Sequence record: MT764208.1
From: Escherichia phage JEP8
DNA length: 64,000 nucleotides
Direction: 5' to 3' (one strand)
The notes under the pieces were generated by a model, which ran no database searches, had not been told where the DNA came from, and saw only the letters and a list, made by a program, of their open reading frames with translations. The translations under genes were made by a program, and so were the position numbers. Position 1 is the stretch's first letter. The number at the start of each line of letters is the position of its first letter. Shown here piece after piece: positions 1 to 64,000 of this stretch.

Positions 1-130
1 TATACTTTTTGTATGTACCGTGGTCGGCGTCATCCGCATTAAAGCAGACTACCTTATGACCTGCTTTAGCCCATTCTAGCCCCATTATCCCCGATCCGTC
101 AAAGTTGCAGAATATTAATTTTTGTTTCAT
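1..130 (-). CDS. hypothetical protein, partial (N-terminal 43 codons only; runs off window start)
   Basis: ATG at 128-130 overlaps the TGA of the upstream ORF (ATGA coupling); N-terminus ...NFDGSGIMG... is a glycine-rich loop; product not identifiable. Confidence 0.3.
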   Translation of the reverse strand, partial: MKQKLIFCNFDGSGIMGLEWAKAGHKVVCFNADDADHGTYKKY

Positions 131-372
131 ATACGACCCTTTAACCCAGCACAGATTTTAGTCGGTTCTTTACCGTGCCACATTAAGTAAAGTCCGTTAA
201 TGCGACCTTGTTTTGTGTGTGATTCTTTTCTGATCTTCTTATAGTGTCGTGCTTCCTCAACCGATTGTTTAGAATACCAATCATAAAGGAAGAGGCACAA
301 AGGCCAACCATTAGCGGCCTTAATGCAGTTATTAAGAAATTCCTTATTGCGTTTAATTAATTTTCTTTTCAC
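127..372 (-). CDS. hypothetical small early protein (81 aa)
   Basis: minus-strand ORF, abuts neighbouring ORFs in the same orientation. Confidence 0.45.
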   Translation of the reverse strand: MKRKLIKRNKEFLNNCIKAANGWPLCLFLYDWYSKQSVEEARHYKKIRKESHTKQGRINGLYLMWHGKEPTKICAGLKGRI

Positions 373-620
373 GCTGCCCCCATTGGTTTGATAGTAACAG
401 AATCTAAAAGACCTTTGTTAGCCAGTTCGCGGCAAGTTTTCAGATCCGCAACTTCCCAGCCAGCCGCAATCAGGTTATCAATCAGGCTGTTAGCAACTTC
501 TTCGCTCATGAAAGAGCACTGTTTGCCGATGGTGTAGCGTACACGCTGTAATTTCAGTTTACGGAAGCCTTTAACGTTCAGGTCTTTAGCGATTTTCTTT
601 GCGGTTTCGATGTTAGCCAT
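369..620 (-). CDS. hypothetical small early protein (83 aa)
   Basis: ORF preceded by conserved GGAGAATC RBS and promoter cassette at 661-689. Confidence 0.55.
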   Translation of the reverse strand: MANIETAKKIAKDLNVKGFRKLKLQRVRYTIGKQCSFMSEEVANSLIDNLIAAGWEVADLKTCRELANKGLLDSVTIKPMGAA

Positions 621-660
621 TGTTTGATTCTCCTAAGTGGTATCTCGTCTTGATGGTTGT

Positions 661-689
661 ATTGTAGGGGAGTTATCCTCCCCTGTCAA
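661..689 (-). promoter_or_regulatory. early sigma70-type promoter TTGACA-N17-TACAAT with palindromic spacer
   Basis: spacer GGGGAGGATAACTCCCC; A/T-rich tract upstream; drives 369..620. Confidence 0.6.
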
Positions 690-703
690 CACTTTTTATA
701 AAA

Positions 704-871
704 TTATTTGTTAATTTCTGGTGCGTTGCTAGGATAGTAACCTTCTTTAACTCCGAGGTATTTCGCAACCATCCCTACAATCTTCTGTGCTACTACAATG
801 TCAAATTTCAGATAATCTTCGCCGTGGGTTTCAATGATATATGCTTCACATGCTGCTTTAGTCTCGAACAT
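704..871 (-). CDS. hypothetical 55-aa protein, copy 1 of a duplicated gene (MFETKAACEAYIIETHGEDYLKFDIVVAQKIVGMVAKYLGVKEGYYPSNAPEINK)
   Basis: below the 60-aa track cutoff; hand-translated; near-identical to 3962..4129; RBS and promoter cassette upstream. Confidence 0.5.
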   Translation of the reverse strand: MFETKAACEAYIIETHGEDYLKFDIVVAQKIVGMVAKYLGVKEGYYPSNAPEINK

Positions 872-904
872 TTTGATTCTCCTATTTCGTTTCGGTATGT
901 GTGT

Positions 905-933
905 ATTATAGGGGATCTCCCGATCCCCGTCAA
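905..933 (-). promoter_or_regulatory. early promoter TTGACG-N17-TATAAT with palindromic spacer GGGATCGGGAGATCCCC
   Basis: consensus hexamers, 17-bp spacing; drives 704..871. Confidence 0.65.
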
Positions 934-947
934 CAACTTTTTTAAAA

Positions 948-1229
948 TTATTCGTGATTAGTTTCGATGTTGTGCATTTTGCACCAATTCAGCCAATCAC
1001 CCAGATCCTGATAGTTAATGCTTTTATCTGCTGCCATCGTTTTTGTCTTGATACCCATATGTGCGTTATGAGTAAGCATTTTTACAGTGAACTCAATTTT
1101 ATCGCCTTTAGCTTTAACATCAACCAGTTTGGTCCACTGGCTACCAGCGCCGCGAATGTTCATACCAACGATGTTTCCGATGTATGCTTCTTTGTTTTTC
1201 AGGATTTCGGTTGCTTTGATGAATTTCAT
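948..1229 (-). CDS. hypothetical small early protein (93 aa)
   Basis: ORF with upstream promoter cassette (1263-1291) and RBS. Confidence 0.5.
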   Translation of the reverse strand: MKFIKATEILKNKEAYIGNIVGMNIRGAGSQWTKLVDVKAKGDKIEFTVKMLTHNAHMGIKTKTMAADKSINYQDLGDWLNWCKMHNIETNHE

Positions 1230-1262
1230 TTTTGATTCTCCAGTTCGTTTCGGTATGGGTGT

Positions 1263-1291
1263 ATTATGCTATGTTCTTACTTTGGTGTCAA
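1263..1291 (-). promoter_or_regulatory. early promoter TTGACA-N17-CATAAT
   Basis: consensus -35, 17-bp spacer; drives 948..1229. Confidence 0.55.
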
Positions 1292-1299
1292 CAACTTTT

Positions 1300-1569
1300 T
1301 TAGATATTTTCAGAAATAAATTTTAAAACTTGACGTAAATGTTTCTCATCTTTGATAGTCGCCGGAAGTTCTTCTTTTACTTCCTGTGCAAGATAGATAT
1401 TTCCGTTCCAAGTGAAAGATCCGTCTTCGTTTACGCGATAGCTGAACATCCACTCGCAATCATTTTCGATTTCATATACACACAGAAGAGTGTAATCTTC
1501 AAAGCTATTGAGTTCAAGGTCGAAGCCGTGACGTTTTGCAAAGTTGGTAGTGGTTTTAGTCAGTGCCAT
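1300..1569 (-). CDS. hypothetical small early protein (89 aa)
   Basis: ORF with upstream promoter cassette (1610-1638) and RBS. Confidence 0.5.
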   Translation of the reverse strand: MALTKTTTNFAKRHGFDLELNSFEDYTLLCVYEIENDCEWMFSYRVNEDGSFTWNGNIYLAQEVKEELPATIKDEKHLRQVLKFISENI

Positions 1570-1609
1570 TGTTTGATTCTCCTAAGTGGTATCTCGTTTC
1601 GATGTGTGT

Positions 1610-1638
1610 ATTATGCTATAGGCGTGATCTGGTGTCAA
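1610..1638 (-). promoter_or_regulatory. early promoter TTGACA-N17-CATAAT
   Basis: drives 1300..1569. Confidence 0.55.
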
Positions 1639-1660
1639 TGCCTTTTTTAAAATTTTATGC

Positions 1661-1689
1661 AATAAAAAAGCCGACACTAAGGTCGGCTA
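1661..1689 (-). terminator. intrinsic terminator after 1696..2004
   Basis: hairpin AGCCGAC-N6-GTCGGCT followed by T6 on the minus strand. Confidence 0.6.
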
Positions 1690-1695
1690 ATAAAA

Positions 1696-2004
1696 TCATT
1701 TAGACAAATAATCATTCTGTGCAATCCGGTCGGCGTATGCTGGTGTTATGTCAATCGCCAGCACTTTAACGCGTGCTTTCTTGCGACCTGGGTTTTCTCG
1801 TAACCAGTGCTCATGGCCGTGAACATTTTTATACTGCGATGCTTCTTCGAAGGTACGGATCGGACCTGGGTAATCAGCGTAAAGGATCTCTAGATCTTCG
1901 GTGATGTAAAAATATACATCGTAATTGCTGTTCTCTAGCTTAAGCAGAGACTTTCGGAACATTGGGAGATTTTCGCGGGTAAATTCAAAGATATTATCTT
2001 TCAT
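1696..2004 (-). CDS. hypothetical protein, member 1 of a six-member paralog family (H-x-H-W ... V-L-A-[VI]-D-[VI] motif)
   Basis: shares ordered motifs Y-x-Y-[IV]-x-E/D, HxHW and VLA(V/I)D(V/I) with 2422, 2705, 3426, 4198, 4757; terminator hairpin downstream. Confidence 0.55.
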   Translation of the reverse strand: MKDNIFEFTRENLPMFRKSLLKLENSNYDVYFYITEDLEILYADYPGPIRTFEEASQYKNVHGHEHWLRENPGRKKARVKVLAIDITPAYADRIAQNDYLSK

Positions 2005-2052
2005 AGTATTATCCTCAATAGTTGGATGAAAAGGGGCTTAACGCCCCGTATA

Positions 2053-2340
2053 TTAAAACAGTCCTTCCTGTACACCGTAGTAGAGTTCATCGCTGATAAT
2101 TTCATTAATGCGACGGTGTGCATATTCCTGATTTGCGAAGTTGTCAGCAAGTTCTACTTTAGTTTCGCCGTCATGAGTCCATTTAGTGATAACTTTACCA
2201 TCGGCAAATTTGAAGTTGAACTCTTTAGCTACCGCATCGCGTACCAGACGTGCGAACTTGTTGTTACGGATTGCATTATCGGTTTCGTGTGCAGCGTGAG
2301 CAAATTTGTTAACTTTCAGAGTGATGGTGATGTATGCCAT
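2053..2340 (-). CDS. hypothetical small early protein (95 aa)
   Basis: ORF with promoter cassette 2387-2415 and RBS; AKEFN segment weakly shared with 5346..5657. Confidence 0.5.
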   Translation of the reverse strand: MAYITITLKVNKFAHAAHETDNAIRNNKFARLVRDAVAKEFNFKFADGKVITKWTHDGETKVELADNFANQEYAHRRINEIISDELYYGVQEGLF

Positions 2341-2386
2341 AATTTGATTCTCCTAGTTAGAAAGTGTATCTCGTTTCGATGGGTGT

Positions 2387-2415
2387 ATTATGCTATACAC
2401 CCGATCTTATGTCAA
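2387..2415 (-). promoter_or_regulatory. early promoter TTGACA-N17-CATAAT
   Basis: drives 2053..2340. Confidence 0.55.
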
Positions 2416-2421
2416 CACTTT

Positions 2422-2700
2422 TTATAAAATAATTTTTTGATATTTTTCTATGATGTTTGTGTAGGTCACATCAACCGCGAGCACCGTTGCTTCGAATCCA
2501 CCGTTTAGCCAATGGCTATGATCGTGATCGTTAAAGAAACCGAGGCCAGTGCGAAGACCTTCTTTATATTCGGCGCGTACATTCAGTTTGTCGTCGATAA
2601 ACAGATAAAACCATGAATTTTTACTAGGATTGATGATACAACCTTTCAGATTAGGGAGAATATCACGACTAAGAATAAACTTATCACCTACTTTGAACAT
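2422..2700 (-). CDS. hypothetical protein, paralog family member 2
   Basis: start trimmed to ATG at 2700 (MFKVGDKF...), preceded by GAGGA; motif HDHSHW...VLAVDV. Confidence 0.55.
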   Translation of the reverse strand: MFKVGDKFILSRDILPNLKGCIINPSKNSWFYLFIDDKLNVRAEYKEGLRTGLGFFNDHDHSHWLNGGFEATVLAVDVTYTNIIEKYQKIIL

Positions 2701-2704
2701 AATA

Positions 2705-3025
2705 TTAGTCCTCACTTATAAGGTCAAACCAATTGTTTTTCGCATAATGCTTAATGCGTGCTTGATCTGCTTCCGCTGGTGATAGATTCCATGCAACCAC
2801 TACAACTTCTGACGCATCGTCATCCGTTTTTGATACCCAATGATTGTGATTCATACAGTTATTTGCTATCGAGTGAGCAAATGATTTCATCACTGGAGAC
2901 GTATAATCATAGTAACGGATTTTCAGATTTTCATCAACATACAAGTAGATCGTATACGGCTTATATTCAGTAACCAATAACAGACAGTTACGCAATTCTG
3001 GGAAAATCTTTTTAGTTAATTTCAT
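2705..3025 (-). CDS. hypothetical protein, paralog family member 3
   Basis: motif NHNHW...VVVVAW; same length class and orientation as other members. Confidence 0.5.
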   Translation of the reverse strand: MKLTKKIFPELRNCLLLVTEYKPYTIYLYVDENLKIRYYDYTSPVMKSFAHSIANNCMNHNHWVSKTDDDASEVVVVAWNLSPAEADQARIKHYAKNNWFDLISED

Positions 3026-3239
3026 ATTCTAGTTCTCCGTAATACACAGTAATCCATTTTTCTTCATACTTTGTATCTTTCCAACACACAATCCCGTTTA
3101 CTGTGCAATCTTTGGAATTGACGAATGATTCATATTGTTCTGCATCTTCCATCATTGCATGAGCGGTCTTTTCATCGAATATATCGCAGATCGCTTTATA
3201 TGCTCGATAATCTTTAAATTTGCTCATAATTAACACCAC
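3012..3239 (-). CDS. hypothetical protein, MSKFK tandem paralog A
   Basis: N-terminus MSKFKDYRAY and central IVCWK shared with adjacent 3230..3445. Confidence 0.5.
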   Translation of the reverse strand: MVLIMSKFKDYRAYKAICDIFDEKTAHAMMEDAEQYESFVNSKDCTVNGIVCWKDTKYEEKWITVYYGELEYEIN

Positions 3240-3445
3240 TCAAGAGTTTTTGAAAACACATCTATCCATTGTTGAGTATATGCGGTTTCTTTCCATGACA
3301 CAATACCAGTCGAATAATGGTTTTTGTTTCCAGAAAAGGACGGGCATTTTGATGCATCTTCCATCATCTTTTCGGCGAACTCTGGTGCGTATACTCGCAA
3401 AATCTGTTGATATGCTTTGTATTCTTTAAATTTGCTCATAATCAT
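3230..3445 (-). CDS. hypothetical protein, MSKFK tandem paralog B
   Basis: N-terminus MSKFKEYKAY and central IVSWK; tandem to 3012..3239. Confidence 0.5.
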   Translation of the reverse strand: MIMSKFKEYKAYQQILRVYAPEFAEKMMEDASKCPSFSGNKNHYSTGIVSWKETAYTQQWIDVFSKTLEWC

Positions 3446-3704
3446 TCACTACCTTATCAGCTTCTTTTGTTGTTTTTACATCAACTGCGATAACTCGTAA
3501 AGGTTCGTCATGGTTCCACCAGTGGTCATGAATATCGGCTTGTGATTTATCACCAAAGGAATCACGAATATCATTTTTACATTTATAGCTAATGTGACCG
3601 TCATAGTCAACATAAAGGTAATTATCGAAAATCGGCGTTTTTAAGATCATACCGAAAAATCTTTCTTTGTGTGTCTTATCCAGCGTTGCAGTAATTCGCA
3701 TCAT
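3426..3704 (-). CDS. hypothetical protein, paralog family member 4
   Basis: motif HDHWW...VIAVDV. Confidence 0.55.
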   Translation of the reverse strand: MMRITATLDKTHKERFFGMILKTPIFDNYLYVDYDGHISYKCKNDIRDSFGDKSQADIHDHWWNHDEPLRVIAVDVKTTKEADKVVNDYEQI

Positions 3705-3716
3705 AATATATTCCTC

Positions 3717-3896
3717 TTAGAAAGGGATGGTCATTTCTTGAGCTTGTATGTTCTCGTTAGGATTAAACTTCATCCAACCGATATTGTCTACCAGCATATT
3801 TACATTTTTATCATATCCTACGTGAGTAGTCAACACTAAATGTGCTTTACCTTCAACGATGATTTCCATGTACTTCTGAACTTCGATAGCTTTCAT
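3717..3896 (-). CDS. hypothetical 59-aa protein
   Basis: hand-translated (MKAIEVQKYMEIIVEGK...); conserved RBS and promoter cassette 3930-3958 upstream. Confidence 0.45.
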   Translation of the reverse strand: MKAIEVQKYMEIIVEGKAHLVLTTHVGYDKNVNMLVDNIGWMKFNPNENIQAQEMTIPF

Positions 3897-3929
3897 TTTT
3901 GATTCTCCGTTTGTTGTCTTGATGGGAGT

Positions 3930-3958
3930 ATCTTACTACTCCCTTTAATCATTGTCAA
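3930..3958 (-). promoter_or_regulatory. early promoter TTGACA-N17-TAAGAT with GGGAGTAGTAAGATACTCCC hairpin
   Basis: drives 3717..3896; palindrome overlaps -10. Confidence 0.5.
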
Positions 3959-3961
3959 CTA

Positions 3962-4129
3962 TTATTTGTTAATTTCTGGTGCGTTGCTTGGATAGTAACC
4001 TTCTTTAACACCCAGATATTTTGCAACCATTCCGGTGATCTTCTGTGCTACTACGATATCGAATTTCAGGTAGTCTTCACCGTGGTTTGCTACAATGTAT
4101 GCTTCGCATTCTGCTTTAGTCGGGAACAT
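3962..4129 (-). CDS. hypothetical 55-aa protein, copy 2 of duplicated gene
   Basis: track ORF trimmed to internal ATG (MFPTKAECEAYIVANHGEDYLKFDIVVAQKITGMVAKYLGVKEGYYPSNAPEINK); about 85-90 percent nt identity to 704..871 by eye. Confidence 0.5.
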   Translation of the reverse strand: MFPTKAECEAYIVANHGEDYLKFDIVVAQKITGMVAKYLGVKEGYYPSNAPEINK

Positions 4130-4163
4130 TTTTGATTCTCCTATATCTCGTTGGTATGTGTGC

Positions 4164-4192
4164 ATTATAGGGGATCACCGATCCCCTGTCAA
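4164..4192 (-). promoter_or_regulatory. early promoter TTGACA-N17-TATAAT with palindromic spacer GGGGATCGGTGATCCCC
   Basis: drives 3962..4129. Confidence 0.65.
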
Positions 4193-4197
4193 CAACT

Positions 4198-4491
4198 TTA
4201 TAATGCTTTATATGCGTATTTCATAAATTTGTCTGCCACTTCATTGGCATGTTCAGCTTCTACGCCTGATTCGAGAACAATAGCTAGGTCGGTTTCGTCA
4301 TTCCCGCCGTACCAATGATTTGATGTTCGATTTTTTTCAATTGGAAATTGGTCACTTTTATCTGTGCGACAAAATACATCTAAATGCTCGTCGATGTAAA
4401 AGATCCAATCTTCATAAAGAATAACGGTATTAGCCAGATTTTTATTGCCTTCAACGAAAGGTTCGGCTACAAACAAATTAGTATGTTCCAT
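4198..4491 (-). CDS. hypothetical protein, paralog family member 5
   Basis: start trimmed to ATG 4491 (GAGGA upstream); motif SNHWYGG...LAIVLE. Confidence 0.5.
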   Translation of the reverse strand: MEHTNLFVAEPFVEGNKNLANTVILYEDWIFYIDEHLDVFCRTDKSDQFPIEKNRTSNHWYGGNDETDLAIVLESGVEAEHANEVADKFMKYAYKAL

Positions 4492-4507
4492 AGTAATTTC
4501 CTCAAAA

Positions 4508-4699
4508 TTATACAGCTTCGTAAACTTCCCAATGTCCAACACCAGCACGCTTAACGAAAAGGTTTTCTTTGATGTTATTCATAAACGTCTGGATGGATTT
4601 AATGCGGTTTGAAGGTTTCCATTCTTCGTTGGCATTGCGTCGATACATCATAACATTACCAGTTCGCTTATATTCAGCAACCATTTTAAGACCACACAT
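4508..4699 (-). CDS. hypothetical small protein (63 aa)
   Basis: ORF between family members; putative promoter 4751-4778 upstream. Confidence 0.4.
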   Translation of the reverse strand: MCGLKMVAEYKRTGNVMMYRRNANEEWKPSNRIKSIQTFMNNIKENLFVKRAGVGHWEVYEAV

Positions 4700-4750
4700 A
4701 ATATTATCCTCAATTTGTGGGAGAGTATTACCCCTCCCAATGATTGTTAT

Positions 4751-4778
4751 GTTATATCACACAAAATGGCGTGTCAAT
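4751..4778 (-). promoter_or_regulatory. putative early promoter TTGACA-N16-TATAAC
   Basis: weaker -10; upstream of 4508..4699. Confidence 0.35.
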
Positions 4779-5077
4779 GCTTCTTTTGCGGTTCCGCTAA
4801 GACTTTCGATCTCGCCTGGCATAACATCAACCGCCAGAACTTCTACAACATCCTCGGACCCTAACCAGTGAGTATGACCTTTGTAGAACTTGATAACCAG
4901 ACTACCTTCCTCGTCCCATTTAACGCTATCGCTAGCCCACCACACATCACCGTCGATAAAGTTGATGTAAAGCACACTACGCCACATTGAATTAATTACT
5001 TTCAATACTGCGCCTTTCATCTCTTCCACGGTATGGTCTTCCATTTTGAAGACCTCACCTACCTGAACTTTTGCCAT
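4757..5077 (-). CDS. hypothetical protein, paralog family member 6
   Basis: motif GHTHWLG...VLAVDV. Confidence 0.55.
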   Translation of the reverse strand: MAKVQVGEVFKMEDHTVEEMKGAVLKVINSMWRSVLYINFIDGDVWWASDSVKWDEEGSLVIKFYKGHTHWLGSEDVVEVLAVDVMPGEIESLSGTAKEALTRHFV

Positions 5078-5094
5078 TTAGTCACCTCTCTTTA

Positions 5095-5274
5095 TTACAT
5101 AACAATCACGCCAGCCGTTGAAAGTTGATGTTTCAACTGAGCATTTTCTGCTACCGTCAAATCAATGATTTCTTGTGACGCTGCAATCATATATCCATTG
5201 GTGATATTGTTTTGCATCAGTTCAATGGTTTCTTCGTTGTAGCGGATTTTAGCGATGATTTCGTTGAAGTTCAT
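5095..5274 (-). CDS. hypothetical 59-aa protein
   Basis: track ORF trimmed: N-terminal MLTGDHRSPIL is read-through of the promoter cassette; real start MNFNEII... after GGAGAATC. Confidence 0.45.
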   Translation of the reverse strand: MNFNEIIAKIRYNEETIELMQNNITNGYMIAASQEIIDLTVAENAQLKHQLSTAGVIVM

Positions 5275-5308
5275 GATTGATTCTCCTAGTTCGTTTCGGT
5301 ATGTGTGT

Positions 5309-5337
5309 AGTATAGGGGATCGGTGATCCCCTGTCAA
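5309..5337 (-). promoter_or_regulatory. early promoter TTGACA-N17-TATACT with palindromic spacer GGGGATCACCGATCCCC
   Basis: drives 5095..5274. Confidence 0.6.
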
Positions 5338-5345
5338 CAACTTTT

Positions 5346-5657
5346 TTAAAGTTTTTCCATGATAACGGTCATAATTACATCTTCTGCGCGAGCGGTCAGA
5401 TTATCAGCGTCAGCATGTGGGCGGTTGGTTGTTACAGAGATAACACCGTTGCGCACTGGTTTGATATTGATATCAAGATGATCCGCGAAACGTTCGCCAG
5501 TTACAGAATGAATTTTGGTGTTAAATTCTTTTGCCAGTGCCTTGCGAACTTCACGAATCAGGGTAGCGTTTTTCAGTTGGTTCTCCGCGCTCATGGTCTT
5601 CTGGGTGTTAATGGTTCCGTCGAAGTCAATCATTGGCAGCGTTACGATGTATTTCAT
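5346..5657 (-). CDS. hypothetical small early protein (103 aa)
   Basis: ORF with promoter cassette 5703-5731 and RBS. Confidence 0.5.
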   Translation of the reverse strand: MKYIVTLPMIDFDGTINTQKTMSAENQLKNATLIREVRKALAKEFNTKIHSVTGERFADHLDINIKPVRNGVISVTTNRPHADADNLTARAEDVIMTVIMEKL

Positions 5658-5702
5658 TTTTGATTCTCCGTTTAAGAAAGTGTGTTTCGTTTTGATGTGT
5701 GT

Positions 5703-5731
5703 AGTATAGGGGATACGTGATCCCCTGTCAA
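5703..5731 (-). promoter_or_regulatory. early promoter TTGACA-N17-TATACT with palindromic spacer GGGGATCACGTATCCCC
   Basis: drives 5346..5657. Confidence 0.6.
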
Positions 5732-5744
5732 CAACTTTTTTGAA

Positions 5745-6221
5745 TTATTTTTCTTGATGCTCGCGCTCGTACTTTTCGAAATAAAATTCTACTGGCTGGT
5801 CATGAATTGACAGCAAGCCAAAGCGTTTAGCCGCTCGCAATCCCATATTGCGCTGAATGTACTTCTGGAAGTTCTCGCGTATACACTTACGCCAGTATTC
5901 TAAGCCCATACAGCTTTTATAAAGATTGCATTGCACACACGCCGGATTCATGTTATCAAGTATATCATGCTCCGGTTTATGCATTCCTACGACCTTATAC
6001 TTCCACAATCCATCATCATTACGGGCAATTCGTCCATTTTCATCATAGACTACCTTTGAGCGTCGCAATACTGGTTTGATGTGGTCTGCGTGCCAGCGAT
6101 CCCCTAGTTCCTCGCCACAATAGGCACAACGTCCACCGTATTTCATTTTCAGGATCTGGCGTTGCTCTTTCTTTGACAATTTTTTAGGTTTAGGGGCTTT
6201 CGCCCCTTCATTATCACACAT
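5745..6221 (-). CDS. HNH-family endonuclease (free-standing)
   Basis: C-x2-C ... H-A-D-H-I-K-P ... C-V-Q-C-N signature; directly downstream of ligase; true start may be internal Met (MKYGGR...). Confidence 0.6.
   Translation of the reverse strand: MCDNEGAKAPKPKKLSKKEQRQILKMKYGGRCAYCGEELGDRWHADHIKPVLRRSKVVYDENGRIARNDDGLWKYKVVGMHKPEHDILDNMNPACVQCNLYKSCMGLEYWRKCIRENFQKYIQRNMGLRAAKRFGLLSIHDQPVEFYFEKYEREHQEK
6192..6207 (-). promoter_or_regulatory. RNA stem-loop GGGGCGAAAGCCCC (GAAA tetraloop) at the ligase 3' end
   Basis: same element as at 18921-18936 and 31041-31056. Confidence 0.45.
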
Positions 6222-7710
6222 CGAATACCTCTTTTACTGTATTTGCAGTGGTCTTGTCGTAGCGAATACGTTTGATGATTGGGAGAAATAAAGAGAACTC
6301 CGGTTCATCTTCTTTACGTGATTTGCTGCGAATGTACCCGTTGCATGTCATCTCAATGACTTTTCCAATCAGGTTATGACGGTCAGCCCATAACATTTCT
6401 CGGTCGAGTTCATTTCGACTATCGAACGGAATTACACGTTCGATACCATCATCACCTTTTTCGGTTGTGGTGTCGGTCAATCCCGATCCGGTGTTAGTCA
6501 TCATTCGTCCGCACGCACTACGGACAGTAAAACCGCCTACCTTATTAGGATCTTTACTATGCGGATATACATCAACAATTTCCGCGTCGAAGTCAATCAC
6601 TTCTTTAAATTTAACCTGATCTTTACTGCGACGATCTTCAAATACACCATGCAGATTTTTAAGGATAATACCTTCTAATCCCATGTTTACATAGCGATGA
6701 TATACTTCGCGAGCTTCATCGAGATTGTTAACTACGGTATTTTCGATTATCTGAACACGAGGATCGTTAAGTTCTTCAACAATCTGTTTTAGTTCTTCGA
6801 ATCGATCTTTATACTGCTTCGTTGCTTTCTCGTTACCGTAGTACACATCACGGTCGATAACATCCCAGACAGTGTAAACAATACATTGGGCTTCTTCTTT
6901 TGGAATAGTTCCTTTCAGTGATTTGTTGAGGATACCATTTCCGGTCTGACGATCTGCAACAACGGATTCTTTCACTGCTTCCGCTACTGGCGTTAATGGC
7001 ATTTCCTCTTCTTCAAATATCCATGACAGAGTACCATCATAAACGCTCTCAACGAAGTTCTGCGCTGGTGTTTGCGAAAGGGTAGGCATATATACCAATT
7101 CGCCATCTAGAACAATTCCACGGCCTCGTAGACGCTCTAAAACCGCAAACAAATCATCAAGCCCTTGATAGGTATTACCTGAGCGGGTATAGATTGCTAA
7201 TGTTTCCCCGTCAATATCAGCCATACCACGAGCGCCATCGCTTTTAAGTTGTGCATACGCCGGATACTTGATATTAGCAATAGTCTTATCAGAACATGAC
7301 GATGCAAGGTGGCACGGTTGCTGAGGGATCAGTTTCTTCCATACCTTGTTTGCAGTGGTAGCGGAACAGCCGCATTCCAGATCACGATTCAGGACCATCA
7401 TTGCAACTTTAGCATCATCCTCTGACAAGCAAGTCAGAGTATCGGTAACTAGTTGTAATGCTGCATTACCAGTTACTTGACGCGTGGCAAGTTTATTTTT
7501 AAAGACCTGTAATGCACCGGATAAAGACAATACAGACGAATAGCGAGATGGTTTATCGTATTTCTTTACGCCAAACGTAACCTGTTTGCAATATGCCAGA
7601 TAAAAGCATTCTTTCAGCGTTTCATTGCTCGCGGATTCTTTCAGAATCTTTTCTTTCAGCGATGTTTTGTCTGTTGCTGCAAGCTGATTAATGATATTAA
7701 GAATTGACAT
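6214..7710 (-). CDS. 30: ATP-dependent DNA ligase (T4 gp30 homolog)
   Basis: clear similarity along the length to T4 DNA ligase as recalled (KADGAR lysine motif, C-terminal LEGIILKN, KFKEVID); track start is GTG, trimmed to ATG 7710 preceded by GAGGTGA. Confidence 0.9.
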   Translation of the reverse strand: MSILNIINQLAATDKTSLKEKILKESASNETLKECFYLAYCKQVTFGVKKYDKPSRYSSVLSLSGALQVFKNKLATRQVTGNAALQLVTDTLTCLSEDDAKVAMMVLNRDLECGCSATTANKVWKKLIPQQPCHLASSCSDKTIANIKYPAYAQLKSDGARGMADIDGETLAIYTRSGNTYQGLDDLFAVLERLRGRGIVLDGELVYMPTLSQTPAQNFVESVYDGTLSWIFEEEEMPLTPVAEAVKESVVADRQTGNGILNKSLKGTIPKEEAQCIVYTVWDVIDRDVYYGNEKATKQYKDRFEELKQIVEELNDPRVQIIENTVVNNLDEAREVYHRYVNMGLEGIILKNLHGVFEDRRSKDQVKFKEVIDFDAEIVDVYPHSKDPNKVGGFTVRSACGRMMTNTGSGLTDTTTEKGDDGIERVIPFDSRNELDREMLWADRHNLIGKVIEMTCNGYIRSKSRKEDEPEFSLFLPIIKRIRYDKTTANTVKEVFDV

Positions 7711-8176
7711 TTTCACCTCGTTTTGTTAAACGTTCACGAATATCATTGAGGATACTACAAAATTCCGATTCAGTCAATATAGTCTTTAACGGATCAGTTC
7801 CACCTATACTATGACGCAATTTCTTATTTCCGGTAGCGAGTAATGCTTTACAAAATTCTGGGTTATTCCGTGCCATCGTAACAAATGCCAGATGTACCAG
7901 TCTGTAATAATGCTCACTCATTCGATGAATCGGGCGACCCTGAAAATATAACATGTGATTCTCTATCTTTTCGGTCCTTCCGGTTCTTTTTGCTTTGCCA
8001 CCGTGCATCAAAAAGATTTCTCTTTGTCTCTGAGGGTTCTTAAATCTTAGCCCCTGTAAAAATCCTTCTGTGCTGTTAATATCGCAACCAAATAGACGGA
8101 ATGGTCTTTTATTGAAATTACTCAATTCACCCGATGGATAAGGTCCACCCGCATAGATATCAATTTCAGAAGTCAT
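7697..8176 (-). CDS. NADAR-domain protein (YbiA-like)
   Basis: GELSNFN...F...STEGFLQGLRFK...ALLATGNKKL pattern matches YbiA/NADAR family segments. Confidence 0.6.
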   Translation of the reverse strand: MTSEIDIYAGGPYPSGELSNFNKRPFRLFGCDINSTEGFLQGLRFKNPQRQREIFLMHGGKAKRTGRTEKIENHMLYFQGRPIHRMSEHYYRLVHLAFVTMARNNPEFCKALLATGNKKLRHSIGGTDPLKTILTESEFCSILNDIRERLTKRGENVNS

Positions 8177-8330
8177 TGAAACTAATCTCGCTAATCAGAG
8201 AGAACGGATCATAATCGTCACTAGGAATATCGATAGTAATCGAGTGAGGGTTTACCCATACACCAAACTGGTCTTCTTCGGTGAATACTTCGGTATGGAT
8301 TTCGTGGATGTTTACATTCATAGTTTTCAT
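8166..8330 (-). CDS. hypothetical 54-aa protein
   Basis: hand-translated; stop overlaps the NADAR start (translational coupling). Confidence 0.35.
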   Translation of the reverse strand: MKTMNVNIHEIHTEVFTEEDQFGVWVNPHSITIDIPSDDYDPFSLISEISFNDF

Positions 8331-8369
8331 AATAAAATTCCTTAATAATCAATAACTTACAAAATCATA

Positions 8370-8402
8370 TAGCCAAAATATAGGCGGGATTATTACCCGC
8401 CG
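8370..8402 (-). terminator. intrinsic terminator after gene 31
   Basis: hairpin GGCGGGTAATAATCCCGCC followed by TATATTTT. Confidence 0.55.
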
Positions 8403-8412
8403 TTTAAAATCA

Positions 8413-8736
8413 TTAACCGTAAACTACCACAATATTCTGTTTGTGCGTTACAGTCCATTTCAGGTCGATCTCTTCTTCCTTCTTAACGCCGTTAATAACG
8501 TCTGGATGAGGAACTTTATTCATCTTTCCATGTGGCAGTAAAACAGTTTTACCCAGCAATTCTTTATCTACCGTCTCGCCAATATCAATAATCTTACCTA
8601 CCAGCGGAATCTCACCCATAGTGCGCTTTTGCTCAATAATGATCCCCATAGAGCTTTTTACTTCGGTCCCTGCGCTTTCTGCTTTAGCTTCGATAATTAC
8701 ATAATCACCAAGTGCTTTAGGAGTTTTAACGGTCAT
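8413..8736 (-). CDS. 31: co-chaperonin GroES-like (T4 gp31 homolog)
   Basis: 107 aa, GroES-like pattern (LGDYVII...G.IIDIGE), position between ligase and cd as in T4. Confidence 0.75.
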   Translation of the reverse strand: MTVKTPKALGDYVIIEAKAESAGTEVKSSMGIIIEQKRTMGEIPLVGKIIDIGETVDKELLGKTVLLPHGKMNKVPHPDVINGVKKEEEIDLKWTVTHKQNIVVVYG

Positions 8737-8777
8737 AATTTTATTACCTCTTCAAATCAATACAGTTTAATGATGAA

Positions 8778-9076
8778 TTATTTATAAATTTCGACGATCT
8801 GCGCTGGAGTCAGCCCGTCTACATTAATCAGACTATCAAGCCCAAAACTACGGAAACCTTCAACTGCAATTTCATATACTGGCAAAGATGTTTCTGATTC
8901 TTTACGCGGTTTCTCAACATTCGGAACTAACCACTTTTCGTATGTTTCGAAAGGCATCAGTGCCGGATCTCGCGGACAGTACCATCTTTCTTAGTAAACT
9001 GCAAAGAGTGAGTACCGACCGAAAACATTTTCTTTAGTGCTTCACGAAGTGCGATATTATCAATTTGTTCCGTCAT
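8778..9076 (-). CDS. two overlapping small ORFs (39 aa, 8957..9076; 59 aa, 8778..8957) joined by a TGATG overlap
   Basis: hand-translated; could be two coupled genes or one frameshifted gene. Confidence 0.3.
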
Positions 9077-9575
9077 TATCAATACCCTTCAAATCAGTCA
9101 ATAATGCTTTTGGAATACGCGTAACCGTAATATCGGCATTATTCAGAATATCAGCCCAATCACGCCCACCATTTCGATCATATGTGTCGCAGTAATATAT
9201 GTGTTTAATACCACTGTTTGCAATTGCTTTAGCGCAATCTGGACATGGTGAAGCAGTACACCACATACTAGCGCCTTCAATCGACACACCGCTACGGGCA
9301 GCAAACAAAATAGCATTTAATTCAGCGTGGATCTCGTTTTTCTGCGACCATGCACTATGCTCTGGTCGTTTTTCTGGGATCATTTTGCCTTCATCATCCA
9401 GCCAACCGCTTTTATGTGCATGACAGCTACAGTTTTCTTGCCCTGCTGGAGTGCCGTTAAATCCAGTAGAAATGATTCGCCCGTCTTTTTCGATCAGTGC
9501 GCCTACCTTCCACGAAACACATTTAGAGTTCTTTGCGATTAGATAAGCGATCTGCATGTAAGTTTGTGACAACAT
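9060..9575 (-). CDS. cd: dCMP deaminase
   Basis: zinc-binding H-A-E-x-N-A and P-C-x2-C motifs; T4 cd position. Confidence 0.9.
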   Translation of the reverse strand: MLSQTYMQIAYLIAKNSKCVSWKVGALIEKDGRIISTGFNGTPAGQENCSCHAHKSGWLDDEGKMIPEKRPEHSAWSQKNEIHAELNAILFAARSGVSIEGASMWCTASPCPDCAKAIANSGIKHIYYCDTYDRNGGRDWADILNNADITVTRIPKALLTDLKGIDNDGTN

Positions 9576-9596
9576 AATATAATCCTCACATATTAA

Positions 9597-9800
9597 TTAA
9601 CCGTATACGCGAAAGTATTCTACTGATCCGTCGCTATACTGTTTTACATTGAATGTATTCACACCATGACCATTGCTCATAATGACATATACACTACGAC
9701 GCTCATCGCTAAACGGGTTAACTGGTGCGGGTTCAATTTCAACATTAAAACCACGTTTAGCAAGTGCTTCGCCCAATTGCTTGAGTTTATCGGTAAACAT
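9597..9800 (-). CDS. hypothetical small protein (67 aa)
   Basis: ORF between pseT and cd, same orientation. Confidence 0.45.
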   Translation of the reverse strand: MFTDKLKQLGEALAKRGFNVEIEPAPVNPFSDERRSVYVIMSNGHGVNTFNVKQYSDGSVEYFRVYG

Positions 9801-10678
9801 TAAAAGTCTCCGTAGTTAACCTGAAAACATTCTACACCAATTGCGCGGTACATGTCAACCACTTGATCACGGTCATCTACTGCCAACACAACATGATAAC
9901 GCGGTGCAATTTCAGAGAAGAAAATCTCTTTCTTCACTTCATGGTCAGGACGACGATCATTAGTTTCACGTTGAAAGTGAACACTAGGTTCAATACCCTG
10001 TTCACGCAACCATTGCAGAGTATCTTCTTCGCAAACATCCTCACGCCCTGAGCATGTAATGATACGATAGCCATTATCACGATACAGTTTAAGCATTTCG
10101 ATCACTTGCGGACGTGGTTTATCTTCTTTGACCTTTGTCCAGTCAAACGGATGACGACCGCCCTTATCCGCTAATGTCCCATCAATATCAAAGATCACTG
10201 CCTTTGGCAGCATGGTATTCGGTTTGTATACTTCTTGACCCATATATTCCTGCATCAGATAAAATTGGTTACGCAAATGAGAAAGTGGGATTGCTTTCTC
10301 TCCACGATAGAAATTACGTTTCTTTAGTGTCTCGAATGATTCATTGAACACTTGTTCAGTATACACCGCGTTAAATTCTTTTGCAAGTTCTTTGTAGAAT
10401 ACACGATGTTTTTCTTTCAGGTTAGTATCAGAGATAATGATACTTAATCCGCGTGATAGAGTCTCACGAGCAATCATTCTCTGAATAGACTCTACCAGCT
10501 TTTCTTTTTCCTTAGTATACTTGTATTTCAAATGTGAGTCAACACCAAACAACATAAGACGAAGGTCATCACGATTAACATTACGATAATTACTAAACCG
10601 TTTACATGTCTCCATAGCCCATGTAGTTTTACCGGACCCAGAACAACCAACGGTTAAAATCACTTCACATTTCGGCAT
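9800..10678 (-). CDS. pseT: polynucleotide 5'-kinase / 3'-phosphatase
   Basis: N-terminal P-loop GCSGSGKTT and C-terminal HAD motif DIDGTLAD; track start GTG trimmed to ATG 10678 (TAATG overlap with upstream gene). Confidence 0.9.
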   Translation of the reverse strand: MPKCEVILTVGCSGSGKTTWAMETCKRFSNYRNVNRDDLRLMLFGVDSHLKYKYTKEKEKLVESIQRMIARETLSRGLSIIISDTNLKEKHRVFYKELAKEFNAVYTEQVFNESFETLKKRNFYRGEKAIPLSHLRNQFYLMQEYMGQEVYKPNTMLPKAVIFDIDGTLADKGGRHPFDWTKVKEDKPRPQVIEMLKLYRDNGYRIITCSGREDVCEEDTLQWLREQGIEPSVHFQRETNDRRPDHEVKKEIFFSEIAPRYHVVLAVDDRDQVVDMYRAIGVECFQVNYGDF

Positions 10679-11010
10679 TATTTCTCCTTCGGTTTGCACC
10701 GTTCCTCATTAAGTTCTTTGCGATAATAACACATGATCAACTTACTTTCAAGTGTATATCTCTTAATATCCGCAAGCCAGACTCTGAATTTTTGGGAGTC
10801 CTCCCACGACATAGAAACTCTAGGTTTACCGTCTATTGTATCCACTTTCAGGTCAATGTCAACTTTTTCTATTGGTGCTGGTAGTGGAGGATGTAATTTC
10901 GGTTCCTGTGAATAATAGTCCATTGTACACGAAGAAAGCGCAAATACAATAGGCACAGCGAAGACATGGATTATGGCGGTCTGAAAATTCTTATGTGCTT
11001 TCTTAAACAT
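10678..11010 (-). CDS. putative outer-membrane spanin (lipoprotein, Rz1-like)
   Basis: trimmed to MFKKAHK...; lipoprotein signal peptide with lipobox LSSC; follows a TM/coiled-coil gene; next to pseT where I recall the T4 spanins mapping. Confidence 0.5.
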   Translation of the reverse strand: MFKKAHKNFQTAIIHVFAVPIVFALSSCTMDYYSQEPKLHPPLPAPIEKVDIDLKVDTIDGKPRVSMSWEDSQKFRVWLADIKRYTLESKLIMCYYRKELNEERCKPKEK

Positions 11011-11126
11011 CCAGTGTATCACGAAAATTGAAAACACCATCAGGATAATAATGCTTGCACCTATCCACAGATAATCAACCAGATTAAAATGGCTTATCTG
11101 CTCTTGTGTAGGCAATATTTCTATGC

Positions 11127-11450
11127 TCATTTAGTAGCCTCCTTTAATTCTTCGGTAAACTCCTTAAATGAGTCATTAAGCTGTTTCTCTACCAACTTGG
11201 GTTTTTGTGCGACTACATAGCCTCGTGTAGCGTCTTTCATTGCTTTGTTTTGTTCTTCTGCAAACTTAGTTCTTATCCCGTACATCTCCTTTTGTAGTGA
11301 GTCTACGACCTTCATCTTTTCATCTGTCTTTTTCTTATACTCTGTAAATTCCTGATTCAGTCGATCTACCTCCTTTTTATTTTCCCACCACATATTTCCA
11401 CCTACCCCCAGCAACACAGAGATGATAACAATGTATATCAGCTTTGACAT
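11127..11450 (-). CDS. putative inner-membrane spanin (Rz-like)
   Basis: trimmed to ATG 11450 (MSKLIYIVIISVLLGVGG...): N-terminal TM segment then charged coiled-coil; track start is TTG. Confidence 0.5.
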   Translation of the reverse strand: MSKLIYIVIISVLLGVGGNMWWENKKEVDRLNQEFTEYKKKTDEKMKVVDSLQKEMYGIRTKFAEEQNKAMKDATRGYVVAQKPKLVEKQLNDSFKEFTEELKEATK

Positions 11451-11470
11451 ATTACCCCCAACGACAAAAG

Positions 11471-11488
11471 GCGGGGAACTAGCCCCGC
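11471..11488 (-). terminator. stem-loop / putative terminator after gene 63
   Basis: hairpin GCGGGGCTAGTTCCCCGC followed by CTTTTGT. Confidence 0.4.
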
Positions 11489-11494
11489 TTATTA

Positions 11495-12664
11495 TTACCA
11501 ATCAATCTTATCAGCCGGAATCAGTTTCTTATAATTCCGTAGATAGTAAGTTTTCATTGAATCCAGAATACGGTCATAATCAAGACCATCAAATGCAATC
11601 ATCAGACACATGAAAATATATGCTTGTGCATCACCATGTTTACGCGATTCGATAGTCGCATTGGATGCATATGTCTTTCTATCTTCACCCGCGTGTGCGT
11701 TATAAAACTCTGTTGCTGTCGTAAAGGCATTGCGAAGAATAGACCTGAATGCTTCCTCGAATAGCTCGATTCGTTCCAGTGCTTCCGGTTCGCCTTCATA
11801 TGCAGCACGCAAATCATCGGTTTCGCTTTCTACGACATAGTAGATCAGGTTATTAGGAAACATCGATGTGTTTTTAATGTTATGCACACCAATATACCAT
11901 TCACTCTTCACTTTGAACAGTTGACCGTCTTTAGTGCGTGCAACAATTCCTTCGATACCTTCTGCGGTCCGAACTTCATCAAGAATATTGCTAAAACGCG
12001 CTGAATCAACCTGTAACGCATTTACCAGATGAGGACGTAGGATTGAATCGGCGAATAGCATTTGATGCGGTACATACTCTCCTGTGACGTTATGGCGTAC
12101 ATTCAGAAGTGTTAGCGACGGTTCAGAATATTCTACAACAATTCGGTTGCTGGGTGCTGTATATTCAAAGTTGAAAGTATAATCAGACCCAATATCGGCG
12201 ATCTTAGCGCGTAGATCCGCATACTTCTCGGAATACAGAAGACCGTTTGCTCTCTCTGCCTGGCTTGAGTATAAGGCCGCTTTAGACTTCAACTGAACAT
12301 AGCCGTTATCAATGTATGTGCTTACTAGACTACCGTCCATTTTGTCCATGACCATTTCCACATCTTCCGGCTTAAAGCGAGCGCGATCATTCTCGCCTAA
12401 ATTAAAAAACTTCTCCATAGGACGAGATGCAATGCGGACCGGACTACCTTTATCGTCAATTTCAAACATGATCCCGCGACACTCTAACGCATCTGGTTTA
12501 TTCCACATTTCCGGTTTGCTCAAGTACAGATAACTAAAAATGCGCATACGGGTTTGCATCGCCGTAATTTCATCTTTGTAATAGAACGTATCAGATCCGT
12601 CACATAGTGCCATCAGATTTTTGAACAATGCTAAAACTTTTTTGTTGTTTTCTTTTGTTGACAT
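11495..12664 (-). CDS. 63: RNA ligase 1 / tail-fibre attachment protein (T4 gp63 homolog)
   Basis: PDALECRGIMFE...PVRIASRPMEKFFNL and downstream blocks match T4 Rnl1 as recalled. Confidence 0.9.
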   Translation of the reverse strand: MSTKENNKKVLALFKNLMALCDGSDTFYYKDEITAMQTRMRIFSYLYLSKPEMWNKPDALECRGIMFEIDDKGSPVRIASRPMEKFFNLGENDRARFKPEDVEMVMDKMDGSLVSTYIDNGYVQLKSKAALYSSQAERANGLLYSEKYADLRAKIADIGSDYTFNFEYTAPSNRIVVEYSEPSLTLLNVRHNVTGEYVPHQMLFADSILRPHLVNALQVDSARFSNILDEVRTAEGIEGIVARTKDGQLFKVKSEWYIGVHNIKNTSMFPNNLIYYVVESETDDLRAAYEGEPEALERIELFEEAFRSILRNAFTTATEFYNAHAGEDRKTYASNATIESRKHGDAQAYIFMCLMIAFDGLDYDRILDSMKTYYLRNYKKLIPADKIDW

Positions 12665-13061
12665 AATTTGTGTTCCATTCTGGTTTAAATTTTGTGATCA
12701 AAACAGGTTCTTCGATATCGGCAGTGCTTATAATATCCTTACCCGTTGGATTCTCAATATATAACTCAAAGCACTGGCGGTAATAGAATGTTACTGTCTT
12801 ACCTTCCTCTAGCGCCTTATGAATATTCTTACTCTTGCGAGTATCCGCTGTTGGTGTTTGTCTGTTAATGCTAGTCCGGTAATAGTTGATCCGCTTTCTG
12901 AGATTGACAGTCTGACCAATGTATACCAGTTCATCATCAACTACAATAGCGTAAAGAACATTTAAACGGTTCTTCTGAGGCGGCAGAATCACATCACCAT
13001 CTTTACACTCTAAACATGAATATTTAACGAATCCATAGTTTTCTATTAGCTCATTAATCAT
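12600..13061 (-). CDS. denA: endonuclease II (GIY-YIG family)
   Basis: NVLYAIVVDDELVYIGQTVNLRKRINYYR closely matches T4 EndoII; upstream of nrdB as in T4. Confidence 0.85.
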   Translation of the reverse strand: MINELIENYGFVKYSCLECKDGDVILPPQKNRLNVLYAIVVDDELVYIGQTVNLRKRINYYRTSINRQTPTADTRKSKNIHKALEEGKTVTFYYRQCFELYIENPTGKDIISTADIEEPVLITKFKPEWNTNYVNKRKQQKSFSIVQKSDGTM

Positions 13062-13077
13062 TATCCTTTCCTCACGT

Positions 13078-13105
13078 CACAACAAAGGCGGGATTTCTCC
13101 CGCCC
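13078..13105 (-). terminator. putative terminator after 13112..13510
   Basis: hairpin GGCGGGAGAAATCCCGCC followed by TTTGTTGT. Confidence 0.45.
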
Positions 13106-13111
13106 ACCTTA

Positions 13112-13510
13112 TTAACTTTCCAGAATATCGCGAGCTTCGTTACGCTCCTTGATGATTTTCAGGACAAATTCCAGTTTTTCTTTGTTCAGTGTTCCATTTT
13201 CCATTGCTTCTTTGACGGTAAACACTCCGCCACCTTGCCCGTATACAGTGACAGTGATTTCACCTAACATCGTAGTATGAAAACCGCCAATTTTCGGTGA
13301 TTCGAAAGAAACAATTACCTCGCGGACAGTATTACCGTCGTTGATTTCTGAGAGGGTAATGTCGTTTTTGTAGGCGGTTGCTTTAACCATACGGATCAGC
13401 ATAGTCTGATCTGGGGAGATGGTCATTTTGTCCATTGCATGTTGCAATGCAGCGTAACCGAAAACTTTAACGAAGTCCAGAACGTCTTTGCGAGTTTGAA
13501 ATTTAATCAT
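13112..13510 (-). CDS. hypothetical protein (132 aa)
   Basis: ORF followed by a terminator hairpin at 13087-13104. Confidence 0.5.
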   Translation of the reverse strand: MIKFQTRKDVLDFVKVFGYAALQHAMDKMTISPDQTMLIRMVKATAYKNDITLSEINDGNTVREVIVSFESPKIGGFHTTMLGEITVTVYGQGGGVFTVKEAMENGTLNKEKLEFVLKIIKERNEARDILES

Positions 13511-13543
13511 CTTGATACTCCTTAGTTGTTTTGGTATGGGAGT

Positions 13544-13572
13544 ATCTTACTACTCCCGTGATATGCTGTCAA
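13544..13572 (-). promoter_or_regulatory. early promoter TTGACA-N17-TAAGAT (GGGAGTAGTAAGATACTCCC type)
   Basis: upstream of 13112..13510. Confidence 0.5.
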
Positions 13573-13580
13573 CTGCTTTT

Positions 13581-13730
13581 TTATGCAACCGCAAACATCA
13601 ACATTTGAACATTCTTGGCTGTCTGGCTTTCAAAGTTCTGACATTCTTTGATAATGTCCTCTACTTTCTCGCCGGAGAACTCCGCGTAAATTTCGATTGC
13701 CATTTTCAGTACCGCGTCAAAGTTGTTCAT
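13581..13730 (-). CDS. hypothetical 49-aa protein
   Basis: hand-translated (MNNFDAVLKMAIEIYAEF...); conserved RBS and promoter cassette upstream. Confidence 0.35.
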   Translation of the reverse strand: MNNFDAVLKMAIEIYAEFSGEKVEDIIKECQNFESQTAKNVQMLMFAVA

Positions 13731-13768
13731 TTGATTCTCCTTAAAGTGTATTTCGTTTCGATGGGGGT

Positions 13769-13797
13769 ATATTACTATCCCCGTTTCATGCTGTCAA
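13769..13797 (-). promoter_or_regulatory. early promoter TTGACA-N17-TAATAT
   Basis: drives 13581..13730. Confidence 0.5.
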
Positions 13798-14016
13798 CTA
13801 CTTTTTAATGACAAGTTCGAATTTTGCTACCTTGCGTCCTCGTTTATTGAAAGCAACCCACGGACGGTTTTCAATGTAGAACAATTCTTCACCAATAATG
13901 AATATTGGCTGATTGTAAAGGCGACCCATCAGGTCACGCTGGCGAATGGTAGTAGATTCGTATACTTCGCCTACTACAAAGTGTTTGCTGATAGAGTCGG
14001 TGCAAGTAAATTTCAT
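13798..14016 (-). CDS. hypothetical small protein (72 aa)
   Basis: ORF with promoter cassette 14050-14078 and RBS. Confidence 0.5.
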   Translation of the reverse strand: MKFTCTDSISKHFVVGEVYESTTIRQRDLMGRLYNQPIFIIGEELFYIENRPWVAFNKRGRKVAKFELVIKK

Positions 14017-14049
14017 TTTGATTCTCCTTTGTTTCGTTTCGATGGGAGT

Positions 14050-14078
14050 ATCTTACTACCCCCGTTATTCAGTGTCAA
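14050..14078 (-). promoter_or_regulatory. early promoter TTGACA-N17-TAAGAT
   Basis: drives 13798..14016. Confidence 0.5.
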
Positions 14079-14085
14079 CTACTTT

Positions 14086-14304
14086 TTACTTGTTGTATTC
14101 ATTCCACCATTGGGTGAGCTTATCAATTATTTTTGTGTTTCTATCCAACTTCTCCCACCGTTTTCTAGGGTTTATCAACCGGAATAGGTAAGGTGTACTT
14201 GTTAAGTGAATTTGGTCAATGTAGTGATTGATGTACTGCTTTTCGATTCTAAGTTTCATCTTTTTACGATGAAAATATGCAATGACTTGTTCTTCTGTTT
14301 CCAT
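14086..14304 (-). CDS. hypothetical small protein (72 aa)
   Basis: ORF with promoter cassette 14329-14357. Confidence 0.45.
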   Translation of the reverse strand: METEEQVIAYFHRKKMKLRIEKQYINHYIDQIHLTSTPYLFRLINPRKRWEKLDRNTKIIDKLTQWWNEYNK

Positions 14305-14328
14305 ATGTTCCTCCGTTTCGATGTGTGT

Positions 14329-14357
14329 ATTATGCTATGGCAAGATCAGATTGTCAA
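14329..14357 (-). promoter_or_regulatory. early promoter TTGACA-N17-CATAAT
   Basis: drives 14086..14304. Confidence 0.55.
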
Positions 14358-14365
14358 CACCCAAT

Positions 14366-14395
14366 AACAAAAAAGTCGCCATTATGGGCGACTTT
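14366..14395 (-). terminator. intrinsic terminator after HAD-like gene
   Basis: hairpin AAGTCGCC-N5-GGCGACTT followed by TTTTT. Confidence 0.6.
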
Positions 14396-14404
14396 GAACA
14401 AACA

Positions 14405-14881
14405 TTAATCATGACCGTGATTTGCAATATCCGCTCGCGTCTTATCTTTGTGATTTCCTACGTCAAAGACACGATAACCATTTTCACGCAAAACTTTAAT
14501 CACTTCTGGGTTATCCTCAAAGACTCCGACAACTTCATCTTTATCAAAGGATTTAATTACCTCTAATTTGATGTGATAGTCTTTACGGGAATCGGTACGG
14601 CCTCTCATAAAGATTTTATCAAAACACACCCCGTTAGAAATTAACCAATCAATTGTTTCCATGTAAGCATGTGAACTTCGTCCGGTGAGGATGTAAATCA
14701 AATGCCCGTTGTCGGAAAGAGCATTAATAACACGAATTACATCGTAAATGGGGGAATCTCCCCCACATGCCTTGTTATATTCGATCCATGACTCGACTTT
14801 ATCAAGATTTTCGGTTGGCATCTTTGCTAGTCGATGTGTTGGATCTGTGATCGTAAAATCTAAATCGACAAAATATATCAT
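14405..14881 (-). CDS. HAD-superfamily phosphatase-like protein
   Basis: N-terminal DxDxT motif (FVDLDFTIT), ILTGRS, EDNPE; terminator hairpin downstream. Confidence 0.55.
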   Translation of the reverse strand: MIYFVDLDFTITDPTHRLAKMPTENLDKVESWIEYNKACGGDSPIYDVIRVINALSDNGHLIYILTGRSSHAYMETIDWLISNGVCFDKIFMRGRTDSRKDYHIKLEVIKSFDKDEVVGVFEDNPEVIKVLRENGYRVFDVGNHKDKTRADIANHGHD

Positions 14882-16038
14882 AGATATTTCCCGAATCGGT
14901 TGTAGTCATCGTCTGTTAAATCGGTATTAACCTGAGATACCAGATACATGATCTCTACTTCCTGCGCTGCATTCTGTACTTCGTCAGAGTTCAACCATTT
15001 ACGCATCCACGGTAACGGATGACGACGAACACTAAACGGGCTTTTCAGTCCGGCTGCACGCATACGGGAATCTGCCAGGTATTCTACATAGGTTTTCAGA
15101 ATTTCCGGTGACAGGTTAGGAATTGCCCCCATTGCGAATAGGTGGTCTACCCATTCTTTTTCTTGCTCGACAACATCCAGAAAGATTTTCGTTGCTTCGC
15201 CTTCAAGTTCTTCCGCAATCTGTTTCCACTCATCACCATCAACCCCCGTTTGCCATTGACGAATAATGTATTGTGTGCCTTTTAAGTGAAGTTGTTCATC
15301 ACGCGCAATAAATTTCATGATCTTCGCGTTACCTTCCAGTAAACCACGTTCGGCAAAGCTGAAAGTACATGCAAAGGACACATAAAAACGAATTGCTTCC
15401 AGTGCATTGACGCAGTGTGCACACAGATAAATCGAAGCCATCAGATCTCGTTTTGTATCTTCAAAAAATCTTCTTGCATCATCTAATGCTGTCTGGTCGT
15501 CTCGTTCTTCCCAATAGCGGAGATCTTCTTTTGCATTCTCATACTTACGAATCCAATAAAGAACGTCATCATAATATTTCCCGATAGATTCCGCTCGCTT
15601 CATGATAGCAGGGTTATCGATGATCTGGTCGAACTCACTAGCCGGATCAATGAAACAGTTACGCATAATGTGTGTATAGCTTCGGCTATGAATCGTTTCG
15701 CTGAATGTCCATGTTTGCAACCATGTATCGAGAGTTGGATCAGATACAATTGGACCAAATGCTGCGGACGGTGCGCGACCTTGAATAGAATCAAGTAATG
15801 TCTGATACTTCAAGTTTTCAGTAAAGAAACGCTTTTCAACGTCACCCATATTAAGATATTGAATGCGGTCGGTTGCAAGTGAAATTTCTTCGGGGCGCCA
15901 AAAAAATGACAATTGCTTTTCGATCAGTTCTTCAAATACTTGATGACGCTGAATATCATAGCGAGCGATACCCAACCCACTACCCAGAAACATTGGTTCG
16001 TTCATAATATCAACATGTTCGCGGTTAAATACGCTCAT
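14878..16038 (-). CDS. nrdB: ribonucleotide reductase class Ia small (beta) subunit
   Basis: diiron/tyrosyl-radical NrdB pattern; uninterrupted ORF, no intron. Confidence 0.92.
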   Translation of the reverse strand: MSVFNREHVDIMNEPMFLGSGLGIARYDIQRHQVFEELIEKQLSFFWRPEEISLATDRIQYLNMGDVEKRFFTENLKYQTLLDSIQGRAPSAAFGPIVSDPTLDTWLQTWTFSETIHSRSYTHIMRNCFIDPASEFDQIIDNPAIMKRAESIGKYYDDVLYWIRKYENAKEDLRYWEERDDQTALDDARRFFEDTKRDLMASIYLCAHCVNALEAIRFYVSFACTFSFAERGLLEGNAKIMKFIARDEQLHLKGTQYIIRQWQTGVDGDEWKQIAEELEGEATKIFLDVVEQEKEWVDHLFAMGAIPNLSPEILKTYVEYLADSRMRAAGLKSPFSVRRHPLPWMRKWLNSDEVQNAAQEVEIMYLVSQVNTDLTDDDYNRFGKYL

Positions 16039-16053
16039 TAATTCACCTCACTA

Positions 16054-16221
16054 TCACTTTTTAACACAAAAGAACTTAGTATTTCTGTTAACTTCGCTAT
16101 CCTGCTGCAATTCCTGCACAGCTTCAAAACAATTTTGATATGATGAAAACTCTACGCTGGTAACAGTTCCTTTATTATATACGCCTACGCTAACGGAAAG
16201 CAATAACCATATTGTAGCCAT
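16054..16221 (-). CDS. hypothetical 55-aa protein with hydrophobic N-terminus (MATIWLLLSVSVGVY...)
   Basis: hand-translated; paralog of adjacent ORF; TAATG coupling. Confidence 0.4.
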   Translation of the reverse strand: MATIWLLLSVSVGVYNKGTVTSVEFSSYQNCFEAVQELQQDSEVNRNTKFFCVKK

Positions 16222-16394
16222 TAGTTCACCTTTTGTTTTTCAACGCAATATAGATTCATAAAGCGTTTATTGTCTTCGCGGATAATCTCGCGAGCTTTAA
16301 CGAAATCCTGCTTTGTTGCAAATTCAATGCTTGACATATTTCCGTAATTATACATTGAATTGCTGATTGCAATCAATAACCATACAGTAGCCAT
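16221..16394 (-). CDS. hypothetical 57-aa protein with hydrophobic N-terminus (MATVWLLIAISNSMY...)
   Basis: hand-translated; tandem paralog of 16054..16221. Confidence 0.4.
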   Translation of the reverse strand: MATVWLLIAISNSMYNYGNMSSIEFATKQDFVKAREIIREDNKRFMNLYCVEKQKVN

Positions 16395-16438
16395 TATTCG
16401 ACAACCTCAAAGCATTTATCATCAGGAAGAATAGCCCA

Positions 16439-16561
16439 TTATATGCCGTATTCATCCTCAACGTAGTAGCAACTCCCATCATGTCGAGCATCATATACAT
16501 CACCGACAACAAAGCTATCAGCTAGCTCAAAATCTACAGCAACACATTTTAATTTGGTCAT
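16439..16561 (-). CDS. hypothetical 40-aa protein
   Basis: track ORF trimmed (upstream part is promoter cassette read-through). Confidence 0.3.
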   Translation of the reverse strand: MTKLKCVAVDFELADSFVVGDVYDARHDGSCYYVEDEYGI

Positions 16562-16592
16562 AATAAAATCCTCACTTGTTTTTGATGGTTGA

Positions 16593-16621
16593 ATTATAGC
16601 GGGGATTTCTCCCCGCGTCAA
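16593..16621 (-). promoter_or_regulatory. early promoter TTGACG-N17-TATAAT with palindromic spacer CGGGGAGAAATCCCCGC
   Basis: between nrdA and nrdB. Confidence 0.6.
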
Positions 16622-16629
16622 CACTTATT

Positions 16630-18873
16630 TTACAGCTTGCAAGATGAGCACTCGCTAGAGTCTTCCGTACCATCTGCACCGTCGCGAACGTTCGCATAAT
16701 ACAGGGTTTTCAGACCGTAATATTGAGCAAACAACATATCATCTAAAACATCAGCAATATCGACTTTACCAGTCTTATAAGTGCTTGGATCGTAGGATGT
16801 ATTGGAACTAATCGCCTGATCCACAAACTTCTGCATGATCGCTGCCAGTGTCAGATAAGGCTTGTTACCTTTCTTGATCAGTGTCCAAAGCAGGTCAATA
16901 ACATCAGCATTATTCTCTACGTTCGGAATGACCTGATTAAATTGCCCTTCTTTCGATCCTTTAACCGATACAATCCCGCGAGGCGGTTCAATACCGTTTG
17001 TGCTGTTAGATACCTGAGAAGACGACTCACACGGCATCAGCGCCGAAAGTGTACTGTTACGAATGCCATATTTTTTCAGGTCTTCGCGCAGTTCTTCCCA
17101 ATCCATCTCATACACAGGATCAACCAGTTCATCTACTGTCTTTTTGTACCAGTCGATAGGAAGTTCACCGCGACCATAGCGTGTTTCGTGCATCAGTTCG
17201 CAAGCACCCTTCTCTTTAGCCAGTTGCACACTAGCCTTAATCAGAGCATATTGCAAGCGTTCAAACGTTTTATGCGTAAACTCGTTAGCGTCTTCATATG
17301 TGAAGAAATTATCTGCTAGATATGATGCAAAGTTAGTCACACCAACACCCAGAGAGCGACGTTTTTTGGCTGTCAGAGCTTGTTCTACAGGATAATCCTG
17401 GTAATCTAACAGGTTGTCAAGTGCACGCACCATAACCATAGCGATCCGCTCTACTTCTTCCATATTTTCGATATCAAAGTTTCCTAAAACATATGCTGCC
17501 AAAGTACATAGGCTGATCTCTGAATCATCACGACCCATCGGTTTAGTAGGCAGAGCAATTTCACAACACAGGTTAGATTGTTTAATCGGTGCTACATTAC
17601 GAATAAACGCCCCGTGATTGTTCATGTTGTCTGTGAACGTTGGGTAGATTCGACCAGTGTTAAAACGTTCAATTGCCACCGCTAAAAACAGGTCTTCGGC
17701 TTTAACACGAGTTTTACGAACACTCGGATCTTTTTCCAGTTTTTCGTAAAGCTGACGGAAACCTTCCTCATCTCGGAAGTATAGATCCCACAACAAGCCA
17801 CCTGCAACATCTGGACTAAACAGAGTAATGTAATCCCGTTTAAGGAATCGCTCTACCATCAGGTTATTAATCTGTACGCCGTAATCAAGATGACGAATGC
17901 GGTTATCTTCCACCCCCTTATTGTTCTTTAACACAATCAGACTTTCAAACTCTAAATGCCACATTGGGTAATAGAGAGTCGCCGCCCCGCCACGAATACC
18001 GCCTTGTGAGCATGACTTAACAGCAGTCTGAAAATGTTTCCAGAATGGGATAACGCCAGTATGACGAACTTCACCATGCCCGATCTTAGATCCTTCCGCG
18101 CGAATCATGCCAGCGTTGATACCGATACCAGCACGCTTGCTAATATACTTGATGATTGCATTTGCTGTTTCGTTGATGCCCTGCAATGAGTCATCACTTT
18201 CAATCACAACACACGAACTAAATTGGCGTGTTGGTGTACGCACACCTGCCATAATCGGAGTAGGCAGAGAGATTTGCTTATTCGCAACAGCATTATAAAA
18301 ATCAATCACATGTTCAAGTCGATTTTCTGTCTCTTCTTGATGCAAGCACATACCGATCAGCATATACGCAAATTGCGGTGTTTCGATGATTTTCTTAGTG
18401 CTGCGATCCTGAACAAGATATTTCTCTTTTAACTGCATAGCACCAGCATAGGTCATTTTAAAATCAAGTTTATGGTCGATGAATTTCTCCAGATATTCCA
18501 CTTCTTCACGGGAATACTTTTGTAGAATTTCACGATCATATTTTCCGGTTGCAATATTACGCTCAATATGGCTGTAAAAATCAATCGGTTGGAATTGACC
18601 GTATACTGATTTGCGAAGCGCGAACATTGCAAGGTTACTTGCTACATATTGATAATCTGGTGTTTCTACAGTAATGTTATCTGCGGCGACCTTAATCAAT
18701 ACTTTCTGGATATCATTGGTAGACATACCTTCTGTCAGAAGTGGTTCAACCATATCAAACAATTCATATGGATCAACGTTATGACCTTCGGCTGCCGCTT
18801 CCAGAATTTTCATTACTTTTTCTTTTTCAAACGGAACAGTCAGACCGGAAGACTTAACAACATTTTTAATCAT
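16630..18873 (-). CDS. nrdA: ribonucleotide reductase class Ia large (alpha) subunit
   Basis: 747 aa with N-terminal ATP-cone and C-terminal cysteines; similar to T4/E. coli NrdA. Confidence 0.93.
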   Translation of the reverse strand: MIKNVVKSSGLTVPFEKEKVMKILEAAAEGHNVDPYELFDMVEPLLTEGMSTNDIQKVLIKVAADNITVETPDYQYVASNLAMFALRKSVYGQFQPIDFYSHIERNIATGKYDREILQKYSREEVEYLEKFIDHKLDFKMTYAGAMQLKEKYLVQDRSTKKIIETPQFAYMLIGMCLHQEETENRLEHVIDFYNAVANKQISLPTPIMAGVRTPTRQFSSCVVIESDDSLQGINETANAIIKYISKRAGIGINAGMIRAEGSKIGHGEVRHTGVIPFWKHFQTAVKSCSQGGIRGGAATLYYPMWHLEFESLIVLKNNKGVEDNRIRHLDYGVQINNLMVERFLKRDYITLFSPDVAGGLLWDLYFRDEEGFRQLYEKLEKDPSVRKTRVKAEDLFLAVAIERFNTGRIYPTFTDNMNNHGAFIRNVAPIKQSNLCCEIALPTKPMGRDDSEISLCTLAAYVLGNFDIENMEEVERIAMVMVRALDNLLDYQDYPVEQALTAKKRRSLGVGVTNFASYLADNFFTYEDANEFTHKTFERLQYALIKASVQLAKEKGACELMHETRYGRGELPIDWYKKTVDELVDPVYEMDWEELREDLKKYGIRNSTLSALMPCESSSQVSNSTNGIEPPRGIVSVKGSKEGQFNQVIPNVENNADVIDLLWTLIKKGNKPYLTLAAIMQKFVDQAISSNTSYDPSTYKTGKVDIADVLDDMLFAQYYGLKTLYYANVRDGADGTEDSSECSSCKL

Positions 18874-18920
18874 ATTACCTCACTTCATATTTTAGCAGGA
18901 ACAAGTTTATCCTCCATATT

Positions 18921-18936
18921 GGGGGCTTTCGCCCCC
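18921..18936 (-). promoter_or_regulatory. RNA stem-loop GGGGGCGAAAGCCCCC immediately after td stop
   Basis: 6-bp GC stem with GAAA tetraloop 7 nt after the td stop, upstream of nrdA RBS. Confidence 0.55.
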
Positions 18937-18942
18937 TTTTGT

Positions 18943-20175
18943 TTATACTGCCATTTGAGCGGTGATCGCTGGATGGCTTTGATAGTTGTGAATTTTAAAG
19001 TCTTTCGGAGTCTTTGTCAATACCTCATCTAAAGATTTAAATTCCGGCAACTCGATTGTTGGTTTATCAAACGGAACACGGCTTAACTGTTCCATAACTT
19101 GATCAAAATGGTTTTTGTAAATGTGAGTATCTCCACCAGAGAAAATCAGTTCTCCTACCTCAAGGTCACACATTTTAGCTATGATGTGAGTTAACAGCGC
19201 ATAGCTGGCGACGTTAAAGGGCAAGCCCAAAAAGCTGTCTACGCTTCGCTGAAACCACATACAAGACAGTTTACCCTCATTGACATAGAATTGCACGAAC
19301 GGATGACATACACCTAATACAGCATTATGTGTTCCTTGTACGTTCCATGAGTCAATGATGATACGTCGATCCGTTGGATTGTTTTTAATTTGTTCAATCA
19401 CGTTTTGTAACTGGTCTTCCCAAATCTTCGGGCGATAGACATATTCTTCATCGTCTTTAGTGCTCGATGTGTCTACGTCCATACTAGCAAAGATCGTGGT
19501 ATCGGGTGCTAAAATATCCCCACCCAGATAATCACTATCAAGCAGATAACCGAAATAACCATCATCTACCCATTCCTGGAATCCCCACAAGCAATATGCA
19601 TCATTAACAAAATTAGATTGAGTCTTCCAGTGATCTGCTACTAAGAATTGATTATATTCAGAATCAAACTCTTCATAACGCATACCACGCCAGATAGCAC
19701 ATAAACGGTCTTCTGTGTCGTTGGTTGGCGTAAAGTCTTCTACCCACGGGTGTTTAAATGTATGTGTATATTTGCTCTTAACGCGCTTAATTTTGATTTC
19801 ACCGTGTGGATGAATCGGTTTGCGTCGCCATGCCATACCATACATATTGCCAACATTATAGCCGTTGAATCGTAGCGGATTCTTTTCTTTCATATCAAGA
19901 CAGTTGCCGCGCCAAATGTCGAAGGCTTCTTCGTCAAACTGACCGCGTGTAATTTCCTGTAATCGACGGCGGTCAAGTGATCCCTCCATAAACCATAGCA
20001 ACTCGCCAATTACAGAGGCTGTAGCCATCTTTTTAGTGGTCAGTAATGGGAAACCCTTGCTTAAATCAATTCGCATCTCTGCGCCGAATTTAGAGAGCGT
20101 ACCTACCCCCGTGCGGTCTTCACGAGGCCAGCCATTATCAAGAACATCACGCAATAGTTTCAAATATTCTTTCAT
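18943..20175 (-). CDS. td: thymidylate synthase with ~110-aa internal insertion
   Basis: N-terminal (DRTGTGT, TTKK), catalytic (CH.F.QF), and C-terminal (LGLPFNIASYALL, HPAITAQMAV) TS blocks present; 410 aa versus ~286 for T4 Td. Confidence 0.88.
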   Translation of the reverse strand: MKEYLKLLRDVLDNGWPREDRTGVGTLSKFGAEMRIDLSKGFPLLTTKKMATASVIGELLWFMEGSLDRRRLQEITRGQFDEEAFDIWRGNCLDMKEKNPLRFNGYNVGNMYGMAWRRKPIHPHGEIKIKRVKSKYTHTFKHPWVEDFTPTNDTEDRLCAIWRGMRYEEFDSEYNQFLVADHWKTQSNFVNDAYCLWGFQEWVDDGYFGYLLDSDYLGGDILAPDTTIFASMDVDTSSTKDDEEYVYRPKIWEDQLQNVIEQIKNNPTDRRIIIDSWNVQGTHNAVLGVCHPFVQFYVNEGKLSCMWFQRSVDSFLGLPFNVASYALLTHIIAKMCDLEVGELIFSGGDTHIYKNHFDQVMEQLSRVPFDKPTIELPEFKSLDEVLTKTPKDFKIHNYQSHPAITAQMAV

Positions 20176-20416
20176 CCCACATCACCTTTTTCTTATTGAT
20201 TGCTTTCTTACGCAGTTTTGCTACTGTCTCGTCAATATTGATAAAGACAACGCCCGGATCGAATACAGTAACAGGTCTTGAAATGTCGCTATTTTCCTGT
20301 ACTGGAAGCCATGACGCTTGAGCTTCATCATAGAGATATTGTAAGCCGTAATAATCTACGGCTACTGCGTAGTTTTCACTGGTAGCCGTCCATAATTGAA
20401 TAATACTGATTTTCAT
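20147..20416 (-). CDS. hypothetical protein (89 aa after trimming)
   Basis: trimmed to ATG 20416, coupled (TAATG) to the upstream micro-ORF. Confidence 0.4.
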   Translation of the reverse strand: MKISIIQLWTATSENYAVAVDYYGLQYLYDEAQASWLPVQENSDISRPVTVFDPGVVFINIDETVAKLRKKAINKKKVMWDERIFETIA

Positions 20417-20508
20417 TATTGTTCCCGTCCACAATGTAAACACCGACTACCAGCAAACATCAAAGATTCACCACAATGTTTGCACTCATAATCTGTCAGA
20501 ATTTTCAT
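20416..20508 (-). CDS. 30-aa zinc-ribbon micro-protein (MKILTDYECKHCGESLMFAGSRCLHCGREQ)
   Basis: hand-translated; two C-x2-C pairs; directly after frd stop. Confidence 0.35.
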   Translation of the reverse strand: MKILTDYECKHCGESLMFAGSRCLHCGREQ

Positions 20509-20509
20509 G

Positions 20510-21091
20510 TTACGCCTTCTTACGTTCTAAAATTTGTTCGCTGACCAGGTAATCATCAAGGAAGTAATTATGTTCTTCTTTTGTTGCAAAGTTAAAATAT
20601 AATTCCTGAATCATTTCCTTAGAGATTCCAACATCATGTTCAAATGGATCGTTGATCCCTGAACGTTGAACATACGTTAACACAATACGGTCCGCAAAGT
20701 CAACCGCTTTTTCAATCAGGGAAGGTCCACCGATAACACTTACCAAACCTTGCAATTTCTCTATGACTTCTAATAATTCCTTCAATCCACCATCATTAGT
20801 AATCGCGGTATACACATCAGGTTGTTCGCCGTTTTTTGCTTTCGGTGCTGGCTTACTGGTATCGGTACTAACAACCACATTCACACGACCTTCCAGTGCT
20901 TTAGGGAGACTTTCAAAGGTATTACGTCCCATTACAACCGCCGCAAGATCAACATCTCCCATAGTGCGCATTTTAAAGTTTTCCATGTCCTTTTTGATTG
21001 GACGACCCCACGGTAAACCGCCTTTAAAACCAAACGCCCAATTTTCATCTGACATTTTAGTGTCACCAATCGCAAATACACATTGAATCAT
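20510..21091 (-). CDS. frd: dihydrofolate reductase
   Basis: 193 aa; DHFR pattern (GLPW, GR.T..S, VIGG); adjacent to td as in T4. Confidence 0.85.
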   Translation of the reverse strand: MIQCVFAIGDTKMSDENWAFGFKGGLPWGRPIKKDMENFKMRTMGDVDLAAVVMGRNTFESLPKALEGRVNVVVSTDTSKPAPKAKNGEQPDVYTAITNDGGLKELLEVIEKLQGLVSVIGGPSLIEKAVDFADRIVLTYVQRSGINDPFEHDVGISKEMIQELYFNFATKEEHNYFLDDYLVSEQILERKKA

Positions 21092-21106
21092 AATATAAAT
21101 CTCCCA

Positions 21107-21436
21107 TCAAATCAGTTTGAAATAGTTTTCGTTTACATTTTCTTCTGTGATTGCTGTCTTAAATTCTTGACCGTTATCCGGTGTGATGAAATAACGGTCA
21201 GAATAATCACGAAAACGTTTTAAGTGAGATACCCCAACATTAACACCATTTTCCCAAAAACGAAAGGTAATCATTTTTGGTTCATATCGATAGTCGCTGG
21301 TTAACACAGTACCATCCCCGCGACGGGCTTCATAAACCGTAATACATTCACGATTGGCGGCTTTTAGGCATTCTTCAATAGTGCCGCACGAGATAATACT
21401 TACTTTTTCATCTACGATTTGTTCTACAGTCCACAT
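21107..21436 (-). CDS. hypothetical protein (109 aa after trimming)
   Basis: start trimmed to ATG 21436 downstream of promoter 21468-21495. Confidence 0.5.
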   Translation of the reverse strand: MWTVEQIVDEKVSIISCGTIEECLKAANRECITVYEARRGDGTVLTSDYRYEPKMITFRFWENGVNVGVSHLKRFRDYSDRYFITPDNGQEFKTAITEENVNENYFKLI

Positions 21437-21467
21437 AATATAATCCTCTCTTTGTTTCGATATGTGC

Positions 21468-21495
21468 ATTATACACTATTGCGTTACGCTGTCAA
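21468..21495 (-). promoter_or_regulatory. early promoter TTGACA-N16-TATAAT
   Basis: drives 21107..21436. Confidence 0.55.
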
Positions 21496-23112
21496 CTCTT
21501 TTTCAAAAGTTTTTACGATATACATGATAGTGCTCAATTCAGACGGCGCTACTGTTTCTGTGTAGCCATCCGGCATATCTTCTTTTGAGATATAGGAAGT
21601 TTTACCTTTCATCGCTTCCTTGATCTTGTTCTCTAAGTCTAAGATCTTTTGACCGTCTTGTAAAGTCAATTCATAAAAGATCTCGTGGTTGAATTTGGAA
21701 AGTCGAGATTGACCTCCAATTCGTTCTTTTGTTGTTCTATTGGTTATTCCAAATTTAACGCCAACGAATATTTTTTCTTTTATTAGTTTTTGAATATACA
21801 ATACTCCTTTTTTTAAGGTATTATATCCATATTGTGCGCATTTAGGACAACGAGTTCCTTTCTGAAAGTTTGTTATTGTCGGTGTAAATTCATGGCCTTC
21901 ACTACACACCAAATTTAACTTTGTAGACACACCGTTCCATTCTCCAATAAATCCATTAAATATGATATTTTCTTTTTCGAAAATTGGTTTAAGTCTTTCA
22001 AGATATTCTTCTTTTGATAATGCATAATTATTTGCACATTTAGGACAACGAGTTCCATTCTGAAAACTGGATATGATAGGAGTGAAATTGTGGCCTTCAC
22101 AACACACCAAATCCAATTTTGTTACGTTACCTTTCCACTCACCAACGATTCCATTACAGGTTATATTTTCTTTAATAAATATCGGTGCTAATTTTTCGAA
22201 ATATTCTTCCTTTGGAATCAATTTACGTTCTCTTAATTTAAGAGCTTTACATTTCGGACAGCGGCGACCTTGTTGAAAAACTGCTATGCTCGGGGTGTAA
22301 TTGTGTTTTTCATTACACACCAAATTCAGCCTAGTTCTGCTACCTTTCCACTCACCAACGATTCCATTACAGGTTATATTTTCTTCAACGAAGATTGGTT
22401 TTAATCTTTTAAAATATTCTTCTTTTGATATTTTTCTACTGTTTCTCCAGTTGATAATACCGCAGGTCGAACACCTATTACCGGATTGAAAACCGTTTAC
22501 AGTCGGTGTAAATTTATGGCCTTCACTACACAATAAATTCATTTTTGTTGTGCTTCCGTTCCATTCTCCAATAAATCCATTAAATACGATATTTTCTTTT
22601 TCGAAAATTGGTTTAAGTCTTTCAAGATATTCTTCTTTTGATAGTAATTTCAATTCTCTTAATTTAAGAGCTTTACATTTAGGACAACGACTTCCGACCT
22701 GAAATGCTGTTATCGTCGGAGTAAATTCATGATCCTCACAACATGTTAAGTTTAGTTTTGTGTGCACGCCTTTCCATTCTCCGACGAATCCATTAAACTT
22801 TATATTTTCCTCAATAAAGATTGGTTTAAGTTTTTTATAATATTCTTCTTTTGATAGGGCATAATTATTTGCGCATCTAGAGCATCGTTTACCTTTTTGA
22901 AAATCTGATATTCTTGGTGTAAATTCATGTCCTTCACAACACACCAAACCCAATTTTGTTACGTTACCTTTCCACTCACCAACAAATCCATTAAATACGA
23001 TATTTTCTTTTTCGAAAATTGGTTTAAGTCTTTCGTAATATTCCAATGGGCTAATCGAGTTATAATTTTTCTTAACCCATTCAATCTCATGCGCCTTACG
23101 TACCAACATCAT
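21484..23112 (-). CDS. six-repeat Cys/His-rich protein with C-terminal T5orf172/GIY-YIG-like domain
   Basis: six ~70-aa tandem units (EEY.E.LKPIF..ENI.FNG..GEW.G...KLNL.C.EGH.FTP.I..FQ.G.RC..C) then GVLYIQKL...VGVKFGITNRTTKERI; start trimmed to ATG 23112. Confidence 0.6.
   Translation of the reverse strand: MMLVRKAHEIEWVKKNYNSISPLEYYERLKPIFEKENIVFNGFVGEWKGNVTKLGLVCCEGHEFTPRISDFQKGKRCSRCANNYALSKEEYYKKLKPIFIEENIKFNGFVGEWKGVHTKLNLTCCEDHEFTPTITAFQVGSRCPKCKALKLRELKLLSKEEYLERLKPIFEKENIVFNGFIGEWNGSTTKMNLLCSEGHKFTPTVNGFQSGNRCSTCGIINWRNSRKISKEEYFKRLKPIFVEENITCNGIVGEWKGSRTRLNLVCNEKHNYTPSIAVFQQGRRCPKCKALKLRERKLIPKEEYFEKLAPIFIKENITCNGIVGEWKGNVTKLDLVCCEGHNFTPIISSFQNGTRCPKCANNYALSKEEYLERLKPIFEKENIIFNGFIGEWNGVSTKLNLVCSEGHEFTPTITNFQKGTRCPKCAQYGYNTLKKGVLYIQKLIKEKIFVGVKFGITNRTTKERIGGQSRLSKFNHEIFYELTLQDGQKILDLENKIKEAMKGKTSYISKEDMPDGYTETVAPSELSTIMYIVKTFEKELTA
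21800..23055 (-). repeat. six tandem ~210-bp coding repeats inside the 542-aa gene
   Basis: repeat units evident in protein and DNA (recurring tttccactcaccaacgattccattacaggttatattttc-type segments). Confidence 0.7.
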
Positions 23113-23139
23113 TTTATCCTCCGTTGTTTCGATGTGTGC

Positions 23140-23167
23140 ATTATACATTACATCATCAGCATGTCAA
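23140..23167 (-). promoter_or_regulatory. early promoter TTGACA-N16-TATAAT
   Basis: drives the 542-aa repeat-protein gene. Confidence 0.55.
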
Positions 23168-23191
23168 CACCTTTTTCATAAAATTTTAGGC

Positions 23192-23220
23192 AATAAAAAA
23201 GCCTCCCCGAAGGGAGGCTT
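23192..23220 (-). terminator. intrinsic terminator after gene 32
   Basis: hairpin AGCCTCCC-TTCG-GGGAGGCT followed by T6ATT. Confidence 0.7.
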
Positions 23221-23229
23221 TAAAATTCA

Positions 23230-24198
23230 TTACATCGCTAACAGAGAATCCAGGTCATCCAGATCAGAAGCGGAGGAAGTACCGCCACCCAGGTCCAGAG
23301 ATGCCATCAGATCATCAGCGGAAGAATCTAACGCCGTGCTAGCTGCGTTAATACCAACTACAGTGCTAGCTGCGGTAGTACCAGCGTCGAATGCATTCAT
23401 CTGTGCGTCAAAATCATCAAGCTGGCTGTTAATCGCTGCCGCAGCACTGGAAGCCGCAGAACCAGCTACCATAGAAACGCCCATAGTTTTCTTAAATTTG
23501 GTTTCCAGTTCATCGAACGGTTTAAACTGGCTAGGCGCTACAATCTCACTCAGATCAACCATGTTTTCCATCAGATATTTCTGATATGCTTCGTCTTCAA
23601 TTTTCGGAAGCTGTGATTGCTGCATGAAACGAGAATCATCATAGTTCTGGTGTTTATCAACCTTCTTAGCTTTCAGGAGGAAGTTAGCACCGGAGAACAC
23701 ACAAGTTACATCTACCGGAACTTCGCCCATGTCGGTATTCACGTTCACCATTGCAACGATCTTATCATAAATTTTCTGACCGAAGCGGAATTTGAATACC
23801 TTACCTTCATTTTCTGGTGCTTGAGGATCTTTCAGTACCAGAATATTTGCGTAGTAAGACGCTTTACGCTTAATCAGTTGCCATTCTGTTTTATCGGTAT
23901 TGTACAGATCTTTTTCGTTAATATATTTGCACACAGGGCAAGAATCAAAATCACCGTGGGTGCTGGAGCAGTTTTCCCAATACCATTTGCCATTAACTTT
24001 GAAGGAATGGTTTACCAGTTTCACAATCGGCAGACCGTCTTCTGTCTTAGACGGCAGGAAGCGAATCAGGGCTTCACCGTTACCTGCTGCATCAGTCTTA
24101 ATCTTCCACTCTTTCGGATCTTCTTTGGAGAAACCGTTGCCACCTTTCAGTGCGGCCAGTTGAGCTTGCAGTTTGGAAGAATCTTGGCGTTTAAACAT
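23230..24198 (-). CDS. 32: single-stranded DNA-binding protein (T4 gp32 homolog)
   Basis: MFKRQ...[11 protein letters not shown]...LIRFLPSK...[36 protein letters not shown] matches T4 gp32; track start GTG trimmed to ATG 24198. Confidence 0.93.
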
Positions 24199-24234
24199 AT
24201 TCACTATTCCTTCTTTTGATTAATTTACTAGACT

Positions 24235-24262
24235 ATTATACAGATTTAAATTTACTTGTCAA
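24235..24262 (-). promoter_or_regulatory. promoter TTGACA-N16-TATAAT upstream of gene 32
   Basis: overlaps the gene 59 stop. Confidence 0.55.
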
Positions 24263-24939
24263 CTATTTGTTTCGGCTTTTAATTGAGATATTTCTTTACA
24301 CTCTTTAACTACTTTAACAAATAATGCTCTTGCTTTTGCGGCGTCAATAACAAGTAGTTTCTTGTACGCCTTCATTTTAACACTATAAGTTTGCCAAATC
24401 AAGTCTTTGGCTACCTTGTCGTGTGCGTCGATTATATTTAGAAAGCTATCTAACAACATAAACGACTCAAACGATATAATCCGATTTTGCAGTAGTTTAA
24501 AGATACCGCTAGTTTCGGTTGCGGGATTGTATGTAATTAGCTCTTTAAGAGTAACCCCGCGTTTCTCTGAGAAGTATACCAGACTTTTAATGTCATCGTC
24601 AAATCGTGTTGCTGCATCGGTTATCTTTCCTATGTATTCCATATAAAAGCCGTATGCGTCAACATCAGTGATTTCACCTACCCATGCATCGGTATTAGCT
24701 ACCAGATTGCTTAGGAATAGGAAGTATAATTCTCTTAGATTGTACTTTTCCGCTAATTTTGCGAAATAATACTTATCTCTGCGTTTATTGAATGCGGTAT
24801 CAGACAACCGCATCCTCCAATTGTATTTTACGCAATCATAACGCCCGTTCATGTGAGCTTTCATCATGCAATATAACATATACACAGATTTAGCATTAAT
24901 TCGCATATCTGGATCTGGAGGAAGACGGTTTCTGATCAT
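24259..24939 (-). CDS. 59: helicase loader (T4 gp59 homolog)
   Basis: GKSVYMLY..MK.HMNGRYD..KYNW.MR.SD.A..KRRDKYYF and LSNLVAN.DAW.G match T4 gp59. Confidence 0.9.
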   Translation of the reverse strand: MIRNRLPPDPDMRINAKSVYMLYCMMKAHMNGRYDCVKYNWRMRLSDTAFNKRRDKYYFAKLAEKYNLRELYFLFLSNLVANTDAWVGEITDVDAYGFYMEYIGKITDAATRFDDDIKSLVYFSEKRGVTLKELITYNPATETSGIFKLLQNRIISFESFMLLDSFLNIIDAHDKVAKDLIWQTYSVKMKAYKKLLVIDAAKARALFVKVVKECKEISQLKAETNS

Positions 24940-24948
24940 ACATACCCC

Positions 24949-25218
24949 TTAAATATCGAGAGTGTTGGTCGGTTCGTCGATCACTCCCTTCCTGAGCGTT
25001 CTATTTACTATACATTCTTGTGTGATCTTGTCAATAATGGACACCGGAATATACTTCTGATAGTGACCATATTCTATAGAGTTTTCCTCTACAAACTGAG
25101 TTGTCGCTTCAAGATAAGTCAATCCCTCTTCAACAACCAGTTTTTCGATTGCAAGACCGTTTGCTGTTTTATTCGCGGCTTTTACCGCATGTTCATTAAG
25201 CATTGAACACCCGATCAT
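24949..25218 (-). CDS. 33: late-transcription accessory protein (T4 gp33 homolog)
   Basis: IEKLVVEEGLTYLEATTQFVEENSI matches T4 gp33 central block; position between 59 and dsbA. Confidence 0.8.
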   Translation of the reverse strand: MIGCSMLNEHAVKAANKTANGLAIEKLVVEEGLTYLEATTQFVEENSIEYGHYQKYIPVSIIDKITQECIVNRTLRKGVIDEPTNTLDI

Positions 25219-25471
25219 AGAGTTCTACTGCCTCATCGCGTTCTGCTTCGAAGGTTTCGCGCTGTTGCTGGTGATACAGTTTAAACAGAATGCCCCACAT
25301 TTTACCATCTACGCCTAATTCTTCTTTAGCACGCTGCTTGATCTCTTTGATCTTATCGCCATATGCTTCTTGAATGGTTTTCTGATCGCTGGCTTCTTTA
25401 ATCAGTTGTGCCAGGGTATTTCCGTGCACTGCTTCGTCAAATACTACTTTTTCTTTTTTCTGTTCAGCCAT
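25196..25471 (-). CDS. dsbA: dsDNA-binding protein DsbA
   Basis: FDEAVHG..LAQLIKEASD...ELGVDGKM...FEAERDEAVELYD.VF matches T4 DsbA. Confidence 0.8.
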   Translation of the reverse strand: MAEQKKEKVVFDEAVHGNTLAQLIKEASDQKTIQEAYGDKIKEIKQRAKEELGVDGKMWGILFKLYHQQQRETFEAERDEAVELYDRVFNA

Positions 25472-25475
25472 AATA

Positions 25476-26072
25476 TTAACCCTCTTTCGTCATTAATTGA
25501 AAACCACGTTCAGCTTTTGAAATTTCGCTAGGACTTAAATCGTCACCAACATATTCTAGCATCATTTCTCGGATAATGTCAAGTGCTTTTTCATCACCTG
25601 ATTTTAACTCGAACTCAAGTTCATAGTGAGCATCTCCCATTACTTCGCCGACTTTGCAATAATAGAAAGTGTCTTTGCACATTTCCACTATAGCACCCTC
25701 AAGGTCAAGTGTCAATGACTTGCGGTATGTCATTACTTGCAACAAAGGAACTATAAGGTCGGAGTTTACGCCTAGACTATCAACATAGTGATAGAAATCA
25801 TCCATTGTTGAAAAAGTAATTTCTTCTCGGTTGAATAGTCCAGATTCACCATCACCTATTTTGACCATGATCAATGATCTATTAACGTCAAGTCGAGCAT
25901 AAATTCCTTTTCGACGCAGTGCATGATCTTCGGTATCATAATAAAATTCGTGTTTTAGAGTGTTAGCATGATCTACGATATTGTACCCGTCATACATTGC
26001 TACCCACAAATCACGGATTGTTTCTACACCATCCTGTGAATGAGCATAGTATTTTAATTCAAGTTCTTTCAT
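25476..26072 (-). CDS. CYTH-like (triphosphate tunnel metalloenzyme) domain protein
   Basis: N-terminal E-L-E-L-K-Y (ExExK), central basic LRRKGIYARL, C-terminal YELEFELK (ExExE); ~198 aa; absent at this position in T4. Confidence 0.5.
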   Translation of the reverse strand: MKELELKYYAHSQDGVETIRDLWVAMYDGYNIVDHANTLKHEFYYDTEDHALRRKGIYARLDVNRSLIMVKIGDGESGLFNREEITFSTMDDFYHYVDSLGVNSDLIVPLLQVMTYRKSLTLDLEGAIVEMCKDTFYYCKVGEVMGDAHYELEFELKSGDEKALDIIREMMLEYVGDDLSPSEISKAERGFQLMTKEG

Positions 26073-26082
26073 GTGTCAACCC

Positions 26083-27030
26083 TTAGAACTCACCAATTTT
26101 CTGCAACATTTTAACTAACGCATTTGTTACAAAATAGTTATAAATTTTACCGCGTGGTGCTGGTTTAGATTTTTCCCATGCTAACAAAATTTCATATTCG
26201 ATGTTATCGGGAATAAATTCAAAATCAATAAGTTCGCGGTTTTCGTCAAAGCGTCGTGCTTCTTCCTCTGTCATCAAAGACTTTGGATCTTCGGCATCGA
26301 AAATTTGCTCCAACCATTTGGTTGCAATTGGTTTAGCTCGTTCCCCTTCCAGTCGTGAGATAATGAAATCACTACGGCACTTGATAGAAGCTACACCGTC
26401 TTTTGCGTCACCCTTAACACATTTTACCATAAGGTCTTTGTAAGGGCTACCATATTTGCATTTCTTCCACGCTTTCTGTACTGGCGCCCACTGTTTCACG
26501 TTTTTGTATTTGTGCAACTGTGTGTAGTCACCATCGCCGGAGTTGATCAGCACCTGGCGACCTTCTACAGAAAACTTTTTAGTTAACACAGCGATTATAT
26601 CATCTGCTTCAACTTTGTCAACCTTAATAACGTGATAAGGCATGTTCTCTTTAAACTCTTCGGTGATCTTATTGATTGCAGCAAAGATCATCTCCCAATC
26701 ACGCGGATCTGCGTCTCGCTTTTCCTTACGGTTGCGTTTATAGTAAGGGGCGATATCACGTCGCCAGTAACCTTTGCTTGAATCAAAAGCAAGCACCGTA
26801 ATAGGGTATTGCTCTTTGAATTTTGTCATATTATAACGCATGGTGTCAAGAATAAGATGACGGATCATGCCTTCATTAATGGGATCTTCCGGTTTAAAGG
26901 TATGCGAGATAGTAGCAATCATAAGCTGCGACATATCAATCAAATGCACACCTTCCGGCAGTTTATCTTCTGGATCATCGAAGAAATCATTAAGTGTAGC
27001 GGTAGTTTTTGTAAACGGGTTATACGTCAT
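26083..27030 (-). CDS. rnh: RNase H / FEN-1-type 5'-3' exonuclease
   Basis: GYWRRD.A.YYK.NR, EADD.IAVL.KKFS.EG, DGD.TQLHKY.NVKQW, GDKKD.VASIK.RSDF match T4 RNase H. Confidence 0.92.
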   Translation of the reverse strand: MTYNPFTKTTATLNDFFDDPEDKLPEGVHLIDMSQLMIATISHTFKPEDPINEGMIRHLILDTMRYNMTKFKEQYPITVLAFDSSKGYWRRDIAPYYKRNRKEKRDADPRDWEMIFAAINKITEEFKENMPYHVIKVDKVEADDIIAVLTKKFSVEGRQVLINSGDGDYTQLHKYKNVKQWAPVQKAWKKCKYGSPYKDLMVKCVKGDAKDGVASIKCRSDFIISRLEGERAKPIATKWLEQIFDAEDPKSLMTEEEARRFDENRELIDFEFIPDNIEYEILLAWEKSKPAPRGKIYNYFVTNALVKMLQKIGEF

Positions 27031-27032
27031 AA

Positions 27033-27230
27033 TTAAGTTCTCTCCACTCTCACAACAACATATTCGCCAAACGAGTTAGATACTTCACGATCATACCCGT
27101 ATTTCTCCATAACTCGCAGAATTGCATTGTTTAATTCGGCGCGGAAATAATTGTAATCCTTATCAGGGATTCTGTCAACTACCCATTTTGCACCGTCTGA
27201 CAAATCAACTTTAACCATAATATATATCAT
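27033..27230 (-). CDS. hypothetical small protein (65 aa)
   Basis: ORF immediately upstream of rnh, divergent from gene 34. Confidence 0.45.
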   Translation of the reverse strand: MIYIMVKVDLSDGAKWVVDRIPDKDYNYFRAELNNAILRVMEKYGYDREVSNSFGEYVVVRVERT

Positions 27231-27258
27231 CCTCTTTTGTTTCTATCAAGCCTTATTT

Positions 27259-27266
27259 TATAAATA
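27259..27266 (+). promoter_or_regulatory. T4-type late promoter TATAAATA for gene 34
   Basis: exact TATAAATA about 28 nt upstream of the gene 34 ATG, followed by AAGGAG RBS. Confidence 0.7.
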
Positions 27267-27294
27267 TGAACATACTATAAAAGGAGACCCAATA

Positions 27295-30200
27295 ATGGCA
27301 GATTTTTCTCAACATTTCAAGGCCACATTTGGCTTTGACGCTGGTAATGAAAAGGTCGTCAATGTAGCATTGGCTGATAAGAATGTCAACACCGATGCGG
27401 TCAACGTTGAATTTTTCAATTACCATAATGGTATTACTCAGTATGACACAACTCGCGGTTATGATCAATACGGAACTACAATCTATCAAAACCGTCCGTA
27501 TTATGCAAAAGAAGATATCACAAAACCAGCAGGTGATTTTGACCCGACTAAATGGCAAGCACTGCGCACGGACCCACGTTGGGATTATATTGCAGCAACT
27601 TCCGGTGATACTCCTTTACAGTCTGGTGATTATATCGCAGCAGATGGTCAATTTGCAAACTTGACTTTCTCTATGCCAACTAAACCAGCAGAGGGAGACA
27701 CTATAACAGTAAAAGATATCGGTGGCAAGTGTGGTGTTAACGAATTATCGTTCTTGAGTTCAGGACATGAGTTTTACCATAACGGTAATGTGTATAACCG
27801 AAAATGGTATTGCACTACCCCGTATGCAATGAACTATTTCATCTTTGTTCGTAATCGTTGGCATGTTTATCAGACAGGAACAGAGCCACGCGGTGTGTAC
27901 GCACAGCCAGCGATTGATGCTATTCAAATGCAGAATGGTGATCAGGTCTTTCGTCGTAGTTCGTTGGGTAATATTACCTTAGTGCTTCCTAAGTTTGCCA
28001 ACAATGGCGACATGATCCAGACTACAGACCTTGACGGATTAACCGCAACCAACCACGTTACGGTTAAAGTTCATGAGCACGCAGAAGAACAATCAATTGG
28101 CACGTCCGGTCTAAAAGAGATTATCGGTAAGCGTAGCGGTCATGGTGTATTCATCTTTGACAAGACGGAAAACTTATGGCGTTTGTGGGATGGTGATCAG
28201 TCTGTTCGTCTTAAACCGATCATCGATGACACTCGCTTGCAACCTAATAGCTATGTTGCTGTATTTGGTGGTCGTGATGTTACTCTGACGCTGCCGACCA
28301 ATGTCGAGCCGGGTGATCGTATTCAAGTTTCTATGCAGTATATGCACGGAAACCAGAATTGCCGTATTATCACCCCCACAGAGGATACAAAAATCCTTAT
28401 GCAGAAAAACATGGTTCAGTTTCCTAAGCGTAGCGAGTACCCATTCAATGGGACCGATACATGGACTGGAGTGTCTGAATTGTCTTTCAACGCTGCAAAT
28501 GATTATGTACCTTATCTGGAGTTCTCTTATTCAGAAGGTGATGATGGTAAGAAATACTGGTTGGTGGCACATGCTCACCCGATTGTAGAACGAGTAGATC
28601 CGACTCGTAAAGACCGTGTTGGTGTAATTGCACTGGCTACCCAGGATGAAACAAACAAAAACCATGAAGATAATCCTAGCGACGAAGTTGCGGTGACTCC
28701 AAAGGTTCTGGCTAATAAAACAGCCAACGAAACTCGACGCGGTATTGCTCGCATTGCAACTCAAGCGGAAACGCATCAAGATACTGGTTCCAACTTCCTG
28801 GATGATGTTATCGTTACGCCTAAAAAGTTAAATGACTGTGTTGCTACCGAAGCCCGTCGTGGTGTGATGGAAATTGCAACCCAGCACGAAACCAATGAAG
28901 GTTTAGACGATACCCGCGCTATTACTCCTAAGAAATTAGAAGAACGTCGCGCTTCCGAAGATCTCGCTGGTATTGCTGAAATTGTTCAGGTTGGCGGTAG
29001 TGCTGCCGCTCGACGTGGCGAAGCTGGTACAGGGATCTATAACATCAACGACCATGCTAAAATTGTTACGCCAAAAAACATCAACGAGGTCAAGGCGACC
29101 GAAACTTCCCGTGGTGTTGGCTATCTGGCAACTGACGCGGAAGTGCAAGGGGCTACAGAATCAACCCCGCAAGATGCTTTACTAATCACGACTCGCACGC
29201 TAACGAAACGTACTGCTACCGAATCGCGCACTGGTATCGCTGAAATTGCAACTCAGGAAGAAACAAACTTAGGTCAAAGTGATAACCATATCATCACGCC
29301 TAAAAAGCTGCATACTCGCCGCGCAACGGAAACTTTACACGGTTTAGCAGAAATTGCAACTCAGCCGGAATTTGACGCAGGTCTTGACGATGCTCGCATT
29401 TCTACCCCATTGAAGATTAAAACCTTCTTTGAGAATGCACAGCGTTTGAAAGTAGATCCGACTCAGGGGCTTAACCTTACTGGTGATTTGTGGCAAGGTA
29501 TCATGATCCGTGGTCTGGACGCAACCGAAGACACAAAAGGTGTCGCTAAAGTTGCTACTACTCAGCTTACGGATGCTGGTCAAGATGATACTACAATCAT
29601 CACGCCTAAAAAGCTGCAAGACAAAAAGGCCACAGAAGGTAAAGAAGGTATTATCCGAGTTGGTACTCAAGCCGAAACCGTGGCTGGTACACTGGCTAAT
29701 GTAGCAATTTCTCCGAAGAACTTCAAATATGTTGTTCAGACAGAGGATACATGGAAAGCAACCGAAGCGCGTCGTGGTTTCTTGAAAGTTGCCACTCAGG
29801 AAAACTGTTTTGTTGGTGATAATCTGCAAGGTTCTACTCAAGAACTAGGAAACTACCAGCATGACGGAATTGCTGTTACTCCTAAAGGATTAAACTACGC
29901 TCTTGCTAATTTCTTACCTAAGATGGCAACCGCTCAGAATAGTTTGAAATTGGGTAACGTAGAGGCCGCTAAATGGGCGCGTAGAGACATTGACCAGACC
30001 ATAGAGAGCAATTACACGTTTAATAAAAACGTTAACGTGAAGGGCGATTTAGGGTGCTTAAAATCCGGTTCCTTTGAAACTCTGTCTGTGACTAAGAACT
30101 CTACTGATGTTCCGAGTAATGGTCATCTGGTGTTGGGTGAGCGTGGAGTTGACGGTCACACCGGAATTACATTGCATGGCACAACCGCATCGGAAGGCAT

Positions 30201-31035
30201 GAAAAACTCCTGGTCTATTATCGTTGGTGGTACTGGAACGGCGCAAGCAGTTAATAGTGGCGCTATCGCTTTCGGTCAAATCAATGATGGTGGAGTCGTC
30301 GAGCATTACGCCTTTGCTATGGAACACAATGGCGACGCGACAGCATATAGAGACTTTATTGCAGGTCGCAACCTGTATGCGAAACAAGGCGGTTTATACA
30401 TTGTTGACCAGTCTAATCCGGCAATGACTCGTTCCCCAGATGGTATGCTGAATATCGGTCACGGTGGAAGTGTTAACATCAAGGCAGGTCATCAAACGTT
30501 AACTACAGAGATCGCCGGACAGAAATATCAGATCGTACACGCAGGAAACGCCGACGAAGTTCTTAACCGTCGGTTTGTTAAGAATGCTGGCGATACAATG
30601 GTCGGTAAGCTGACTATGGATAATGCGCCTATTGTTTCTGTTAAACATGAAGCTAGCGCGGCAACCGCTCCGGCAATTGGTAACATCGGTTTCTGGAATA
30701 TGCGAGTTACTACCCAGAACATCAAAGAAACTTATCCAGAGAAGAAAAACGGTACTCTGATGCAATGGGGTACTGACGCGGACGGGCTTACCCAGCTTTG
30801 GTCCCCTGATGGTACTCATAAACATTATATCCGTTCCGGTACTGGTGGTCAATGGACCGCATGGGGTGAAATTTACACCAAACAGAATAAGCCTACCGCT
30901 CAGGAAATCGGGGCAGTAGTTGCAGAAGGTGGTTTAATGAACTCTATGACGGTGCGTGACTGGATCAAGGTTGGTAATGTTAAAATCATCGCCAATAATC
31001 TGACTCGTACCGTAGATTTTATCTGGGAAGACTAA
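27295..31035 (+). CDS. 34: long tail fibre proximal subunit (T4 gp34 homolog)
   Basis: 1246 aa; extensive blocks shared with T4 gp34 (ISTPLKIKT, SPKNFK...TW.A, RRGIARIAT repeats, C-terminal VRDWIKVGNV). Confidence 0.93.
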   Translation: MADFSQHFKATFGFDAGNEKVVNVALADKNVNTDAVNVEFFNYHNGITQYDTTRGYDQYGTTIYQNRPYYAKEDITKPAGDFDPTKWQALRTDPRWDYIAATSGDTPLQSGDYIAADGQFANLTFSMPTKPAEGDTITVKDIGGKCGVNELSFLSSGHEFYHNGNVYNRKWYCTTPYAMNYFIFVRNRWHVYQTGTEPRGVYAQPAIDAIQMQNGDQVFRRSSLGNITLVLPKFANNGDMIQTTDLDGLTATNHVTVKVHEHAEEQSIGTSGLKEIIGKRSGHGVFIFDKTENLWRLWDGDQSVRLKPIIDDTRLQPNSYVAVFGGRDVTLTLPTNVEPGDRIQVSMQYMHGNQNCRIITPTEDTKILMQKNMVQFPKRSEYPFNGTDTWTGVSELSFNAANDYVPYLEFSYSEGDDGKKYWLVAHAHPIVERVDPTRKDRVGVIALATQDETNKNHEDNPSDEVAVTPKVLANKTANETRRGIARIATQAETHQDTGSNFLDDVIVTPKKLNDCVATEARRGVMEIATQHETNEGLDDTRAITPKKLEERRASEDLAGIAEIVQVGGSAAARRGEAGTGIYNINDHAKIVTPKNINEVKATETSRGVGYLATDAEVQGATESTPQDALLITTRTLTKRTATESRTGIAEIATQEETNLGQSDNHIITPKKLHTRRATETLHGLAEIATQPEFDAGLDDARISTPLKIKTFFENAQRLKVDPTQGLNLTGDLWQGIMIRGLDATEDTKGVAKVATTQLTDAGQDDTTIITPKKLQDKKATEGKEGIIRVGTQAETVAGTLANVAISPKNFKYVVQTEDTWKATEARRGFLKVATQENCFVGDNLQGSTQELGNYQHDGIAVTPKGLNYALANFLPKMATAQNSLKLGNVEAAKWARRDIDQTIESNYTFNKNVNVKGDLGCLKSGSFETLSVTKNSTDVPSNGHLVLGERGVDGHTGITLHGTTASEGMKNSWSIIVGGTGTAQAVNSGAIAFGQINDGGVVEHYAFAMEHNGDATAYRDFIAGRNLYAKQGGLYIVDQSNPAMTRSPDGMLNIGHGGSVNIKAGHQTLTTEIAGQKYQIVHAGNADEVLNRRFVKNAGDTMVGKLTMDNAPIVSVKHEASAATAPAIGNIGFWNMRVTTQNIKETYPEKKNGTLMQWGTDADGLTQLWSPDGTHKHYIRSGTGGQWTAWGEIYTKQNKPTAQEIGAVVAEGGLMNSMTVRDWIKVGNVKIIANNLTRTVDFIWED

Positions 31036-31040
31036 TTAAA

Positions 31041-31056
31041 GGGGGCGAAAGCCCCC
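31041..31056 (+). promoter_or_regulatory. RNA stem-loop GGGGGCGAAAGCCCCC (GAAA tetraloop) between genes 34 and 35
   Basis: perfect 6-bp GC stem with GNRA loop immediately after gene 34 stop; same element recurs at 6192-6207 and 18921-18936. Confidence 0.55.
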
Positions 31057-31068
31057 TATGGGGTTATT

Positions 31069-32208
31069 ATGACACAAGATATAGAATTACGCAACACTGG
31101 AATTAGGTTTGCGCATTTCGATGAGGACTCCGCGACATTTACCAGCATTTCAGAAAACAACTCTGTGATGTATAAGCTGGAAGTGCGCGGATCTAATGCG
31201 GATTCTACCAAACCAGCAAGGATTAGATTTAATGGAGTGGAGATCGTTGGCACTGGCTATGAAAATGGCCTAAATTTTAAAGTTCTTACTCCAACTGGAC
31301 AACTACACGAAGAAAAGGTATTCTATGGTCGCGGTGCTGTTTTGGCAATGCGTGATTATCTTTCTTTGCTGAAAGGTGACTATATCATTGCGATGGCAAC
31401 GCATGGAGAATTGTTTGCAGATCCGGTAAGTGATGTTGTATTTTCTAAGCTGGGTTCTGTATCATTCCCGAATCACATTTTGTTACAGCAAATGCCTCGT
31501 GTATCCTATGCAGCAATTTATTCTACGAAAATGGGTAAAATTGTGTGCGAAGGTATGCAAGCGACCCACGGGGAAGGACAAGATTCATCTATACAAATTG
31601 AGAAAGTCTATGATACTATAGATGATCTTGCTATAACAGGAACACCACAACGATTTTTAGATTATCCGGTTGAGTATGTTAGCGAAGATGCCGAACATTT
31701 CGAGCTAATACAATGGCCTCACGATGAGATCAGCGCCCCACTTGAGGATTTTAACATAAAGGCAGGTGACAAACTATCAATATCCTTTGAATTGTTCCGT
31801 GATAGTGCCGCAGCCGCAGCCAACGTAACAGCGCGTTTCTATCACAACTACTTCACCGATGGACAATATAAAACTGGTGTTCGATACAATGCCAGCAAAA
31901 AAGATCAATGGGAAAAGTTTGAAGCCGTCTATACCGTACCGGAAGGAGTTGATAGTGTAGTAACTGGTTGTATCAGATATCCAACCAACTCAAATGAAGG
32001 TATTGTTAAAATTAGAAACATACTAATAACGCCGATCAGTGGAGTCGTCAAAACTACTGGTCCTACTTCATTTGGTGTTAATGGTGTTAGAACAACTCAT
32101 ATTCAGGATAACGGTGATTTTACTAACCCTGTAATGAGTCTTCTTAAGCTGCCTAGAGACAATAAACATATCACATCCAACAACTTTAAAGAGTTCGATG
32201 TTGATTAA
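31069..32208 (+). CDS. 35: long tail fibre hinge connector (T4 gp35 homolog)
   Basis: 379 aa (T4 gp35 372 aa) in the gene 35 position. Confidence 0.8.
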   Translation: MTQDIELRNTGIRFAHFDEDSATFTSISENNSVMYKLEVRGSNADSTKPARIRFNGVEIVGTGYENGLNFKVLTPTGQLHEEKVFYGRGAVLAMRDYLSLLKGDYIIAMATHGELFADPVSDVVFSKLGSVSFPNHILLQQMPRVSYAAIYSTKMGKIVCEGMQATHGEGQDSSIQIEKVYDTIDDLAITGTPQRFLDYPVEYVSEDAEHFELIQWPHDEISAPLEDFNIKAGDKLSISFELFRDSAAAAANVTARFYHNYFTDGQYKTGVRYNASKKDQWEKFEAVYTVPEGVDSVVTGCIRYPTNSNEGIVKIRNILITPISGVVKTTGPTSFGVNGVRTTHIQDNGDFTNPVMSLLKLPRDNKHITSNNFKEFDVD

Positions 32209-32218
32209 CATTTTTTTA

Positions 32219-32250
32219 CAAGCCGATCCATGTGGTCGGCTTTATTTTTA
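32219..32250 (+). terminator. putative intrinsic terminator after gene 35
   Basis: hairpin AGCCGA-N9-TCGGCT followed by TTATTTTTAT. Confidence 0.55.
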
Positions 32251-32370
32251 TACAGTTGGTTAAAATGTAACCAAAACGAAGAAAGATCTTTAGAATAATA
32301 GAAAATTTGTTTCGGTTAAAAATTAGTCAGTGCCTACGGCACGTCGCGAAGCGATATTTTGTTAACATTC

Positions 32371-32378
32371 TATAAATA
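32371..32378 (+). promoter_or_regulatory. T4-type late promoter TATAAATA for gene 36
   Basis: exact TATAAATA ~33 nt upstream of gene 36 ATG. Confidence 0.65.
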
Positions 32379-32411
32379 CTCGGAACTATAACTAATTTTT
32401 GAGGTTACTTT

Positions 32412-33902
32412 ATGGCAGATTTGAAATATGGATCTACTGTAGGTGGATCTCCCATTTGGACGCAAGGAAACTTGACGATCCAGCCAGCAGGGGATCAGCT
32501 TTTCTACAAAGGTCATAAAATCTATACCGCTTTTGATAGACCTTCGGCTACCGATTTTGATGCTGTTAGTGCATCCGAAGGTGGCACATTTCAAAAGCAA
32601 GTTCATTTCGAGGAAGGTTTAAGCGTAGGTAGCGCATCGGCTGGAGAAACCAAAAAGAATGGTATCTTTAAAGGTCAGAGTGATGCTGCTAATTTTGACG
32701 GTGTAAGCTGGGGTTTGCATTCATGGAAGTCAATAGGCTTTGTTAATGCCCGTGATGGCGTTATTATGGCGTATATTGACACCACAACGGGCGAATTTAA
32801 GTCTAAAGGGACTATCGAAGGGACAACCATTAAAGACACAGGTCAACGCGTCTATAGCCCTGTTAATAAACCAACGAATAATGATTTAGATTTGGTGTCT
32901 CGTCGCGGTGATACTCTCACAGGAACATATAATTTAAACACTGTCACTGTTAAACTATCGGTTGATTCTAAATTAATTGCAAGGGAACGTGATTTAATTA
33001 ATTTTGATGCGACTAAGATCTATTATGGTAACGTTCTTGATACGTTGGTCTTCCGAAGTAAAGATGAGCCTACCATTTTTGTTAATGGCAGAGAAGGTCG
33101 TTTTTATCACACCAATAATAAACCAACTAAAGCCGATGTTGGGCTAGGCAATGTCACCAATGATGCACAGGTTAAACGTGCTGGTGATATTATGGAAGGT
33201 AACTTGCAAGCGCCTAGAATGTTGGCGACAAACGATCCTGCTGGTCCGAATGAATTGGTTCGTTTGAGCTACTTTGAGAGAAAATCAATGGTAGCAAATC
33301 CAACCATCATTGGAAACGTTGATTGGAACACTCTTATTAATCGCGGTATCTATCGTGTGGAAAATGCTGGGTCGGGTACTAATAAACCGTCTGATAGCTA
33401 TTATAACGGCGTTTTGATGGTATATCGCCCAGAAGATGCGGTCGGTACTCGTCGAATTGTTCAGGTGTATTATCCTGAATCTATTGACCATCCGATGTGC
33501 TGGCGTTCTTGTTCTAATGAATCATGGACTGCATGGAACTATGTAGATCACCGTAAATTAGCCGATATTCGCTATGTTAACGTAACTGGCGATACCATGA
33601 CAGGACCGTTAACTGTTCCGGCTGCAAACGGTGTTAGAACGGCTAAAACTAACTATAACGGGGATAACTGTTATGCGGCGTTAAGCGGTGCTGATGGTAC
33701 TGCTATGATTCACCGCATTAGTGATATTAAAGGGACCGAAAAGCTGGGGATCACCCATGACTCAAAGGTCGTGTTTTTCCGTTCTAGAAACAATACTCAA
33801 ACCGTGGACCGCTATCAGCTTTATCATGAAGGTAATAAACCTACTCCGGCTGATGTTGGAGCGGTTCCACTTAATGCGGTGATTGATTTTGGTACTTTCT
33901 AA
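32412..33902 (+). CDS. 36: long tail fibre distal connector (T4 gp36 homolog), enlarged
   Basis: N-terminus MADLKYGSTVGGSPIWTQGN...PAGD matches T4 gp36 (MADLKVGSTTGGSVIWHQGN); 496 aa versus 221 in T4. Confidence 0.8.
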   Translation: MADLKYGSTVGGSPIWTQGNLTIQPAGDQLFYKGHKIYTAFDRPSATDFDAVSASEGGTFQKQVHFEEGLSVGSASAGETKKNGIFKGQSDAANFDGVSWGLHSWKSIGFVNARDGVIMAYIDTTTGEFKSKGTIEGTTIKDTGQRVYSPVNKPTNNDLDLVSRRGDTLTGTYNLNTVTVKLSVDSKLIARERDLINFDATKIYYGNVLDTLVFRSKDEPTIFVNGREGRFYHTNNKPTKADVGLGNVTNDAQVKRAGDIMEGNLQAPRMLATNDPAGPNELVRLSYFERKSMVANPTIIGNVDWNTLINRGIYRVENAGSGTNKPSDSYYNGVLMVYRPEDAVGTRRIVQVYYPESIDHPMCWRSCSNESWTAWNYVDHRKLADIRYVNVTGDTMTGPLTVPAANGVRTAKTNYNGDNCYAALSGADGTAMIHRISDIKGTEKLGITHDSKVVFFRSRNNTQTVDRYQLYHEGNKPTPADVGAVPLNAVIDFGTF

Positions 33903-33906
33903 TTTT

Positions 33907-33927
33907 AGCGGGGATTATCTCCCCGCT
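33907..33927 (+). promoter_or_regulatory. stem-loop AGCGGGGA-ttatc-TCCCCGCT between genes 36 and 37
   Basis: 8-bp stem followed by TTTTC; possible attenuator or RNA-stability element. Confidence 0.4.
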
Positions 33928-33972
33928 TTTCTAAATAATGTTATTCTAATAACCGTTTAAGGATTTTATAAA

Positions 33973-36741
33973 ATGGCAGATTTAAGCAGAATCCAATTTA
34001 AACGTACTAGCACTAAAGGCCGTCGACCTGATGCTGGTACGATGAATCCGGGGGAATTGGCAATCAACCTTGCGGATCAATATCTTCTTACTAAAAATGA
34101 TTCCGGTGCTATTATCAATTTAAGTTGTCCTCCGGTTTATGACCGCGATGTTACAATGGCAGGTAAGGTTAAAGGTAATAATTATATCTTAAGTAAAACC
34201 GCTAACTATCTGGAAGATCAGACAGCGCGAGATCTTAACTACTTTGGTGCTTTCCGTACCAATGGTCTTGATGGTTTTCTCGAACTCACGCTAAACGTTC
34301 CTCATTCTTCTGGTGTTCAGCATGGTCGAGGATTTACTTTCCAGTATGGACACACTGGATCGCGTGTAGAAACTTATGGCTATAATAAAGAAGGTCAAAA
34401 AGCATTTAGCTATAAAATGTATCATGAAGGTGATAAACCAACTCCAGGAGAATTGAACGTTTATAGCAAACAAGAAGTTGACCGTATGTTTGTTAAGAAC
34501 GTTAAACTTGCTACATCTCCTAGTGATATCGTTGAAGGCTATTTTAAATTAGCAACTGCAATGATTCCACAAAACGGTCTTAGCGTATTTTTCCGTATTC
34601 ATGGTGGTAACGGATATAACGTTACTGCATACGATCAAGTTGATATTGTAGAAATTGTTATTCGCAGTGGAAATGGTCGCCCTAAAGGTGTTAACGTTAT
34701 TGCATATCGCCGAAATACAAACAAATCATTTGATGTTTTGGCTGTTAATACTTCTGGTGATAACTATGATATCTATGTGAAATATCAGCGTTACACTGAT
34801 AACGTTATTGTTGAATTTGGTAAAAGTGTTGGTGTTAATCTGGTAGTTCATGACGTTCCAGATTTTGTTGCTGATCGTCCTGCTGGCGATAATGTTATTG
34901 GCGGTCGCGCGGTAACTCTTTTTAATACTGAAAATAAACGTGGTGTGTTAAGTTTTGATGATAACACACAAAACAGCTATGACATTGTTCACTTGAGTAA
35001 TGATAGGGGTACAGGACGAAAATATATTCGTAAATTCCGTAGCAACTATAATGAAATGATCTGGCATGAGACGGTTCAAGGTGCTACTTATCGTCTGGCT
35101 ACTGGTGCAACTGATGTTCAGGATATTCTAACCGTTGAATCTGTTAGCTCAATTTCTGGAACTCATAAAGGTAATATTACTTCTGGTCGTATGCTGTTAA
35201 ATGGTGGTAGTAATGTTATTACCTTGCGGCGTCCTGCTGGTCAATCCAACCATATTGCGTTTCAAGATAATCGTACTGGAGATATTACCCGTCAAGGATG
35301 GATCGGTTATGCCAATGCTAATACTAACGTTTTTGAATGGTATAGTGATGTAGGTGGCAGTTCTATTCGTCAACATATCGACGGACAGATCGAATTTCAG
35401 ACAGGTAGCATGAAGCGAGTTTATACTAACGGACAATTCATTTCATTATATGCCGATGGCTTCCGTACTGTATATGGTAACTATGGTTCATGGTGGCGAA
35501 ATGACGGTAGTAACGTTTATCTGATGAGCACAAAATCAGGCGACACTATGGGTCCGTGGAATACCTTTAGGCCGTTCATCTATAGCCTAGCCAATGGTAA
35601 CGTTACATTGGGGGGTAGTGATGCTGGCAACCATTTAATGCGTCTCAATAATGAAAGTAAACGAGTTGAAGTGAACGCAACCACACATCTTGGAAGCAGA
35701 CTGTATTGGGAACGTAACGACGAAGGATCGAAATCTGTATTCTTTGTTAAATCTTGGGGTAATGAAACTCGCGCTCAAGTGTGGGAACTTGCAGACGAAA
35801 CAAGCTATCATCTATATTCTCAGCGTGATTCTAACGGATCGATTCAATTTCGTGTTGCTGGTAGTTTGGAAACTGGAGGCCGCGCCCAGATTAATGGCGA
35901 TTTGGTCGTTACTAATGTTCTTCGTACAAATAACCAAATACAGATTTATAGAGATAACAACAAAGAGATCTGGTTTAAAGATGCTAATGGTACTAACCGT
36001 GGTGTTATCTGGGGAGATGGTGGCGGCAAAATGAGATTGCGTAACTATTCTGGTGGAGAATATGACCATGTGTTCGAAGCTGGTATGATTCGCCTTGAGC
36101 GTGGTTACGCCAATGGACAAGGTGCTGGGTTGATTCGCGGAGAAGTACAAGGTGGAGCATGGTCTGAATGGAGAACTCGCGCTGCTGGCTTATTGGTTGA
36201 CTGTCCAAATGCTCAAACTTCCGCATATAACGTATGGAAAGCGACCAAATGGGGTTTAGACCACATCGCGGCAATGGGTGTTCATGTTCCTAACGGTAAT
36301 GTTGGTAACTCTATTGCGCGTCTGCATGTTGGTGGCACTAACTTTGACTTTAACGCCTCCGGTGATTTCCAGGCAGGTCGTAACGGTAATTTTAACGATG
36401 TTTATATTCGCTCTGATGCTCGCCTTAAAATCAATAAGGAAGAGTATAAAGAGAATGCCACCGATAAAGTTAATCGCTTGACTGTGTACACCTACGATAA
36501 GGTTAAGTCTTTGACGGACCGCACTGTTATCGCTCATGAAGTTGGTATTATTGCTCAGGATCTTGAAAAAGAATTGCCGGAAGCAGTAACAACTTCTAAG
36601 ATCGGCGATCCTGATAAGCCAGAAGAGATCTTAACAATTTCTAACTCTGCTGTCAACGCTCTTTTAATTAAGGCGTTTCAGGAAATGAGCGAAGAATTGA
36701 AAGCCGTTAAAGCTGAACTAGCGGAACTTAAAAAGAATTAA
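33973..36741 (+). CDS. 37: long tail fibre distal subunit / receptor-binding protein (gp37) with C-terminal intramolecular chaperone domain
   Basis: 922 aa in gene 37 position; C-terminal ~110 aa (SDARLKINKEEYKE...IAQDLEKELPEAV...coiled coil) resembles the auto-cleaving S74-type chaperone of T5 pb1 / endosialidases. Confidence 0.85.
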   Translation: MADLSRIQFKRTSTKGRRPDAGTMNPGELAINLADQYLLTKNDSGAIINLSCPPVYDRDVTMAGKVKGNNYILSKTANYLEDQTARDLNYFGAFRTNGLDGFLELTLNVPHSSGVQHGRGFTFQYGHTGSRVETYGYNKEGQKAFSYKMYHEGDKPTPGELNVYSKQEVDRMFVKNVKLATSPSDIVEGYFKLATAMIPQNGLSVFFRIHGGNGYNVTAYDQVDIVEIVIRSGNGRPKGVNVIAYRRNTNKSFDVLAVNTSGDNYDIYVKYQRYTDNVIVEFGKSVGVNLVVHDVPDFVADRPAGDNVIGGRAVTLFNTENKRGVLSFDDNTQNSYDIVHLSNDRGTGRKYIRKFRSNYNEMIWHETVQGATYRLATGATDVQDILTVESVSSISGTHKGNITSGRMLLNGGSNVITLRRPAGQSNHIAFQDNRTGDITRQGWIGYANANTNVFEWYSDVGGSSIRQHIDGQIEFQTGSMKRVYTNGQFISLYADGFRTVYGNYGSWWRNDGSNVYLMSTKSGDTMGPWNTFRPFIYSLANGNVTLGGSDAGNHLMRLNNESKRVEVNATTHLGSRLYWERNDEGSKSVFFVKSWGNETRAQVWELADETSYHLYSQRDSNGSIQFRVAGSLETGGRAQINGDLVVTNVLRTNNQIQIYRDNNKEIWFKDANGTNRGVIWGDGGGKMRLRNYSGGEYDHVFEAGMIRLERGYANGQGAGLIRGEVQGGAWSEWRTRAAGLLVDCPNAQTSAYNVWKATKWGLDHIAAMGVHVPNGNVGNSIARLHVGGTNFDFNASGDFQAGRNGNFNDVYIRSDARLKINKEEYKENATDKVNRLTVYTYDKVKSLTDRTVIAHEVGIIAQDLEKELPEAVTTSKIGDPDKPEEILTISNSAVNALLIKAFQEMSEELKAVKAELAELKKN

Positions 36742-36781
36742 GGAAACTCCCAGGGAAGGGAACTACTAAGGAGAAACGGCT

Positions 36782-37021
36782 ATGGTCTATAATATCGTCA
36801 TTGGCGCTTTGTCTAATTTCGGAATGAAATTATTGTCAAAGTTAATTAGTGAAAAGATGCTCACTAAAATTTTCTTCTATTGCGCTCGTCGTCTTGCGGC
36901 TTATACCAATACGCCAATTGATGATCGTTTTGTGGAAGAACTTTATAAGGAGTTTAATAAAGATCAGTCAGAAGATAGTAACGAGCAAGATAAATCTAGT
37001 GATAGTCAACTACCTAAATAA
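36782..37021 (+). CDS. hypothetical 79-aa protein in the position T4 uses for gp38
   Basis: AAGGAG RBS 8 nt upstream of ATG; amphipathic N-terminus, acidic Ser-rich C-terminus. Confidence 0.5.
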   Translation: MVYNIVIGALSNFGMKLLSKLISEKMLTKIFFYCARRLAAYTNTPIDDRFVEELYKEFNKDQSEDSNEQDKSSDSQLPK

Positions 37022-37054
37022 GAGTACACTGTCATAGTTATCTTAGGGCATTAT

Positions 37055-37711
37055 ATGCAAGTTTCTGAAAAAGGGAAAGACTTTGCTATCTCAAATGTCC
37101 TGCGCGCTATTTTCACAACTAAAAGCACGGAGTTGCTCGTACTTCGTGTTTTTGCTGCCGTCGTGTTGTCTATATTGGCATTTGTCGTTTATAGTAAAAA
37201 CGAGTTATTTGCGCTTTATAAAGAGACTCGTTATGAGACTTATGCTCACATTCTCCAGGTAGAGAAAGACCGCAATTTTGATAATGCAGCACAGGAGCAG
37301 TTACAGATAGTTCATGTGTCGGCTGATGCCGATTTTTCTGCTGTTTTTAGTTTTCGTCCGAAAAACCTAAACTATTTTGTTGATTTGGTGGCATATGAAG
37401 GAAAGCTACCACATACAATCGATGAAAAGAATTTAGGCGGATTCCCTATCAATAAAACGAGTGAAGAATATCGTAGACATCTTTTAGGTAAATCATATTT
37501 TACCGATAAAGATTTCCAGTATATTCCATCAAGAGAAAAGAAATTAGAGAATATCGATATAGGTTTCATGTATTCTTGTCCTATATTCAATCTCGATAAT
37601 GTCTATTCTGGTAGTATCGCCATTTCATGGAAGAATAAACCGGATATTGACATTGAGAATTTAGATACTCTTTGCAATCAATCTGCCAGAATCCTCGGAA
37701 GGATTAGATAA
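37055..37711 (+). CDS. t: holin (T4 gpt homolog)
   Basis: 218 aa as in T4 T; N-terminal TM segment; blocks LEQLQIVH.S.EADFSAV.SFRPKNLNYFVD..AYEGKLP, MYSCP.FNLDN.Y.G, ARILGR match T4 holin. Confidence 0.92.
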   Translation: MQVSEKGKDFAISNVLRAIFTTKSTELLVLRVFAAVVLSILAFVVYSKNELFALYKETRYETYAHILQVEKDRNFDNAAQEQLQIVHVSADADFSAVFSFRPKNLNYFVDLVAYEGKLPHTIDEKNLGGFPINKTSEEYRRHLLGKSYFTDKDFQYIPSREKKLENIDIGFMYSCPIFNLDNVYSGSIAISWKNKPDIDIENLDTLCNQSARILGRIR

Positions 37712-37714
37712 CTT

Positions 37715-37750
37715 AAAGGGGAAGCCTTTCGGCCTCCCCTTCTTTTTATT
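37715..37750 (+). terminator. putative intrinsic terminator after holin (convergent junction)
   Basis: GC-rich hairpin (AAGGGGAAGCC/GGCCTCCCCTT) followed by CTTTTTATT. Confidence 0.55.
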
Positions 37751-37994
37751 GGCGCATAGACGCGCCTGAATCACATTTTGACGCTGTATGATGAAAACAG
37801 GTAGCGTACCAGTCATCGGCTTGTTTGTCTTCGTCAGAAAACGCGTAATTTCGTTGTACGCCGTTTTCTACTTTGACCAGTGCAATAGCTGTTTCTGGAA
37901 GATCAATCAATCGGACAAAATCACCATCTTCCCACTCTACACGAGCAATATCATAGCCCATCTCAAAGTATACAATCGCTTGTTCTAATTTCAT
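37746..37994 (-). CDS. hypothetical protein (82 aa)
   Basis: first minus-strand ORF after the tail-fibre operon. Confidence 0.45.
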   Translation of the reverse strand: MKLEQAIVYFEMGYDIARVEWEDGDFVRLIDLPETAIALVKVENGVQRNYAFSDEDKQADDWYATCFHHTASKCDSGASMRQ

Positions 37995-38320
37995 TCTGGA
38001 AACTTCCCGTAAACATTCTCTGCCAACTTACGTGCATCTTTTACAATATCTTTCATGTAATGACTATAATTTTTAGCTAGATCAATGATGCAATCAACAA
38101 AGAAGTAATAGCGTCGCAGTGCGACCAGCTCAACATCTTCAAGATGACCATTTTCTCCAATCGCTGAAATATGTTTAAATTCCTTTCGGATCGCGTCCAT
38201 CGCTACATTAACTTCTTTTATAATATCTTTCGTATTATATGCACCTCGACTAATCAAAATTTTGGTTAGGTCTTCTGCTTTTTCGTGAAAGTTGTCAATT
38301 TCAAACTCGATCATAATCAC
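37991..38320 (-). CDS. hypothetical protein (109 aa), tandem paralog A
   Basis: C-terminus ...ENVYGKFPE and overall pattern shared with 38429..38761. Confidence 0.5.
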   Translation of the reverse strand: MIMIEFEIDNFHEKAEDLTKILISRGAYNTKDIIKEVNVAMDAIRKEFKHISAIGENGHLEDVELVALRRYYFFVDCIIDLAKNYSHYMKDIVKDARKLAENVYGKFPE

Positions 38321-38428
38321 CTCTCATAATTTCACGCTGTTGTTTCAACATTTTTTCGTGGTTTGCTAATTCTATACCTTGTAATAGCATAACCAGTGCA
38401 ATTTTCAATGATTCATCATCTTTCATAA

Positions 38429-38761
38429 TCAAAATTTACCGAAAATATTCTCTGTCATAATTCTTGCTTCGTCGATTATTTTCGTCATGTTCATGGTGTA
38501 GTTATGATCATTTAGTGCTTTAATAACAACGAGCAAGGAATCTAAAAACACTCGATACCGGGTATATTCTACGCTATTTGTGAATACCGATGTTTTCTCT
38601 ACTTTATCGATCAGATAGCCTAAAGCCGATAGCGCCTCGTTTACTTCCCGTGTTACTTTATCGGCGCTAAACAACACCGGATAAAGACGCGGTGTGATTA
38701 ACCGCGCTGCCTCTTTCAATTCGGTCGCTTTCCATGATTCATATTTGTCAAAATTAAACAT
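38429..38761 (-). CDS. hypothetical protein (110 aa), tandem paralog B
   Basis: C-terminus ...ENIFGKF; paralog of 37991..38320. Confidence 0.5.
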   Translation of the reverse strand: MFNFDKYESWKATELKEAARLITPRLYPVLFSADKVTREVNEALSALGYLIDKVEKTSVFTNSVEYTRYRVFLDSLLVVIKALNDHNYTMNMTKIIDEARIMTENIFGKF

Positions 38762-38773
38762 TGTATAATGTCC

Positions 38774-39106
38774 TTACAGATGAAAACCTGTTACAATTAC
38801 CGCATCGATCATACCGCTAGGAATAAACGGTTCACCCTCTTTTATTTCAACTTTGAATTGATGCCATTTCGCCAATACTTCTTCCGGTACACCCAGCGAT
38901 TCGGCGTCTGCTTTAGTTTCATCCATAATCCAACTAGGCTGCATGAGAGCATAGTTTACATAGTCCATTTCTGGGGTCATGTCATCAATGTTAATATATT
39001 TGCAGTTGACGCGTTTCAGAATTTCAAATTCTTTATTGTCAACCTGTACCATGTATAATTCAGTAGTTTCTGGAATCACTTCCCACACAATCAGTACATT
39101 TTTCAT
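38774..39106 (-). CDS. hypothetical protein (110 aa)
   Basis: ORF in accessory cluster. Confidence 0.45.
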   Translation of the reverse strand: MKNVLIVWEVIPETTELYMVQVDNKEFEILKRVNCKYINIDDMTPEMDYVNYALMQPSWIMDETKADAESLGVPEEVLAKWHQFKVEIKEGEPFIPSGMIDAVIVTGFHL

Positions 39107-39114
39107 AGTTCACC

Positions 39115-39483
39115 TCACTTAACAAAGATTTTCTTTAATGCTTTCAGGATCGTTGCTTCCGGCGCTTCTTCCGGTGGAGGAAGCAATTCTACCACTTCCT
39201 CTTCCAACTCGATATAGTCTACCAGATATTCTACATAGAATGCAAGTGCTTCCATGAAATTAGATGCTACATCCGATTCGCCACACGCGCCCACATGCAT
39301 TGTATAAACATCACTGCGATCAAGTTTGTGGATGCTTCCCAGATAGTTTCGGTTATACCAGACTTCCCACACTTTCAGCTTTCCGGTTTTGGTTGATGTT
39401 TTATAATCGGTTTCGTAATGATGCAATTGACGTTGCAGATCATTGATAATAACACATTTTTCGTAATTGTTTTGAATTTCCAT
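39115..39483 (-). CDS. hypothetical protein (122 aa)
   Basis: ORF in accessory cluster. Confidence 0.45.
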   Translation of the reverse strand: MEIQNNYEKCVIINDLQRQLHHYETDYKTSTKTGKLKVWEVWYNRNYLGSIHKLDRSDVYTMHVGACGESDVASNFMEALAFYVEYLVDYIELEEEVVELLPPPEEAPEATILKALKKIFVK

Positions 39484-39493
39484 GATGTAATCC

Positions 39494-39685
39494 TCACTTA
39501 TCGTTAAGAAGTTCTAAAACTTTCTGTCGTACTTTGTCAATATTAGTTGATTCAAAAACTGTACGGTATCCCCAGCTTTGACCGTATGAGCGGTTGCAAT
39601 CTCCATATCCCCATTGTTCAACCTGATAGTATTCAAGGAATGGGTGCTGCCGAACTATGATACCATCGCGATTAAAAATTACCAT
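39494..39685 (-). CDS. hypothetical protein (63 aa)
   Basis: ORF in accessory cluster. Confidence 0.4.
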   Translation of the reverse strand: MVIFNRDGIIVRQHPFLEYYQVEQWGYGDCNRSYGQSWGYRTVFESTNIDKVRQKVLELLNDK

Positions 39686-39708
39686 AATATAATCCTCACG
39701 TCAACAAC

Positions 39709-39996
39709 TTATTTTCGGTTGTGGTCACGATATGTTTTAAAATATCCCTCGTACCACGGTAAAACATCTGGATTTTTACCACTATACAGACCTTTAACCA
39801 TCATGTCAATAAGGCCATCCGGTGTTTGATAGTTTCCAGCTTTTATAAGCTCTCTGATTAAAATCTCTCTGTATATGTCTTTCGGATCTTCGTAATCAAC
39901 TTGTATTGTGGTTGTGGTCTCATTCAATTTGGTTTCTGGAGTATCTCGCATTGCATCCCACCAATCTTTTGTGACCTTCATGTTATTGAATTGCAT
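39709..39996 (-). CDS. hypothetical protein (95 aa)
   Basis: ORF in accessory cluster. Confidence 0.45.
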   Translation of the reverse strand: MQFNNMKVTKDWWDAMRDTPETKLNETTTTIQVDYEDPKDIYREILIRELIKAGNYQTPDGLIDMMVKGLYSGKNPDVLPWYEGYFKTYRDHNRK

Positions 39997-40007
39997 AATT
40001 TAACCTC

Positions 40008-40766
40008 TTACTTGCAAACGTATTGGTCTACATCAATTGCTCCACCGAATGTAGGATGACGTTTTTCAAATCGAATAGTTCCGTCGTTTGGTTCGAAAAC
40101 GGAGTATTCATATAGATCTTTCTTGCCAACATTCTTATAAAACCCGCCTTTAGTCATAACGGTTTCTTGTACGTTTGCTTTGTGTACGTTGTATTCATCA
40201 ATGTATACAAAATCAACCATCTTCCCATTTTTAATTGTTACTTTAAGATCACCCGGTTGATTTCCATATTTGGCATACAGTGGCGCTTCTTTAATTTTTG
40301 TGGAAATTCCATCTTTCATACTCCACTCATAACGAACGGTGCATTGATAGGTAAAAGTTTCGACCTTCGGTTCTTCTACCACTTTTGCTTCCTGTTTCTG
40401 TTGTTCTTCTTCAACCTTTGCAGAAGTCTCTGAATCGCTTTCTGACGAGGTTTCTTCTTTAGGTAATACATTCATCAAGTTTTGGATTTGAGCGTTATAT
40501 ACAGCCTCCAGTGGCTGAATCTGCCCGATATTGATCATTGTATCACGAACAGTTTTATTCCAGTTTCGTTGCTCTTGTTTCAGAGACGGATCAATCTTAA
40601 CAGCCTTAACATACACTTCATGAAGTTTAGAGTCCAGTGCGGAGATAGACTCATTAGCACAAATAAACTTCTCTGATTTGGTAGTAGCTTTAGCGCAATC
40701 AAAGGACGCAGCATTAGCACCGAAAGCAGTAGCGGAAAGAACGATAGCAGCGATAATGTTTTTCAT
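40008..40766 (-). CDS. secreted DUF1311 / LprI-like (lysozyme-inhibitor-like) domain protein
   Basis: signal peptide MKNIIAAIVLSATAFGANA; then DCAKATTKSEKFICANESISALDSKLHEVY...QRNWNKTVRD typical of DUF1311; extra ~130-aa C-terminal domain. Confidence 0.55.
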   Translation of the reverse strand: MKNIIAAIVLSATAFGANAASFDCAKATTKSEKFICANESISALDSKLHEVYVKAVKIDPSLKQEQRNWNKTVRDTMINIGQIQPLEAVYNAQIQNLMNVLPKEETSSESDSETSAKVEEEQQKQEAKVVEEPKVETFTYQCTVRYEWSMKDGISTKIKEAPLYAKYGNQPGDLKVTIKNGKMVDFVYIDEYNVHKANVQETVMTKGGFYKNVGKKDLYEYSVFEPNDGTIRFEKRHPTFGGAIDVDQYVCK

Positions 40767-40800
40767 AATATATTCCTCAATGTTTTGTCTTGATGGGAGT

Positions 40801-40829
40801 ATCTTACTACTCCCTTAATCCTGTGTCAA
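40801..40829 (-). promoter_or_regulatory. early promoter TTGACA-N17-TAAGAT (GGGAGTAGTAAGATACTCCC type)
   Basis: upstream of the DUF1311 gene. Confidence 0.5.
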
Positions 40830-40836
40830 CTAATTT

Positions 40837-40992
40837 TTAAATTTCTTCTACAGTAAAGTCTTCAATGTTGTTGTGCTCGGCGAACGTTGCCAGACCAGCA
40901 TTCCATGCATCATCCTCAGAGAAGAATACACCGTAACGTTCATATCCTTTAGCGCCTTCAAATTTAACCATTAATTTGTGAGTATGTTTCAT
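40837..40992 (-). CDS. hypothetical 51-aa protein
   Basis: track ORF trimmed (MLTGDRRSPIL is promoter-cassette read-through); start MKHTHKLMV... Confidence 0.4.
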   Translation of the reverse strand: MKHTHKLMVKFEGAKGYERYGVFFSEDDAWNAGLATFAEHNNIEDFTVEEI

Positions 40993-41022
40993 TTTGATTC
41001 TCCTTCGTTGTCTTGATGAGTT

Positions 41023-41051
41023 TAGTATAGGGGATCGCCGATCCCCTGTCA
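41023..41051 (-). promoter_or_regulatory. early promoter TTGACA-N17-TATACT with palindromic spacer GGGGATCGGCGATCCCC
   Basis: drives 40837..40992. Confidence 0.6.
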
Positions 41052-41061
41052 ACAACTATTT

Positions 41062-41274
41062 TTAATTTTTACCCGCTCGTGCATTAATACGCATTTTCTG
41101 CATAGCCATGATCTGGCTTACTGCTTCTTCTTTACGTTTTTGCGTGATAACGTGACCAGATTCCGCAAACTCTCCCGCAACTTCTTCTACAATCTCGCGA
41201 ACTTGAGAACGTCCAAAGATGCGGTTTCCTTCGTAGCTCATAAATTCAGTCACTACTTGCTCAATAGATTTCAT
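41062..41274 (-). CDS. hypothetical 70-aa protein
   Basis: trimmed to ATG downstream of promoter 41304-41332. Confidence 0.4.
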   Translation of the reverse strand: MKSIEQVVTEFMSYEGNRIFGRSQVREIVEEVAGEFAESGHVITQKRKEEAVSQIMAMQKMRINARAGKN

Positions 41275-41303
41275 GTGATTCTCCTTTCGTTTGGTATGGG
41301 AGT

Positions 41304-41332
41304 ATAATACTACTCCCATTTCTTTACGTCAA
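41304..41332 (-). promoter_or_regulatory. early promoter TTGACG-N17-TATTAT
   Basis: drives 41062..41274. Confidence 0.5.
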
Positions 41333-41335
41333 CAA

Positions 41336-41497
41336 CTATTTTAAATTATTTTCGACCTTCACCCATTCCGCGTATTCTTGCGCGGCTACTTTCGGATTTA
41401 AGCCGTCTTCGTACATTGCATCAAGTAATTCTTTGTCGGTGGGCTTATACCCTAGATAAGCCTCCACCTGATTTTTCCAAATTTTATACCAGTTCAT
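41336..41497 (-). CDS. hypothetical 53-aa protein
   Basis: trimmed to internal ATG (MNWYKIWK...). Confidence 0.35.
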   Translation of the reverse strand: MNWYKIWKNQVEAYLGYKPTDKELLDAMYEDGLNPKVAAQEYAEWVKVENNLK

Positions 41498-41501
41498 ATT
41501 A

Positions 41502-41774
41502 TCACCAATCAAGAGCGCGTGTCTCTGCGTCTTCCCATGCTTGATCCATAACAGCCTTGAAAACATATTCTAGAGTATCATCTTTAGAGAATCCGAAGAC
41601 TTTAGACGGAATATCTTCGATTGCTACTCCCGCAACTTCTGCATTACGCGCTTGGCAATAATGCAACTCTAAGTTATCGAGATAGCGACCGCCTAATTTC
41701 TCCATATCATCCCAGCATTTCCAGTAACCTACTTTATCTGCAATTGCCAACACTTTGCTGTTTTCGTTGCACAT
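41502..41774 (-). CDS. hypothetical 90-aa protein
   Basis: trimmed to ATG downstream of promoter 41806-41834; length equals T4 AsiA but no sequence resemblance seen. Confidence 0.45.
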   Translation of the reverse strand: MCNENSKVLAIADKVGYWKCWDDMEKLGGRYLDNLELHYCQARNAEVAGVAIEDIPSKVFGFSKDDTLEYVFKAVMDQAWEDAETRALDW

Positions 41775-41805
41775 CTTTGATTCTCCTTTTGTTTGGTATG
41801 TGTGT

Positions 41806-41834
41806 ATTATGCAATGTTGGATTCTGTAAGTCAA
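41806..41834 (-). promoter_or_regulatory. early promoter TTGACT-N17-CATAAT
   Basis: drives 41502..41774. Confidence 0.5.
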
Positions 41835-41845
41835 CAACTTTTTAA

Positions 41846-41875
41846 AATAAAAAAGCCGACCACAAGGATCGGCTT
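41846..41875 (-). terminator. intrinsic terminator after 41885..42280
   Basis: hairpin AGCCGATCC-TTGTGG-TCGGCT followed by T5ATTTT. Confidence 0.6.
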
Positions 41876-41884
41876 AATAATCAG

Positions 41885-42280
41885 TTACTTACTAAATTTC
41901 TTTTTGGCTTCGTCTACCGCATGAGATGCCAGTACCGCAGCCGCATGTGCACTTTTATCTGTGTTGCAGAGAACGCCCAGATAAACATCACGCCAAAGTT
42001 TAATCATCTCGTAGATCATATCAATATCATTTTCTTGTTTGTTGGCGATGCTATTCGTCGTTATCTGGTAAGGTAACGGCTTGATCTGTACTGGTTCCGC
42101 CATCGGGCTAATCGGCTTCGGATCAGTCATAATAGGTGCTGTTGTGGGTGGTGTTTTCCATACGCCATTATTCCACGGTTTAATCGTTGTATCGTAAAGT
42201 TTATAAGGATTTTTGTCTGGGTCAACCATCCAGGCATGATGAGTACCCAAACCATTTGAAGTAATGCGTCGTTCAGTCAT
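41885..42280 (-). CDS. hypothetical protein (131 aa)
   Basis: ORF followed by terminator hairpin 41854-41874. Confidence 0.45.
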   Translation of the reverse strand: MTERRITSNGLGTHHAWMVDPDKNPYKLYDTTIKPWNNGVWKTPPTTAPIMTDPKPISPMAEPVQIKPLPYQITTNSIANKQENDIDMIYEMIKLWRDVYLGVLCNTDKSAHAAAVLASHAVDEAKKKFSK

Positions 42281-42482
42281 ACTTTCCCTCCAAAAATTCT
42301 TTCATCAAATAGTCTATCGTTGCTCTGTGTTCTGGTGTGTTTGTGATCTCTGCTAACTTATTCAGAGATTCAATAGTGATCCGGTTGGCTTCTTCCATAG
42401 TCTCAACGACCATTGGCGCAATCTTTTTATTGTTGTACACGAAAGCCACATAACCGCCTTCTGGATATTCTTTCATAATCAA
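42273..42482 (-). CDS. hypothetical protein (69 aa)
   Basis: ORF immediately downstream of gene 52. Confidence 0.45.
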   Translation of the reverse strand: MIMKEYPEGGYVAFVYNNKKIAPMVVETMEEANRITIESLNKLAEITNTPEHRATIDYLMKEFLEGKYD

Positions 42483-43843
42483 CCCTTCTTAAGTTCTTTA
42501 AGATCTTTCTTATATTCCTTCATTGCGGTCGTCTTTGTCCAATACTCATATTCACTATGATGTTTATCGGCATCTTTGACCAGTCGACCATACTCTTCTT
42601 GAGTAACGCTATACAATGGCATAGAAACTAGCTTATCGGCGTATGGACGCAGTTTTTCATGTCCATTGATGGATTGCATTACCTCGGCCTTTTTCTTGCC
42701 CTGTAGCTCGATTTCGCCCTTAATTACGCGATCGATAAATTCGGCTTTAGCCATTGCATAATTGTATGCTTCCAGTGTTTCCGCTTGCATCAATTCAATG
42801 CGTTTATCTACATAGCCTAATCGGATTTCGACGAATCGACGGATCAGATCGCTCGCTTTTTCGAATACTTCTACTAAACCACGTTCGTTAACTACTACGA
42901 TATTCTGGGCTACTAACTGCGTTAGTTTAAAATCCTTCATGATTTGCTCATGTCGAGCGGATTCATCTTCGCTTTTGAAATAATCGCGTTTCAGTGTTAC
43001 TTCAAATCTGAATCCGTCCTTAGAGCAACGGTCATTATACGATACAATCAGATCTTTTTCTTCCAGTGCATCCAGTACCGCTACATATTCTTCACGGTCG
43101 AACTTATAAGGAACTTCTGATATTGTCAGTTTAGTCTTGCCGTTTAGTTCATATGTACCCTCAAGAATCACACCATCGCGATCATCTCGCGGGATAACTT
43201 TACCCTTGAATTTCGGGAATTGAACACTAGGTTCTTTATCCAGTTTTCCGGCAAGTGCTAGCTCTGTGCATTCAATAAGGCTTTCCAGTGAATGCGGTAA
43301 AATGTCAGTTTTATACCCTGTAGCAATACCACTAATACCATTAGCTAGTACCATTGGCACAACTGGCAAGTAGAACGCTGGCGGGATGTGTTCCAGATCT
43401 TCGTGCTTAGGTGCGCAATTCATATCTTTATAGATTTTAAAGAAGTTTTCATGCACACGAGCAAAGATATAACGTGCCGCACCTGCTTTCTGGACTAAAC
43501 GCGATCCGAAGTTACCTTGACCGTCAAGCAGTGGAGTATTATTGCTCCATGTATTCGCCATGAGTGATCCGGCTTCTACGGCATTAGTTTCCCCGTGGTG
43601 ATAACCCAACTCAGCAACACCAGATCCAATATCTGCCATCTTACGGAATTTCTTACGGTCGCCTTTACTCTTTTGAAGTGCGCACTCCATAACAAAGCGT
43701 TGCACTGGTTTAAGCCCATCCACTAATTGAGGAATCCCGCGTTCCTCGGCAGAATAGATCGCATATTCCTTAGCTTCATTATGTACAATGCTTTCAAGGC
43801 TGCGGTAAGTAAATGTGTTTACAATTTGACTAATTTTATCCAT
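42479..43843 (-). CDS. 52: DNA topoisomerase II medium subunit (T4 gp52 homolog, GyrA-like)
   Basis: DGLKPVQRFV, GYHHGE, LLDGQGNFGSR, ARYIFARV blocks as in T4 gp52; track GTG start trimmed to ATG 43843 after GAGGTGA. Confidence 0.9.
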   Translation of the reverse strand: MDKISQIVNTFTYRSLESIVHNEAKEYAIYSAEERGIPQLVDGLKPVQRFVMECALQKSKGDRKKFRKMADIGSGVAELGYHHGETNAVEAGSLMANTWSNNTPLLDGQGNFGSRLVQKAGAARYIFARVHENFFKIYKDMNCAPKHEDLEHIPPAFYLPVVPMVLANGISGIATGYKTDILPHSLESLIECTELALAGKLDKEPSVQFPKFKGKVIPRDDRDGVILEGTYELNGKTKLTISEVPYKFDREEYVAVLDALEEKDLIVSYNDRCSKDGFRFEVTLKRDYFKSEDESARHEQIMKDFKLTQLVAQNIVVVNERGLVEVFEKASDLIRRFVEIRLGYVDKRIELMQAETLEAYNYAMAKAEFIDRVIKGEIELQGKKKAEVMQSINGHEKLRPYADKLVSMPLYSVTQEEYGRLVKDADKHHSEYEYWTKTTAMKEYKKDLKELKKG

Positions 43844-43850
43844 CTTCACC

Positions 43851-44213
43851 TCATACACGCTTACAAATCACATTCTTTACTTTATCAGATTTATCAGCCC
43901 AATCCAATAGCCATTTTAACGGAAGGATTGAAACAATAAACGGGGCAGCAATCAAAGCAAACATGATACACCTGATAATCAGGAAAACGCAAGTGACAAA
44001 ACTAGCGATAGTGATCCCGACAAAACAAAATACCATAGAAAACAGAGTAATGATATAGAAAGGCCAGAATACCCACTCCCGCATCTTAACTCCTTTGTAT
44101 TCTCTGAATTGCTTAAAATCTACAAACAACTCTCGGATAGACGCGTACAGGACCGAAAAATCATCTTTCATTGCTCTGAATGAGCAATCTTCTATTTTAG
44201 AATGACCTAGCAT
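43851..44213 (-). CDS. hypothetical membrane protein (120 aa)
   Basis: two or three predicted TM segments. Confidence 0.45.
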   Translation of the reverse strand: MLGHSKIEDCSFRAMKDDFSVLYASIRELFVDFKQFREYKGVKMREWVFWPFYIITLFSMVFCFVGITIASFVTCVFLIIRCIMFALIAAPFIVSILPLKWLLDWADKSDKVKNVICKRV

Positions 44214-44215
44214 TA

Positions 44216-44509
44216 TTAACCGCCTTTAACCATTGATACAGGAATTGTTTTCTGATTTGTGTATAATTGGCCTACTTCAATTTTTTCTTGAATCACCACG
44301 ACGTTACAATATCCACTGTCTTTAAGTTTTCTGATAATGACTCGCTTTTGTTCGTCGGTGATAGGATTGACTGTTCTCACCAATTCACCGCAAATAATAG
44401 CACCATCTTTACAATTGCCAGTAACTTTCATGCTACGACCGTGAACAACAACCACATCACCGTAAATCACATTTTCGTCGTCGTATTTGGTAATAACCGT
44501 GACTGTCAT
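44216..44509 (-). CDS. hypothetical protein (97 aa)
   Basis: ORF between rIIB and gene 52. Confidence 0.45.
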   Translation of the reverse strand: MTVTVITKYDDENVIYGDVVVVHGRSMKVTGNCKDGAIICGELVRTVNPITDEQKRVIIRKLKDSGYCNVVVIQEKIEVGQLYTNQKTIPVSMVKGG

Positions 44510-44554
44510 AATGTATTCCCTCTAAGAAAGGCCGCTTTGCGCGGCCTATGTTGA

Positions 44555-44881
44555 TTATTGTTCTACAGTATAACCGTTGTTTTCAAGCCATGCAATAACA
44601 ATCTTTTCGCCAATTTCATCGAGCATTTCATCAGCGCCGTATTCTTTAATGAAAGTCGATGGATCATTATTGCTTACTACGTGCTGGATCACAACATGTT
44701 CAGGAATTGCGTCTAGCAGTTCGCTATGATCATACTCATTAACGATATCTTCAACACTAACATTATTAACCAAATCAACATCATCCATAGTCACAGTAAC
44801 GCGACCGGACGGACGCAATGAATATTGGCTACTTTCAACTTCAACATGTGCACTTTCGCAAGTAACTTTCATATCAATCAT
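44555..44881 (-). CDS. hypothetical acidic protein (108 aa)
   Basis: ORF immediately downstream of rIIB; not similar to T4 DenB. Confidence 0.45.
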   Translation of the reverse strand: MIDMKVTCESAHVEVESSQYSLRPSGRVTVTMDDVDLVNNVSVEDIVNEYDHSELLDAIPEHVVIQHVVSNNDPSTFIKEYGADEMLDEIGEKIVIAWLENNGYTVEQ

Positions 44882-44895
44882 AATTAATTCCTCTG

Positions 44896-45897
44896 TTAGT
44901 AATGGCTAAACCCTTCGGTCACATCTTCAACCACATAGTAACGATGACAGCGCATTTTGGCATTCGCATAATCTTTCGGGATACTTACAACGTGACGCGG
45001 ATCAACTTTACATTTAATGATTCGGCCTCGTCCACCGCCATAGTGCGGAATATAGTGTTTCGCTGCAACGTGGAGGCCATTAGAGCAAGTGCGATCATCA
45101 TCCGGGTCCACGTCTTTACGCTTCATTTTAACCGTGCGACCTGGGCTATTATCAAACGTATGCGTAAAGAAATCTTTATAATCAACATCAACACGTTTCC
45201 ATGCATAGAAACAACCATCTTCCACGATCTCAATGTCGTTGTGCTCTAAGAAGTCAAACAGACGATCTACGGCCTTACGGCTAGGGTTTTTCTTGCACTT
45301 CTCAAAGAAGTTCAGATAGTGCGTATATGGCTTATTCTCTTTAATCGACTCCACAACTCGACGAGTCAGATTATTATCAAGAACAATATTATGATAATAC
45401 ACAATACCATTTTCGATACGGAAAGCGCCGTGATAATATACTTCAACCGCTTTCTTAATGTCAATCAGCGTAATAGCTTTGATGAAATCATTATGTTTAA
45501 TCGCTTCCAGTGCTTCATTAAAGTTAACATGCGACGGATCAGCAGTATAAACAATGTCACCACATGTAATAGTAATAAACTTAGTTGAGGCTATTGCTAC
45601 GATTTTTGAGGAAGTAGTCACGGGCTTTTTTGCGCGTTCACCGCCTTTTCCTTTACTGGTTTTACGGCGTGCTTTACGTTTTTCTAGTGCCTTGCGACCT
45701 TCCGCTACTGCGTCTTTCTGAATCAGTAATACACGGGAGGCAGTACGACGAGATACCCCAAATGCTGCCGCAAGTGCTTCGCGGGTAGTAAACTTACCTT
45801 CGCCCCACTGTTTAGCCAGTTTGATTTGTTTTTCAGAATCCAGGCATTGAACGTTACGGTCAGAGACGGTGATTTTTGCTTTAGTCATAGTATTCAT
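44896..45897 (-). CDS. rIIB: rIIB protein
   Basis: KAVDRLFDFL...DIEI.EDG.FYAWK, TFDNSPG..VKM, HPR.VVSIP.DY..AKMR...Y.VVEDVTE match T4 rIIB. Confidence 0.92.
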   Translation of the reverse strand: MNTMTKAKITVSDRNVQCLDSEKQIKLAKQWGEGKFTTREALAAAFGVSRRTASRVLLIQKDAVAEGRKALEKRKARRKTSKGKGGERAKKPVTTSSKIVAIASTKFITITCGDIVYTADPSHVNFNEALEAIKHNDFIKAITLIDIKKAVEVYYHGAFRIENGIVYYHNIVLDNNLTRRVVESIKENKPYTHYLNFFEKCKKNPSRKAVDRLFDFLEHNDIEIVEDGCFYAWKRVDVDYKDFFTHTFDNSPGRTVKMKRKDVDPDDDRTCSNGLHVAAKHYIPHYGGGRGRIIKCKVDPRHVVSIPKDYANAKMRCHRYYVVEDVTEGFSHY

Positions 45898-45949
45898 TCC
45901 TCTATTAGTTGGGCGACTATCGCCGCCCGATTCACATCATTATACCAGA

Positions 45950-46081
45950 ATTATTTTGCTTCTACAACCTTGCGGATTGTGCGGTCTGATACATTATAGA
46001 TTCGTGCCAGTTCGCCTTTAGTCAAGCCGCGAGCGTATTGTTTACGGATGGTTTCTTTCTGGATAGCGGTCAGTTTAGTCA
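45950..46081 (-). CDS. 43-aa helix-turn-helix micro-protein (MTKLTAIQKETIRKQYARGLTKGELARIYNVSDRTIRKVVEAK)
   Basis: hand-translated; GAGGTGA RBS 5 nt upstream; resembles the N-terminal HTH of rIIB. Confidence 0.5.
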
Positions 46082-46093
46082 TAATATCACCTC

Positions 46094-48202
46094 TTAAAAT
46101 TTAACATTCTTAACCAGTTTCATAAAGTCTTGTGCGCGTTTGTCGTTATGCAGAATACGATACCAGTTATCTACAATATCATACAGTAACGGGCTATTCT
46201 CTTTAAACTTCGCACAAACTGCTTTAATTCGTTCGTTTGCTGCCGTGAATTTTTCATCACAGATCTTTTTAGTTTCTTCGTCCATAATCCAACGAGTAAT
46301 AAGGAGTAACTTGGAAACCTCTTTATTATAATGACGACCGTACAGTCTGTCAATAAATTCTGGAATACAGCGTTCTAATTCATCGTCATGAAACAACATA
46401 GTGATCACACCCAGATATTCGCCATACCCCAGATGATTGGTCTTAACCTTCTTAGCCAGACCAGCCAGCTTACCGCGAACAAATTCTAGCGCACATTCCA
46501 ATTGTTCGTCAACGAGATATTTTTGTGTCTCGTTACGGGTAATAATATACTTTGTTACCCCGAAGTAGTCAAGCGCCGTGTGTAATGTATTTTCATTATA
46601 GATCGATTGACGGCTACGGCTTTCGAATGCATCACCCACGCGGAACATGTGCAAGCCTGATAACTCGCGAATCTCTGCCGCTTTCATGTGATGGCTGGTT
46701 TTATGCCAACTGTCACCAATCTTTTCCATGATATACACGTTAGGCAGCTTGGGAGTAGCTTCACGTTGTGTACGCTCGGTCTTCTCCGGCTTAACTGCTT
46801 TAGCACGCAGATCATCGGCCTCTGATACCTTAATCACGGTCATTTCAGAATCATCATAATACTGTTTGATGTACTCGAAAGTCTCCATATGTTTTTCGTT
46901 GCGCTGACGGAACACAAGTACCTTTTTATTGATGCCGTATTCCTGGACCATGCCGTTAAGAGTCAGTGCACGCAGTTTCGGTTTATCGGTATCATCAATA
47001 AGACACGTAATATCTTCTTTATGCATCCATACAAAATGCGTAATGTTGTATTGACTGCTAACGAAAGCAGGGCGCAATTTACTGATTGTGTGACGAGTAC
47101 GATACAGAGTATACACCTGACCTTCTACGTCGTTAGGCGAATCTTTACCCGCATTCACAAACTTATTATAGATTGCTACCGGATCATCCCACTTCCCGAT
47201 CTTACCCATCTTGCTAATAATATTGCGTTGAGTCGATGAATACTCGCTCATAAATTGCGCAAGTTTACGCTCTGTTTTAATGTTGGCGATCTTTTCTTTA
47301 ACCTTTTCCAACATCATTTCATTGATTTCTGCAATACGTTTTTCGATGTTTGCTTTAGTCTCAATTGACAAGTGAACTTCTTCACGCGATGGCATCAGGT
47401 CCAGATCACCCAACTCAAAATTAATGTAAATGGTCTGGTGCTGGCGGTTTACAGCTTCTAACCATGTTCCGCGAACATATTCATACGGGATCGGATACTG
47501 AATCTTACCCATGATTGCATATACTACATAGGAATCGTTATCACGCCCATTGCAAACATAATAATTATCAAAGCTAGGGAAATAATTAATTTCGATTGCA
47601 TTGATATTAGGTTTGTGTTCCCCAAAATGACGCAGTACAAATTGCGCTTCTCGATGCCATGTCTGAATATCTTTTTCTTTCACCGGAATAGTGATTTTCA
47701 GACCATTGTCTTCATAGGTCGGTTCGTCGAAAATCTGCACCATTTTCGGCATAGAGTTTTGCACAAATGCCGTAAAGCCATAAGCGCGACCATTGTAATA
47801 GTTTACGATTGTAAAGGTGTCAGTGTAGCTATAAGCAGATTTCGCACCTAAACCAAAAGATCCGATATAATCATTAGTTTGGTCTTTTGTTGATTCAAAG
47901 TAAACCGTAAACAGTTGTTCTAATTCTTTCTTAGACGGAATACCCGTACCATAATCACGCACAGAGAAATAAGGTTCAATTGCGGTAGGCAAATGAATAT
48001 CAAACGGACGATCTAAGGTTCCGGCTTCTTTGTGAGTGTCGGTAGCATTGCACGAATACTCACGGACGCAAGCACGTTCACAATATTGATAAGTGTTCTT
48101 AGAAAGCACCATAAAAGCCTTGCTACTTGCTTTCAGTGAAAAATCAACCGCACCGCTCAAGTCACTGCCAAATACTTCTTCATTATCAATATGCATTTTC
48201 AT
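46094..48202 (-). CDS. rIIA: rIIA protein
   Basis: 702 aa (T4 rIIA 725); N-terminal GHKL-ATPase-like motifs (DYGTGIP, GSFGLGAKSAY); upstream of rIIB. Confidence 0.9.
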   Translation of the reverse strand: MKMHIDNEEVFGSDLSGAVDFSLKASSKAFMVLSKNTYQYCERACVREYSCNATDTHKEAGTLDRPFDIHLPTAIEPYFSVRDYGTGIPSKKELEQLFTVYFESTKDQTNDYIGSFGLGAKSAYSYTDTFTIVNYYNGRAYGFTAFVQNSMPKMVQIFDEPTYEDNGLKITIPVKEKDIQTWHREAQFVLRHFGEHKPNINAIEINYFPSFDNYYVCNGRDNDSYVVYAIMGKIQYPIPYEYVRGTWLEAVNRQHQTIYINFELGDLDLMPSREEVHLSIETKANIEKRIAEINEMMLEKVKEKIANIKTERKLAQFMSEYSSTQRNIISKMGKIGKWDDPVAIYNKFVNAGKDSPNDVEGQVYTLYRTRHTISKLRPAFVSSQYNITHFVWMHKEDITCLIDDTDKPKLRALTLNGMVQEYGINKKVLVFRQRNEKHMETFEYIKQYYDDSEMTVIKVSEADDLRAKAVKPEKTERTQREATPKLPNVYIMEKIGDSWHKTSHHMKAAEIRELSGLHMFRVGDAFESRSRQSIYNENTLHTALDYFGVTKYIITRNETQKYLVDEQLECALEFVRGKLAGLAKKVKTNHLGYGEYLGVITMLFHDDELERCIPEFIDRLYGRHYNKEVSKLLLITRWIMDEETKKICDEKFTAANERIKAVCAKFKENSPLLYDIVDNWYRILHNDKRAQDFMKLVKNVKF

Positions 48203-48216
48203 AATATAATCCTCAC

Positions 48217-48474
48217 TTAATTAAAATCTTCTTTGTCCATCTCTGCGTAGATTACATCCCACGCCCATAAATCAATAAACGCATTATATGTCACGGTGCA
48301 ATCGTTGTCAATCACTTCTTTCGCATATTTCTTGATGTTTTCGTAGGCAACTTGCGGATCAATTTTGTGTTTACGAAGGTGTGCATATTCATACCTCAAA
48401 CATTTCATAAACAGGTCCATCGATTTCTTTTCTCGATGACACTTGGCGATCAGAAAATCAAAACTTCGACTCAT
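48217..48474 (-). CDS. hypothetical protein (85 aa)
   Basis: ORF directly upstream of rIIA. Confidence 0.45.
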   Translation of the reverse strand: MSRSFDFLIAKCHREKKSMDLFMKCLRYEYAHLRKHKIDPQVAYENIKKYAKEVIDNDCTVTYNAFIDLWAWDVIYAEMDKEDFN

Positions 48475-48484
48475 TTTCTACTCC

Positions 48485-48679
48485 TTATACATTTTCAATC
48501 ACCCATTGCAGATGGGCTTCTGCGTCAACCAATTCAGCGCGGCTTTTCTCTAAGCACTTGCTGTATTCTTTACGTTCCCAATCAGCAATTTCGTTTTTCA
48601 GGACTTCTTCATAGTAAGCAATTACGCCTTTCAGGTCTGAAACTTTACGGCTTGCCAATTCGATGTAATGGTTACGCAT
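48485..48679 (-). CDS. hypothetical protein (64 aa)
   Basis: ORF with conserved RBS. Confidence 0.45.
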   Translation of the reverse strand: MRNHYIELASRKVSDLKGVIAYYEEVLKNEIADWERKEYSKCLEKSRAELVDAEAHLQWVIENV

Positions 48680-48870
48680 TTTGATTCTCCTTTGTTACTA
48701 GATAACGAATTTGGTCTTGCATTGCGATCAGTTCCCAGCGTGCTACTTTCATCATGGAAACCGACTCTTTGAACATAATATTAGCTTTTTCCTTATTCCC
48801 TGTCAAGTAGATTTCTGCAATTTTTCACAAAATTTTTGAGTTTCTTCATTCTTAAACGGTTTCATATAAG

Positions 48871-49230
48871 TCAACCTTTTGTTTTCGATGGGGATATTAT
48901 GATATATCCCCGATCCAGTGTCAACAGATTTTTAATCTTTTTCAATGCATCCATTACTCGCTCTGCGATCAGTTCTCGTAAGCACTGATAACCATGATAT
49001 TTGATGGCAATGTCACGCAGATCATTAACCAGTTCCCGTACTTCATGGTCTTTCAAATCGTCTCTGTATTTCGATTTAACCGTGTCTTTAGGTGGATTTC
49101 TGATAACCTGAAAACCTTGTTCTGCAATCACTGCGGCTTCGCGCTGGCGTTCATGCTGTACTGTATTTTTGATCAGGTCTGCTTCCATGAACTTTGCCAT
49201 ACTCATCATCATGTTATTCTTTTTGCTCAT
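48871..49230 (-). CDS. hypothetical protein (119 aa after trimming)
   Basis: trimmed to ATG 49230 downstream of promoter 49255-49282. Confidence 0.45.
   Translation of the reverse strand: MSKKNNMMMSMAKFMEADLIKNTVQHERQREAAVIAEQGFQVIRNPPKDTVKSKYRDDLKDHEVRELVNDLRDIAIKYHGYQCLRELIAERVMDALKKIKNLLTLDRGYIIISPSKTKG
48896..48924 (-). promoter_or_regulatory. early promoter TTGACA-N17-CATAAT with palindromic spacer
   Basis: spacer CTGGATCGGGGATATAT; upstream of 48485..48679. Confidence 0.5.
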
Positions 49231-49254
49231 TATTAAATCCTCATAAAAGAAAAG

Positions 49255-49282
49255 GGAGACTCCCATTATAGAGAATCTCCCT
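49255..49282 (-). promoter_or_regulatory. early promoter TTGACA-N16-TATAAT
   Basis: between gene 39 and 48871..49230. Confidence 0.55.
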
Positions 49283-49295
49283 TGTATGTCAAGTG

Positions 49296-51119
49296 TTATG
49301 ATTGCATCCACGCTTTTCTGCGATCGGAATCTTCACTATAGAGCAAATCGAATAGCTCTTTATAGTTTTCTGGTAACGTGATGACCTCCATTACAGGATC
49401 GTTGATCACGCGATGATAGTCTGATTCTGTGAGTGATGCCAACCCTTTGATATATCGAATGTTATAGCCTTTGATATTGTCTCGATCGTTCTCGAAATCT
49501 TCTAGGTCATAATACCATCGAACATCGTCACCTTTCTTTGGTTCCGCAATGATAATAGGCGTTTTGATAAACCGGATTCGTCCATCTTCGAACAATTCAG
49601 GCCAACGTGCAAAGAAAGAGATCAGACTAGGCTTAATAGACCCGGTCCCGTCAGTATCAGCGTCTGTCATAATCGCAATATTTTTGTATTGCATAACTTC
49701 CAACGCATCAACACCAAATTGCAAACCAGTGATCGCCATGATGTTAAAAATTTCGGCGTTCTTAACGATCTTTGCCTCCGGTTGTTCCCACGTTGTAAGA
49801 GTTTTGCCTCGCAACGGGAAACCTCCATGTAAATCTTGATCACGTACAGAGATCAGATAGTTGATCGCGGAATCACCTTCCGTCAAAAACAGGGTAGTTT
49901 CTGCGTCAGTTCCAATAAGGTTAGCTTTAACGTGTTTTGCCACCTTAGCCCGTTTCGCTGCCTTTGCTGCCTTAGTCGCTGCCGCTTTATCTGCTGCCTC
50001 TTTGCGTGCCAGGACTACAGCAATAATAGGCATGATAATGTTTTCTTTCTTAGCAATGACTTTAGCCAGCTTTTTAAAATCAAGATCAATATGACGCTTG
50101 ATATCACCAGTTGGATTAGTCAATCGTTCTTTTGTCTGTGAATCAAAACGAAGGTTAGGCAATTCACGAACAATAAGAATACAGGTCAATCCAGACTTAA
50201 CCGCAGCTTTAGTAACATCAACCTTATATTCTTTCTTGATTCGTTTTACAATCTCTTCACAAAGATCATCTGTCACATAATCAACGTGTGTTCCCCCGTT
50301 TTTGGTAAACAGACCATTAGCAAAGGATACTGATTTAAAACCTTCTCCCTCGACCGCAGGAACTAGGGCAAGTGAAAAGTTTTTATCTTCAATGACAAAC
50401 GGGTCATCATTGTATAGTTTAGCATAGTCCTTGAACTTGCTGGTTATCTTTTTGCCATTAAACTTAAACGTGATCTTAGGAAAGATTACACTTAAGGAAT
50501 ACATACGGTCACAAATCACATCTGAAATTTCTTGTGACATGATCATGCCTTCAAAATGATCGAAATCAGGGCAGAATGTAACCTTAGTCCCTTTCAGCTT
50601 TGATGGTTTAGATGACCAACTAATATTTTCAGCACCATTGGTGCATTGTACGGTCAATTCATTCTCACCATCGCATGTCACACCAGTAAACCACGATGAG
50701 AAAAATGATGTGAGCGCGCTTCCTATCCCATTCATCCCCATAGTGACACGATTTGTATCATCAAAGTTAGATCCTGCTTTAGCTCGTGTCCATGCAGCCA
50801 CTGGTTGGGGAATCTGTTTCCCTTCTGGTGTAGTGACTATATGTTGTGGAATGCCGCGACCGTTATCTGTTACCGACACAATGTTATCTTTGATATCTAC
50901 GCTAATAACATTAGCGTATTCAAAATTAGTGCGGATCGCTTCGTCTACCGAGTTGTCGATAATCTCATCAATAATTTTAACTAGACCGGGAACATATGAT
51001 ACTTTGGTCCATTTTCCAAAAAGGAAACGATTATGTGATTCATAAGTCGTTGACCCTATGTACATAGAAGGTCTTTTAAGACAGTGAGCGCGATCATCTA
51101 ACAGCAAAAATTCAGACAT
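49296..51119 (-). CDS. 39: DNA topoisomerase II large subunit, GyrB-like (T4 gp39 plus gp60 equivalent as one ORF)
   Basis: GHKL ATPase motifs (IIDNSVDEA, DNGRGIP), TOPRIM region; 607 aa continuous. Confidence 0.9.
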   Translation of the reverse strand: MSEFLLLDDRAHCLKRPSMYIGSTTYESHNRFLFGKWTKVSYVPGLVKIIDEIIDNSVDEAIRTNFEYANVISVDIKDNIVSVTDNGRGIPQHIVTTPEGKQIPQPVAAWTRAKAGSNFDDTNRVTMGMNGIGSALTSFFSSWFTGVTCDGENELTVQCTNGAENISWSSKPSKLKGTKVTFCPDFDHFEGMIMSQEISDVICDRMYSLSVIFPKITFKFNGKKITSKFKDYAKLYNDDPFVIEDKNFSLALVPAVEGEGFKSVSFANGLFTKNGGTHVDYVTDDLCEEIVKRIKKEYKVDVTKAAVKSGLTCILIVRELPNLRFDSQTKERLTNPTGDIKRHIDLDFKKLAKVIAKKENIIMPIIAVVLARKEAADKAAATKAAKAAKRAKVAKHVKANLIGTDAETTLFLTEGDSAINYLISVRDQDLHGGFPLRGKTLTTWEQPEAKIVKNAEIFNIMAITGLQFGVDALEVMQYKNIAIMTDADTDGTGSIKPSLISFFARWPELFEDGRIRFIKTPIIIAEPKKGDDVRWYYDLEDFENDRDNIKGYNIRYIKGLASLTESDYHRVINDPVMEVITLPENYKELFDLLYSEDSDRRKAWMQS

Positions 51120-51125
51120 ATTATA

Positions 51126-51869
51126 TCATTCTCCGTCAGTTCGTTTCAGGTATTCCAACGCTGCATATAGTCTTTGCGGATCGTCTTTGAACATTCCTAA
51201 TCCGGCGTTACATTTTCCACAAAGAACACCTCTTATCTTACCAGTCTTATGATTATGGTCAAGATGTTTCCACTTTTGGCGTTTTCTCTCGCCGCATCGT
51301 TCATTTATGAATTTTACACCGCATATCTCGCAATTGTCAACTCTGTCTAAAATTTCTAACGCTTCTCGTTTTGTTATTTTTATACCATCTTCGGCGTGGT
51401 GATATGGTCTATCTAGTTCTCGTTCTCGTTTCTCAAACAATCGACACTCATCAGAACAATACTTTTGAGATGCGTTTATTGCAACAAATGGTTTACCACA
51501 TTTAGCGCATTCTCGTTCAATCTTTATGTTTTGTGCCTGATCCAACGATGCGCAACGAGAACAGCAAAATTTATGATAGCCTCTAGAGTATGTATGATAA
51601 TTTACAGGATTTGGGCATCTTGCACATTTAACTATTCCTGTTATTCCGTGGCGCAATCTATAAACAGCCTCGTTATATGGTTGTTGATTTCTGAGACCTC
51701 CATTACAGAACTTAAACTCATTCCTTATAATCTGAAATTCCGCAGGATACAATTTTTCCATTTCTGGAATTTTATTTTCTTTAAAAAGATTTGAGTTTAG
51801 TCTATTTCCGCTTTTCGCCTCCAGAACATCAACAATAAACTTTTTGATGTTCACTTTTTCTCTCTCCAA
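51126..51869 (-). CDS. endonuclease VII-family (HNH-like) protein, likely free-standing homing endonuclease
   Basis: multiple C-x2-C zinc ribbons and C-terminal HLDHNHKTGKIRGVLCGKCNAGLGMF. Confidence 0.6.
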   Translation of the reverse strand: MEREKVNIKKFIVDVLEAKSGNRLNSNLFKENKIPEMEKLYPAEFQIIRNEFKFCNGGLRNQQPYNEAVYRLRHGITGIVKCARCPNPVNYHTYSRGYHKFCCSRCASLDQAQNIKIERECAKCGKPFVAINASQKYCSDECRLFEKRERELDRPYHHAEDGIKITKREALEILDRVDNCEICGVKFINERCGERKRQKWKHLDHNHKTGKIRGVLCGKCNAGLGMFKDDPQRLYAALEYLKRTDGE

Positions 51870-51957
51870 TACATAACATAACCATAACTTACTGCAACCG
51901 CCACAAAGACGGCTGCAACAATCATATTAAAAATTGAGTGATTGTCAAGTATATGAT

Positions 51958-52131
51958 TCATGACACGCGCACATTTTTATCGTAATACCCGCCATTAATC
52001 CCGCGCGGGGCAGTTAATCCCTGTTTGCATTCTTTACCACATTCAGGGCATTCTGCCTTTTCACGCTCGGAAATTTTGCGGATTTTCTGAAATTGACCGT
52101 GTTCTTCACAAGAATAATCATATAATGGCAT
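51958..52131 (-). CDS. zinc-ribbon protein (FmdB-like), 57 aa
   Basis: trimmed to MPLYDYSCEEHG...CPECG; two C-x2-C pairs. Confidence 0.4.
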   Translation of the reverse strand: MPLYDYSCEEHGQFQKIRKISEREKAECPECGKECKQGLTAPRGINGGYYDKNVRVS

Positions 52132-52132
52132 A

Positions 52133-52801
52133 TTATCCCCTTTGTTTCTTAACTGAATTTGGATCTGGATTTTCTGGCAAGTCTTCCAGACCCATAGCAT
52201 AACGTTGTGCATAGATTAGCATAAGAATATCGCGAGCGCAATCATGAATCGCATCATGGGCGATAAACCCATCTAGCGTACCCATTGGTAACGGACACTC
52301 ACACATCCCGCGATGCATCAATGTACGCTCAATGGCGGTACGAACATCTCGGATGTTCCAGAATCGCACAGGTTCAAGATTGAACGTCTCTCGTGTATTG
52401 TGTGCACGGCGGATCATATCAACTAGTAACGGAATATCAAACGCATTACCGCGTGACCACATTACTGATTTAACCGGATCTACTCCTACGGATTCACAGA
52501 ATGCGTTAAAACGCGCTAAACCTTCTTTAGTTGATACTTCCGTACCATTTGTGATTAATTGCTTTCTCATGCCTTCTGAGGCGGTATTCTTCCACCATTC
52601 AACCACACCATGATCAAACACTCTTACACCTTTCTGGGAAGGAATATCAAATTTTACCAGAAAGGAATTGTCAACCAGTTCTTTAAATGTAGGTGGGTTG
52701 TGCGGATCTTCTTTAAATCCGATTGCCGCCATATTGATAACCGCCCCATCAGGCGGATAACCTAAACTTTCAAAGTCAATCATTAAATCCACTGGAAGCA
52801 T
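52133..52801 (-). CDS. dexA: exonuclease A (DnaQ-like 3'-5' exonuclease)
   Basis: trimmed to ATG 52801 after GGAGGA; DnaQ Exo I motif LMIDFESLG; T4 dexA position upstream of dda. Confidence 0.75.
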   Translation of the reverse strand: MLPVDLMIDFESLGYPPDGAVINMAAIGFKEDPHNPPTFKELVDNSFLVKFDIPSQKGVRVFDHGVVEWWKNTASEGMRKQLITNGTEVSTKEGLARFNAFCESVGVDPVKSVMWSRGNAFDIPLLVDMIRRAHNTRETFNLEPVRFWNIRDVRTAIERTLMHRGMCECPLPMGTLDGFIAHDAIHDCARDILMLIYAQRYAMGLEDLPENPDPNSVKKQRG

Positions 52802-52802
52802 T

Positions 52803-53045
52803 TTAAATATCCTCCGCGATATGCCGGAACAACTCCAGATCGTTTTTATCCAGAATGAAACCGCTACAATCAATAATCCCGTTACCGTAATTATCGGTTA
52901 ACAGTCGTTCCGTTGCCATGTATGCGCGTACTTTGTTGTTAAAATTCATTACATGTTGTGCATAGTCACAATGAATCTTTTGACGGTTCCAAGCGACAAT
53001 TGATTGTAGATGTATTACATTAGCCACATTATTAATAACAACCAT
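52803..53045 (-). CDS. hypothetical protein (80 aa)
   Basis: ORF between dda and dexA. Confidence 0.45.
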   Translation of the reverse strand: MVVINNVANVIHLQSIVAWNRQKIHCDYAQHVMNFNNKVRAYMATERLLTDNYGNGIIDCSGFILDKNDLELFRHIAEDI

Positions 53046-53224
53046 ATCAAAAACCTCGCTTAGTGAAATATTCGATCATTTTATTGATACATTCAGCTTC
53101 ACTGTCGCCGGACACGTTCCATCCATAATAACCCCAACAAAAACACATGGTAACAGTTCCATTGTGACGGCGTACCGTCACTTCGTCAAATTCGGGGATA
53201 TTTCGCATAATCATAATAGTTTCC

Positions 53225-54616
53225 TCAAATATAGTCTACCCGATAACGTGCACGGGTAACACCCACATATAATAACTGCATTGCCAGTTCAAAGTCAACA
53301 TTATCTGTACACATGCAAGGAGTATACAGGAACACGCGGTCTACGCTGATCCCTTGTGACTTATGAATAGTGCAAGCTGGTAATGCTTTTACATTCAGGA
53401 ACATACGTTTCATCGTCCAGAAAGAATCCCAATCTGGTTTAAAGTTTGGATTCTCTTTCTTCATTTCGCGATATTGTCCGGCGACCGTATTCAGGTAGAT
53501 AGAGAAAATGTTCTTCTGTCGTTGTTCTGTCAGAATATTGATTTCTACTAAATCCGGTTTGTCGGTAGTGATTCCGACTGCATCTAAACCAACTTTCTGA
53601 TTCAGGATCTCTTTGACTTCGTCATTATCTACGCTTTCCACTTTAAGAGTATACCCTAAAACTGGTTGCGGATCTACCCCCGTGCAACGTAATGTAAATT
53701 CGCGCGGTATAACCTCTTTAACTCGGATCATCTCACCGTTGTTAAAAATCACATTAGGAATCTTCTTCCCGCGTTCATCTCGCAGATATTCGATCAACGG
53801 TTCCTGAGTAACCAGAATTTCATCTACAATGACCGGATCTTCTGTATTGTAAATGCGCTTACGCACAATTTCATTGAGTTTTTCGACACTCTTATTAGTG
53901 TAAGCCAGAATACGGTTTTCTAACAGGTCTTCCGGCGTTTTAACTGCTTCAAAATAACGAGTCATAAACTCCGGCAGAGTTGAGCTATGGAATACACCCT
54001 CGTTACCGCACTGCTTTTCGAATACCCATTTACCGTTACGGACAGCGGTCGCCACATCAATTATTGGTGCATTAGATCGTTTAATCTCTGTAAGTTCTAC
54101 ATTATGAAACCTTTCATCGGTGAAGAAAGGAGAGATCGACGTTGCACCGCTCGGATCAACTGGTCGTAACTGGTACAGATCACCCACGGCAATAATAACA
54201 ATTCGACCGTTGATACTCTTCATGAGAATATCAAATAGTTTCTTATCGACCATACTCGCTTCATCAACAATGATGATCTGAACATCATCTAGCTTAGGAG
54301 TATCTTTTTGCTCAAATACTTGAGTATCTTCATAGTTGGTCGGGTTTAGTCGCAGTAGTGCATGTAAAGTAAATGCTTGACGACCTACCGCTTTACTCAA
54401 AACTTTTTTAGCCTGGTGGGTAGGCGTTGCCAAAACCACACCAGTTACACCACGGCGGACCATTTCCTGAACAATGAATTTCATCATTGCGGTTTTACCA
54501 GTACCCGCCGCACCACGGACAGTTGTATGCTTCTTTTGTTCAATGCGTTTCATTAGAACATCAAAAGCATGTTTTTGCCCGTCTGTTAACATATCGAAAG
54601 TTAATACTCTGCTCAT
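53225..54616 (-). CDS. dda: Dda DNA helicase (SF1B)
   Basis: LT.GQK.AF...MK.I..KKH.T..G.AGTGKT, APTH.AKK.LSK, RSNAPIIDVAT.VRNGKW, LYVGVTR match T4 Dda. Confidence 0.92.
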   Translation of the reverse strand: MSRVLTFDMLTDGQKHAFDVLMKRIEQKKHTTVRGAAGTGKTAMMKFIVQEMVRRGVTGVVLATPTHQAKKVLSKAVGRQAFTLHALLRLNPTNYEDTQVFEQKDTPKLDDVQIIIVDEASMVDKKLFDILMKSINGRIVIIAVGDLYQLRPVDPSGATSISPFFTDERFHNVELTEIKRSNAPIIDVATAVRNGKWVFEKQCGNEGVFHSSTLPEFMTRYFEAVKTPEDLLENRILAYTNKSVEKLNEIVRKRIYNTEDPVIVDEILVTQEPLIEYLRDERGKKIPNVIFNNGEMIRVKEVIPREFTLRCTGVDPQPVLGYTLKVESVDNDEVKEILNQKVGLDAVGITTDKPDLVEINILTEQRQKNIFSIYLNTVAGQYREMKKENPNFKPDWDSFWTMKRMFLNVKALPACTIHKSQGISVDRVFLYTPCMCTDNVDFELAMQLLYVGVTRARYRVDYI

Positions 54617-54930
54617 TATCCTAAAATCCTCACCTTGCGAACACAGATAGTATTGAGTTCTCGCCGTACCCGTTCTTTTTCATATTCAGGAATTTTATAT
54701 TCGATACCATCCCGAACAATTTCAGAAGACCGGATTATGCCAAATTTTCGTTTAGGTACAACCTTGTATTTCGGTTCACCCGCCAATAGACTCTCACAAT
54801 AATCTATCTGATCACACATTGACGCTAACGCAGCATCATGTGTTTCGCAAGTTAGGACGCGACCCTTCGCGTCCACTGAGTATTGAAAGAATCCGTCTTT
54901 ATCACGATAACATACAGCAAATACATGCAT
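54616..54930 (-). CDS. hypothetical protein (104 aa)
   Basis: ORF upstream of dda, coupled start/stop. Confidence 0.45.
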   Translation of the reverse strand: MHVFAVCYRDKDGFFQYSVDAKGRVLTCETHDAALASMCDQIDYCESLLAGEPKYKVVPKRKFGIIRSSEIVRDGIEYKIPEYEKERVRRELNTICVRKVRILG

Positions 54931-55685
54931 TATAAACCTACCTTCGCTTTCATCAATTCAATCCACGACGCATCAATCGGAAGCCCGTATTTCACGCGTT
55001 CTTTTTGTGCTGGCGTTAAGTTCTCATACTTAGAAAGAGATTCAATCAAAACGCTGGTATATTTTAGCACGATTTCGGTATTGTTTGCAATAGCCTTAAG
55101 TTTTTCTTCTTTCTTGTTGATTTCGCTAAGGGCTTGCTTGAGATCTGCAATTTTCTGATAACGTTCTTCCATACGGAAGAGAGTATTTTTAATCGCTCGC
55201 TCGGCTGCCTCTGCTTTCTCCGGTTCGTTGTGCTTTTTATGGCGCTCGATTGCTAATTTCTTTTCTTCGATTGCCATTTCCTGATTTTTGATGCGATTCT
55301 CGTTAAGTTCGATCCACTCGATGTACTTCGCACGTAGGGCAATTTCATCATCAGAAAGTTTACCGTTAGTTCCTAGTTCCTGGATCTCTTTAAGAGATTC
55401 GATAGTGTGATTGCCACGGAAAGAATTGTATTTCAGTTTAACCGGAATTACATTGCCATCAACATATCCCAGATTGCAATCAATGCGCTCTAAGGAGAGT
55501 CCATCATCACCTTCACCGAAAGCCTCACCGGAATAGGCGCAATGAGTCTGACGGTAAATGTTACGCACAGTGACTAAGCTCATAGAGAAGTCTTTGTTGC
55601 GACGTGAAGCACCAGCCATGATAGAGTTCAGCCGGAAAACAACCAGCGCCAATTCTTCGTTAGATTTAAAAGCAAACAGTTTCAT
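54930..55685 (-). CDS. hypothetical coiled-coil protein (251 aa)
   Basis: ORF with promoter 55715-55743 and conserved RBS. Confidence 0.5.
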   Translation of the reverse strand: MKLFAFKSNEELALVVFRLNSIMAGASRRNKDFSMSLVTVRNIYRQTHCAYSGEAFGEGDDGLSLERIDCNLGYVDGNVIPVKLKYNSFRGNHTIESLKEIQELGTNGKLSDDEIALRAKYIEWIELNENRIKNQEMAIEEKKLAIERHKKHNEPEKAEAAERAIKNTLFRMEERYQKIADLKQALSEINKKEEKLKAIANNTEIVLKYTSVLIESLSKYENLTPAQKERVKYGLPIDASWIELMKAKVGL

Positions 55686-55714
55686 AATTGATTCTCCTTA
55701 GTTGGTATGTGTGT

Positions 55715-55743
55715 ATTATTGTCTATCTGGTTTGTGCTGTCAA
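55715..55743 (-). promoter_or_regulatory. early promoter TTGACA-N17-AATAAT
   Basis: drives 54930..55685. Confidence 0.5.
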
Positions 55744-55746
55744 CAC

Positions 55747-56250
55747 TTAAATTAAAGAAAATTTGTAAATCTCTATCAGATCGCCATTACACGCGTAAAC
55801 TTCCTCGATCTCATCAAGGATCATGGTCGTCCCTGTCTTGTATATGCACTCGCGCTCATCTGCCAACATAGCATACAAAGACAGTCGAGTAGTCGGATTG
55901 TCATACTCTTTAGACACCACTCGGTCAATAGCATGTTCGTAATAATTCATGCAAGGCTTGGTAGGTTTTATTGCAATAATCTTTCCTGTTGCATAAACAT
56001 CGGTTGCAAAGTCCTCTGCTGTTGATTGCAGTGGCGTAAAGCTCATAGGACGCTCTACAACGAAAGAATCGCCTACAATTAAGGTATCCAGCTTACGGCC
56101 TTCTCTTTTGCTCACACCGCGATACAAGGCTTCATGATGCACTAACCGCTCAGTCTTTTCAATCAATCCATTAAGGATCGACATATCGATATTTTCTTTA
56201 GAGTTCATCACCTCATCAATGATGTTAAGTTCTTCTGGTGTAAATTGCAT
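55747..56250 (-). CDS. hypothetical protein; possible ADP-ribosyltransferase fold
   Basis: ordered R (LYRGV) ... S-x-T (PMSFT/STAE) ... E-x-E (DERE) residues; sits in the region where I recall T4 modA/modB mapping; weak. Confidence 0.35.
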   Translation of the reverse strand: MQFTPEELNIIDEVMNSKENIDMSILNGLIEKTERLVHHEALYRGVSKREGRKLDTLIVGDSFVVERPMSFTPLQSTAEDFATDVYATGKIIAIKPTKPCMNYYEHAIDRVVSKEYDNPTTRLSLYAMLADERECIYKTGTTMILDEIEEVYACNGDLIEIYKFSLI

Positions 56251-56253
56251 AAT

Positions 56254-56283
56254 AAAAAAGCCTCCAATCTTTCGACGGGAGGC
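56254..56283 (-). terminator. hairpin plus U-run between gp56 and the ART-like gene; 3' arm contains GGAGG
   Basis: GCCTCC-N11-GGGAGGC followed by T6ATT then ATG; overlaps promoter 56284-56312. Confidence 0.45.
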
Positions 56284-56312
56284 ATAATAAAACCATGATA
56301 GAGTAGTGTCAA
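56284..56312 (-). promoter_or_regulatory. early promoter TTGACA-N17-TATTAT
   Basis: drives 55747..56250. Confidence 0.5.
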
Positions 56313-56319
56313 CTAATTT

Positions 56320-56844
56320 TTAGTAGCCGCGTTCTTGACGGGCGAAGTTTTCAGCATTTTTCAGATAGTACAGAATAAAGAGTTCTTGAGCGTCAATACC
56401 CAGCGGGATCATCTTTGACAGAATGAAGTGGATCGCGTCCACAAATTCAAATTTCACTTCAAGCTGATCTTCTGGTGACAGTTCAGAGAATTTACGCGCT
56501 CGCGCTTCCCCGTGGTTCTTTTTCCACATTTTCCAGATTGCACTTGCATCTTTACCATTGGACATTCCACCCAGCGATGTGTAAAGCTCTCGTGTTTCGT
56601 CTGCGATAGCGTCATCCATCCGTTGCATCCAATCCAGCATTTCACCGCAAGTCTCTAGCTTAGTTGGATTTGGGACCCAATCAAATTTTTCGGATAATGC
56701 AACCTGTAAACCAGTTTGCATTTCGAGCATCACCTGAAACGGATCTTTACCTTCTGCAATCGCGTGATGATATGCGGCGATAGCCGCGTCAATATTTTTT
56801 TCGTTAACCAGACCAGCACAAGAATTAAATTCTGACATATTCAC
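56320..56844 (-). CDS. 56: dCTP pyrophosphatase (T4 gp56 homolog)
   Basis: C-terminal YYLKN.ENFARQ.RGY and internal blocks match T4 gp56 as recalled; adjacent to gene 61. Confidence 0.8.
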   Translation of the reverse strand: MNMSEFNSCAGLVNEKNIDAAIAAYHHAIAEGKDPFQVMLEMQTGLQVALSEKFDWVPNPTKLETCGEMLDWMQRMDDAIADETRELYTSLGGMSNGKDASAIWKMWKKNHGEARARKFSELSPEDQLEVKFEFVDAIHFILSKMIPLGIDAQELFILYYLKNAENFARQERGY

Positions 56845-56852
56845 CTCATTAA

Positions 56853-57881
56853 TTAAAATTTACAATATTTCATAAACCGCATTTTAGCCATCAGACCTTG
56901 TACGGTGTTCTCTTTGATATATTCCATGATCTGGTCGCGTGTAGCGCCCTCGTCCTGAATCATGGCGTTAACGTCTTTAGAATGCCACGGACAACGATCC
57001 CACAAAACAATCTTTTCCCCTGCATTGATAAACTTTTCCAGTCGGTGCATTGTATCGGCAGACCGTGGTTCCGCATCAAGTACAAACACTCGCTGGTCTG
57101 GGAAAGGGATTTCATCTAATCCCAAAGTACCGCCAGTAATTGCACACCCGTTATCAATAAACAATGAATCGATCGGACCTTCTAAGAAATACACTGGTTT
57201 ACTCGGATCGGCGCGTTCAAGACCATAGACCTTACTCGCTAACTCATGAGTTTTAATCGTCATATATTTGGTCTTTCCGTAATCCTTTCTCAATGCTCGC
57301 CCCTGAATGGATTCTATCTTGTTCTCGCGGTTAAAGATAGGAATCACTAAACGCGGTTCCGGTTGTGGATTCTTGAAAGTATCAGCCTTAATGTGATTTG
57401 CTACCTTTTGCCATTCTCTCGTGAAATACAGAAGATCCCATTTATCGTGAGGAATACAGCGATCACTGACATACTTTATTATAGGATGATTAGCCGGAAG
57501 AGTATCTAACCTCTCGCAGAAAGGCAATGTTTGCACTTTCTTAATCTCCGGCTTTTCTACCTTTTTCAGTGGCTTGAACGTGGTGTTCTTGTGGTCGCCT
57601 TGTTCCTTCCGTCGTTCCATAAGCCATTCCCTGAATAGGTCCGGCTTATACTGTTTGAGAAATTCACCCAACGGCTGATTGTAGTTACAGTTGAAACATC
57701 CGGCTCGCAAACTATCCTTATAGGTATAGATACGGAATCGCGCTTGAGTATGATTTTTCTTTGAGTCACCGCAGATCGGACAACTACAGACCAGCGTAAA
57801 TGAGCTAGTATGCAACCGTTTAAAATTTCGTTCGCCGTATATGGCTTTTTCCGCTATTTCATAATCTGCGTAGTAAATCAT
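56853..57881 (-). CDS. 61: DNA primase (T4 gp61 homolog)
   Basis: 342 aa as in T4; N-terminal zinc ribbon (CSCPICGD...CFNC) and TOPRIM region. Confidence 0.88.
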   Translation of the reverse strand: MIYYADYEIAEKAIYGERNFKRLHTSSFTLVCSCPICGDSKKNHTQARFRIYTYKDSLRAGCFNCNYNQPLGEFLKQYKPDLFREWLMERRKEQGDHKNTTFKPLKKVEKPEIKKVQTLPFCERLDTLPANHPIIKYVSDRCIPHDKWDLLYFTREWQKVANHIKADTFKNPQPEPRLVIPIFNRENKIESIQGRALRKDYGKTKYMTIKTHELASKVYGLERADPSKPVYFLEGPIDSLFIDNGCAITGGTLGLDEIPFPDQRVFVLDAEPRSADTMHRLEKFINAGEKIVLWDRCPWHSKDVNAMIQDEGATRDQIMEYIKENTVQGLMAKMRFMKYCKF

Positions 57882-57890
57882 ATTAACCTC

Positions 57891-58094
57891 TTATAGCTCA
57901 AATTTCATGAAAGTTCCCACACTTTCATTTTCATTCTCTCCGTTTTCATCTAAGCCAAATTTGTAGACACTACCATCTGGCGATGTGTAAGAGAATACAC
58001 GAAAACGGCCTACCGAATCAAGTTCTGCAAATTCATATTCTTTTCCGGCTTCAAAAAGTGCATATGTGCTTTTAAGACATTTCATCGTAATCAT
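57891..58094 (-). CDS. hypothetical protein (67 aa)
   Basis: ORF; two further coupled micro-ORFs (a 2-TM peptide and a ~58-aa peptide) lie at 58094-58406. Confidence 0.4.
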   Translation of the reverse strand: MITMKCLKSTYALFEAGKEYEFAELDSVGRFRVFSYTSPDGSVYKFGLDENGENENESVGTFMKFEL

Positions 58095-58414
58095 TTAAGC
58101 GCCACCGACAACAGAATGAGAACTACACCAACATACATTGTGATCTCGGATAACTTTTCTGTTTTTGTTTTGTGTCCAGATAATCCGAAAACAACAACAC
58201 CGACAATAGCGGACAGCAAGCCAACGATAAACATGATGATACTAAGCACCGTCTTTCTCCTTTTTGCGTTTTTCTTTACCCGCTACACTAGGTCCACGAT
58301 TGGTAATAGATCCGCTCGTTTCACCTGCTGCGATCTTCTCAGGATTGCCGCCAGCATCGCCAGCGGTCATATCTTCTTTGAGTTTATTTTCTTCAACAAA
58401 CTGTTTAAATCCAA

Positions 58415-58792
58415 TCATAGAATAATCTCTTTCAGTAAGTCAACAATCTGGTCTTTCGTCAGTTTATCCTGATTCTCTACAATCTTGATAACACAAGCAT
58501 TAACATCTTTTCGAGTCACGCGGGAGATCGTTTTAATACGATGAAACGGTTCGTAGAAATATACTGCTTCATTATAGAGCGCAGCAATTTTTCGACGCAT
58601 TTGATCTTTATCTGACAAGAAAACAAGTGCTGTTTTATGACCTTCTACACCCGCCACGTTATATAGTTCAGCAACACCCCAGCGACCTTCCGGTTCAATC
58701 ATTCCGGCGTGTTTACCGTCGATAAAAATAAGAATATCTCCGTTGAATGCGGTTTTGAATGCTACATCTTCCGGCGTAATCATATTTTTCAT
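58415..58792 (-). CDS. hypothetical protein (125 aa)
   Basis: ORF between genes 41 and 61. Confidence 0.45.
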   Translation of the reverse strand: MKNMITPEDVAFKTAFNGDILIFIDGKHAGMIEPEGRWGVAELYNVAGVEGHKTALVFLSDKDQMRRKIAALYNEAVYFYEPFHRIKTISRVTRKDVNACVIKIVENQDKLTKDQIVDLLKEIIL

Positions 58793-58822
58793 AATATAGT
58801 CTCCTTAGAGTTTCATTATAGA

Positions 58823-59458
58823 TCAAGCGAATGTAGAAAGCAAATGTTTTGTTTCTTTCAGTTGTCGTTCAAGATCTTTGCGTTTCTCTTTAAGTTGCAT
58901 TTTAGCATTATTTCGCTGTTTTTCAACATCTTTATCAATGCTCTTATTCCAGTTATCAATATCAGAATAAGTTGGCATACCCAATTCTAGACCTAATGCG
59001 GTTGGATACAGGGTAACAGTCCATAAACCGCTAATCTTCTTAAATAGGTCTGGGTGTAGTGTACTATCTACATCTTCCGGTGTCAACTCTTTTTCTTCTT
59101 TCAGTGGTGGGATCTCGTCATATGGTTCCAGCGCATTTACTTTAATATCAGATACCTCATCAAAGAATCCGCGTACATCCGCAGGAAATACACAAGCAAT
59201 TTCCCAACCGTGATCACGCAGAGAAGTAATATTTTTCACTCCCCCACCATGTGTGATGATTGATGTGACATTGCCATCGAGGTCCACCGAATTTACGAGA
59301 AATGGCTTATCGTCTGTCAGATCATTATAAAACTGTGCTTCGGCTGTAGTCATCTCCAGAAACAGATCTCGGATCGGACGACCATCAGGTGCGTTACCTT
59401 CCTTGAGAGTATAAAAGCGACTTACGATCCATTTTGGCGGTAAAGCATTAGCGGTCAT
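58823..59458 (-). CDS. hypothetical protein (211 aa)
   Basis: ORF immediately downstream of gene 41. Confidence 0.5.
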   Translation of the reverse strand: MTANALPPKWIVSRFYTLKEGNAPDGRPIRDLFLEMTTAEAQFYNDLTDDKPFLVNSVDLDGNVTSIITHGGGVKNITSLRDHGWEIACVFPADVRGFFDEVSDIKVNALEPYDEIPPLKEEKELTPEDVDSTLHPDLFKKISGLWTVTLYPTALGLELGMPTYSDIDNWNKSIDKDVEKQRNNAKMQLKEKRKDLERQLKETKHLLSTFA

Positions 59459-59508
59459 GTTATATCTCCTATCAAATCATTCACCAGCGCCCCGCAGGGC
59501 GCATTTTA

Positions 59509-60921
59509 TTAGAAAGTCATGGTATTTGCTAGCTCGTCGAGTTTTTCGCGTTTCTCGGCTTGCTGTGCGCTTTGTGGTTTAACTTGTGCATTCTCCTGAT
59601 CTGCGATCTGGTTTGGTACTTCATACCAACGCTGATTGCCTTTCTTCACACCAACGTTAAACCGTGAATAATAGTTCTTATCACCGTAACGAGACTTGAT
59701 CTGCTTCATGAGTTGGACGCCCATTTTAGCCAGGTCTTCGGTTTCGATAACACCCAACATAAAGTCGGCAGTAGCCGGAAGACCTGCTGATTCAGCGGTA
59801 TCACTCATGTTAAGGTCGGAAGCATCCCAACCCGCGCGGGTAGTCTGTGCCGCAGTCCAACCAACAACATCCCACTTAACAAAAAATCCTCGCAGTTCTT
59901 CCGCAATCGCCTTAACTAGTGTGTAACTATTTTCAGAGTATACACGCAAGCGAGACGATGCGCAAATCCCCAGATAGTCAACAATCACAACATCAGGTTT
60001 AAACTGTTTCTTGAGTCGCAATTCATTCATTAACGCCTCAAAGTGATTGGAGTTCGCGCCACCAGTCGGATACTGCTTGATCATCAATTTTCCAACCGGA
60101 CGATCTCCGATCTTCTTATTCTTAACACGCTTCATGCGTGCGGAATATTCCGCAAAAGAAACATTACCATTATCCAATTCATCTAATGTAATGTCAAGCA
60201 AGTTTGCGTCGATACGTTTTGCTACTACATGCTCTGCCATCTCCATTGAGATATACAATACATCATAACCACATTCCATATAATCCGCAGCAAGAGAACA
60301 CAAGCCAAGCGATTTACCAACGTTTACACCAGCAAGCAACACATTTAGCGTTTTTCTTTCCGCCCCTCCTTTCGTGATTTTATTCAACATCGGCAGCTTA
60401 AACGGGATCTTATTCGCCTTAGTCTGATATAGCAAGAATCGTTTTTCAAAGTCATTAAACCAGTCATGACCTACATCAGAATCAAACGTAATGGATAGTG
60501 CTTCCTGCATGATCTCAGGAATAGCACCCTCACTCGGCAATTTCTTATTCTGTTTCTCTTTTGGTAGTTGTGCGTTCGCCTGAATCTCTAGCGCCCGTGA
60601 CATTGCATTATACATGGCACGGTCACGAATAAATTTTTCGGTTTCCTTCATTAACCAATCAAGGTCTTCCGGTGTATTCTCAAGCGAATCAAGAAGAGTT
60701 TTAGCCCCTTCATATGTTGTCTGATTGCCTCTCTCCTTGTCTAAAGCAATCTGTAATGCAGTTGGCGTAGGAATATTGGAATATTCGTCTACGTGCTTTT
60801 TAATCAGCTTATAAATCAGTTTTTCTTCGTCTTCGGTGAAGTAGTCCGCTTTAAGGTGAGGCCATACATTCGTAAAGAATGCGCCATTGTAAATCAACTG
60901 TGAAAAGATAGTTTTAATCAT
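59509..60921 (-). CDS. 41: replicative DNA helicase (T4 gp41 homolog, DnaB-like)
   Basis: 470 aa; Walker A GVNVGKS and RecA-like core; between 61 and uvsX as in T4. Confidence 0.9.
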   Translation of the reverse strand: MIKTIFSQLIYNGAFFTNVWPHLKADYFTEDEEKLIYKLIKKHVDEYSNIPTPTALQIALDKERGNQTTYEGAKTLLDSLENTPEDLDWLMKETEKFIRDRAMYNAMSRALEIQANAQLPKEKQNKKLPSEGAIPEIMQEALSITFDSDVGHDWFNDFEKRFLLYQTKANKIPFKLPMLNKITKGGAERKTLNVLLAGVNVGKSLGLCSLAADYMECGYDVLYISMEMAEHVVAKRIDANLLDITLDELDNGNVSFAEYSARMKRVKNKKIGDRPVGKLMIKQYPTGGANSNHFEALMNELRLKKQFKPDVVIVDYLGICASSRLRVYSENSYTLVKAIAEELRGFFVKWDVVGWTAAQTTRAGWDASDLNMSDTAESAGLPATADFMLGVIETEDLAKMGVQLMKQIKSRYGDKNYYSRFNVGVKKGNQRWYEVPNQIADQENAQVKPQSAQQAEKREKLDELANTMTF

Positions 60922-60923
60922 AC

Positions 60924-61235
60924 TTATCCCCCAACTACACGCATAACAAAGGTCTTAAGTTTATACCAGAAAGTTTCCTTTTTCAACTTTTCTTCTGCTT
61001 CTTTGATCTGCGCGGTTAACGCCTTAATGATGTGAGGATATACCACATCACGATCTGACGGCGTGGAGTAGTCGACCACAATACCTTTAGTGTCTGGATC
61101 GTATTCAACATTATGAATATAGACAATATGATGTTCTCCCTCTTCATCAACAATTATCAGTTCCTGAATAACTGTCTTCATTGCTTCTTGAATCAAGCCG
61201 TGTGCTTCTTCTAAACTTGTTGGTTTCTTATCCAT
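60924..61235 (-). CDS. hypothetical protein in gene 40 position (possible gp40 homolog)
   Basis: 103 aa with hydrophobic C-terminus; positional inference only. Confidence 0.4.
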   Translation of the reverse strand: MDKKPTSLEEAHGLIQEAMKTVIQELIIVDEEGEHHIVYIHNVEYDPDTKGIVVDYSTPSDRDVVYPHIIKALTAQIKEAEEKLKKETFWYKLKTFVMRVVGG

Positions 61236-61261
61236 AATATAATCCTCTCAGTAAAAATCTC

Positions 61262-61290
61262 ATTTTACTACTTTAATTATTCTATGTCAA
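61262..61290 (-). promoter_or_regulatory. promoter TTGACA-N17-TAAAAT upstream of gene 40 position ORF
   Basis: consensus -35, 17-bp spacing. Confidence 0.5.
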
Positions 61291-62026
61291 CAAATTTCCA
61301 ATTTGGAAAGTCTGGACACATACAACGACGGCGAACGGTTCCGCGCTCGTTTCCTAGTACCTTAGATACTTCCGATACAGATTTATAGATCACACCATCA
61401 ACAGATACAGCCTTTCGGTCTTTTCTGTTTTGTTTCTTGCTCTTTTCTCGTCTGGCTTCGACATTCTCCGAATCATTCCATTGTCTCTTTGCTGTCTCGC
61501 GGGAAGATATTGTCTTTTGTTCTTTAACAATATCTTTAACAAGTTGTTCTTGTCCTGTTATCTTCGCCCACACATTAACAGACTGAATAGCATTAGCCTC
61601 ACTCATTCCCCAACGTTTACCGGATATATTCTTACGACGAACGCGTAGAAATTCGTTAAAGACTTCTTCGCATTGGTGCATATAATCACGAAAACCATAT
61701 TTCTTAGCCCATGCCTCTTTAATTGCACCAGACATATTTTCGGCAATACGTCTACGCACCCATGCATACTCCTTATTATTGCGACCGTGACTGGTCATAC
61801 ACATCATACGTGCAGCCATAATAAGACCAACATTCTTAGGATACATTTTAGCTAACAATAAGTGAGCGGTAAAGTGTTCCTCCGGTGTCAATGGAACGAG
61901 ATTTTCCTGTTCATCCGTGCCGCCCATACAACGTGGTTTAACGTGATGGATCTCTATGTATCCGGTCGGCTTCTCTCGGTTTCTTGCTCGTTCAATCAAT
62001 CTTTCGTAATGTGTTTTGTAGTTCAT
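61277..62026 (-). CDS. HNH homing-endonuclease-like protein (free-standing)
   Basis: YIEIHHVKPRCMGGTDEQENLVPLTPEEHFTAH HNH motif plus C-terminal DNA-binding-like module (SVDGVIYKSVSEVSKVLG); start ambiguous (ATG 62038 or 62026). Confidence 0.65.
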   Translation of the reverse strand: MNYKTHYERLIERARNREKPTGYIEIHHVKPRCMGGTDEQENLVPLTPEEHFTAHLLLAKMYPKNVGLIMAARMMCMTSHGRNNKEYAWVRRRIAENMSGAIKEAWAKKYGFRDYMHQCEEVFNEFLRVRRKNISGKRWGMSEANAIQSVNVWAKITGQEQLVKDIVKEQKTISSRETAKRQWNDSENVEARREKSKKQNRKDRKAVSVDGVIYKSVSEVSKVLGNERGTVRRRCMCPDFPNWKFVDIE

Positions 62027-62039
62027 GTGATCCTCCATA

Positions 62040-62064
62040 TGAAAAAGGGGCATAAAGCCCCTTA
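62040..62064 (-). terminator. intrinsic terminator after uvsX
   Basis: hairpin GGGGC-UUUAU-GCCCC followed by TTTTTC; overlaps the annotated start region of the HNH gene. Confidence 0.55.
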
Positions 62065-62077
62065 ACTGCCACTGATA

Positions 62078-63148
62078 TTATGCTAACATATCCTCGACTT
62101 CTTTGTCAACTGCTTCGTCGCTGATAACTTGACCTAACTGATAGTGATCGTTGATCGCTTTCTGGAAGTGTTCATTGGTCAGAAGTGGTTTCCAAAAATC
62201 AACACTATCCGTTTCTTTAGCGCGGAACTTGCGGTCTTCGGTTTCCATTTCTCCTGTTTCAGCATTCAGGATTGAGCGAGAATACCAACCATTCGACGGT
62301 TTAACAATCCAACCCAACTCGATAGCCAGTTCAAGCAATCCAGAGTAAGGATCAATGCCACCGCTAAAGGTTACGCTAATCGGGAACTTCGATTTTTCTT
62401 TAACGGTTCGTGATTTTTCCGCATTCAGGATAAAATCATAACCAGTAATTTCGGTTCCTTCTTTCTGCTGACGACGGCTAATAATGAATACTTCGTTTGC
62501 ACTGTACATACCACCAGTACCACCCGACATAATCTCTTTCGGATACAGAGACATTTCAGAGTAAGTATGGTTAATAGCGATGCACGGGATATCATTCATA
62601 GTCAGATAAGGTGTCATCATACGGAACAAGCCTTTAAGTGCTTTAGCTCGCGTCATATCCTGCGCTGATTTCTCATTAATCGCGTCTTCAACTTCTTTTT
62701 TGCTTGCCAAGTTACCGATTGAGTCGATAAAGATGATCACTTTATCTTCACGGGTAATTTGCTCAAGCTGGTTCATGATTTCAAATTTAAGTTCTTCGAT
62801 GTTCTTGATTGGAACATGCACCACGCGATCAGGATCTACACCCATAGATGACAGATAAGCGGACGTAATACCGAACTCAGAATCAAAGAACAAACACGCC
62901 GCATCAGGATTCTGTTTCATGTATGCACTAACACAAGTTAATCCCATGTTTGATTTAAAGTGCTTAGACGGACCAGCAAAGAAAATCAGACCAGATTGAA
63001 AGCCCTTTTTAAGATCACCTGAAAACGCAATATTCAGCATCGGGATCTTAGTGCGAGTATTTGTTTTTTCGTTAAAGAAGCTGGATTTAGACAGTACCGC
63101 AGTAGTTTTCAGGGTAGAGTTCTTTTTCAGTTTTTCCAGTACAGACAT
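62078..63148 (-). CDS. uvsX: UvsX recombinase (RecA-like)
   Basis: TKIPM.NIA.SG...G.QSGL...AGPSK.FKSN, FYDSEFGIT.AYL.SMGVDP.RV, IDS.GNLASKKE.EDA.NEK match T4 UvsX. Confidence 0.92.
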   Translation of the reverse strand: MSVLEKLKKNSTLKTTAVLSKSSFFNEKTNTRTKIPMLNIAFSGDLKKGFQSGLIFFAGPSKHFKSNMGLTCVSAYMKQNPDAACLFFDSEFGITSAYLSSMGVDPDRVVHVPIKNIEELKFEIMNQLEQITREDKVIIFIDSIGNLASKKEVEDAINEKSAQDMTRAKALKGLFRMMTPYLTMNDIPCIAINHTYSEMSLYPKEIMSGGTGGMYSANEVFIISRRQQKEGTEITGYDFILNAEKSRTVKEKSKFPISVTFSGGIDPYSGLLELAIELGWIVKPSNGWYSRSILNAETGEMETEDRKFRAKETDSVDFWKPLLTNEHFQKAINDHYQLGQVISDEAVDKEVEDMLA

Positions 63149-63159
63149 TATTAATACCT

Positions 63160-63387
63160 CTATTCAGTTAATCCGTAATACTTTAATTGCTTCATTGTTA
63201 TTCGATCTTTGTAGTGCTCTTGAATTAACTTTTTCATCGCATCAACATCGATCGTCACAAATACTTCGTTGCTGTGATTTCCGTGAACTTTCTTGAAATG
63301 CTCTATGCCTTCCTCACGTTCACGTTTAATCTTTTCAATGTCTCTCATAATATATTTCTCACATTGGCGGGTATCGTAACCCAACAC
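63160..63387 (-). CDS. hypothetical protein (75 aa)
   Basis: ORF upstream of uvsX. Confidence 0.45.
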   Translation of the reverse strand: MLGYDTRQCEKYIMRDIEKIKREREEGIEHFKKVHGNHSNEVFVTIDVDAMKKLIQEHYKDRITMKQLKYYGLTE

Positions 63388-63409
63388 CCGCCATTATACA
63401 CACTTTATC

Positions 63410-63979
63410 TTAAATGTCAAACAGGTCCGTAAGCGATGCCACCTTTTCATATTGCAGCTTTGCAGCCGTGGTAATGTTCTCCAGTGGTTTGACGAAAGTC
63501 TTATTAAACAACAAAGGCCAGTCTAACCACTTTAACACCTCGCTTTCAATCTCTGGAGGAATACGAGTACCGGACAACCAACCAAAACAGATTTCTCCAA
63601 ACGGATTTCGATCTTTCAGCGGTACAATCATAACCTTCTCGCCTTCACGAATCGGATCTAGTCCGAATTTTCGAGCATTACGATTATAACACAATACACT
63701 CTTAACCGCATACGGACAACCCTTAATCGGATACCCGTTTGAATCGCTGTATTTCTGTAGGTTGTTTGCAGATGATACCGCAGCAACATCAAGATAGTCA
63801 AGTTTTCTAAATTCTTGCTCAAAAATACCGTAGTATTCCTGCAATGACTCTTCACCTTCCTGCAACATACGGCGAATACATTCTTTCAGTGATTTCTGAC
63901 ATGCTTTCGGGGTGGAGCTACGTTGCGTTTCCAAGCCCATGATTTTTAGCTTAGGTTCAGCAAAGCGCGTTCCTTCCAT
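63410..63979 (-). CDS. hypothetical protein (189 aa; start near window end is uncertain)
   Basis: ORF at window edge; not similar to T4 beta-glucosyltransferase as recalled. Confidence 0.4.
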   Translation of the reverse strand: MEGTRFAEPKLKIMGLETQRSSTPKACQKSLKECIRRMLQEGEESLQEYYGIFEQEFRKLDYLDVAAVSSANNLQKYSDSNGYPIKGCPYAVKSVLCYNRNARKFGLDPIREGEKVMIVPLKDRNPFGEICFGWLSGTRIPPEIESEVLKWLDWPLLFNKTFVKPLENITTAAKLQYEKVASLTDLFDI

Positions 63980-64000
63980 ATCCCAAACATTAAGAGCATA

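Follow-up and report, generated by a model that had tools for sequence, protein, structure and literature searches.

Results

Gene 37 and its surroundings

The DNA analysed here, referred to as the window, is a stretch of 64,000 nucleotides from Escherichia phage JEP8 (sequence record MT764208.1), and all coordinates are counted from its first letter. It represents a Krischvirus (RB49-like) phage whose DNA is 93% identical to that of GEC-3S; among the phages in the collection searched, none is more closely related. On the + strand, an open reading frame at 33973..36741 (922 codons plus stop) constitutes gene 37 and encodes the precursor of the long tail fibre distal subunit; its product matches phrog_1699 (‘long tail fiber protein distal subunit’) with an E value of 6e-179. 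It is followed on the same strand by an ORF of 79 amino acids (36782..37021) and by gene t (37055..37711), whose 218-aa product is a T-type holin according to both Pfam (Phage_holin_T, E 4.5e-61) and PHROGs (phrog_860, holin, E 5e-88). The interval between gene 37 and t contains only the 79-aa ORF and, measuring just 313 nt, leaves no room for a gene of the size of gene 38, which is thus not located directly downstream of gene 37.

A motif search for T4-type late promoters returned two sites on the + strand, at 27259 and at 32371. The second one (TATAAATA, 32371..32378) lies 5' of gene 36. Between gene 37 and t the motif scan gave no further late promoter, and no terminator-like site was found between the stop codon of gene 37 and t. 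The motif at 32371 is likely the start of a late transcript spanning genes 36 and 37, the 79-aa ORF and t, which would then be co-transcribed.

The conservation of gp37 among 81 phage variants is unevenly distributed over its length. Residues 1-380 are conserved to about 90% and residues 801-922 to 95-99%, while the part in between (380-800) is variable with a minimum of conservation at residues 560-720. In some variants the entire tip domain has been swapped and only its final 17 residues are retained.

A Peptidase_S74 module at the C-terminus of gp37

The original prediction had described the last ~110 residues of gp37 as an intramolecular chaperone similar to Peptidase_S74, and this assignment is borne out by the Pfam score, an invariant dyad and a profile search that reaches characterised members of the family. 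Peptidase_S74 (PF13884) is recognised in residues 814-873 with an E value of 1.3e-11 and 45.1 bits, more than the Pfam cut-off of 22 bits, and the match covers the model completely (positions 1-58 of 58). The module as a whole comprises residues 814-922 (36412..36738, +) and thereby forms the final 109 residues of the distal subunit of the long tail fibre. While the proposed length was accurate, the start that had been given for the module, position 36330, corresponds to residue 786 and lies 28 residues upstream of the boundary found here. In a profile search the module matched S16 gp37 (6F45_A, E 2.5e-15), the self-cleaving domain of MYRF (7DC3, E 4e-5) and a tail fibre (8JOV, E 2e-4), and the SDARLK sequence of JEP8 was aligned both to SDRRIK of S16 and to the corresponding MYRF motif. 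Its identity amounts to 98% with RB49 and 75% with RB33.

The catalytic role of the serine and lysine that form the S74 dyad is established for endosialidase and for T5 pb1. In gp37 of JEP8, Ser814 and Lys819 constitute such an S-x4-K dyad within SDARLK; both residues are invariant in 120 of 120 homologues, all of which also contain the longer motif YIRSDxRLK. By analogy, Ser814 is predicted to be the nucleophile and Lys819 the base of the gp37 chaperone. The cut is predicted to precede Ser814, whose codon starts at nt 36412, so that the putative autocleavage junction Arg813/Ser814 (NDVYIR^SDARLK) occupies 36409..36414 (+). This position rests on a published junction and an alignment: for the T2-like fPS phages the junction DVYIR^SDGRLKI has been reported (PMC7917993), which is the same as that of JEP8 over DVYIR^SD, and the JEP8 junction also aligns with the S16 site DLNVS^SDRRIKK. 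For S16 there is a report that the chaperone is released autoproteolytically, and for T2-like phages such a release has been inferred (PMC7917993).

The distal tip preceding the predicted junction

Based on homology, residues ~701-813 (36073..36411, +) would form the distal tip domain of mature gp37 and are predicted to serve as a docking platform for gp38. When residues 701-922 were compared with the PDB as a single sequence, the best match was again S16 gp37 (6F45_A, E 5.6e-5), and the tip region aligns to this fragment, which had been crystallised together with gp38. T2 gp37 matches gp37 of JEP8 with an E value of 3e-15. Residues 641-813 share 48% identity with gp37 of RB33 (E 1e-41), a phage in which gene 38 adjoins gene 37 in the order 37-38-t, and 83% identity with the fibre of an E. 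coli prophage, which is 84% identical to gp37 and after which a Gp38_N protein is encoded. The T4-type domains gp37_C and gp37_trimer gave no Pfam match in gp37 of JEP8, whereas both were detected in a Felix O1-like fibre used as control. Likewise, T5 pb1 chains in the PDB showed no sequence match to residues 701-922 at E values of up to 10. An AlphaFold2 model of these residues as a monomer, based on an alignment of 26 sequences, reached a pLDDT of only 41.7 and was unusable for a fold search, as is expected for a tip that is an intertwined trimer. By homology, we predict that the tip acts as a docking platform for a gp38 adhesin after removal of the chaperone.

The location of gene 38 and the source of receptor specificity

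The claim that the gp38 slot is replaced holds in one sense, as an unrelated ORF does occupy the slot, but not in the sense that the chaperone has taken the place of the gp38 adhesin, since relatives carry a displaced gene 38. The 64-kb window itself contains no gp38 gene, neither for an adhesin nor for a chaperone of the T4 type; tblastn with four gp38 proteins produced only noise (best E 3.1), and a scan for glycine-rich gp38-like ORFs found none. In RB49, however, gene 38 is found at 45367..46143 and in GEC-3S at 45726..46505, in both cases annotated at a distant locus, and each of the two proteins matches Pfam GP38 and Gp38_N with E values around 1e-72. All close relatives that we examined, namely RB49, GEC-3S, Makalu_002, JK32, Sf20 and E26, encode gp38. 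The gp38 proteins of Makalu_002 and JK32, whose gp37 is 91-93% identical to that of JEP8, fall into one 90% cluster; JEP8 gp38 is not among the 15 members listed for it. Krischvirus gp38 proteins also retain the N-terminal docking motif GW(V/I)GSSAV.ETGQRWM. That RB49 g38 has been displaced and that a small ORF occupies the slot adjacent to g37 has been described before (PMC3157838, Trojet et al. 2011). Judging from these relatives, gene 38 of JEP8 is expected to be displaced by ~55 kb, which would put it ~27 kb past the end of the window, on the opposite strand and between the dam and rI/tk regions, where it also lies in RB49 and GEC-3S. The separation from gene 37 is the known Krischvirus exception, a matter of gene order that would leave the mechanism unaffected.

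In phages of the T2/T6/S16 type, gp37 carries the same chaperone, and removal of the latter uncovers the docking surface for the gp38 adhesin (PMC7917993; PMC3157838). For RB49, it has been reported that the gp37 chaperone is removed prior to the attachment of gp38 and that the host-range mutations E230K and Y231S map to gp38 (PMC9569957). Moreover, similarity in gp38 determines the recognition of Tsx, OmpF or OmpA in Straboviridae including Krischvirus isolates (PMC12032242). These reports do not support the earlier suggestion that the determinants of host range lie just N-terminal of ~36330. Given that both the tip and the chaperone of gp37 are homologous to those of gp38-using phages and that the RB49 host-range mutations reside in gp38, receptor specificity should be sought mainly in gp38 and not in the segment immediately upstream of nt 36330. 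Likewise, T4 had been chosen as the comparison for this fibre end, with its gp38 as a chaperone, but T2, T6 and S16 are the appropriate counterparts.

A built-in chaperone could also make gp38 unnecessary, so that the phage would lack this protein altogether and the gp37 tip preceding the cut would bind the receptor itself in the manner of T5 pb1. The 64-kb window without a gp38 gene and the variation of the gp37 tip among relatives would agree with such a scenario, as would the fibres of Epseptimavirus, which share the last ~100 residues of the tip (38% identity over 103 residues) and the chaperone (43%) with JEP8; in the T5-like phage oselot, a search that covered 89 kb (79%) of its 113.5-kb genome yielded no gp38-like gene. 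Still, a full-length gp38 is encoded at a conserved distant locus in every close relative examined, and those tip homologues that are closer to JEP8 than the T5-like ones, in RB33 and in the E. coli prophage, occur together with a gp38 or Gp38_N protein. In addition, JEP8 shares its predicted cleavage junction with T2-like phages that use gp38, and the host-range mutations of RB49 that place specificity in gp38 were obtained experimentally. We therefore regard a gp38-free JEP8 as very improbable. The early region of oselot contains an isolated ‘tail fiber protein’, oselot_90, which was considered as a displaced analogue of gp38 and rejected, as it looks like a coiled-coil protein with no Pfam match and no similarity to gp38.

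A division of labour between both proteins can be envisaged as well, with gp38 capping the fibre and binding an outer-membrane protein and gp37 residues ~560-813 contacting a polysaccharide such as the O antigen and thereby affecting host range. Among the 81 gp37 variants, conservation is lowest in residues 560-800, and the exchange of whole tip domains up to the last 17 residues would be in line with such a role, as would the related T5-like tip that apparently functions without an adhesin. Certain O antigens have in fact been reported as alternative primary receptors of RB49-like phages (PMC9569957). The same study, however, assigned the recognition of O antigens to gp38 because gain-of-host mutants were changed in gp38 alone. 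Mosaic variation of the gp37 shaft is frequent in T-even phages and can be produced by recombination alone, without any receptor function (PMC3157838). Overall, we consider such a dual recognition improbable; if it were true, RB49-like phages would bear two specificity determinants per fibre. Although we favour gp38 as the main carrier of specificity, gp37 itself may contribute to receptor binding, given the strong diversification of residues 380-800 and the related T5-like tips that apparently do without gp38.

The 79-aa ORF between gene 37 and the holin gene

The 79-aa ORF (36782..37021, +) is preceded by a strong Shine-Dalgarno sequence read from the DNA, AAGGAG (36768..36773, +), 8 nt before the ATG at 36782, and it ends 33 nt 5' of the holin gene t. 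It is equivalent to RB49ORF251w/Dc5 and, being conserved to 95-100% in 54 phage records, very likely a real gene. As had been proposed, it is the sole ORF between gene 37 and the holin gene and is unrelated to gp38, with no Pfam match to GP38 or Gp38_N. The description of the protein as acidic applies to its C-terminal tail but not to the protein as a whole, which contains 12 D/E and 11 K/R residues and has a pI of 5.3.

By sequence, the protein belongs to phrog_402 (E 5e-20) and to the PM2 gp l / P18 family. The latter assignment was made via precomputed Pfam annotations of homologous clusters: PF26925 (Phage_PM2_Gpl) is annotated on 75 of 75 of them, including clusters that are 91-92% identical to the 79-aa ORF. 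Aligning the profile of the family directly to PM2 gp l with hhalign yielded a probability of 92.3% and an E value of 5.6e-7 over 42 columns. In the AlphaFold2 model (pLDDT 69) the protein has three helices, and its acidic tail is disordered; in a Foldseek search of the model against BFVD the significant matches were confined to the protein's own family. A membrane protein was considered as well: the maximum Kyte-Doolittle mean over 19 residues is only 1.31, but in homologues the first helix is more hydrophobic.

The genomic neighbourhood of the homologues varies. In three unrelated phage groups, that of JEP8 included, the gene has a holin or an endolysin gene as its neighbour. In Suspvirus mistaenkt the homologue overlaps the start codon of the holin gene, and in a Shewanella prophage it follows the endolysin gene (Phage_lysozyme). 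In RB49-like, Felix O1-like and Erwinia phages it is located directly 3' of a fibre gene. Homologues outside of lysis cassettes occur in GAP52, LAh_6 and a Vibrio phage; in the two podoviruses GAP52 and LAh_6 the gene is part of the structural module, with needle, tail or fibre genes as its neighbours. PM2 reportedly possesses an accessory lysis protein that takes part in the disruption of the outer membrane. In the published record, P17 and P18 of PM2 are termed ‘lysis-associated’, and homologues of P18 have been reported in RB49 and Felix O1 (PMC1950889). By analogy, the 79-aa ORF probably encodes an accessory lysis factor acting together with the holin t.

Its position directly after the fibre gene in RB49-like, Felix O1-like and Erwinia phages and its placement in the structural module of GAP52 and LAh_6 could also be taken to suggest that the protein is a fibre-assembly or accessory virion protein, i.e. 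a stand-in chaperone or attachment factor, rather than a lysis protein. Trojet et al. brought up small ORFs following g37 as possible adhesins or chaperones (PMC3157838). This interpretation is at odds with the homology to the lysis-associated gp l of PM2, a tailless phage without fibres, as well as with the overlap with the holin start in Suspvirus and the preceding endolysin gene in the Shewanella prophage. Furthermore, the neighbouring fibre in Felix O1-like phages is of the T4 gp37_C type and does not carry an S74 domain, which shows that the ORF occurs with more than one type of fibre. We thus consider a role in the fibre rather unlikely. The chaperone gp57A of T4 has the same size as the product of the 79-aa ORF and is also acidic. 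A gp57A-like chaperone was considered and dismissed, since there is no match to this family and the relationship with PM2 gp l fits better.

Discussion

We consider it highly probable that the end of the JEP8 fibre locus combines a T2/S16-type fibre end in a Krischvirus genome, a displaced gene for the gp38 adhesin and, following gene 37, lysis genes that include the PM2 gp l-like ORF. According to this model, gp37 would be made as a precursor of 922 amino acids, the final 109 of which, the S74 chaperone, would drive trimerisation and folding of the fibre. The chaperone would then cleave itself off between Arg813 and Ser814, a cut that would leave the gp37 trimer exposed at its distal face. 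An adhesin of ~259 amino acids, gp38, would dock there via its conserved N-terminal attachment domain, as we infer for JEP8 from its relatives, and its variable C-terminal loops would bind receptors of the OmpA, Tsx or OmpF type or some O antigens. The 79-aa ORF would not be a component of the fibre but is probably co-transcribed with t and may contribute to breaking down the cell envelope during lysis.

The S74 fibre end, the displaced gp38 and the PM2-like ORF have all been published previously (Trojet 2011; Efimov 2022; Krupovic and Bamford 2007). For this coliphage of the therapeutic type, a relative of GEC-3S, the practical consequence is that determinants of host range are to be looked for in the distant gp38 and not in the gp37 segment upstream of 36330. 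Two pitfalls of a general nature become apparent: a gene missing from the position it has in T4 is not necessarily missing from the genome, and a fibre that ends in an S74 chaperone does not necessarily lack a separate adhesin. In several phage groups the 79-aa PM2 gp l-like protein is conserved beside the gene of a holin or an endolysin, and in the literature examined we found no report of a functional test of such a protein in any tailed phage.

Among known systems, RB49, Phi1, JSE and GEC-3S share the gene order of JEP8, 34-35-36-37 followed by the small ORF and t. The small ORF is 97% identical to that of RB49. In comparison with the RB49 protein of 979 aa, JEP8 gp37 is a variant of 922 aa with an overall identity of ~60%, most of the divergence falling within residues 380-800. 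In S16 (PDB 6F45) and in phages of the T2/T6 type, the C-terminus of gp37 is likewise formed by an S74 chaperone, which is ~110 aa long and contains the motif S-D-x-R-x-K. Unlike in these phages, gene 38 of RB49-like phages does not lie beside gene 37 but ~55 kb away among genes of the early region, and ahead of its final ~17 residues the JEP8 tip shows only weak similarity to the S16 tip. In T4, gp38 and gp57A serve as chaperones of the fibre. The overall architecture of the T4 fibre is the same as in JEP8, and in both phages one gene lies between 37 and t; however, T4 gp37 lacks the S74 module, relies on the separate gp38 chaperone and contacts the receptor itself through a needle domain at its C-terminus (PMC3157838), whereas folding would be intramolecular in JEP8.

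The corresponding domains of endosialidase, T5 pb1 and MYRF belong to the same Pfam family and share the Ser...Lys motif at the start of the domain. Receptor binding in T5 pb1 or enzymatic activity in the endosialidases resides in the very domain that comes before the chaperone, whereas the exposed tip of JEP8 gp37 would, by homology with S16 and T2, be a docking platform for a separate adhesin. For the 79-aa ORF, the counterpart is gp l (P18) of the corticovirus PM2, which belongs to the same family (PF26925) and whose gene also lies beside a holin-type gene (gp k, then gp l). PM2 gp l, a protein of 51 aa, has no counterpart to the ~20-residue acidic tail of the JEP8 protein, and while PM2 has an unusual lysis system of its own, JEP8 encodes a T-type holin.

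Gene 37 and its neighbourhood

The late genes 34 to t lie on the plus strand as a run within an otherwise minus-strand early region: gene 34 (27295-31035, 1246 aa), gene 35 (31069-32208, 379 aa), gene 36 (32412-33902, 496 aa), gene 37 for the distal long tail fibre subunit (33973-36741, 922 aa), a 79-aa ORF (ORF79, 36782-37021) and the holin gene t (37055-37711, 218 aa; Pfam Phage_holin_T). The encoded gp37 matches gp37 of Escherichia phage JEP8 (genome size 165,295 bp; PMC8425383) at 100% identity. At the DNA level, genes 37 to t share 93% identity with Krischvirus GEC-3S and, in parts, 90-94% with RB49, Phi1, JSE and many others. The original prediction described this locus correctly in regard to the ORFs, the S74 domain of gp37 and the lack of a GP38 match in ORF79, but the arrangement is ordinary and already known, since each of its elements has been described before. 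The functional conclusion, a receptor-binding tip in gp37 with gp38 absent, fails in its central claim: the adhesin gene appears to have been displaced rather than lost.

The gene 36 product is about double the ~220 aa of T-even gp36 (Trojet et al. 2011, PMC3157838) and matches Phage_T4_gp36 weakly and below threshold (21.4 bits, cut-off 26). The T4-type late promoter motif TATAAATA closely precedes gene 34 (27259-27266) and gene 36 (32371-32378); with three such motifs in the window their number does not exceed chance expectation and their position is the sole support. Among the small early genes downstream of t, a minus-strand 252-aa ORF (40008-40766) with an N-terminus that reads like a signal peptide (MKNIIAAIVLSATAFGANAAS...) occupies the position of RB49ORF260c and carries no functional annotation. 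Close to uvsX and gene 43, a minus-strand 258-aa ORF with the HNH-like motif IEIHHVKPRCMGG (61277-62053) is set between replication genes and is probably a homing endonuclease insertion.

The chaperone module of gp37

A Pfam search placed Peptidase_S74 at gp37 residues 814-873 (E 1.3e-11; 45.1 bits vs a cut-off of 22), in agreement with the predicted S74-type chaperone. Its boundary had to be shifted: the proposed start at 36330 corresponds to residue 786, 28 residues ahead of the SDARLK start at Ser814 (nt 36412), which leaves a C-terminal piece of 109 aa. YIR/SDxRLK is kept in 120/120 of the closest gp37 homologues with Ser and Lys invariant. Across 81 phage gp37 variants, conservation reaches 95-99% in residues 801-922, in contrast to the variable residues 380-800. 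The sole significant match of residues 701-922 to solved structures was 6F45 chain A, a fragment of S16 gp37 crystallised together with S16 gp38; the alignment covers tip and chaperone and sets SDARLK opposite SDRRIK. A profile of the module built from five sequences also retrieved 6F45 (E 2.5e-15); weaker hits came from the autoproteolytic domain of human MYRF (7DC3, E 4e-5) and from a further tail fibre (8JOV, E 2e-4). Judged by sequence, the assignment to the S74 family is solid, and we infer that gp37 is autocleaved before Ser814. In S16 the last 113 residues of gp37 are autocleaved at DLNVS^SDRRIKK, exposing the gp38 docking surface, and the junction of T2-like fPS phages is DVYIR^SDGRLKI (PMC7917993), compared with NDVYIR/SDARLKIN in the window.

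Variable tip and possible fibre module exchange

The distal half of gp37 is its most diversified part, with an identity minimum at residues 560-720. The most variable stretch among the 81 phage variants spans 35650-36360 (residues ~560-800). Some variants carry wholly different tip domains, yet retain the 17 residues that immediately precede the cut. The tip domains of the variants P0051 and P0067 are unrelated, but GDFxAGRNGxFNDVYIR is kept just before the cleavage Ser; because it survives these swaps, this last strand may be required for cleavage and gp38 docking. L-shaped fibres of T5-like Epseptimavirus share 38% identity with the window's gp37 over the last ~100 tip residues and 43% over the S74 chaperone. 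As no gp38-like gene was found beside the fibre gene of one of them, Salmonella phage oselot (1748-4696 of locus L011), nor within 89 of the 113.5 kb of its genome, a related tip seems able to function without a cap. That gp37 of JEP8 has a secondary binding role is improbable.

Residues 435-548 (35275-35616) and 597-632 (35761-35868) of gp37 match the trimerisation domain of gp34, the proximal fibre subunit of T4. The gp34 match was obtained with Pfam Gp34_trimer (E 7.5e-24) and PDB 4UXE/5NXF, and the stretches also match the phage Mu fibre protein S (5YVQ); proximal and distal fibre subunits thus have modules in common. Fibres of E. coli chromosomal prophages (1118-1207 aa) are 80-87% identical over 92% of the window's gp37, and strain CP138416 (locus L009, 6001-10577) encodes a 168-aa Gp38_N protein with a different C-terminal part two genes downstream of the fibre. 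The sequences suggest a recent exchange of fibre modules between virulent Krischvirus phages and temperate siphovirus-like prophages.

ORF79

ORF79 has a strong ribosome-binding site. Its description as acidic applies to the tail but not to the rest (overall pI 5.3), and its dissimilarity to gp38 was borne out by the Pfam search. It matches phrog_402, a family without assigned function, and has homologues in Felix O1-like, Erwinia, Vibrio, Aeromonas and 7-11-like phages. PF26925 (Phage_PM2_Gpl) is carried by 75/75 homologous clusters, and the family profile aligned to gp l of corticovirus PM2 itself with 92% probability (E 5.6e-7). Felix O1 and RB49 are reported to encode homologues of this lysis-associated protein, P18 (Krupovic and Bamford 2007, PMC1950889). 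With its 75 clusters the family is a compact one, in which T44, D47 and D48 are invariant; the AF2 model of ORF79 consists of three helices and a disordered acidic tail.

The lysis-gene context agrees across three unrelated groups: ORF79 ends 33 nt before holin t, the homologue of Suspvirus mistaenkt overlaps the holin start, and that of a Shewanella prophage directly follows the endolysin (L014 4553-5204). In Felix O1-like Suspvirus (L004 4992-5560) a PM2 gp l-like small ORF again follows a fibre gene and precedes the holin gene, and Erwinia Kolesnikvirus (L007 3992-4536) shares this layout with an unannotated small ORF in third place. Homologues of some podoviruses are located within structural modules, which would fit a virion or assembly protein as a minor alternative to the lysis association. 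In the literature searched, no functional test in a tailed phage is described for the family. Since a sequence scan found neither a late-promoter motif nor a terminator dividing gene 37, ORF79 and t, co-transcription of ORF79 with the holin gene is likely.

The displaced gene 38 of RB49-like phages

Trojet et al. (2011, PMC3157838) had already described g38 of RB49 as displaced, with a small ORF in its stead. Gene 38 of RB49 lies on the minus strand at 45367-46143, separated on the circular map from gene 37 by ~55 kb, and GEC-3S carries at 45726-46505 a 259-aa gene annotated 'tail fiber protein; host specificity'. In each of the two proteins Pfam detects GP38 (E ~1e-72) along with Gp38_N (E ~1e-18). 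The 90% cluster of the GEC-3S protein takes in gp38 of Makalu_002 and JK32, whose gp37 is 91-93% identical to that of the window. By synteny, gene 38 would be expected ~27 kb past the end of the window, which itself terminates around gene 43. In keeping with this position, an ORF scan of the 64-kb window yielded no glycine-rich ORF and tblastn with four gp38 sequences returned only noise. Genomic context argues strongly for a gp38 encoded by JEP8 itself.

Related fibres likewise support a pairing of this fibre type with gp38. The E. coli prophage fibre (83% identity in the tip, residues 641-813, and 90% in the chaperone) has its Gp38_N protein (E 3.9e-15) two genes downstream, RB49 gp37 (53% and 98%) has gene 38 at a distant locus, and RB33 gp37 from Tequatrovirus (48% and 75%) is found in the gene order 37-38-t. 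The gp38 proteins of RB49, GEC-3S and RB33 and the prophage protein all retain the docking motif at their N-terminus. In T4, with which the original prediction had compared the window, gp38 serves as a chaperone, but the majority of T-even-type phages follow the design of T2, T6 or S16. In fibres of that design gp37 has the same chaperone; once it is cut off, a gp38 adhesin covers the tip that becomes accessible (PMC7917993, PMC3157838). According to Efimov et al. (2022, PMC9569957), RB49 gp37 sheds its chaperone ahead of gp38 attachment; their host-range mutants of RB49 carry changes in gp38 only, E230K and Y231S. Among Straboviridae including Krischvirus isolates, Gp38 similarity decides the recognition of Tsx, OmpF and OmpA (2025 study, PMC12032242).

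Follow-up and report, generated by a model that had tools for sequence, protein, structure and literature searches.

About seventy years have passed since Benzer, and to our knowledge it is still not understood what rIIA and rIIB do at the molecular level. The description of rII as 'widespread yet poorly understood' is found in a CRISPRi study of 2025 (PMC11879866), and RIIB is treated as a putative transcription factor in a review (PMC7824862). The part of RIIB that concerns us here is the helix-turn-helix (HTH) at its N-terminus, which in T4-like phages (Pfam PF26926 proteins; the classical 'B1' segment of T4) is fused to the RIIB core. In a survey of 80 IMG/VR rIIB loci together with annotated phages, nearly all rIIB genes of the Tevenvirinae type had exactly one such HTH, N-terminal and in frame. 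The window analysed here, 64,000 nucleotides of Escherichia phage JEP8 (MT764208.1), differs in that a free HTH is encoded between rIIA and rIIB by a micro gene, and that this free HTH coexists with a second, divergent one attached to RIIB. The micro protein has the motif L[ST]xxQKxxI...G.TK.ELA..Y.VS..TIR.V in common with the N-terminal HTH of T4-like RIIB. It also shares class and predicted fold with the CENP-B_N, psq, HTH_23-28 and resolvase HTH_7 domains of transposases, recombinases and homing endonucleases, but while each of these is joined to another domain, catalytic or oligomerising, the micro HTH is the whole protein and has no nuclease or transposase adjacent to it.

The rII locus of JEP8

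The micro gene lies at 45951..46082 on the minus strand, stop included, and has 43 codons that end in its own TAA. It was identified as an open reading frame and by its matches to phrog_15481 and Pfam, and the translation (MTKLTAIQKETIRKQYARGLTKGELARIYNVSDRTIRKVVEAK, 43 aa) is predicted to be a minimal three-helix HTH. An earlier note on this DNA had placed a 43-aa ORF at 45950-46081 and gave no strand; the ORF exists, while the coordinates were one base off. The strong ribosome binding site claimed for it, GAGGTGA, is found at 46093..46087 (minus strand), where it directly follows the end of rIIA and is separated from the micro-gene ATG by 4 nt. The stop of rIIA is a TAA at 46096..46094 on the same strand, so that the micro-gene ATG is 11 nt downstream of the end of rIIA, a spacing which suggests that the two genes are coupled in their expression.

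The upstream neighbour rIIA (46094..48202, minus strand, 702 aa) matches phrog_612 with E=9e-188 and gives weak GHKL ATPase matches in the domain search. Downstream, rIIB occupies 44896..45888 on the minus strand and matches phrog_609 with E=2e-106; its annotated start, the ATG at 45888, gives a protein of 330 aa. The micro gene and rIIB are separated by a spacer of 62 nt and are read in different frames. A fusion of the two by read-through or frameshifting was considered and is ruled out by the difference in frame, the spacer and the intervening stop codons; the micro protein is a separate ORF, and not a part of a RIIB polypeptide in which the HTH is fused to the PF26926 core. The longest rIIB ORF begins further upstream, with an ATG at 45897 (MNTMTKAK...) that abuts the Shine-Dalgarno sequence GAGGAA. 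The ATG at 45888, used in the GenBank annotations, is the likely start of rIIB because it has a proper spacing to GAGGAA, unlike the one at 45897.

JEP8 is itself an RB49-like phage (Krischvirus). Over 1.6 kb, the region has 97-99% identity with 58 GenBank records, every one a Krischvirus (RB49, JSE, Phi1, kaaroe, KFS-EC and others), and in the annotated records the ORF is listed as a "hypothetical protein", for example EpJSE_00277 (YP_002922349.1) in JSE and kaaroe_171 (QHR66207.1). The micro protein is a member of phrog_15481, a PHROG without assigned function, which it matches over 43 of 43 positions (E=3e-34); it is identical or nearly so in all Krischvirus genomes, and there is no difference that would set it apart from this family. 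Since it is annotated in Krischvirus records and has its own PHROG, the gene call itself is not new. In literature searches on rIIB and HTH, on RB49 and rIIB, and on r1589, we found no paper that names the ORF or links it to rIIB. What is new is its recognition as a free-standing HTH of the rIIB type, the three-cistron rII locus of this clade and the amplification of the HTH module in rIIB. Overall, it is a modest variant of the rII locus.

Conservation of the micro gene

A very short ORF that is annotated only as a hypothetical protein could be a non-functional remnant or a chance ORF, for instance what is left of the 5' end of an rIIB gene that was replaced. The relatives show the opposite of a chance ORF. 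In a tblastn search it is intact in 58 of 58 Krischvirus records, in 53 of them at an identity of at least 99% and in the other 5 at 95-99%. A search of 5.8 billion proteins gave relatives (P0001-P0005) that are all 43 aa long and 69-98% identical to it in local BLASTP alignments, and the order on their contigs is rIIA, micro gene and rIIB throughout. Five further metagenomic lineages (L008, L009/L010, L011/L012, L013 and L094/L095) have a micro ORF of 43-45 aa, with 45 aa in L094/L095. This length and the ORF's own ribosome binding site are kept across lineage pairs in which the amino acid identity of rIIA is 35-46%.

Compared with the window, the micro protein is 77-86% identical in the other lineages and 73% in L008 (global alignment), where the corresponding amino acid identities are 67% for the topoisomerase subunit gp52, 55% for rIIB and 39% for rIIA. 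No other gene of the locus is as well conserved as the micro gene, the topoisomerase gene included. Its differences between the window and L011 are 21.2 synonymous and 8.8 non-synonymous (dN/dS about 0.05), and between L011 and L013 14.5 and 1.5 (dN/dS about 0.02); dN/dS between the window and L008 is 0.33. Synonymous sites are near saturation. The micro ORF is a genuine gene under strong purifying selection, and a chance ORF or a decaying remnant is excluded by the conservation and by the pattern of synonymous and non-synonymous differences. Together with a confident fold prediction (see below), this makes the remnant explanation exceedingly improbable.

Position, promoters and hairpins

In all six lineages the micro gene begins 4-11 nt past the rIIA stop, and the gaps of L009, L011 and L094 have GAGGT(G/A)A-type sites. 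Elsewhere it is rIIB that follows rIIA at such a distance: from the rIIA stop to the rIIB ATG there are 11 nt in the T4-type L026, 14 nt in Bp7, 0 in Jiaodavirus and -1 in Slopekvirus. The statement in the earlier note that the two are directly adjacent in T4 is thus roughly right, and the comparison of the junction across T4-like phages, which was also called for there, shows that the micro gene occupies the position of the rIIB start (4-11 versus -1 to 14 nt). The rIIB gene of the Krischvirus clade is itself set apart by a spacer of 52-70 nt.

A promoter scan found a perfect sigma-70 consensus promoter, TTGACA-17-TATAAT with 12 of 12 positions, at 46325..46353 on the minus strand, inside the 3' part of rIIA. 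It starts 271 nt upstream of the micro-gene ATG and is a candidate promoter, either of the micro gene alone or of the micro gene and rIIB together. Near-consensus promoters are present 223-261 nt upstream of the micro gene in relatives (12/12 in L094, 11/12 in L011 and 10/12 in L009), at a similar distance, the rIIA of these three being about 40% identical. In T4, rIIB has middle promoters that lie distally within rIIA, and on this comparison the micro gene would also take the place of the rIIB 5' end in transcription.

Another promoter-like element with an extended -10, TTGTAG-17-TGgTATAAT, overlaps the last codons of the micro gene (45938..45966, minus strand) and is a candidate promoter for rIIB; it was read by eye, its -35 hexamer being too weak for the promoter scan. 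The same motif occurs in L008, and sigma-70 promoters are found at its place in L009 (11/12) and L011 (12/12). The spacer that follows has a GC-rich hairpin, GGGCG-8-CGCCC, which is extendable and has no U-tract (45911..45928, minus strand). Hairpins with different stem sequences are found in the same spacer of L008 (at about 4631-4651), L094, L009, L012 and L013; examples of the stems are GGGCGGC/GTCGCCC, GCGCCC/GGGCGC and ACGTCCTGA/TCAGGACGT, and none has a U-tract. The hairpin could be an element for stability or processing of the mRNA, or an attenuator. The spacer hairpin of L009 and L012 carries in its loop the -10 hexamer of a promoter that is close to consensus.

Fold and class of the micro protein

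That the peptide is HTH-like, as the earlier note had it, is confirmed by domain searches and by structure prediction. The Pfam family CENP-B_N (PF04218) matches with 26.0 bits against a gathering cut-off of 21.2 (E=7e-6), while Sigma70_r4 (21.1 against 24.1), Mor (17.6 against 24.9) and Phage_antitermQ (15.4 against 26) are below theirs, and so are HTH_28, HTH_7 and others. AlphaFold2, run on an alignment of six family sequences, gave a three-helix model with a pLDDT of 90.7 and helices at residues 6-18, 22-28 and 33-41; recognition is predicted to be by helix 3, VSDRTIRKVV. The best matches to the model in a Foldseek search of the PDB are DNA-bound HTHs, those of IstA transposase, CENP-B(1-129), gamma-delta resolvase and NarL/LuxR, with E-values that are not significant, as is expected for 43 residues. 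The predicted fold superposes on the N-terminal HTH of IstA with an rmsd of 1.0 Å over 38 residues and on that of CENP-B with 1.6 Å, and TM is about 0.78-0.79 for the two. PDB sequence searches with the micro family gave no significant match. According to its model, the micro protein is an HTH of the trihelical class and nothing more. As a monomeric HTH of 43 aa that lacks a dimerisation element, it may by itself be a poor binder of DNA.

Relationship to the HTH of RIIB

The earlier note saw in the peptide a parallel to the N-terminal HTH of rIIB, and this turned out to be true for the canonical rIIB of other genera and not for the neighbour in the same phage. A BLASTP comparison of the micro protein with the window's own RIIB gave no alignment (E=26), an alignment guided by the HMM has 11 of 41 positions identical, and among 189 HTH modules of the class the HTH of the own RIIB has rank 176 in similarity to the micro family. 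Judged from these alignments, the likeness within the phage is generic HTH similarity. In a tblastn search of 50,697 phage records, on the other hand, the best matches after Krischvirus are the first approximately 40 codons of rIIB, in Jiaodavirus (52.5% identity), Slopekvirus, Karamvirus CC31, Winklervirus X20 and Dhakavirus Bp7. With BLASTP, the micro protein is 53% identical to Jiaodavirus RIIB over 40 aa (RIIB residues 3-42, E=1e-8), and when the micro family was compared with the rIIB alignment by hhalign, the probability was 97% on the HTH columns (E=8e-11).

We also built an HMM of the rIIB HTH from 40 distinct rIIB N-termini, taken only from phages other than Krischvirus. The micro family scores 45-48 bits against it (46.6 for the copy in the window), which can be compared with 47-48 bits for the canonical rIIBs of L096 and L098, which were outside the training set, and 26-37 bits for the attached HTHs of the Krischvirus clade. 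The best module among the 149 best generic proteins has 42.7 bits, a small margin to the micro family. In the six-frame translation of the 64-kb window this HMM has two matches only, which are adjacent to each other: the micro gene with 46.6 and the N-terminus of rIIB with 31.3 bits.

The free and the attached copy have kept different parts of the canonical rIIB HTH. The micro protein starts with a generic 'KLT' where 'V-K-C-L' is typical of rIIB HTHs, and the attached HTH of the clade keeps the rIIB-typical 'V-x-C-L' start. In helix 2 and helix 3 the free copy has the canonical ELAxxYxVSxxTIRxV, and the attached copy GVSRRTASRVL. The residues A40, S46, T49 and R52, near-invariant in rIIB HTHs, correspond to A26, S32, T35 and K38 of the micro protein when the alignments are read by eye, and K38 is an R in P0005. 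From the sequence and profile comparisons taken together, the micro protein appears to be homologous to the canonical N-terminal HTHs of rIIB in other genera.

Distribution and origin

A separate HTH ORF at the rII locus was found in the survey only in Krischvirus and its metagenomic relatives. There, the free HTH is present together with an attached RIIB HTH that is displaced and divergent, or multiplied. The latter is the case in L008 (ENA ERZ27260015 k141_60519), where a RIIB of 459 aa (4685-6064) has three tandem N-terminal copies of the HTH, each about 43 aa long and with a V(K/R/Q)C(V/L) start, and where a free 43-aa HTH gene is present upstream as well. With three fused HTHs and a free one, the module has demonstrably been amplified at this locus. 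L096 and L098, sister lineages with the synteny gp39-rIIA-rIIB-gp52, are without the micro gene and have one canonical HTH at the extreme N-terminus of RIIB. The closest free HTH, P0133, was tried as an rII-associated relative, and its genomic context is not an rII locus; it therefore gives no support for a wider family of free HTHs associated with rII.

The likeliest origin, which we regard as plausible, would be an amplification of the HTH-coding 5' end of rIIB followed by the separation of its first copy. The 5' end would have been amplified as in the fused copies of L008, a stop codon, a promoter and a hairpin would then have split the first copy from the rest, and the free copy would have kept the canonical helix 2 and helix 3 while the copy attached to RIIB drifted. 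Tandem duplication and fission is the most economical explanation, as it accounts for the adjacency of the two HTHs, the position of the micro gene, its match to the rIIB profile and the amplified HTHs of L008. The attached HTHs of the clade have other rIIB HTHs as their nearest relatives, which makes them the vertical descendants. A recent local duplication from the neighbouring rIIB HTH was rejected, being ruled out by the absent BLASTP alignment with the own RIIB. The proposal in the earlier note of a duplicated and detached module thus agrees with the data as far as the kind of HTH, its place at the rIIB start and the amplification in L008 are concerned, and finds no support if the module is meant as a copy of the HTH next to it, which is very divergent, or as clearly preferable to the capture of a generic HTH.

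Capture is kept as an alternative origin because some generic modules rank before the best rIIB in similarity to the micro family. Among 1.84 billion representative proteins, a profile search gave 304 matches, and the top is dominated by proteins with 4-7 tandem HTH repeats; since scores are summed over the repeats, the modules were scored again per domain, and rIIB is not singled out by this search. In per-domain scores with the micro-family HMM and in pairwise scores, about 13-18 generic modules come ahead of the best rIIB, that of Jiaodavirus, which has rank 14-20. The nearest modules belong to HNH_3 and GIY-YIG homing endonucleases (P0024, P0042, P0100, P0108, P0075), in which they form the C-terminal HTH, or are free HTHs of 49-56 aa. 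The rankings disagree, as the rIIB-HTH HMM puts the micro family above all generic modules and the micro-family HMM and pairwise scores do not, and the approximately 41 alignable positions are too few for a decisive tree of HTHs. The ORF gave no HNH or GIY-YIG match, and as the micro gene starts so close to the rIIA stop there is no room for a nuclease remnant in any of the lineages.

Function and alternative explanations

The AlphaFold2 model of the window's RIIB (mean pLDDT 84.5) has the HTH at about residues 13-56, with helices 18-29, 36-43 and 47-56, then a long helix, a disordered and very basic linker at 79-93 (KTSKGKGGERAKKPV) and a core at 96-330. In this model, the HTH is a tethered binding module separate from the core. 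Foldseek gave no meaningful fold match in the PDB for the core model, and a PDB sequence search with rIIB gave nothing significant and no RIIB structure.

The micro gene is probably an early gene of the rII locus. We hypothesize, with our confidence evenly divided for and against, that its product is a trans-acting accessory of RIIA/RIIB, a free counterpart of the RIIB HTH. It would be made together with RIIA, from the rIIA promoter and from the internal promoter in the 3' end of rIIA, with its translation probably coupled to that of rIIA, and would supply in trans the contact to nucleic acid or to a partner that is made by the tethered RIIB HTH in other phages. The contact would most likely be to DNA, with helix 3 as the recognition helix, and the same kind of contact is to be expected since A26, S32, T35 and K38 correspond to the near-invariant residues of the rIIB HTH. 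The micro protein would then be an accessory of the RIIA/RIIB system, and not an independent enzyme. In T4, the genetics of r1589 and the B1 segment has shown that growth on K(lambda) is largely possible without the N-terminal part of RIIB. An r1589-like fusion is reported to be hypomorphic against plasmid-borne RexAB (BASEL paper). Taken together, a contribution related to Rex may therefore be small, and the role of the HTH module may be accessory or belong to a different condition.

A stronger version is that RB49 and the other Krischvirus phages have a three-component rII, where the free HTH, derived by fission of an amplified RIIB N-terminus, is the obligatory trans-acting subunit for DNA binding or target recognition of a complex of RIIA (the GHKL ATPase) and RIIB. 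We consider this unlikely. It is nevertheless of interest, because if it were true, the free HTH would show to what the 'B1' segment of RIIB binds and open a way into the mechanism of rII. The micro protein could instead be a small regulator in its own right, binding DNA so as to repress or activate early genes or to control its own gene through the promoter at the 3' end of the latter, and its HTH would have been captured and inserted beside rIIB; this would amount to an ordinary improvement in the annotation of a hypothetical protein. An HTH taken from the pool of 'KLT...YNVS..TIR' modules fits the nearest neighbours found among the endonuclease and free HTHs, P0133 is an example of a free HTH away from rII, promoter-like elements flank the micro gene, and there are weak Pfam and PHROG matches to Mor and late activators, sigma-70 region 4 and antiterminator Q. 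These matches to regulator families are all under the curated thresholds, however, and the start 4-11 nt past the rIIA stop is the same everywhere and no nuclease remnant fits. Random insertion would hardly have placed the only two such HTHs of 64 kb next to each other, and against the rIIB-HTH profile the micro family scores no worse than genuine rIIB HTHs from outside the training set. We regard such a regulator as possible but rather doubtful.

The two HTHs could also share a DNA or protein target, with the micro protein as a competitor or decoy that tunes or antagonises RIIB, in a dominant-negative way or against a defence. It is of the same HTH class as the rIIB module, is found at the same locus and is highly conserved. 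The divergence of the attached and the free copy in the recognition helix can be read as part of such a relationship, but it argues rather for different targets than for competition, and we find a decoy quite unlikely. The interest of the locus is that RIIB has a modular HTH as its N-terminal segment, which can be amplified to three copies, as in L008, and exist as a separate, very strongly conserved gene in Krischvirus and its relatives. It is a natural 'domain-in-trans' system for asking what the HTH binds, and whether it acts together with RIIA/RIIB.

Minor variants

Some records resemble the arrangement described here or deviate from it. A 32-aa database protein, P0039 (MTKLTAIQKETIRFHFSRGLTKCDVSRMYNFS), agrees with the micro protein over its first 13 residues and then diverges; it comes from a short contig and is probably a copy that is truncated or has errors. 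In the Karamvirus-like L062 (21-975, IMGVR_UViG_2700989062_000001), rIIB is split into an ORF of 86 aa with the HTH and an ORF of 271 aa with the core. It was tried as a second case of a detached HTH and rejected, as the split is a frameshift within rIIB; it is the result of an rII mutant stock or a sequencing error, and not a natural detached module. In L096 (3918-4000) and L098 (3914-4000), the spacer between rIIA and rIIB is 83-87 nt long and contains a terminator-like hairpin with a UUCG loop and a T-run, followed by a -10 element, TGTATAAT or TATATAAT. Transcription of the rII cistrons is therefore separate in these lineages as well.

Follow-up and report, generated by a model that had tools for sequence, protein, structure and literature searches.

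The window analysed here is a stretch of 64,000 nucleotides from Escherichia phage JEP8 (MT764208.1), an RB49-like Krischvirus with 99% identity to known phages. On its minus strand, a gene for a protein of 167 amino acids sits between the gp56 dCTPase gene and srd/dda.1/dda, in synteny with T4 modB/modA. The gene itself is already known: dozens of RB49-like genomes have it annotated, and in RB49, phi1 and GEC-3S it bears the name modB. The features of the locus, in the direction of transcription, are as follows.

56320-56844, minus strand: gene 56 (dCTPase/dUTPase-like), the upstream neighbour and source of read-through transcripts.
56284-56312, minus strand: sigma-70-type early promoter, with -35 TTGACA (56312-56307), a 17-nt spacer and -10 TATTAT (56289-56284).
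56260-56283, minus strand: leader stem-loop, GCCUCC-C-GUC-GAAA-GAU-U-GGAGGC.
Arms of this stem-loop, minus strand: 5' arm GCCUCC (56283-56278), inner stem GUC/GAU with a GAAA loop, 3' arm GGAGGC (56265-56260).
56276-56277, minus strand: position where transcription is predicted from geometry to begin, 7-8 nt beyond the -10 box and past the 5' arm.
56251-56259, minus strand: U-run UUUUUUAUU directly after the stem, at once a terminator tail and the stretch that separates the Shine-Dalgarno sequence from the ATG.
55747-56250, minus strand: mod gene, 167 aa, for a Mod-family (ModA/ModB-like) R-S-E ADP-ribosyltransferase; annotated modB in RB49.
54930-55743, minus strand: downstream context, with a second early promoter (55743-55715) that lacks a hairpin, followed by srd (54930-55685).

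Comparison of the 167-residue protein with T4 ModA/ModB by hhalign returned a probability of 99.3% with an E-value of 3.5e-20 over 164 columns of the 167 residues. PHROG 832, 'RNA polymerase ADP-ribosylase', matches at an E-value of 1e-20, and BLASTP retrieved T4 ModB (E 8e-11) and T4 ModA (E 2e-6). A 99%-identical protein, P0001, carries a precomputed Pfam assignment to PF26816 (Mod_ADP_RT). The protein drew no match in local Pfam and NCBIfam scans, which is not evidence against an ADP-ribosyltransferase (ART), since the genuine T4 ModA and ModB likewise score nothing. A sequence search of the PDB produced no match at E-values up to 10.

The catalytic motifs of R-S-E ARTs occur in order as R44-G45 (in LYRGV), S70-F-T72 and E132-R-E134 (in DERE). 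A word-indexed protein search recovered 3 and then 15 relatives; across 17 Mod proteins R44, G45, S70, E132 and E134 never vary, and position 72 is occupied by S or T throughout. R44-G45 aligns with R73-G74 of ModB, and the R73A mutation yields an inactive ModB (PMC10468400). An AlphaFold model, predicted from a shallow alignment of 12 sequences, reached a pLDDT of 80.7 and a pTM of 0.75. It places R44 on strand 42-45, S70-F-T72 on strand 69-72 and E132-R-E134 just before strand 135-137. When this model was compared with the PDB by Foldseek, the best 50 matches were all R-S-E ARTs. The closest are bacterial toxins, namely Certhrax, C3 exoenzymes, the enzymatic components of iota, CDTa and VIP2, ExoT and HopU1 (E 3e-7 to 4e-5, probability 1.0, TM-score ~0.5-0.63 on the query). 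They present R, S and ExE in the same order on the fold at a sequence identity of just 7-16%. Unlike these toxins, the Mod protein has no secretion or binding domains; it belongs to the early proteins of a phage and is not secreted. A preliminary description of this DNA, made from the letters alone, had proposed an ADP-ribosyltransferase from the ordered R (LYRGV), S-x-T and E-x-E (DERE) residues, suggested a profile comparison with ModA/ModB and pointed to the mapping of T4 modA/modB in this region. The residues, the profile comparison, the ART-fold match of the predicted model and the position between gene 56 and srd/dda.1/dda all support it.

T4 ModB and ModA (PF26816, arginine-specific, R-S-EXE) share with the window protein full-length homology and the same R, S-x-S/T and E-x-E residues, as well as the neighbourhood (56 ... 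mod ... srd, dda.1, dda) and an early promoter directly upstream. The window protein differs in its length of 167 aa against 200-207 aa, as it lacks the ~30-residue N-terminal extension of ModA/ModB. A truncated decoy or a NAD-binding protein that keeps the ART fold without the activity would suit this missing stretch, the identity of just 23-33% to ModA/ModB proteins and the drop in model confidence at residues 1-20 and 101-130. However, the homology spans the full domain, every catalytic motif residue is invariant, and dN/dS values of 0.09-0.14 against relatives indicate strong purifying selection, so that we regard an inactive protein as very improbable. As judged from homology, motifs and predicted fold, the mod ORF would encode a T4 Mod-family mono-ADP-ribosyltransferase of the R-S-E type, specific for arginine, that the phage produces early and directs at host proteins of transcription and/or translation.

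Both ModA and ModB serve host takeover and are toxic; ModB is also the enzyme for which 'RNAylating' activity was recently discovered. Candidate targets are S1, EF-Tu and trigger factor together with RNAylation for the ModB type, and RNA polymerase alpha for the ModA type. The window holds a single mod gene and not the modB-modA pair of T4. Its product is 28% identical to T4 ModB, 24% to T4 ModA and 28% to each protein of the JS98 pair, and neighbour-joining analysis puts the Krischvirus clade outside the ModA group as well as the ModB group. With the clade separate from both, the sequence does not assign the protein to either type, and neither the 'modB' label nor ModB-type targets are established for it. 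For the single Mod protein of RB49-like phages, sharing of ModB's targets should not be presumed.

The promoter upstream of the mod gene agrees with the consensus at 11 of 12 positions and is the best match in a 6-kb scan. Just upstream of it, the A/T-rich stretch 'aaaaattag' overlaps the stop codon of gene 56. The promoter and its -10 and -35 elements are annotated at the same coordinates in the record of phage GEC-3S. The Shine-Dalgarno sequence GGAGG (56265-56261) lies inside the 3' arm of the stem-loop, 10 nt before the ATG at 56250. The hairpin is short (6+3 bp) and leaves its AUG unpaired; the Shine-Dalgarno sequence is predicted to be paired (4/4). It is the local minimum-free-energy structure at about -15 kcal/mol; the 101-nt fold by itself is only modestly unusual (z = -2.0). 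Opening the start site would cost 11.0 kcal/mol in read-through RNA and 2.5 kcal/mol in the proximal transcript. Against a window median of 4.5 kcal/mol, the read-through value ranks 5th of 113 crude gene calls, several of those ranked above it being mis-called starts.

The GC-rich 6-bp stem, the 3-bp inner stem and the U-run, which reads U6AUU and then ATG, are features of an intrinsic (Rho-independent) terminator, and the record of phage Ec_Makalu_001 annotates the stem-loop as a terminator with an embedded RBS. A consensus terminator scanner run over the leader did not call the hairpin, owing to the internal mismatch and a 12-nt apparent loop; folding reveals the structure. An Rfam search of the leader region gave chance-level matches only (E about 0.8). 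If transcription begins anywhere from 5 to 9 nt downstream of the -10 box, the 5' end of the transcript would come to lie inside or past the 5' arm. Our literature search found no T4 start-site mapping paper; Desplats reportedly mapped RB49 early 5' ends in 2002. The preliminary description had located the promoter at exactly these coordinates and a hairpin plus U-run with GGAGG in its 3' arm, about 9 nt from the ATG by its count. Its proposal that the promoter initiates inside the hairpin agrees with the predicted geometry, and its further suggestion, that read-through transcripts are terminated or translationally silenced, gains backing as a prediction, along with open proximal transcripts, from the comparative data on leaders given below.

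The mod leader fits a published class of cassettes, the PeSLs (promoter-early stem-loops) of RB49 and phi1 (Arbiol et al. 2010; Comeau et al. 2014), in which an A/T-rich region, a consensus sigma-70-like promoter, a stem-loop, a Shine-Dalgarno sequence and an ATG are likewise found within ~70 nt between genes; existing GenBank records already mark both its promoter and its terminator. With a stem-loop directly downstream of the -10 box, it corresponds to the fifth of five subclasses (PMC2839356). In the window, promoter matches of at least 11/12 number 37 on the minus strand and 0 on the plus strand. Many of the sibling cassettes have their leader in common, and in several a hairpin adjoins the -10 box. 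In most other PeSLs of the window the leader is of the ACACACAUCGAAAC...GGAGAAUCAA type and without structure, whereas the mod leader is structured, and it departs from published PeSLs in that its 3' arm is the Shine-Dalgarno sequence itself. For other PeSLs, promoter and terminator activity and recombination (mini-circles) have been demonstrated; the stem-loops were shown to terminate and the promoters to be strong (PMC2839356).

One alternative to a translational role is that the stem-loop does no more than terminate gene 56 transcription as part of a generic PeSL, and that it covers the Shine-Dalgarno sequence by accident, through tight packing. The canonical GC stem plus U6 and the Ec_Makalu_001 annotation agree with such a terminator. 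The PeSL papers, moreover, cover termination, attenuation and recombination and do not mention ribosome-site occlusion, and window hairpins that abut the -10 box elsewhere (promoters with -35 starting at 63420 and 49292) exclude the Shine-Dalgarno sequence. The leaders of relatives speak against it. In L005, whose protein is 63% identical, the stem is kept by a compensatory U-A to C-G change that turns the Shine-Dalgarno sequence into GGGGG, so that pairing is retained at the expense of the Shine-Dalgarno consensus.

We extended the comparison to T4-like phages with a sample that combined an IMG/VR scan (15 loci) with annotated phage records added by hand; in all, some 1,000 phage records contain a Mod homologue. 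A hairpin pairing the ribosome site with -10-box sequence was present in all 23 distinct leaders of first mod genes, from at least 13 genera. The early promoters of these leaders have -35 TTGACA/GTTTAC and -10 TAnnnT. Opening energies were 8.7-22.3 kcal/mol for read-through RNA and 2.5-8.4 kcal/mol for proximal transcripts. By comparison, modA genes with their own promoter gave 3.3-5.4 kcal/mol and srd leaders 3.7-8.5 kcal/mol. The start site of T4 modB ranks 1st, as the most occluded of 86 T4 genes, at 16.4 kcal/mol; the T4 genes known to be sequestered gave 14.5 (49), 13.0 (I-TevII) and 7.7 kcal/mol (soc).

Tevenvirinae mod hairpins have no U-run and lie partly within the coding sequence, and their 5' arm includes the -10 box; in T4 modB the leader columns between the -10 box and the loop read AGCUUCUG. 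Both the Shine-Dalgarno sequence and the AUG are paired in 16/16 Tevenvirinae-type leaders. These homologous hairpins cannot terminate, yet they are conserved with covariation, and modA and srd leaders with the same promoter type have no such hairpins. A terminator and nothing more is, in view of this evidence, unlikely, although it is the strongest of the competing explanations.

In an alignment of 12 leaders, pairing is seen in 86.7% of cells, whereas sliding the register leaves no more than 57%; the single fixed register suits most Tevenvirinae leaders but misfits pzk-kv8, where a 2-nt insertion displaces the arms, and pairing is thus undercounted. Compensatory changes occur at 4 pairs. Conservation of the pairing is at the same time inflated, because the arms adjoin or overlap the constrained -10 box, Shine-Dalgarno sequence and AUG, which leaves few columns room for covariation. 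Since the sequences are related, the shuffle control does not amount to a true probability.

The hairpin might instead mainly govern the fate of the mRNA, by shielding the GGAG of the Shine-Dalgarno sequence in long transcripts from the phage endoribonuclease RegB or as a processing or stability element. Nearly all leaders have GGAG in the 3' arm, and RegB cleaves GGAG in early Shine-Dalgarno sequences (PMC1702504, PMC3014915). Such a role is improbable: GGAG is the Shine-Dalgarno core and hence expected anyway, L005 carries GGGGG in its place, and in Tevenvirinae the AUG is paired too, which is relevant to initiation and not to RegB.

Still less probable is an inverted repeat acting at the DNA level, as an operator for a dimeric regulator or a PeSL recombination hot spot. 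In its favour, PeSLs have been proposed as recombination sites (PMC2839356), the repeat overlaps or adjoins the -10 box, and the window and L004 are ~97% identical in the leader against 70% in the coding sequence. Against it, 41/296 pairs in the leader hairpins are G-U, and each of these would turn into an A-C mismatch in the opposite strand or in a palindrome of DNA. Sense folds average -17.7 kcal/mol against -13.5 for antisense and are more stable in 18/20 leaders, and the arm sequences differ completely between genera with pairing to the Shine-Dalgarno sequence or AUG maintained, as under an RNA constraint and not at a conserved protein-binding site. On the G-U pairs and the sense/antisense asymmetry, which mark the leader structure as RNA-level and strand-specific, we rejected the palindrome or operator.

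Promoter-embedded start-site hairpins of the same logic are established for the T4 genes e, soc, 49 and I-TevI (PMC3014915), a class that also includes I-TevII/III, Aeh1 mobE and segB. As in these genes, the mod Shine-Dalgarno sequence and/or AUG is predicted to be paired in transcripts derived from upstream, the 5' arm contains or adjoins the proximal promoter, whose own transcripts would be open and translated, and the structures are conserved among related phages. The e/soc/49/I-TevI promoters, however, are late promoters of the gp55-type TATAAATA, which delay translation to late infection, whereas the mod leader has an early sigma-70 promoter and translation would be confined to the first minutes. 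The mod leader would thus work like the late-hairpin class without being a member of it. The Krischvirus hairpin differs further in its additional U-run, which would make it a terminator as well. The 2010 review does not include modB among its hairpin examples (PMC3014915), and in the literature within our reach we found no description of a start-site hairpin at mod genes; a prior description is possible.

We therefore favour a model in which the ~70-nt leader, a compact promoter/stem-loop/ribosome-site cassette (PeSL), acts as a gate. Transcripts coming from gene 56 would fold the GCCUCC...GGAGGC hairpin, which together with the U-run would serve as an intrinsic terminator for read-through RNA. 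In any RNA escaping termination, the same hairpin would bury the Shine-Dalgarno sequence. Transcripts from the mod promoter itself, starting 7-8 nt after the -10 box, would lack the 5' arm and form no hairpin; they would be left unterminated with an open ribosome site. Synthesis of the Mod enzyme, which is toxic in the T4 case, would then be limited to the time when the gene's own early promoter is active. The start site, the termination and the translational silencing are predictions from geometry and folding, and if termination is efficient, sequestration of the Shine-Dalgarno sequence would be redundant. We give the account as a whole, a Mod-family ART with a leader that gates its translation by its own early promoter, a probability of roughly 65%.

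More tentatively, and at somewhat less than even odds, we hypothesise that the head of the mod locus in enterobacterial T4-like phages, T4 included, has a conserved translational gate that has so far gone undescribed. An early-promoter hairpin would restrict translation of the toxic enzyme to immediate-early proximal transcripts and deny it altogether to read-through RNA, as the early counterpart of e/soc/49/I-TevI, and in Krischvirus the hairpin would be fused with an intrinsic terminator. The available reviews give no explanation of how ModA/ModB synthesis stays confined to the first minutes of infection. A conserved hairpin tying translation to the proximal early promoter would be a simple and testable answer. 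In practical terms, the 5' arm should be kept or removed deliberately when the mod region is cloned or engineered. If the gate is real, the textbook gating of translation by promoter choice in T4 would extend from late genes to an immediate-early gene.

Over the 1.2-kb region around mod, the window shares 99.5% identity with Escherichia phage PHB13 and 98.9% with RB49, which identifies its source as an RB49-like Krischvirus, a T4-type myovirus.

Features of the mod locus in the window
56853-57881, minus strand: primase gp61
56320-56844, minus strand: gp56, dCTPase-like
56312-56284, minus strand: early promoter (-35 box TTGACA 56312-56307, 17 nt, -10 box TATTAT 56289-56284)
56283-56260, minus strand: hairpin GCCUCC-C-GUC-GAAA-GAU-U-GGAGGC, its first base directly after the -10 box
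after the hairpin, minus strand: UUUUUUAUU, then the ATG (56250)
55747-56250, minus strand: 167-aa ORF (mod), annotated 'modB, ModB ADP-ribosylase' in RB49
55715-55743, minus strand: second early promoter TTGACA-17-AATAAT, 3 nt past the mod stop codon
54930-55685, minus strand: srd
54616-54930, minus strand: dda.1/Y01A
53225-54616, minus strand: dda helicase

The equivalent T4 locus carries modB-modA upstream of srd, dda.1 and dda, and the preliminary description was correct in placing the ORF in the region of T4 modA/modB. The second promoter is strong and drives srd via an unstructured leader; a hairpin plus U-run terminator is not evident in the short gap between it and the mod stop codon. 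Since srd has its own promoter there, mod is a one-gene unit with a promoter of its own. The Srd homologue itself matches PHROG 1400 (E 6e-74) and also HNH-endonuclease and endonuclease VII families (E 1e-12 to 1e-4), and in one Klebsiella phage record the counterpart is labelled an HNH endonuclease. Judging from these matches, the 'anti-sigma factor' label of Srd may conceal a nuclease-like fold.

The 167-aa protein is a Mod-family ADP-ribosyltransferase. It matches PHROG 832 ('RNA polymerase ADP-ribosylase') with an E-value of 1e-20, and BLASTP aligns it with T4 ModB (33% identity, 113 aa, E 8e-11) and T4 ModA (23% identity, 159 aa, E 2e-6). Profile-profile comparison of the Krischvirus clade with 15 Tevenvirinae Mod proteins gave a probability of 99.3% (E 3.5e-20) over 164 of the 167 residues, and a database protein 99% identical to the window's carries a precomputed Pfam PF26816 (Mod_ADP_RT) assignment. 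Local Pfam and NCBIfam scans returned no match for this protein, nor for T4 ModA and ModB; the copies searched hold no Mod model, and the empty scans are therefore uninformative. The R-S-E motif residues claimed earlier are present as LYRGV (R44), S70-F-T72 and D-E132-R-E134. R44, G45, S70, E132 and E134 are invariant whether 5, 12 or 17 Mod proteins are aligned, and R44-G45 lines up with R73-G74 of ModB. ModB is inactivated by R73A, and both ModA and ModB have been described as R-S-EXE enzymes (PMC10468400). The AlphaFold model (pLDDT 80.7, pTM 0.75) places R44 on strand 42-45, S70 on strand 69-72 and the ExE motif just before strand 135-137. All of the best 50 Foldseek matches in the PDB are R-S-E ADP-ribosyltransferases (E 3e-7 to 4e-5), including Certhrax, BECa, CDTa, C3, VIP2, iota Ia, ExoT and HopU1. 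Together with the PHROG and profile matches, this upholds the assignment to the R-S-E enzymes. The dN/dS of mod is 0.09-0.14 against metagenomic relatives at 74% and 63% protein identity, indicating purifying selection.

Unlike T4 ModA and ModB, the window's protein lacks some 30 N-terminal residues. In a neighbour-joining tree, the Krischvirus Mod clade branches apart from the ModA group and the ModB group alike; the name 'modB', and hence the target assignment, is therefore unproven.

The leader had been described as a promoter, a hairpin with a U-run and a GGAGG in the 3' arm ahead of the ATG, all of which are found in the sequence. The promoter is the best in a 6-kb scan (11/12 match), RNAfold returns the hairpin as the local minimum-free-energy structure, and the GGAGG lies 10 nt from the ATG. 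Independent annotators had already marked the promoter at exactly the same coordinates in the GEC-3S record, and in the Ec_Makalu_001 record the hairpin is covered by an annotated terminator that contains a ribosome-binding site. In read-through RNA arriving from the upstream gene, opening the mod start site (-13 to +5) is predicted to cost 11.0 kcal/mol, against a median of 4.5 (SD 2.7) over 113 crude gene calls in the window, where it ranks fifth, some of the higher ranks being mis-called starts. For an RNA beginning 7 nt past the -10 box, the cost is only 2.5 kcal/mol. The metagenomic relative at 74% protein identity (L004) has identical arms plus a C-to-A change that extends the stem. In the relative at 63%, the arms read GCCCCC...GGGGGC: a compensatory change from U-A to C-G preserves the stem and weakens the Shine-Dalgarno (SD) consensus. 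The leader (56251-56312) differs from that of L004 (633-694) at about 2 of 62 positions (about 97% identity), and the coding sequences are only 70% identical with dS saturated. This likeness could stem from very strong constraint or from recent recombinational cassette exchange.

We compared 23 distinct leaders, each preceding the first mod gene, from at least 13 genera, covering T4 and relatives, JS98/VR5/MX01, RB69, S16, myPSH1140, PEi26, Q7622, pzk-kv8, X20, Gravdalen, phiE142, Roth76, KpV477, phiR1-RT and the Krischvirus group. A strong hairpin is predicted in all 23 (-14 to -26 kcal/mol). In the Tevenvirinae, the 5' arm starts inside the -10 box of an early promoter with the form GTTTAC-N17/18-TAnnnT, and the SD, spacer and AUG form the 3' arm; T4 modB pairs UAUGAUAGCUUCUG with CGGAGGCUAUCAUG. 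Across the 23 leaders, opening the start site costs 8.7-22.3 kcal/mol in read-through RNA versus 2.5-8.4 in transcripts from the proximal promoter, with comparison leaders at 3.3-5.4 (modA with its own promoter) and 3.7-8.5 kcal/mol (srd). In T4, modB has the highest opening energy of the 86 annotated genes within positions 1-50,000, at 16.4 kcal/mol against a median of 4.45; genes known to be sequestered come lower, namely 49 (14.5), I-TevII (13.0) and soc (7.7). The same T4 survey (AF158101) gave 15.0 kcal/mol for motB.2 (start 8161) and 13.0 for 39.1 (start 5595), values close to those of modB and gene 49, and the two genes may have similar undescribed inhibitory structures.

The hairpin tracks position, as first mod gene, and not paralogue. 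The single mod gene of myPSH1140 groups with ModA in the tree, yet has the strongest hairpin. In phiE142, only a 45-aa modB remnant (1213-1347) precedes an intact modA-like gene, and the early promoter and a hairpin covering the SD and AUG (-21 kcal/mol) remain intact before the remnant.

In a 12-leader alignment in the T4 register, 86.7% of cells are paired; sliding the 3' partners by 1-3 columns lowers this to 57% or less. Both partners have changed in four pairs; these lie between the -10 box and the SD/AUG, in precisely the part whose sequence can vary. Only 3 of 500 shuffles beat the covariation score, a figure not to be read as a probability, since related sequences were compared and the arms are partly constrained by promoter and translation signals. 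Where the -10 box reads TATGAT, TAGTAT or TATAGT, the SD-AUG spacer is correspondingly AUCAU, AUACUA or ACUAU and so complementary. That the inverted repeat is a DNA palindrome rather than an RNA structure is very improbable, since 41 of the 296 predicted pairs are G-U and sense folds outdo antisense folds (mean -17.7 versus -13.5 kcal/mol), both of which favour RNA structure on the mRNA strand.

We propose that this RNA structure would gate the mod locus, with the transcription start site, termination and repression as the steps. Transcripts from upstream (gene 56 in Krischvirus, modA.2 in Tevenvirinae) would fold the leader hairpin. In Krischvirus, the hairpin and U-run should terminate read-through and bury the SD in surviving transcripts; in Tevenvirinae, where the U-run is absent, only translation would be affected, through pairing of both SD and AUG. 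Transcripts from the proximal early promoter would begin within or past the 5' arm and stay open. The earlier suggestion that read-through RNA is terminated or silenced gains support from the predicted opening energies (11.0 versus 2.5 kcal/mol) and the hairpin conserved in 23 leaders. This logic is established for T4 e, soc, 49 and I-TevI, with late promoters in the 5' arm (PMC3014915), whereas the mod leaders would apply it to an early promoter. Over-expression of ModB kills E. coli, for which synthesis of ModA is also highly toxic (PMC3014915; PMC2988021); a likely benefit would be that a toxic host-modifying enzyme is made only in the brief early-promoter window.

The mod leader belongs to the published class of promoter-early stem-loop (PeSL) cassettes, many of which occur in RB49 and phi1. 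Each combines an A/T-rich stretch with a consensus sigma-70-like early promoter, a stem-loop at one of five sites, of which one lies downstream of the -10 box, and finally SD and ATG. Termination at the stem-loop and very high promoter strength were demonstrated for other PeSLs; exchange of cassettes by recombination has been proposed (PMC2839356). The window's mod leader and sibling promoters present the same picture. The whole window has 37 sigma-70 promoter matches of near-consensus quality (11/12 or better), all on the minus strand and none on the plus strand (example -35 boxes, minus: 689, 933, 1291, 1638, 2415, 4192, 5337, 5731, 14357, 16621, 21495, 23167, 41052). Many share a ACACACAUCGAAAC...GGAGAAUCAA...AUG-type leader, nearly identical and unstructured (ACACACAUCGAAAC...(U)AGGAGAAUCAA..AUG), a repeated promoter-leader family consistent with PeSLs. 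At three other promoters (minus; -35 starts 63420, 51948 and 49292), a GC-rich hairpin directly follows the -10 box (GGCGGGU...ACCCGCC; UGCAGCCG...GCGGUUGCA; GGGAGUCUCCC plus U-run). Their SD lies outside the stem; on these predicted folds, the 'start inside the terminator' layout is thus reused in the window and ribosome-site occlusion is specific to mod.

The 167-aa ORF is an ordinary gene, correctly identified; gene, promoter and terminator were already annotated, and the cassette class was already published. In the reviews and PeSL papers that were consulted, SD occlusion at mod genes goes unmentioned. The mod leader is thus a known regulatory trick put to a conserved use that appears to be undescribed. 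Part of what makes the locus interesting is the question of ModA versus ModB identity for the single Krischvirus enzyme. The main interest, modest overall, is the conservation of the proposed mod leader gate across genera, T4 itself included.
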